Source: a bacterium
GTDB lineage: Bacteria > Babelota > Babeliae > Babelales > JAUWHS01
Length of the DNA stretch: 17,760 bases
Direction of reading: 5' to 3'
Assembly (NCBI GenBank): GCA_043818275.1
Contig: JBDRFY010000037.1
Location: 1-17,760, forward strand
Part shown: positions 1 through 17,760 of the stretch, in pieces
Position numbering within the stretch: the first letter of the stretch is position 1
Layout of the letters: every line of letters starts with the position of its first letter
Program-made: the position numbers and the translations under genes
The notes under the pieces: generated by a model
Told to the model about the DNA's origin: nothing
Seen by the model: only the letters and a program-made list of their open reading frames with translations
The model's database searches: none

Positions 1-4
1 TTTA

Positions 5-264
5 ATAATTACATTGACAAGCCCTGAAAGGGCGGCTTTTGTTAGCCCAGGGTAAGAAAATTTCACTTTTCGCAACCCTGGGCAAAAGATTAAAATGAAA
101 ATTTAGCCCCGTAGGGGCGGCACATAAAAATGATTTTGAAAATTTATGTGCCGCCCCTACGGGGCTAGGTTGGTGGTATTATTTTTACCCAGAGCTGCAA
201 CGCTTTGCGTTTTGCACTGGGCTACTAAAAGCCACCCATTTCATGGGCTTGTCAATGTAATTAT
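5..264. repeat. Nested palindromic REP/REPIN- or MITE-like element
   Basis: Perfect 20-bp outer inverted repeat ATAATTACATTGACAAGCCC (5-24 / 245-264), extending imperfectly inward (to ~50 / ~217). Perfect 25-bp central inverted repeat TAGCCCCGTAGGGGCGGCACATAAA (104-128 / 143-167). Sub-hairpins GCCCTGAAAGGGC (21-33) and GCCCAGGGT/ACCCTGGGC (45-53 / 75-83). GC-rich against an AT-rich background, with no coding ORF. Confidence 0.85.
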
Positions 265-313
265 AAACTTAACGTACAAATGCAAACGTTAAAATTTAAA
301 AACACTTCGGACA

Positions 314-337
314 GTTATGAACTTGATTCAGGATCTC
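314..337. repeat. Partial copy of a TGAACTTGATTCAGGATCT-type REP-like palindrome
   Basis: TGAA-CTTGA-TTCA hairpin core (318-330) followed by GGATCT. It resembles, from memory, a widespread intergenic repeat GTCATCCTGAACTTGATTCAGGATCT. Only one copy in the window. Confidence 0.4.
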
Positions 338-341
338 GCAT

Positions 342-1328
342 TTACAGAAACAAATTAATTAAAAGATAAAGAGTGATGACTGATGAAATTGCGCCCAAAA
401 TCATTTTAAAAGTAGTTTTTGGTTTGTTCATAAAAAAGTATACAGCAGCACTTAAAGCGACAAGAATGTAAAGACCTGAAATAATAAAAGGTGTGAAAAA
501 TGATTGCAGAAAATATACGCATACTGCCAGAAGAGCAAAACCAAATATTTTTTTAATTTCAATCATCCAGACACCAGCCTTTGGTGTAATTGCGGATGTT
601 GAAAATGTTCCAATTAAAATTAATAAAATTCCCATTCCTAAAGAAAATGAAAAAAGGGTAATTAAGCCTAAAAAAGGATTTGCCAATTTTGCGACAAAAC
701 CAAGAAGAAGTGCAAGCGCTGGGGTTAAACATGGAGATGCAACAGTTCCTGAAATAAGGCCAAAAACAAAGCTGTAAATAATAGATCCGTGTGGGCTTAC
801 AGTTTTTCCACTTTTTAAAAATTTTGGAATATAAATTTCATAAAAACCAAACATAGAAAAAGCAAAGTACAAAAATAATAAAATGAATAAAAATATTAAA
901 TATGGATTGGAAAGCCACTGACCAAACATCATTGTTGTTGTGGCGGCTAGATAACCAAGAACAGAATAAATTGTTGCTATTCCTAAAACATATGATGATG
1001 CTGTTAATAAGTTACGCCAGACAGAAGCAGAAGCTTGTGATTGCAATACTCCGATTGTTATTGGAATCATTGGATAAATGCAGGGCGTTAAACTTGCAAG
1101 AATTCCAGTGAGAAATGCAATTAAAAGAATCCAGATAAATGAGCTGTCCGTAGAAAGAGTATCCTTTAATGAAAACCAGGATGCCTTTTGAACTGTTGTT
1201 GTCTTTTTAACAGAGATTTCCTTTTGATTTTGGCTTTTTGTTATTTTTGCTGTGGTAATTTGATAGGATGCAAAACTGAGAGTTAGAAGGAAAAGTGTAA
1301 GAAAACTGAGTTTTTTTGTTTTTGTCAT
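342..1328 (-). CDS. DsbD/CcdA-family transmembrane thiol-disulfide electron transporter (DsbD-beta domain only)
   Basis: Two conserved Cys motifs, LASLTPCIYPMIP and VASPCLTPAL; many TM helices; PKAGVWM..IK..FGF motif typical of DsbD-beta. Signal-like N-terminus, but no Ig-like alpha domain and no C-terminal thioredoxin gamma domain. Confidence 0.9.
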   Translation of the reverse strand: MTKTKKLSFLTLFLLTLSFASYQITTAKITKSQNQKEISVKKTTTVQKASWFSLKDTLSTDSSFIWILLIAFLTGILASLTPCIYPMIPITIGVLQSQASASVWRNLLTASSYVLGIATIYSVLGYLAATTTMMFGQWLSNPYLIFLFILLFLYFAFSMFGFYEIYIPKFLKSGKTVSPHGSIIYSFVFGLISGTVASPCLTPALALLLGFVAKLANPFLGLITLFSFSLGMGILLILIGTFSTSAITPKAGVWMIEIKKIFGFALLAVCVYFLQSFFTPFIISGLYILVALSAAVYFFMNKPKTTFKMILGAISSVITLYLLINLFL

Positions 1329-1402
1329 TATAAGAAACCCTTCAAAAAAATGGTTAAAAAAGATTTGAGTAAAACTTTAATTTATTAGAAAAGGAGATTT
1401 TA

Positions 1403-1951
1403 ATGAAGAAAAAAAATATTGCAATCATTTTAGTTGGTTTTTTTGTGGTTAATTGTTCTGCGCTAATTTTGCAATGTGATGCTTTTAAAGATAAAGAAAA
1501 TATTCCTGTTCAATTTACTTGTGATGGGCAAAACATATCTCCACAACTTTCATGGTCAGATGTTCCAGATAAAACTAAAAGTTTTGCGATAATTTGTGAT
1601 GATCCGGATGCTCCGATGGATAGACCATTTGTTCATTGGGTAATTTTTAATATTCGGGGAAACGTTAATGAATTACCTGAAAATGTTATAGCTAAAAATT
1701 TTTTCACTAAAAAAAGCAAGAATGGTTCTTTGCGTTTAACAAAGCAAGGTACAAATGATTTTGGAAAAATTGGATATGGTGGTGCATGTCCTCCGAAAGG
1801 GGCTGGCAGTCACAGATATGTATTTACTCTTTATGCTTTGGATACAGTTTTAAATTTAAACGCGGGTATTAATAAAAGTGATCTTTTAAAAGCGATACAA
1901 AATCATATTTTAGCTGAAACAAAGCTGACAGGTCTTTTTGAACGCAAGTAA
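1403..1951 (+). CDS. YbhB/YbcL family PEBP (Raf kinase inhibitor-like) protein with signal peptide
   Basis: Motifs FTCDGQNISPQLSW, DDPDAP..FVHWV, GTNDFG..GYGGACPP, HRYVFTLYALD; RBS AGGAG upstream; positively charged/hydrophobic N-terminus. Confidence 0.93.
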   Translation: MKKKNIAIILVGFFVVNCSALILQCDAFKDKENIPVQFTCDGQNISPQLSWSDVPDKTKSFAIICDDPDAPMDRPFVHWVIFNIRGNVNELPENVIAKNFFTKKSKNGSLRLTKQGTNDFGKIGYGGACPPKGAGSHRYVFTLYALDTVLNLNAGINKSDLLKAIQNHILAETKLTGLFERK

Positions 1952-1959
1952 TAAGGTTC

Positions 1960-1988
1960 TTGCAAATTCAAAAATCTGAGTGTAGATT
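1960..1988 (+). promoter_or_regulatory. Possible sigma70 promoter upstream of the repeat and the trxB fusion
   Basis: TTGCAA (1960-1965), 17-bp spacer, TAGATT (1983-1988). Chance matches are likely in AT-rich DNA. Confidence 0.3.
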
Positions 1989-2055
1989 CAAATTCTTTTC
2001 GGTGCGAGTAGTTTTGTTTAAATAAGGAAATTATAAGTTTAATCAACGATCATTC

Positions 2056-2358
2056 TTTTATACCCACACCGCTCGCCCTGAGCGTAGTCGAAGGGTTACG
2101 AGTGATAAAAACGGATGAAAAATTATTGTTTTTGTATAAAAATGTAGGCAATAAAAATTTACAATTAAATAAAAATATTGCCAAATTAAACATTTGATTA
2201 AACCCTTCGACTTCGCTTAGGGCGAGCGGAGTCGAGTATTTTCTTTCCCTTCTTCGTGTAAAACTTCGCAGGGTACTTCGAAGCCTTGGCGCAGGATGCA
2301 GGAGTATGTTTACCATGAGTTAATCGAAGGGCTCAGGGCGAGCGGTGTGGGTATAAAA
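2056..2358. repeat. Composite palindromic REP/MITE-like element (CCTTCGAC/CTCAGGGCGAGCGG family)
   Basis: Perfect 28-bp terminal inverted repeat TTTTATACCCACACCGCTCGCCCTGAGC (2056-2083 / 2331-2358). An internal inverted copy (2201-2229) matches 2069-2097 at 27/29. A different GC-rich CTTCG-containing unit lies at ~2247-2299. Confidence 0.85.
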
Positions 2359-2416
2359 TTTGAGAATATGATAAAAATAATTTCCAGATTCATTTTTTTA
2401 TTTAGAGGATAACCCA

Positions 2417-3952
2417 ATGATTGTTAGGCGTTTTTATTTTCTTTTGATTTTGGCTTTTTTAGCCGGATGTCTAAATTTTTCAGATATTGGAACAAGAGTA
2501 TTTTCAGATTTTAATTTAGAACACGTTGAATGGAATAAAAATACTTATCCAGTTGTTATTCTTGGCGGCGGAATTGGAGGGTTAACTGCTGGAATATACA
2601 TGGCTCAGTCAAATATAAAAACATTAATTTTAGAAGGTGATAAACCTGGCGGAGCTCTTGCACAATCGCATTCAGTTAGAAATTGGCCCGGAAAAATTGA
2701 TGAATCTGGGGCCGAAATTATTGAAGAGATTAAAAATCATGCAATTAAAAGTGGGGCAAAAGTTGTTGCGCAAAAAGCTGTAAGCGTAAATTTTAATGTT
2801 TGGCCATATGAAATTGAAACTCAGGATATTGCAACGGGAAATACAGAAATAATAAAAGCTTTAACTTGTATTATTGCAATGGGAGCGACTCCTAATTATT
2901 TAAATGTTGAAGGAGAACAAAAATATTGGGGCAAAGGTGTAACTAATTGCGCAATTTGCGATGGAAGTCTTTATAAAGATAAAATAGTTGGTGTTGTTGG
3001 TGGTGGAGATGCTGCAATTGAAGAGGCCAGTTATTTATCTAGTTTAGCAAAAAAAGTTTATATTTTTGTACGTAGAGATGAATTTAGAGCAATGGGAAAA
3101 GTTAAAGATGAAGTTATTGCTAGATCAAATGTTGAAGTAATTTTTAATACAAAAATTTCTAAGATTGAGGGGAATAGTAAAAAGTTAACACATGTAATTT
3201 TGCATGATTCAAATACAGGTAATGAAAAAGAATTTAAATTGGATGGTTTATTCTTAGCAATTGGTTCAAAACCAAATTCTGAAATTTTAAAAGGCCAAAT
3301 TGATCTTGATTCAAAGGGTTACGTAAAACTTGTTGATGATCAGGAAACTTCAAAAAAGGGAATTTATTCAGTTGGTGATATTTCTGATCCAAAATATAAA
3401 CAAGCAATTTCTTCTGCGGGAGAAGGCTGTGTTGCAGCGTTGCAGGCGCAGGATTTTCTAACCGAAATTGGTTATGATCCGGCCAAACATGAGCCCCTTC
3501 GAGACGAAACCCTTCAGGTTTCTCCTCAGGATGATCGGGAAAAGCCTAAAAAGGAGAAGAAAGAAAAAACCGCAAAAAAAATTGAAAAGACAGTAAAAAA
3601 AGAAGTTATATCAAAAGACGTAATTGAGATAACAAGTGACGATCAATTTAAAAAAGAGGTTTTGCAAAGTGATGTTCCTGTTGTCGTTGATTTTTTTGCA
3701 ACTTGGTGTATGCCTTGCCAAATGATGACGCCAGTTATGAAAAAAGCAGCTAAGGATTTTGATGGAAGTGTTAAATTTGTAAAGGTAAATATTCAGGGTA
3801 AAGCTGGTTCACTTGCAAATAAATATGGCGTTCAAGGGGTTCCAACATTTGTGTTTATGGAAAAAGGCGAAGAGATTGATAGAATTGTCGGTGGAAGGCA
3901 AGAAGATCAGTTCGTAAAATCTATTAAAACAAGTTTTGGTATTGAAAAGTAG
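2417..3952 (+). CDS. trxB: Thioredoxin-disulfide reductase fused to a C-terminal thioredoxin (NTRC-like architecture), with N-terminal lipoprotein signal peptide
   Basis: FAD motif ILGGGIGGLTAG; CAIC redox centre (2948-2959); NADPH motifs VVGGGDAAIEEA and VRRDEFRA; TSKKGIYSVGD; Lys/Glu-rich linker; Trx domain VVVDFFATWCMPC (WCMPC 3704-3718) and GVPTF. RBS GAGGA at 2405-2409; lipobox LAGC at residues 15-18. Confidence 0.95.
   Translation: MIVRRFYFLLILAFLAGCLNFSDIGTRVFSDFNLEHVEWNKNTYPVVILGGGIGGLTAGIYMAQSNIKTLILEGDKPGGALAQSHSVRNWPGKIDESGAEIIEEIKNHAIKSGAKVVAQKAVSVNFNVWPYEIETQDIATGNTEIIKALTCIIAMGATPNYLNVEGEQKYWGKGVTNCAICDGSLYKDKIVGVVGGGDAAIEEASYLSSLAKKVYIFVRRDEFRAMGKVKDEVIARSNVEVIFNTKISKIEGNSKKLTHVILHDSNTGNEKEFKLDGLFLAIGSKPNSEILKGQIDLDSKGYVKLVDDQETSKKGIYSVGDISDPKYKQAISSAGEGCVAALQAQDFLTEIGYDPAKHEPLRDETLQVSPQDDREKPKKEKKEKTAKKIEKTVKKEVISKDVIEITSDDQFKKEVLQSDVPVVVDFFATWCMPCQMMTPVMKKAAKDFDGSVKFVKVNIQGKAGSLANKYGVQGVPTFVFMEKGEEIDRIVGGRQEDQFVKSIKTSFGIEK
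3495..3538 (+). repeat. REP-like palindromic unit inserted in-frame in the TrxB-Trx linker
   Basis: CCCTTCGA...CTCAGGATGATCGG ends match the intergenic units (CCCTTCGA at 2203-2210; 11/14 identity to CTCAGGGCGAGCGG at 2332-2345). Internal hairpin GAAACC-CTTCA-GGTTTC. Locally GC-rich. Confidence 0.65.
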
Positions 3953-3958
3953 AAAAGT

Positions 3959-3991
3959 AAAAGAGGCCCTAATTTAATTCCGGCCTCTTTT
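3959..3991. terminator. Bidirectional intrinsic terminator
   Basis: AAAAGAGGCC (3959-3968) / GGCCTCTTTT (3982-3991) inverted repeat between convergent genes. Confidence 0.8.
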
Positions 3992-4008
3992 GAATTGTTT
4001 TTAAATTT

Positions 4009-4740
4009 TTAGTTGTTTTTGGCTTGAAATAGATTATCAAAAAAACTGTTGTCGTAATAGAATTCAGGCTTTTTAATTAAATAGCGAACAGTAAAAAAAG
4101 TTTCTTTTTTATTAATTTCTGAAACGTTAACTTTAACTTGTTTTCGTTCTACATAACCTTGAACCATATTTGTAAATTGTTCGTTGTGATATGGATTACT
4201 AATAAATCCTAAATAATTTAAAGCATCAGCGCCCATTTGCGTTAAAGCTGATGCTGATGTTATAAAAAATGTTGTAATAAACATACACATGCTGATGTCA
4301 GATTGATCTAATGTTTGCGAAAGATAAAATAAAAATATTGATATCGGAATTCCTGCTAATATTGTTTGGTTAATAACCAAATTTAAATTTGCAAGTTTTG
4401 GATTCCAAAATAAAGCTGTTTCATGACCAAATTTAGATAATGTTGTAAGATAAGGATCCCTTAATACATTATAAACATTTTTGTCTTTGTTTGTAATTTG
4501 AATAATTGCAGGAAAAAACGTGTTATAAAATTTTTGAATTTTTTCTCGAGTTGATTCTTCTTTATAATTCCTGTCAAGATAAGTATTTTCAAAATCTCTA
4601 AGAGCATCAAGATCTTTTGGTATTGTGATTTTGTATGAGATGTTGTCTTTTTCAAATTCATAAACAAAATTTTCAGCGTTTAAATTCAAAGAAAAAATGC
4701 AAACTAAAAATACGAAAAAAAGACTTTTACTAAACTTCAT
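4009..4740 (-). CDS. Hypothetical exported/membrane protein
   Basis: 243-aa ORF with Sec signal (MKFSKSLFFVFLVCIFSLNLNA), two central hydrophobic segments and RBS GGAG upstream. No recognisable family. Confidence 0.8.
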   Translation of the reverse strand: MKFSKSLFFVFLVCIFSLNLNAENFVYEFEKDNISYKITIPKDLDALRDFENTYLDRNYKEESTREKIQKFYNTFFPAIIQITNKDKNVYNVLRDPYLTTLSKFGHETALFWNPKLANLNLVINQTILAGIPISIFLFYLSQTLDQSDISMCMFITTFFITSASALTQMGADALNYLGFISNPYHNEQFTNMVQGYVERKQVKVNVSEINKKETFFTVRYLIKKPEFYYDNSFFDNLFQAKNN

Positions 4741-4828
4741 TACTTACTCTCCTGACGTTTTTAAAATTTATAAATTTCAAATTCAAAAACATGTTGGAAA
4801 ATATAAATGAATTTTAAAAAAGTACAAC

Positions 4829-4865
4829 AAAAAAAATAATCGGCCAACAAAAATTTTGTTGGCCG
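4829..4865 (-). terminator. Intrinsic terminator after the 381-aa gene
   Basis: CGGCCAACAAA/TTTGTTGGCCG hairpin (4841-4865), followed after a few nt by a T-run on the minus strand. Confidence 0.7.
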
Positions 4866-4887
4866 TCTGTATGAAATTTATTTAAAT

Positions 4888-6033
4888 TTATCCGACAATT
4901 ATTGCAGTTAAAATAGGACCAACTATTCCGGTGATAATTACCGGTACTGTCGATCCAGCTACAGCTAAAAATGCAAGAGTAATTTTTCCTGCAAGTTTTA
5001 ATTTGGGATTTAACCCAGCATATTCGTCTTCTTTTTCCAGTTGTTTTATTTGCATCATAAGTTTTAGCATTTCAAGTTGTTCTGATTGATTTTGATTTTG
5101 TGGATGTATTTTTCCCTGCAATAAATTCATTTGTTCAATAGTTAATTGTTCTTCAAGAGGTCTTGTTAAGTCTACTTTAATTACATTTTTATTTTCAACT
5201 TCTGAACCAGATTCATTTTCAAGATCGCCATTTGATGATTCGCATGAAGAAATGGATCCACAATCAATACTAGATATTGAATCTGTTTCGCTTGCATCAT
5301 CATCATCATCTAGTTCATGTATTCCTGCATAAAAACTTGAACTTGCAAATATTTGTGGCGGCGCAGGGGTTTGATAACCATTTATTTGATCGGAAATTAT
5401 ATCTTCAAGGAAATATCCAAAATTTGGATTAGCTTCTGCTTTTTGTGATATTTTCTTTTTTAATTTATAAAGCGCGCCCACTAAAACATGCGCGCCTTTT
5501 CCATAACTGATCAAAGATATTTTTTCCTTTTGATTTTTGGCTTTTATTTCTAATTCTGTTTTATCAATATTGTTTTCAGATTCTTGTTGTTTTTCGTTTT
5601 CTTCAGTTACTGTTTTTTCTTTGTCAGGATAATCTTTTTTATTTACAATAAAATCGTTATTTTGTGATACCTCGGCGGAAGTTTCTTGAGTGGTTTTGAT
5701 TTCATTTTCTTTTTTGATTTGTATTTCATTTATTGATCTGCTATTTATTTGAATGAAATCATTTACAATTTTTGTTGCTAGTTCATCCGCAAGTTTGTCC
5801 AGATCGCCAACATATGTTGCATATATATTTCGCTCACTTTCAATATTTATTTTTGGAAAAATTTTAAAATTTCTTTTTCCAATTCTTTTTTTTAATCGTT
5901 GATAGGTTTTTTTTAGATCAGAATGCCAGTCGTCTGCTCCTCCTGGACCAACCACAAAGATTGTATGAGCTGTTGTTGAATTAATTTGAAAAATTAAAAA
6001 AAGAACAAGAAATATTTTAATATAAATTTTCAT
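4888..6033 (-). CDS. Hypothetical exported protein; degenerate alpha/beta-hydrolase (DUF676/lipase-like) fold, acidic Ser-rich region, hydrophobic C-terminal tail
   Basis: Signal peptide; HTIFVVGPGG, DLDKLADELATKI and KISLISYGKGAHVL echo the hydrolase strand/elbow motifs; DDDDD/Ser-rich tract; ~30-aa hydrophobic C-terminus. The ORF is solid; the fold call is tentative. Confidence 0.7.
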   Translation of the reverse strand: MKIYIKIFLVLFLIFQINSTTAHTIFVVGPGGADDWHSDLKKTYQRLKKRIGKRNFKIFPKINIESERNIYATYVGDLDKLADELATKIVNDFIQINSRSINEIQIKKENEIKTTQETSAEVSQNNDFIVNKKDYPDKEKTVTEENEKQQESENNIDKTELEIKAKNQKEKISLISYGKGAHVLVGALYKLKKKISQKAEANPNFGYFLEDIISDQINGYQTPAPPQIFASSSFYAGIHELDDDDDASETDSISSIDCGSISSCESSNGDLENESGSEVENKNVIKVDLTRPLEEQLTIEQMNLLQGKIHPQNQNQSEQLEMLKLMMQIKQLEKEDEYAGLNPKLKLAGKITLAFLAVAGSTVPVIITGIVGPILTAIIVG

Positions 6034-6065
6034 AGACTGCTCCCATGAATAAAATTTATCATATT

Positions 6066-6884
6066 TTATTCTTCATTAATTAATTCGATAATTTTTTCAA
6101 CAACTTTTATTGCTAAACTTTGATTATAAGTTCTTTGGAATCTTAGTTTCAATTTATTCCAACCCTTTATATCGTTTTTTATTTCAGAGATATTTATTGG
6201 AGTAACATGTTTTGAATTTATAAATTTTTCTGTTTCATCAGAAACTTTAATTGTTGGAGAGCTTGGACTTGTTTGAAGTATTTCTTCTGAATCACGACCT
6301 AAAAGATTTAAAGAATCTAACGCATCATCAAGATTTTTTTCTTCTGAAAAAACAGTTTCTGTATTTTTAGGGGGTTGTAAATAAATTATTTTTAATAAAT
6401 ATTTGTTTATCTGAGATAGTTTGTTTTTATTTTTTAATTCTTCAATAGTTTTCCGTATAACATTTTCTGCATTGCCAAAAATTATTAAATAAAAAAACTT
6501 TTTTGTTGTAACTATTTTATTTATTTCCTTGTACAAAAGATTCCAATGATTATCTCCTGCAGGAAAAGCAGTAGCTCTGGTGTCGCTTCTTGATCTTGTT
6601 TGTTGTTCTGGTTCTTCATAAATTTGTGAAAAATTGTCATAAGAAATATCAGCAGTCATCTCATTTGTTGTTTCCAGTTTCATTGGATAAGATATATTCT
6701 CTTCTCCAATAAAAATAAATTTTTTTAATTGTTCATATATTTTCAAGTTTAAAGCATGCATACTGTCATTTTTGATTTTTCCTTCGACATAAATTATGTG
6801 ATAATCGGCATTTAAAGAATTAATAGCTGCGAAAAACAAAAGAAAAACAAAAGATTTGAATAAAATAGATCGATTTTTTTTCAT
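6066..6884 (-). CDS. Hypothetical exported protein, probable divergent paralog of 4888-6033
   Basis: Signal peptide ending INSLNA; shared motifs HIIYVEG...H...KIYEQLKK and LIIFG...LK.K..SQ...LLKII; purine-rich RBS upstream. Confidence 0.75.
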   Translation of the reverse strand: MKKNRSILFKSFVFLLFFAAINSLNADYHIIYVEGKIKNDSMHALNLKIYEQLKKFIFIGEENISYPMKLETTNEMTADISYDNFSQIYEEPEQQTRSRSDTRATAFPAGDNHWNLLYKEINKIVTTKKFFYLIIFGNAENVIRKTIEELKNKNKLSQINKYLLKIIYLQPPKNTETVFSEEKNLDDALDSLNLLGRDSEEILQTSPSSPTIKVSDETEKFINSKHVTPINISEIKNDIKGWNKLKLRFQRTYNQSLAIKVVEKIIELINEE

Positions 6885-6981
6885 ATCCCTTCCCCCTTGA
6901 AAAAAAATAATAATTTAAATCTTATTTACGTTAGCAGGAAGTCTTTCCGAAAGGCAATAAATATGATTTTTGTGGCAAAAA

Positions 6982-9528
6982 TTAATTTTTGCCGCAGCAA
7001 TGCTTGAATTTTTTCCCTGATCCGCATGGGCAAGGAGAATTTCTTCCAACTTTTGGTTGCGTTCTGTGAATTGTTTTGCTTTCTCCAGAAGTTGAATCAT
7101 CACCACCAATTTGTATGTTTGAAAGTTCTTCTTCCTTTTCTTTTTCTATTTCATGAAATGAAGAAAGGGAGACATTTTCTGGCCTTAATCTGAAAATTCT
7201 TTGAACAATGTCCCATTTAATCTGATTCATCATGTTTTCAAATTCGAAAAATGATTCTTTTTTGTATTCAACTAATGGATTTTTTTGTCCATAACCGCGC
7301 AATCCAATACCTTCTTTAAGGTGATCCATGTTTAAAAGATGATTTTTCCATGCAGTATCAATTGTATCTAATAAAATCCATTTTTCTGCCTGGCGTATGA
7401 CTTCTTCAGGCAAAAGTTTGCGGTATGTTTCGTATTGATAAAATAAATAATCAATTACTTTTTCTTCAAAATCAATTGTTTGAGTATGTTCAAAATTTAT
7501 TTTTTCAAATTCAGATTCAGGAATATTTGCCAGTTTGCTTAAAACTTTAATAATTTCTGTTGATTGTTCTCCAGTGCACGTTTTTTTAGGGCAATGAATC
7601 GCGAAAAGATTATGAACAATACTTGCAATCATATCCTTTGCTAAGCTTAATGCTTGCTCAGCACCTTCCAAAATTTCCCGGCGGTAATCATAAATTACGG
7701 TTCTTTGTTGATTCAAAACATCATCGTATTCCAATAAATGTTTTCTTGCGTCAAAATTATGTTTTTCAACTTTTTTCTGAGCTTCTTCGATACTTTTTGA
7801 AACCATTGAATGTTCAATACTTTCTCCCGGTTTCATCCCAAGGCGCATCATTGTATTTTTTAATTTTTCTCCACCAAAAATTCGCATTAAATCATCTTCA
7901 AGTGCGACGTAAAATTTGGATGAACCAGGATCTCCCTGACGTCCAGACCTACCGCGAAGCTGATTGTCTATTCTTCGACTCTCATGCCGTTCGGTACCAA
8001 TAATTCTTAATCCCCCAAGTTCTACAACACCTTGACCCAATTTAATATCTGTTCCTCGACCAGCCATGTTTGTAGCAATTGTGATTTTATGTTTTTCTCC
8101 GGCTTCAGCGACAATTTCTGCTTCTTTGCCGTGGTTTTTTGCATTCAAAACGTTGTGTTGTATTCCGGTTTTGTTGAGCAAGTAACTTAAATATTCTGAA
8201 TGTTCAACAGAAGCTGTGCCAACAAGTGCGGGTTGCCCGCGATGATGACAATCTTTTATATCTTCAATAACGCTATCAAATTTATCTTTTGTTGTTAAAA
8301 AAACTATGTCTGGTTCATCAAGTCTGATCATGGGTTTATTTGTTGGGATGGAGAGAACTTCAAGTTTATAAATTGTGTGAAATTCTCCAGCTTCAGTTAA
8401 AGCTGTTCCTGTCATACCGGAAAGTTTTTTGTACATTCTAAAATAATTTTGCAATGTAATTGTTGCGACGGTTTGATTTTCGCGCTCAACTTTTACACCT
8501 TCTTTTGCTTCAATTGCCTGGTGAAGTCCATCGCTGTAACGTCTTCCAGGCATAATTCTTCCGGTAAATTCATCAACAATTAAAACCTGATTGTCCCTTA
8601 AAACATATTCGACATCTATTTTAAATAAAGTGTGAGCTTTTAGTGCTTGTTGAACATGATGATTTATTAAAATATTTTCTGGAGCATATAGATTTTTGAT
8701 ATTTAAACTTCTTTCAACTTTATCTGTTCCTGTTTCAGTTAAATTTGCAGTTCTGGCTTTTTCATCAATTTCATAATCTTCATCTTTTTTTAAATTTATT
8801 ACCGCCTTGTTTGCAACCATATAAAGATCGGCGCCTTTTTCACATGCACCAGAAATAATTAAAGGTGTTCTTGCTTCATCGATAAGAATAGAGTCAACTT
8901 CGTCAACAATTGCGAAATTTAAATCTCGTTGAACATATTCTGAAAGATCAAATTTCATGTTGTCCCGAAGATAATCGAATCCAAATTCGCTGTTTGTTCC
9001 GTAAGTTATATCTGCGTTGTAGGCTATTTTGCGTTCATCATCTTCCATTGAGTTTTGAATGATTCCAACTTCTAAACCTAAATAATTATAAATGGGTTTC
9101 ATCCATTCGGCGTCCCGTTTTGCCAGATAGTCGTTAACGGTTACAAGATGAGCGCCTTTTCCGGAAAGCGCGTTTAAATAAAGAGGTAGGGTTGCGACTA
9201 AAGTTTTGCCTTCTCCTGTTTTCATCTCCGCAATTTTTCCATGATGTAAAACCATACCGCCGACAAGTTGGCAATCAAAATGTCGCATATTTAATGTTCG
9301 TTTACCTGCTTCACGAGCAAGTGCAAATGCCTCAGGCAAAATACTGTCCAATGATTCACCATTGGCAATTCTATGCCTAAACTCATTCGTTTTATCTTTA
9401 ATTTCCTGTTCAGAAAGCCGAGAGACTGATTCTTCCAGTGCGTTTATTTTTTGAACAATGGGGCGAAGTTTTTTTAATTCACGTTGGTTTTTGGTACCAA
9501 CAATTAAGGTTAAAATTTTCGTAATCAT
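6982..9528 (-). CDS. secA: Preprotein translocase subunit SecA
   Basis: [62 protein letters not shown] and the C-terminal SEC-C motif [14 protein letters not shown]. Confidence 0.99.
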
Positions 9529-9701
9529 CTTTTTAATCCCGGATTATTTAAAATTTAATTATCTTTTGTTAAGAATTAAAATTCTATCATAAATACCGTT
9601 AGAGATAAAATTGTAATAAATTTACATGCTATTTGAATGAATAATTTTAAACATTATAGCATGCAATTTAAATTAAGTTTTAGGATTAAATTGTATTATA
9701 A

Positions 9702-11491
<1,790 letters not shown>

Positions 11492-11509
11492 TTGTTTTTT
11501 CAACCTCTG

Positions 11510-11537
11510 TTGATTTATTAAACGTATCTGTTAGTAT
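11510..11537 (+). promoter_or_regulatory. Possible promoter for NTT paralog 1
   Basis: TTGATT (11510-11515), 16-bp spacer, TGn-extended TAGTAT (11532-11537). Confidence 0.35.
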
Positions 11538-11570
11538 CAACCTTTCTTTTTATAGATATCGTTAAAGTTT

Positions 11571-11640
11571 AGGTCTTCTTTAGGTTTTCAGGCATAATTT
11601 AGTTTCTTAATATACCTAGGAGAGGCCTTTTTATTTTTTT
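11571..11640 (+). terminator. Hairpin plus U-tract (atpDC terminator or NTT1 leader attenuator)
   Basis: AGGTCTTCTTTAGGT (11571-11585) pairs with ACCTAGGAGAGGCCT (11614-11628) using G-U pairs and one mismatch, followed by TTTTATTTTTTT. Confidence 0.5.
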
Positions 11641-11655
11641 AGGGTTTTAAGTTTT

Positions 11656-12985
11656 ATGTTAAAAAAAATAGTCACACTTTTATGGGGTGATTTAAATAAT
11701 CAGGAAATAAAAAAATTTTCATTACTTGCGCTTGGTTTTTTTATAATTATTGGTTCTTATTGGCCGCTTAAAGCGTTAAAAGATGGAATTTTTATTAATC
11801 TTGTTGGCGCAAAATATCTACCAGATGTTAAAGTTTTATCTTTACTTACGTATTTTCCGTTAATTATTTTTTATTCAAAAATTGTTGATTATTTTTCTAA
11901 AGAAAAAATTTTATATATTTTTATTTTTTCATTTGGGACCTTAGGTCTTTTATTAACTTATTTATTAATTCATCCATCAATTGGATTGTCTAATATTTCT
12001 TGTGGCCCACACAGATTAATAGGTTGGATATTTTATATATTTGTTGAGAGTTATATTAATTTTATTGTTTCTATTTATTGGGCTTTTATAAATGATGTAA
12101 CAACTCCTGAATCAGCAAAAAAAAGGTTATGGAATGATTGCTTTTGGTACTCAGCTTGGTGGAGTAACGTTTACTTTTTTGGGACATTTTTTATCCAGGG
12201 ATCCAAATTTATATTCATCCAGGGCACCATTAATTGCTTTTATTTCGGTAGTAACTTTTTTTGGTTTGGCTTTAGTTATTTGGTCGTTAAAACATTTTGT
12301 TTCTAATGAAGAATTGAAAGGTTATCAAAGTAAAAATGAAGACATTAAAGAAAAAATAAGAGTTGGCTTTCTGGATGGTTTTAAAGTAATTATTTCCCGT
12401 CCTTACGTTGCAGGTATTTTTGCAATTATTTTTATTTATGAGGCTGTGACCACAATTCTTAATTTTCAAATGTATTCTTTGGCAAAGAAAACATTTATTG
12501 ATCCGGGACAACTTAATAAATTTATTTTTGATTATGCTTTAATGGTTCAGGCTTTAGCTTGTATAATTGCTTTATTTGGTACGTCATTTTTTCAAAGAAA
12601 ATTTGGTATAAAATTTTGTTTGATTGCTTATCCGGCAATTTTAGGTTTGGCGATTATTTTTTATACAATTTACCCAACTTTAAATGTTGTTTTATTTGCT
12701 GTCATTTTATCAAAAGCTTTGAATTATAGTTTTAATCAACCAACAAAAGAGTCTTTATATATACCAACAAGTAAGGAAATAAAATATAAATCAAAGGCAT
12801 GGATAGATGTTTTTGGCGCAAGAGTTGCTAAAACATTTGGATCAGGATTTTATAAAGCGGCAGGTTCTTTGGTTGGTTTTACTTCTATGGTTACCTTGGG
12901 GATGATTGCTTTGTGGATTATTTTATCAGATAAAGTTGGCAAAAAATTTCATAAAATTGTTTCAAAAAACGAATTAATTCATTAA
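11656..12985 (+). pseudogene. Nucleotide transporter (NTT/Tlc, ATP:ADP antiporter family) paralog 1, split by a +1 frameshift
   Basis: ORFs 11656-12306 and 12134-12985 are the N- and C-terminal parts of one NTT. Deleting one A from the A8 run at 12117-12124 gives a continuous 442-aa protein reading AKKGYGMIAF, matching AKKGYGMMAF in paralog 3. May be a sequencing error rather than a true pseudogene. Confidence 0.85.
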
Positions 12986-13004
12986 AAATAAATATTTTTT
13001 ATTT

Positions 13005-13032
13005 TTGTACAAAATTAAAGTTTTGTTATAAT
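13005..13032 (+). promoter_or_regulatory. Probable sigma70 promoter for NTT paralog 2
   Basis: TTGTAC (13005-13010), 16-bp spacer, TGn-extended perfect TATAAT (13027-13032). Confidence 0.55.
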
Positions 13033-13168
13033 TAAGTCTTTCCCAGACCGTTATTTGGGGGATTAGAGACACACGCAGTCTTTTAAATCAATAAATTAAA
13101 AATACATTTAAGGATTTTATTTAAATAAGGTAATTGTTTATATTAATTGTTTTTTTTGAAAGGTTTTT

Positions 13169-14485
13169 ATGGCGTTTTTTAGTAAGGTTACAAAAACTTT
13201 ATGGGGCGATTTATCAAGGGATGAGTATAAAAAATTTGGTCTTTTAGCTTTAACCTTTTTATTTATTATTGGAACGTATTGGTTGATGAGACCATTAAAA
13301 GATAGCCTTTTCGGGTCTATTGTGGGAATTGAGTGGCAACCAAGAGCAAAAATGTTGTCTTTTTTATGTATTATTCCATTAATTATGATCTACTCAAAAC
13401 TGGTAGATTTATTTGATAAGCAAAAATTGTTTTATTTTGTAACAATTTTTTATTCAGCATTCTTTTTAATTATAGCTTTTCTGTTAATGCATCCTGCAAT
13501 TGGTCTAGGTAACCCGATTGCAAGTCCAAAAAGAATTTTGGGTTGGGTTATTTATGTTTCAATTGAAAGTTTTGGTTCATTAGTAGTAGCTCTTTTTTGG
13601 TCTTACGTTGCAAGTACAACGGAGGCTGCTTCAGCAAAAAGAGGTTATGCATTAATTATTTCAGGCGCGCAATTTGGATCAATTATGGGGCCAACATTGG
13701 GTAGTTTTGCAACAACAATTGGAACAGCGCCATTGATGTTTGTTGTCAGTTTAGGAATTTTAATTTCACCATTGATGATTAAATTATTTACCACAATAAT
13801 TCCGGAAAATTTAAGAACAACCCATTATGCGCAAATAAAATCAGCAGCAACTGGCCCATTGGAAGGTATTAAATTACTTTTAACCCGTCCATATTTGTTA
13901 GGAATTTTTGGTGTTGCAACATTATATGAAGTTGTTGGAACAATTATGGATTATCAGATGAAAGTTTTAGCGTTCAAACAATATTTAACTCCTGACAGCA
14001 GAACAGCATTTCTTTCTTTATTTGGTCAATCTGCAAATACATTAGCTTTAGTTTTTGCATTAATTGGCACAAGTTATTTTATGAGAAAATTTGGATTAAC
14101 TTTTTGTCTGGTTATGTTTCCTGTAACAGTTGGTTTGGTTGTCACTTATGTTTATATTAATCCGGTTTTGTGGGTTGTATTTGGCGCAATGATTGCTGTT
14201 AAAGGTTTGAGTTACGCTTTGAATAATCCATCTAAAGAAGTTATGTATATTCCAACAAGCAAAGATATCAAATTTAAAGCAAAAAGTTGGATTGATGCTT
14301 TTGGTGGAAGATCTGCCAAGGCTACAGGTTCAGCTGTAACTGATTTTTTCAGAGGAGCTCCGGCATCCTTGATGTTTTATGGAACTTTGATTTCTTTGGG
14401 AATTGTCGGATTGTGGATTTTTGTTGCGTTTGCAGTTGGAAATGCGTTTAATAAATTGCAAAAAGAAGATAAAGTTGTTTCATAG
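13169..14485 (+). CDS. Nucleotide transporter (NTT/Tlc family) paralog 2
   Basis: EYKKF, YWLMRPLKD, LFW...AKRGY and YALNNPSKEVMYIPTS.DIKFKAKSWID.FGGRSAK motifs of the TLC/AAA family; ~12 hydrophobic segments. Confidence 0.92.
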   Translation: MAFFSKVTKTLWGDLSRDEYKKFGLLALTFLFIIGTYWLMRPLKDSLFGSIVGIEWQPRAKMLSFLCIIPLIMIYSKLVDLFDKQKLFYFVTIFYSAFFLIIAFLLMHPAIGLGNPIASPKRILGWVIYVSIESFGSLVVALFWSYVASTTEAASAKRGYALIISGAQFGSIMGPTLGSFATTIGTAPLMFVVSLGILISPLMIKLFTTIIPENLRTTHYAQIKSAATGPLEGIKLLLTRPYLLGIFGVATLYEVVGTIMDYQMKVLAFKQYLTPDSRTAFLSLFGQSANTLALVFALIGTSYFMRKFGLTFCLVMFPVTVGLVVTYVYINPVLWVVFGAMIAVKGLSYALNNPSKEVMYIPTSKDIKFKAKSWIDAFGGRSAKATGSAVTDFFRGAPASLMFYGTLISLGIVGLWIFVAFAVGNAFNKLQKEDKVVS

Positions 14486-14504
14486 AAAAATAACTTTTTT
14501 TAAT

Positions 14505-14532
14505 TTGACAACAGTCCGGTGATTTGTATAAT
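14505..14532 (+). promoter_or_regulatory. Consensus sigma70 promoter of tRNA-fMet
   Basis: Perfect TTGACA (14505-14510), 16-bp spacer, perfect TATAAT (14527-14532). Confidence 0.85.
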
Positions 14533-14575
14533 CAGTTATACTTGATAATTAAAGTATAAATCAATTTAAATATAT

Positions 14576-14652
<77 letters not shown>

Positions 14653-14658
14653 AAATTG

Positions 14659-14689
14659 AGGCCCAGAATAATTTTTCAGGGCCTTTTTT
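14659..14689 (+). terminator. Intrinsic terminator of tRNA-fMet
   Basis: AGGCCC (14659-14664) / GGGCCT (14679-14684) stem followed by a T-run. Confidence 0.8.
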
Positions 14690-14776
14690 ATTTTTCTAGC
14701 TTTTTATTCATTTTTTACGTTATTTTCTAACCACAATTTATAAATAAGACGCCCATTTTAAATTTTGGGGGTGGTT

Positions 14777-15673
14777 ATGAAGGACATAAAATATCTAATT
14801 TTTGTATTGATATTTATTTTCAGGACAGTTTTATCTCAGGGTTCTGTTATTTTTTTAACTGGAACTTCAAGTTCAGGAAAAACATCTATTTTAAATGAAT
14901 TTAAAAGGATGGCTGTTGATTATGAATGTTTATCATGTGATGAATTTGTTCATGAAGCTTTTTTAAAGCTAGCAAGCGTTTGCCTTGGTTGTAAAGAAAA
15001 TTTTGAAAATATTAATAAAAAATTAAATGAAATTGAGAATGGTCAAAACATCAGAAGTGATTTGGAATGTTTGGCGGAAGTTCAGGGATTTGATAATTTT
15101 GTAATTAAAATTTTAGAATTAGTTGATCAGGATAAAAGAGTTGTTTGCGAAACAGTTTTACCCAGTCAAAAAGAACAATTAACTTTTTTATTTAATTCTT
15201 TATTAGATATAAGAACTTTTTTTGTTTTAGTTTATTGTCCTTTGGATTGTTTTAAAGAATTTGTTGAATCAAGAAATAAAAGGGCCTTAGAGGGAAAAAG
15301 TTTTGATGAAACGTTTGGTTGGCGGGATTTAAATGATGTTGTCGCGCAATTTTGTGAATATTATAAAATATTTGATAAAGAATGTGAAAAATATAAATCA
15401 TGCATAGGTGATATTGAGTTAAGTAAAGTTGAAAATTTTAATTTAATTTTAAAACCGAAAATATATAAATCTTTTTGCGAATATTTTAAATTGAAGAATT
15501 ATATGGATTGTTACGGTATAATTCCGGTTTTATGTTATGACTTAATTATAAATATTAAAGGAAAAACTTCCTTGCAATGTGCCATGGAAGTTTTATCTTC
15601 AAGTGGTTATGAAAATTTTGCCGTAAGAATGAATTGGTTGAATTTTAATTGTCCAAATATTTTTAATCAATAG
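14777..15673 (+). CDS. Chloramphenicol phosphotransferase (CPT)-like P-loop small-molecule kinase with N-terminal signal-like segment
   Basis: VIFLTGTSSSGKTS Walker A, FVLVYCPL...ESRNKR lid region and YDLIINI...TSLQCA C-terminal motif, all resembling the CPT family. Start placed at ATG 14777 after GGGGGTGG. Overlaps the NTT3 3' end by 11 nt. Confidence 0.75.
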   Translation: MKDIKYLIFVLIFIFRTVLSQGSVIFLTGTSSSGKTSILNEFKRMAVDYECLSCDEFVHEAFLKLASVCLGCKENFENINKKLNEIENGQNIRSDLECLAEVQGFDNFVIKILELVDQDKRVVCETVLPSQKEQLTFLFNSLLDIRTFFVLVYCPLDCFKEFVESRNKRALEGKSFDETFGWRDLNDVVAQFCEYYKIFDKECEKYKSCIGDIELSKVENFNLILKPKIYKSFCEYFKLKNYMDCYGIIPVLCYDLIINIKGKTSLQCAMEVLSSSGYENFAVRMNWLNFNCPNIFNQ

Positions 15674-17033
15674 TTTCGTTTTCATCATTTAATTTTTGAA
15701 ATTTATTTCCTGTAATTGCAGCGGTTACTGTCCAGACTCCAACAATACCGAGTGAAATTATACTTCCATAAAATAATAAATTTGGCAGAGAATGTTTGAA
15801 TGTATTTGACACTGCGGCCCCTATTCCTTTGGTGGATCTGCTTCCAAAAGTATCAATCCAGCCTTTGGATTTAAATTTTATATCATTGCTTGTTGGAATA
15901 TATAAAACTTCCATTGAGGGTTTGTTGAATGCGTAATTTAACCCTTTAATTGCAACAACGGATCCAAGCATTAACCACATTAATTGATAACTTGATATAT
16001 CAAAATGTCTCGTTAACAAAATTCCCGAAACAATAAAACCAATCAAAATTGGAAAAGACATAATACAAAATTTAAGACCAAATCTTCGCATAAAAAAACT
16101 TGTTCCAATTAAAGCAAAAAGTAAGGCAACCGTGTTTATTCCGATTGCCTGATAAGCTGTAAATGTAGCAAATTTTGCAGGAGTTAAATAAATTCCTGTT
16201 GCAATCCAATTCATTTGATATTCAAGAATTGTACTTATTGCTTCATAACCAGTTGCGACAACAAATATTCCAATAACATATGGTCTTGTTATTAAAATTT
16301 TTAACCCTTCAAAAAAGCCGGTTTTTAATTTTAATTTTTCTTTTTTTAATTGTTTGGGGGTTGGTTTTTCTGTTGGAATAACTTTTAGATAAAACATTAT
16401 TATGAATGGAACTAGTAAAATAATAATACTTCCAAAGGTGTATAATTTTGAAATACCAACAACTTGAGCATATTCCATTGTTATAAATGATCCTGTTATG
16501 GTTCCTATTTGAATTATAAACGCCATCATACCATAACCTTTTTTGGCCGATTCAGTTGTCATAACACTTGCAACAAAGGAATAAAAAATTGCAACGACTA
16601 ATGAACCATAACTTTCTAATAAAACGTAAGAAATCCAACCGATAGCTTTACCTGGGATCCATGAAACAAAAGGAAAAAGAAACGAATCAGTATTTAAAGA
16701 ACCAAATCCTGGATGAGCAATAATGTGTCCAACCAGAAAAAATGAAAAGCCATAAAGAATACAGAAAAAATATAGCAGATGTTGTTTTTTCATTAGGTCA
16801 ACAAGTTTGCTGTAAGCTAATACGATAAAGATCATTGCGACTAAAGAAAAGATTTTTGCAATTGGTTGCCATTCACGAAAACCAACGAACATATCAAAAA
16901 CAGCATTTTTTGTTGTTCGAAGCATCCAGTAGTTACCCAAAATGAGCATTATTGCAGTGGAAAGAATACCAAATTTTTTTAATTCTTCGTTGCTTAGATC
17001 ACCCCATAACGCTCTTAGTGGCTTGGGCAACAT
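15663..17033 (-). CDS. Nucleotide transporter (NTT/Tlc family) paralog 3
   Basis: LWGDLS.EELKKF, YWMLRTTKN, AKKGY and YAFNKPSMEVLYIPTS.DIKFKSKGWID.FGSR motifs; RBS AAGGAG on the minus strand at 17039-17044. Confidence 0.92.
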   Translation of the reverse strand: MLPKPLRALWGDLSNEELKKFGILSTAIMLILGNYWMLRTTKNAVFDMFVGFREWQPIAKIFSLVAMIFIVLAYSKLVDLMKKQHLLYFFCILYGFSFFLVGHIIAHPGFGSLNTDSFLFPFVSWIPGKAIGWISYVLLESYGSLVVAIFYSFVASVMTTESAKKGYGMMAFIIQIGTITGSFITMEYAQVVGISKLYTFGSIIILLVPFIIMFYLKVIPTEKPTPKQLKKEKLKLKTGFFEGLKILITRPYVIGIFVVATGYEAISTILEYQMNWIATGIYLTPAKFATFTAYQAIGINTVALLFALIGTSFFMRRFGLKFCIMSFPILIGFIVSGILLTRHFDISSYQLMWLMLGSVVAIKGLNYAFNKPSMEVLYIPTSNDIKFKSKGWIDTFGSRSTKGIGAAVSNTFKHSLPNLLFYGSIISLGIVGVWTVTAAITGNKFQKLNDENETID

Positions 17034-17076
17034 GATTTCTCCTTAAAAAAATTAAATTCTTAATTTACGAAAGCTG

Positions 17077-17105
17077 AATTTAGCATGCTGCCCTAATTTT
17101 TACAA
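17077..17105 (-). promoter_or_regulatory. Possible promoter for NTT paralog 3
   Basis: Minus strand TTGTAA, 17-bp spacer, TGn-extended TAAATT. Confidence 0.4.
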
Positions 17106-17194
17106 TATAAATTTATCTAAATGATTGACTGTAATTTTTGAAATAAAATAATCTCATATTTTTAATTGATGAATGTTTAGAAGGGGTAATGTGA

Positions 17195-17620
17195 ATGAAA
17201 AAAATAACTTTTTTCACCTATTGTTTACATTTAGTTTTGGTGGTTCTTTTTTGTAATTCTTTATTGCTTTCTCAAAAAGATGGACTACAAAAAATGGTCG
17301 AACAAAAACCATCCCAATTGATTCAACAATTAAATGAAATTAGGGGTTTATATTTTGTTTCCCCCTCAAAAGCATTTAAAGTTAAAAAAAAGCTTGAAAA
17401 AAAATATGCAAAAGGGAAGGTTTCTGAAAAAAAGGCGATAGAAACATTAGAAAAATTGTTTTCGTCATTATCTAGTAAGGATAAATTTGATATCGGAATT
17501 CAAATATTTAAAGAAAATGATAAATCTTCGTTTGTTACCCAAGAGCGTATTCTTGATGATGTTTCATTTAGAGATTTATCTATTTTTTATGGCAATCCAA
17601 CTTATCCAGAAAATAATTAA
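17195..17620 (+). CDS. Hypothetical exported protein, possibly a truncated fragment
   Basis: 141-aa ORF with signal peptide and RBS AAGGGG. Ends shortly after ILDDVSFRDLSIF, next to a hairpin element. Confidence 0.7.
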   Translation: MKKITFFTYCLHLVLVVLFCNSLLLSQKDGLQKMVEQKPSQLIQQLNEIRGLYFVSPSKAFKVKKKLEKKYAKGKVSEKKAIETLEKLFSSLSSKDKFDIGIQIFKENDKSSFVTQERILDDVSFRDLSIFYGNPTYPENN

Positions 17621-17760
17621 AAAGAGGTAAACCACTAGTTTGACTAGTGAGACTGTCAAAGCTTGGCTGAAATATTAAGTAAATACAAAAGATGATGCTT
17701 ACGATATATTCCTATCGGCTTAATGGTTGATAGGAGTATAAAAAATGCAAACATCATCAT
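17621..17760 (+). mobile_element. Possible left end of an IS200/IS605-type element (runs off the window)
   Basis: Perfect hairpin CACTAGT-TTG-ACTAGTG (17633-17649) in a GGTAAAC...AGACT context, directly after TTAA. Downstream are AGGAG (17732-17736) and ATG 17745 (MQTSS...). No transposase is visible in the window. Confidence 0.3.

Follow-up and report, generated by a model that had tools for sequence, protein, structure and literature searches.

Our analysis of a 17,760-nucleotide stretch of DNA (the window) points to a lipid-anchored, NADPH-type thioredoxin reductase-thioredoxin fusion that would operate outside the cytoplasm, likely with host NADPH, and would reduce disulfides that belong to the envelope or face the host; on the sequence evidence, we place the probability of this reading at about 0.55. 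The source bacterium is host-dependent and Dependentiae-like. The gene is an ORF at positions 2417-3952, and its 511-aa product, with the N-terminus MIVRRFYFLLILAFLAGC, joins a thioredoxin to an intact thioredoxin reductase of the low-Mr type. The features of the gene and its surroundings are as follows.

342..1328, minus strand: DsbD_TM/CcdA-like membrane thiol-disulfide transporter, TM domain only (PF02683, 1.7e-47)
1403..1951, plus strand: PEBP/YbhB-YbcL family protein, hydrophobic signal at its N-terminus (PF01161, 6.8e-47)
2405..2409, plus strand: Shine-Dalgarno-like GAGGA, 7 nt 5' of ATG 2417, read from the sequence
2417..2470, plus strand: putative Sec/SPII-type lipoprotein signal peptide, MIVRRFYFLLILAFLAG, with lipobox Cys18 (codon 2468-2470), from the translation and the lipobox rule
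2471..2548, plus strand: tether, then a family-specific conserved stretch, F-D/N-L..V.F/W-D..TYP, ahead of the FAD domain (alignment)
2549..3466, plus strand: low-Mr thioredoxin reductase domain (Pfam, NCBIfam, PDB sequence matches, Foldseek, motif columns)
2564-2581 and 2948-2959, plus strand, within the reductase domain: FAD motif GxGxxG and redox-active CAIC
2999-3016 and 3071-3088, plus strand, within the reductase domain: NADPH Rossmann motif GGGDAA and 2'-phosphate-type RRDEFR
3467..3613, plus strand: Lys/Glu-rich flexible interdomain linker (low pLDDT; length varies in the alignment)
3614..3952, plus strand: thioredoxin domain with WCMPC at 3704-3718 and the stop codon at 3950-3952 (PF00085, TIGR01068, invariant columns)
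3958..3992, plus strand: terminator-like hairpin, an 11-bp stem and, after it, a U-rich tail (RNA fold)

As read from the sequence, no start codon lies between an in-frame TAA at 2378-2380 and ATG 2417, and the GAGGA ahead of it agrees with the ribosome-binding site named in the original prediction. The same prediction had held that no in-frame Met precedes the FAD motif, and the first downstream Met is indeed Met62, which sits behind that motif (G50-G55). Between codon 1 and Met62, ATG, GTG or TTG occurs solely as the TTG codons 10 and 12, both within the hydrophobic core, so that an intact enzyme free of the signal could not arise from a standard downstream start. An alternative start was therefore ruled out, there being no standard start codon between the signal and the FAD motif.

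Pyr_redox_2 (PF07992, 1.9e-44) spans residues 45-337 of the product, and Thioredoxin (PF00085, 2.6e-28) spans residues 404-504. The redox and NADPH-binding motifs that had been claimed are all present in the translation, with CAIC at residues 178-181, GGGDAA at 195-200, VRRDEFRA at 218-225 and WCMPC at 430-434. The protein has the FAD-binding GxGxxG and the two-Rossmann fold of the pyridine nucleotide-disulfide oxidoreductases, and GGGDAA and VRRDEFRA correspond to the GGGxxA and HRRxxxR-type motifs of a putative NADPH site, the arginines of HRRxxxR being those that we take to bind the 2'-phosphate of NADPH. C178, A179 and C181 were invariant in an alignment of 40 sequences, as were the thioredoxin columns D425, C431, C434 and P476 (the cis-Pro). 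The match to the TrxB model TIGR01292 (2.5e-93) scored 312.2 bits, below the equivalog cut-off of 343.45, and the reductase part is, by these scores, a divergent TrxB member that falls short of NCBIfam 'equivalog' status; the thioredoxin part scored 99.8 bits against TIGR01068, above the cut-off of 96.8. The AF2 model of the fusion protein (pLDDT 87.9) aligned with 4up3 in a Foldseek search (TMt 0.91, rmsd 2.0). It contains a helix at residues 2-18, corresponding to the signal, a segment with pLDDT below 50 at residues 22-29, a segment near 90 at residues 31-40, and values below 50 in the linker at residues 366-371 and 380-399. Among the 120 listed homologues the thioredoxin active site read WCGPC in 44, WCMPC in 20 and WCIPC in 14, and a reducing CxPC-type motif is found in nearly all members of the family.

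The closest architectural parallel among the systems compared is NTRC of plastids and cyanobacteria, in which a low-Mr thioredoxin reductase, a flexible linker and a thioredoxin follow in the same order on one chain. Chlamydomonas NTRC (7p9d/7p9e) gave the best full-length match to a solved structure (4.8e-68, residues 46-497 against 4-458), the reductase folds match, and the electron path from NADPH through FAD and CxxC to the thioredoxin CxxC would be alike. In contrast with the fusion, which has a conserved lipoprotein signal, NTRC resides in a compartment that makes NADPH and carries no bacterial export signal, and the family studied here adds both the signal peptide and the conserved N-terminal stretch. 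The client of NTRC is a 2-Cys peroxiredoxin; in the 94%-complete source genome the sole AhpC-TSA match was the thioredoxin domain of the fusion itself. With the TrxB/TrxA pair (Escherichia coli 1tde/1f6m; Mycobacterium smegmatis 5uth), the fusion has in common the FAD and NADPH motifs, the CxxC and the fold, and its thioredoxin part retains the columns for the buried Asp, the CxxC and the cis-Pro, but TrxB and TrxA are separate proteins, whereas the fusion joins both behind a lipoprotein signal. The source genome also encodes an ordinary signal-less TrxB (5.9e-77 to 5uth), in which the HRRxxxR arginines have been lost. The TrxB-TrxA hybrid of Mycobacterium leprae is a bacterial fusion with the same domain order, but it is a cytoplasmic protein not known to carry an export signal.

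By sequence criteria, the export signal of the fusion is real, and the family to which it belongs is made up of Dependentiae and Chlamydiota proteins. The N-terminus proposed in the original prediction was recovered as described, with R4 and R5 in a basic n-region, a hydrophobic core from F6 to L15, and Cys18 closing an L-A-G-C lipobox. Of the 1265 ORFs in the genome with 100 aa or more, a PROSITE-style lipobox rule (basic n-region, hydrophobic core and [LVI][ASTVI][GAS]C in the first 15-35 residues) picked out only 26, the fusion among them; envelope proteins of the FKBP, S41 protease, OmpA/Pal-like and Trx-like kinds are among the other hits that were checked. An N-terminal hydrophobic, export-type segment was found in 113 of the 120 listed homologues, 62 of which also have a lipobox, and the remaining 7 look like truncated gene calls. 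A search of the phylum gave a lipobox in 28 of 29 loci, and of 80 named loci, 24 carry a lipobox and another 53 show a hydrophobic signal that lacks the Cys, most of the latter being from Chlamydiota, where the signals look cleavable; Dependentiae have the lipobox. The uncharged stretch of the segment has a median of 18 residues, and in 99 of the 113 homologues the N-terminal flank was more positive than the C-terminal one, with no difference in 11 and the opposite bias in 3. Some members of the family have uncleaved-looking anchors whose orientation is ambiguous from the flanking charges. No such extension was found in the short TrxB paralogues (0/21 in Dependentiae, 0/12 in chlamydial genomes). 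Its conservation among family members makes the signal more than a chance resemblance. The family also holds together by other measures: its internal matches (1e-120 to 1e-173) are much closer than those to NTRC, and in a quick tree a branch supported at 100 separated the reductase domains of fusions from both phyla from the short TrxBs.

The machinery for lipidation is present in the genome, with profile matches to Lgt (1.7e-51) and LspA (2.0e-28), while LolA was not found in the source genome by a search whose control was weak (5/14 genomes positive). The proposal of a lipid-anchored protein outside the cytoplasm has gained support on sequence evidence: the export-type extension and lipobox recur in orthologues, the flanking charges favour an N-in/C-out orientation, lgt and lspA are both present, and a second, signal-less trxB lies on another contig. 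The suggestion that RRFYF might be a twin-arginine motif did not hold up, as the S/T-R-R-x-F-L-K pattern is not conserved, most relatives having K, N or a single R at the RR of the fusion. Moreover, a search for TatC gave no match in the source genome, and in none of the phylum's 201 genomes did a match reach the family cut-off (control positive in 11/14); Tat export was ruled out on these grounds. Without Tat, the flavoprotein must fold and acquire its FAD following Sec export, which weighs against our reading.

In the mechanism that we propose, the fusion would be exported unfolded by Sec, lipidated at Cys18, and folded with FAD outside the cytoplasm. Electrons would then pass from NADPH to FAD, to CAIC, to the WCMPC of the tethered thioredoxin and on to client disulfides, in the manner of NTRC. 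Against this reading, a search of the genome for the customary thioredoxin clients found neither MsrA nor MsrB, and AhpC-TSA matched the fusion alone. FAD synthetase was not found in the genome, and FAD_syn exceeded the cut-off in only 2 of the 201 genomes, most of its matches being to 485-530-aa frames that belong to another protein; the flavin would accordingly be supplied by the host and cross the periplasm.

The NADPH for the exported fusion would likewise be of host origin, because NAD kinase was not found in the phylum and because the TrxB and G6PD of Dependentiae have lost the 2'-phosphate arginines that the fusion keeps. A profile search for NAD kinase was negative in all 201 Dependentiae genomes (control positive in 14/14), and the enzyme was found in all 12 chlamydial genomes that hold the fusion. 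In the short TrxB of Dependentiae, H[IL]xDKLTA-type sequences replace HRRxxxR (21/21), in contrast with the chlamydial short TrxB, where HRRDxLRA is kept (12/12). The fusion has R219 in 109/109 loci and R or K at position 224 in 101/109. The beta2 arginine of G6PD is missing from all 8 sampled Dependentiae copies and present in 12 of 14 chlamydial loci. Each motif loss in the cytoplasmic enzymes probably happened once, in an ancestor, so that the phyla differ by about one event against one, rather than 21 against 12. This pattern of NADP-type arginines, taken with the missing NAD kinase, fits the use of host-derived NADPH outside the cytoplasm, and strengthens the original idea of a host donor, while leaving it short of proof. 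The missing NAD kinase shows that NADP(H) originates from the host, not in which compartment it is used. MurB is present in the source genome and G6PD_C in 144 of the 201 genomes of the phylum (signal-less in 8/8), and given these, imported NADP(H) may be present in the cytoplasm. We consider it quite improbable that the cytoplasm of Dependentiae is free of NADP, its TrxB and G6PD having been re-tooled away from NADP(H), and that the single NADPH-specific redox enzyme stands outside the cytoplasmic membrane, tapping host NADPH directly. On that reading, lineages whose only thioredoxin reductase seems to be the fusion may even send its reducing power inward by way of DsbD running in reverse. 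Our preferred reading of an exported, lipid-anchored reductase assumes that NADPH, a 745-Da nucleotide, passes the outer membrane, and we know of no precedent for NADPH in a periplasm.

To our knowledge, pyridine nucleotides have no place in the textbook bacterial envelope, which obtains reducing power solely through DsbD/CcdA, and the earlier statement that this is the usual route holds here as well, given that a DsbD_TM gene lies 1.1 kb from the fusion gene and is transcribed away from it. The fusion would therefore add to the DsbD route rather than replace a missing one. The two share a presumed purpose, the provision of reducing power for the envelope, but DsbD draws on cytoplasmic NAD(P)H and moves the electrons through the membrane, whereas the fusion would oxidise pyridine nucleotide outside with no such transfer. 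The DsbD_TM product matches the central part of the DsbD model (137-431 of 574), DsbD_TM was found in 182 of the 201 genomes, and the proteins of the source clade are TM-only with frames of 270-390 aa, compared with about 600 aa in most of the phylum. The DsbD_TM gene is possibly a functional neighbour of the fusion. The PEBP gene stands between the two and was found beside the fusion in 0 of 109 related loci. Beyond the closest relatives, Dependentiae fusions have SHMT beside them at 13 loci, an unknown protein of 157 aa at 12 and a HIT protein at 8, none of which is a redox partner, and a conserved operon redox partner was rejected; chlamydial loci carry sulfatase-family genes (49 loci).

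Whether the exported enzyme draws its electrons from NADPH at all can be questioned, as the thioredoxin might be reduced by DsbD_TM, or the flavin domain might serve as an electron sink. The available part of one report describes the phylum as having no electron transport chain (PMC4776705), in which case the quinone-dependent DsbB route would fail, and DsbB was not found in the source genome by a search whose control was positive in only 6 of 14 genomes. In the sink version, electrons would run from thiols to the thioredoxin, CAIC, FAD and finally O2 or NADP+, a QSOX-like formation of disulfides in an envelope without DsbB. The TM-only DsbD of this clade would need a separate periplasmic thioredoxin partner, and its gene adjoins the fusion not only here but in 8/29 and 6/80 related loci; this adjacency is, however, limited to the closest relatives of the source genome. 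The nearly universal reducing motif of the thioredoxin, and the family-wide conservation of 2'-phosphate-type basic residues and GGGDAA, which is puzzling if no pyridine nucleotide is used, make a donor other than NADPH unlikely in our view.

The location of the enzyme may also be read in other ways. That the N-terminus is a mere membrane tether, with catalysis in the cytoplasm at the expense of imported NADPH and electrons passed into DsbD_TM, strikes us as very unlikely, since a lipobox Cys that ends the hydrophobic core is a signature of SPII export and not of an N-out anchor, the cleavable-looking SPI signals of the chlamydial orthologues would free the protein outside, and the flanking charges favour N-in/C-out in 99 of 113 homologues. 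The source genome, in addition, has its own signal-less TrxB and TrxA, presumably for the cytoplasm. A tether would nonetheless agree with the fact that all characterised thioredoxin reductases and NTRC, as far as we know, operate where NADPH is produced, with the adjacent DsbD_TM gene, with the possible cytoplasmic use of NADP(H) suggested by MurB and G6PD, and with the long, uncleaved-looking anchors of a few members. It would also suit genomes in which the fusion is apparently the only thioredoxin reductase at E<=1e-20 (e.g., G040 and G031). Alternatively, an enzyme exposed at the surface or released, acting on host or vacuolar proteins with host NADPH, would share the export evidence and have its donor directly available, and the failure to find bacterial clients in the source genome (peroxiredoxin, MsrA and MsrB) is in keeping with it, as is the view, from the available part of the Babela paper, that many signal-bearing proteins of one cultured Dependentiae are secreted into the amoeba (PMC4378268). 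A lipid anchor, however, favours retention at the membrane, and we regard a position beyond the periplasm as quite unlikely.

If the preferred reading of a lipid-anchored, NADPH-type reductase is true, the fusion would be the first flavin- and NADPH-driven disulfide reductase outside the cytoplasm, shared by two phyla of obligate intracellular bacteria, and would represent a new form of host exploitation in which the host's reducing currency is used without import. For chlamydia-like organisms, where it is an open question what reduces the disulfide-cross-linked proteins of the envelope once the cell has entered its host, the fusion is a candidate. A phylum in which NAD kinase is missing, and in which TrxB and G6PD lack the NADP-type arginines, makes a testable claim on the cofactor economy of reduced genomes, and should the cytoplasm prove to be NADP-free, the fusion would amount to an extracytoplasmic, host-powered thioredoxin system. 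Our search of the literature on exported, secreted, extracytoplasmic, membrane-anchored, lipoprotein or periplasmic thioredoxin reductases found no description of the family, a search combining thioredoxin reductase, lipoprotein signal and periplasm gave nothing on topic among the papers listed, by their titles and abstract openings, and a search on NAD kinase in Dependentiae found no report. In the available parts of two papers, a thioredoxin reductase gene is merely stated to be present (PMC4776705), and solely an expansion of thioredoxin reductases is mentioned for Babela (PMC4378268).

Two minor observations concern the DNA itself. A resemblance of the linker-encoding DNA (3420-3560) to a GC-rich repeat upstream was dismissed as chance (score of 24, when shuffled sequences averaged 18 and reached up to 28). 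The hairpin just downstream of the stop codon, which a pattern scan for terminators omitted because its loop is longer than the limit of the scan, has a predicted energy of -14.9 kcal/mol (z -3.76), and 0 of 200 shuffles were equally stable.

The fusion gene is carried by a genome of 1.33 Mb (92 contigs, 30.8% G+C, estimated completeness 94%), of which the window is contig C37. The closest named relatives of its product come from MAGs with Candidatus Babeliales or Dependentiae in their titles; Chlamydiales and Anoxychlamydiales come next. The organism is therefore probably one of the Dependentiae. The ORF and its domains are as follows:

2417-3952, + strand: fusion ORF, 511 aa on translation
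Fusion residues 45-337: Pyr_redox_2 domain (Pfam, 1.9e-44)
Fusion residues 404-504: Thioredoxin domain (Pfam, 2.6e-28)

Against NCBIfam models, the protein matched TrxB (TIGR01292; 2.5e-93, 312.2 bits) under the equivalog cut-off of 343.45, and thioredoxin (TIGR01068) above its cut-off (99.8 versus 96.8 bits). Chlamydomonas NTRC (7p9d) was the top full-length match among solved structures (4.8e-68, fusion residues 46-497), and a Foldseek search with a confident AlphaFold model (40 homologues as input; pLDDT 87.9, pTM 0.79) ranked low-Mr thioredoxin reductases highest, 4up3 among them (TMt 0.91). In this model residues 2-18 form a helix, and residues 22-29 and the linker at 366-399 are disordered. 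Among low-Mr thioredoxin reductases the fusion is divergent, and it also bears an export signal; it would work like NTRC, but two features of NTRC, its compartment and its client, fail to apply.

Downstream of an in-frame TAA ending at 2380, the first start codon is ATG 2417, preceded by GAGGA at 2405-2409, in agreement with the good ribosome-binding site proposed in the original prediction. Between codon 1 and Met62 there is no further ATG, GTG or TTG codon apart from two TTG within the hydrophobic core, indicating that no ordinary initiation gives an intact enzyme lacking the N-terminal segment and bearing out the claim that no in-frame Met lies between ATG 2417 and the FAD motif. The N-terminus, MIVRRFYFLLILAFLAGC, indeed displays the basic n-region and L-A-G-C lipobox that had been described, on either side of an uncharged core; the lipobox Cys is residue 18. 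Of the 1265 ORFs in this genome that are 100 aa or longer, 26 satisfied a PROSITE-style lipobox rule. Pfam scans of five of the other hits gave a sensible set of envelope proteins, among them an FKBP isomerase, an S41/PDZ protease, an OmpA/Pal-like protein and one that is thioredoxin-like. Both LspA and Lgt are encoded in the genome.

Orthologues upheld the expectation of a conserved export-type segment. A hydrophobic N-terminal segment was observed before the FAD motif in 113 of the 120 best listed homologues (query counted), with a lipobox in 62 of these (56 strict, 6 relaxed) and no Cys in the other 51. The seven homologues without the segment look like truncated gene calls; P0070, for instance, begins at a Met inside an ORF whose full signal is visible at two loci (L016 and L045). 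Stop-to-stop reading of the DNA showed a lipobox in 28 of the 29 phylum-search loci; the 80 named loci comprised 24 with a lipobox, 53 with a hydrophobic signal lacking Cys and 3 below thresholds, one of them misparsed. The Cys-less loci are mostly from Chlamydiota and have short, cleavable-looking signals (e.g., L096 and L103). Across the 113 proteins, the uncharged stretch had a median length of 18 residues, and the N-flank was the more positive of the two flanks in 99; the charges were equal in 11 and the bias reversed in 3. No N-terminal extension was present in the short, signal-less TrxB paralogues (0/21 from Dependentiae, 0/12 from Chlamydiota). A quick maximum-likelihood tree of 88 TrxR domains (55 fusions hand-picked from 109 loci, plus 21 Dependentiae and 12 chlamydial short copies) separated the fusions, those of both phyla together, from the short copies by a branch with support 100; as this tree has no outgroup, it does not show in which direction a transfer went. 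We consider it very probable that the fusion protein is exported.

Export by Tat, which the original prediction had raised on the basis of the RR pair, was rejected, as the pair is not conserved in relatives and TatC was not found in the fusion's genome or, above the family cut-off, in any of 201 Dependentiae genomes (control found in 11 of 14 genomes). One sub-threshold TatC fragment, interrupted by stop codons, was observed among the 201. The fusion would thus be exported via Sec, with folding and FAD uptake taking place outside the cytoplasm. FAD synthetase exceeded its cut-off in just 2 of the 201 genomes, and most of its matches fall in frames of 485-530 aa that belong to a different protein, so that flavin cofactors probably come from the host, in which case they must cross the periplasm.

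The genome also encodes a cytoplasmic-type counterpart of the kind that the original prediction proposed to look for:

C34 (another contig of this genome), 5316-4357, - strand: second TrxB, signal-less

Given this copy and a signal-less thioredoxin with WCGPC on a further contig, C78, the exported fusion is an extra system. NAD kinase (PF01513) was found neither in this genome nor in any of the 201 Dependentiae genomes, 177 of them of high quality (control found in 14/14), whereas the same search detected it in all 12 chlamydial genomes with a fusion. We read this as Dependentiae being unable to make NADP. In short TrxB from Dependentiae (this genome's copy plus 20, L114-L133, hand-picked from about 45 listed short-frame rows), an H[IL]xDKLTA-type sequence replaces the HRRxxxR of TrxR in 21/21, with GGGDTA kept in all, whereas the chlamydial short TrxB has HRRDxLRA in 12/12. 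In the fusion, R219 is kept in 109/109 loci, position 220 is mostly K, R or G, and position 224 is R or K in 101 of the 109. G6PD was not found in the fusion's genome and is present in 144 of the 201; eight sampled Dependentiae copies (L163-L170) all lack a signal peptide and the arginine after beta-strand 2, reading IGAS, IGVS or VGAA, then I/F/L/N and D/K/S. Of the 14 chlamydial G6PD loci (L171-L184), 12, corresponding to 10 of 12 genomes, have a VGFARR-type sequence, the exceptions being L181 (genome G210) and L182 (genome G211). We take these TrxR and G6PD arginines to bind the 2'-phosphate of NADP(H). Judging from these motifs, the NADP-type cytoplasmic enzymes of Dependentiae appear to have moved away from NADP, and the enzyme with a recognizable NADPH signature is the one with the predicted export signal. 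The lack of NAD kinase and of the G6PD arginine together suggests that the Dependentiae cytoplasm is NAD-only, and NADH may be the electron donor of the short TrxB.

The claim that the fusion runs on host NADPH is therefore supported by the missing NAD kinase and by the arginines that the fusion keeps but the short TrxB and G6PD of Dependentiae lack. The cytoplasm may nevertheless contain NADP(H), because the fusion's genome encodes MurB, an NADPH-dependent enzyme in model bacteria, and G6PD may use imported NADP+. Each arginine-motif loss is probably a single ancestral event, and the contrast between the phyla thus sets roughly one event in each against the other. Passage of NADPH through the outer membrane is assumed, by analogy with the nucleotide transporters of these organisms only, and three TLC-like genes lie in the window:

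11656-12985: TLC/MFS-like transporter paralogue, in two overlapping ORFs (11656-12306 and 12134-12985)
13169-14485: TLC/MFS-like transporter paralogue
15663-17033: TLC/MFS-like transporter paralogue

These paralogues are of ~440-456 aa with weak PF03219 matches, and the split of the first suggests a frameshift or assembly error.

On balance, we slightly favor the full reading of an exported, NADPH-driven reductase supplied with host-derived NADPH (probability roughly 0.55). An exported fusion with another electron logic we regard as unlikely given the NADPH signature kept in the fusion. Even less probable is that the N-terminal segment is a tether facing the cytoplasm. To put a domain outside the membrane, a lipobox, a cleavable signal and a signal anchor are interchangeable, but a cleavable signal, of the kind that Chlamydiota seem to have, would not substitute for such a tether. 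Among exported readings, surface exposure or release toward the host is doubtful; it overlaps the full reading of a host-NADPH-driven reductase and adds no probability of its own.

Another gene for a redox protein lies near the fusion:

342-1328, - strand: DsbD_TM-only gene, directed away from the fusion gene

An exported PEBP-family gene separates the two. DsbD_TM adjoins the fusion in 8 of 29 phylum-search loci (1.5-kb flanks) and 6 of 80 named loci (6-kb flanks), two of the latter six ~1.5 kb downstream and not divergent, indicating that the link is confined to the nearest relatives. Among the 201 Dependentiae genomes, 182 have DsbD_TM, mostly in frames of ~600 aa that presumably carry periplasmic domains; in the window's clade (families f1 and f11-f13) the frames are of 270-390 aa and hold the TM domain only. 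Further recurrent neighbours are non-redox genes. In 49 of the chlamydial loci (within L039-L112), the fusion is flanked by one or two genes for ~626-aa membrane proteins of the sulfatase family (PF00884). Searches of the fusion's genome found no peroxiredoxin, MsrA, MsrB or DsbB, and our guess for the client is envelope or host-facing disulfides. At E<=1e-20, TrxR is matched in all 201 Dependentiae genomes, and at least 100 have a match of fusion type, where the open frame spans >=470 codons (a hand count of 150 listed rows, with 358 further rows, and hence a lower bound); among the matches listed, some genomes (G040, G031) have a single TrxR match, of fusion type.

In the literature we found no account of a thioredoxin reductase that is exported, periplasmic or a lipoprotein, and none of Dependentiae without NAD kinase. 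In sections of the TM6 (PMC4776705) and Babela (PMC4378268) papers, thioredoxin reductases are merely noted as present or expanded.

Several other features were also observed. Between 2056 and 2358, within the AT-rich spacer that precedes the fusion gene, a GC-rich element of ~30-40 nt occurs three times in alternating orientation:

2056-2097, 2201-2232 and 2331-2358: GC-rich element arms (28-nt arms 100% complementary, 32-nt arms 91%)

With at least 16 occurrences of its core on 10 contigs of the genome, the element looks like a dispersed REP/MITE-like palindromic repeat, and an 88-aa ORF across it (2050-2316, - strand) is probably spurious. Close to the contig end, at 104-167, lies a GC-rich inverted repeat whose 25-nt arms match perfectly around a 14-nt loop. 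The core of the REP/MITE-like element also occurs at C34:1433, just upstream of a gene 3 kb from the short trxB:

C34, 1263-859, - strand: lipoprotein-signal thioredoxin-like protein (PF00085, 3.4e-20), with single-Cys CAAS replacing CxxC

Three further genes in the window encode signal-peptide proteins without a credible Pfam family:

4009-4740, - strand: signal-peptide protein
4888-6033, - strand: signal-peptide protein
6066-6884, - strand: signal-peptide protein

All three are possible secreted or envelope proteins, and two of them have acidic or low-complexity regions.
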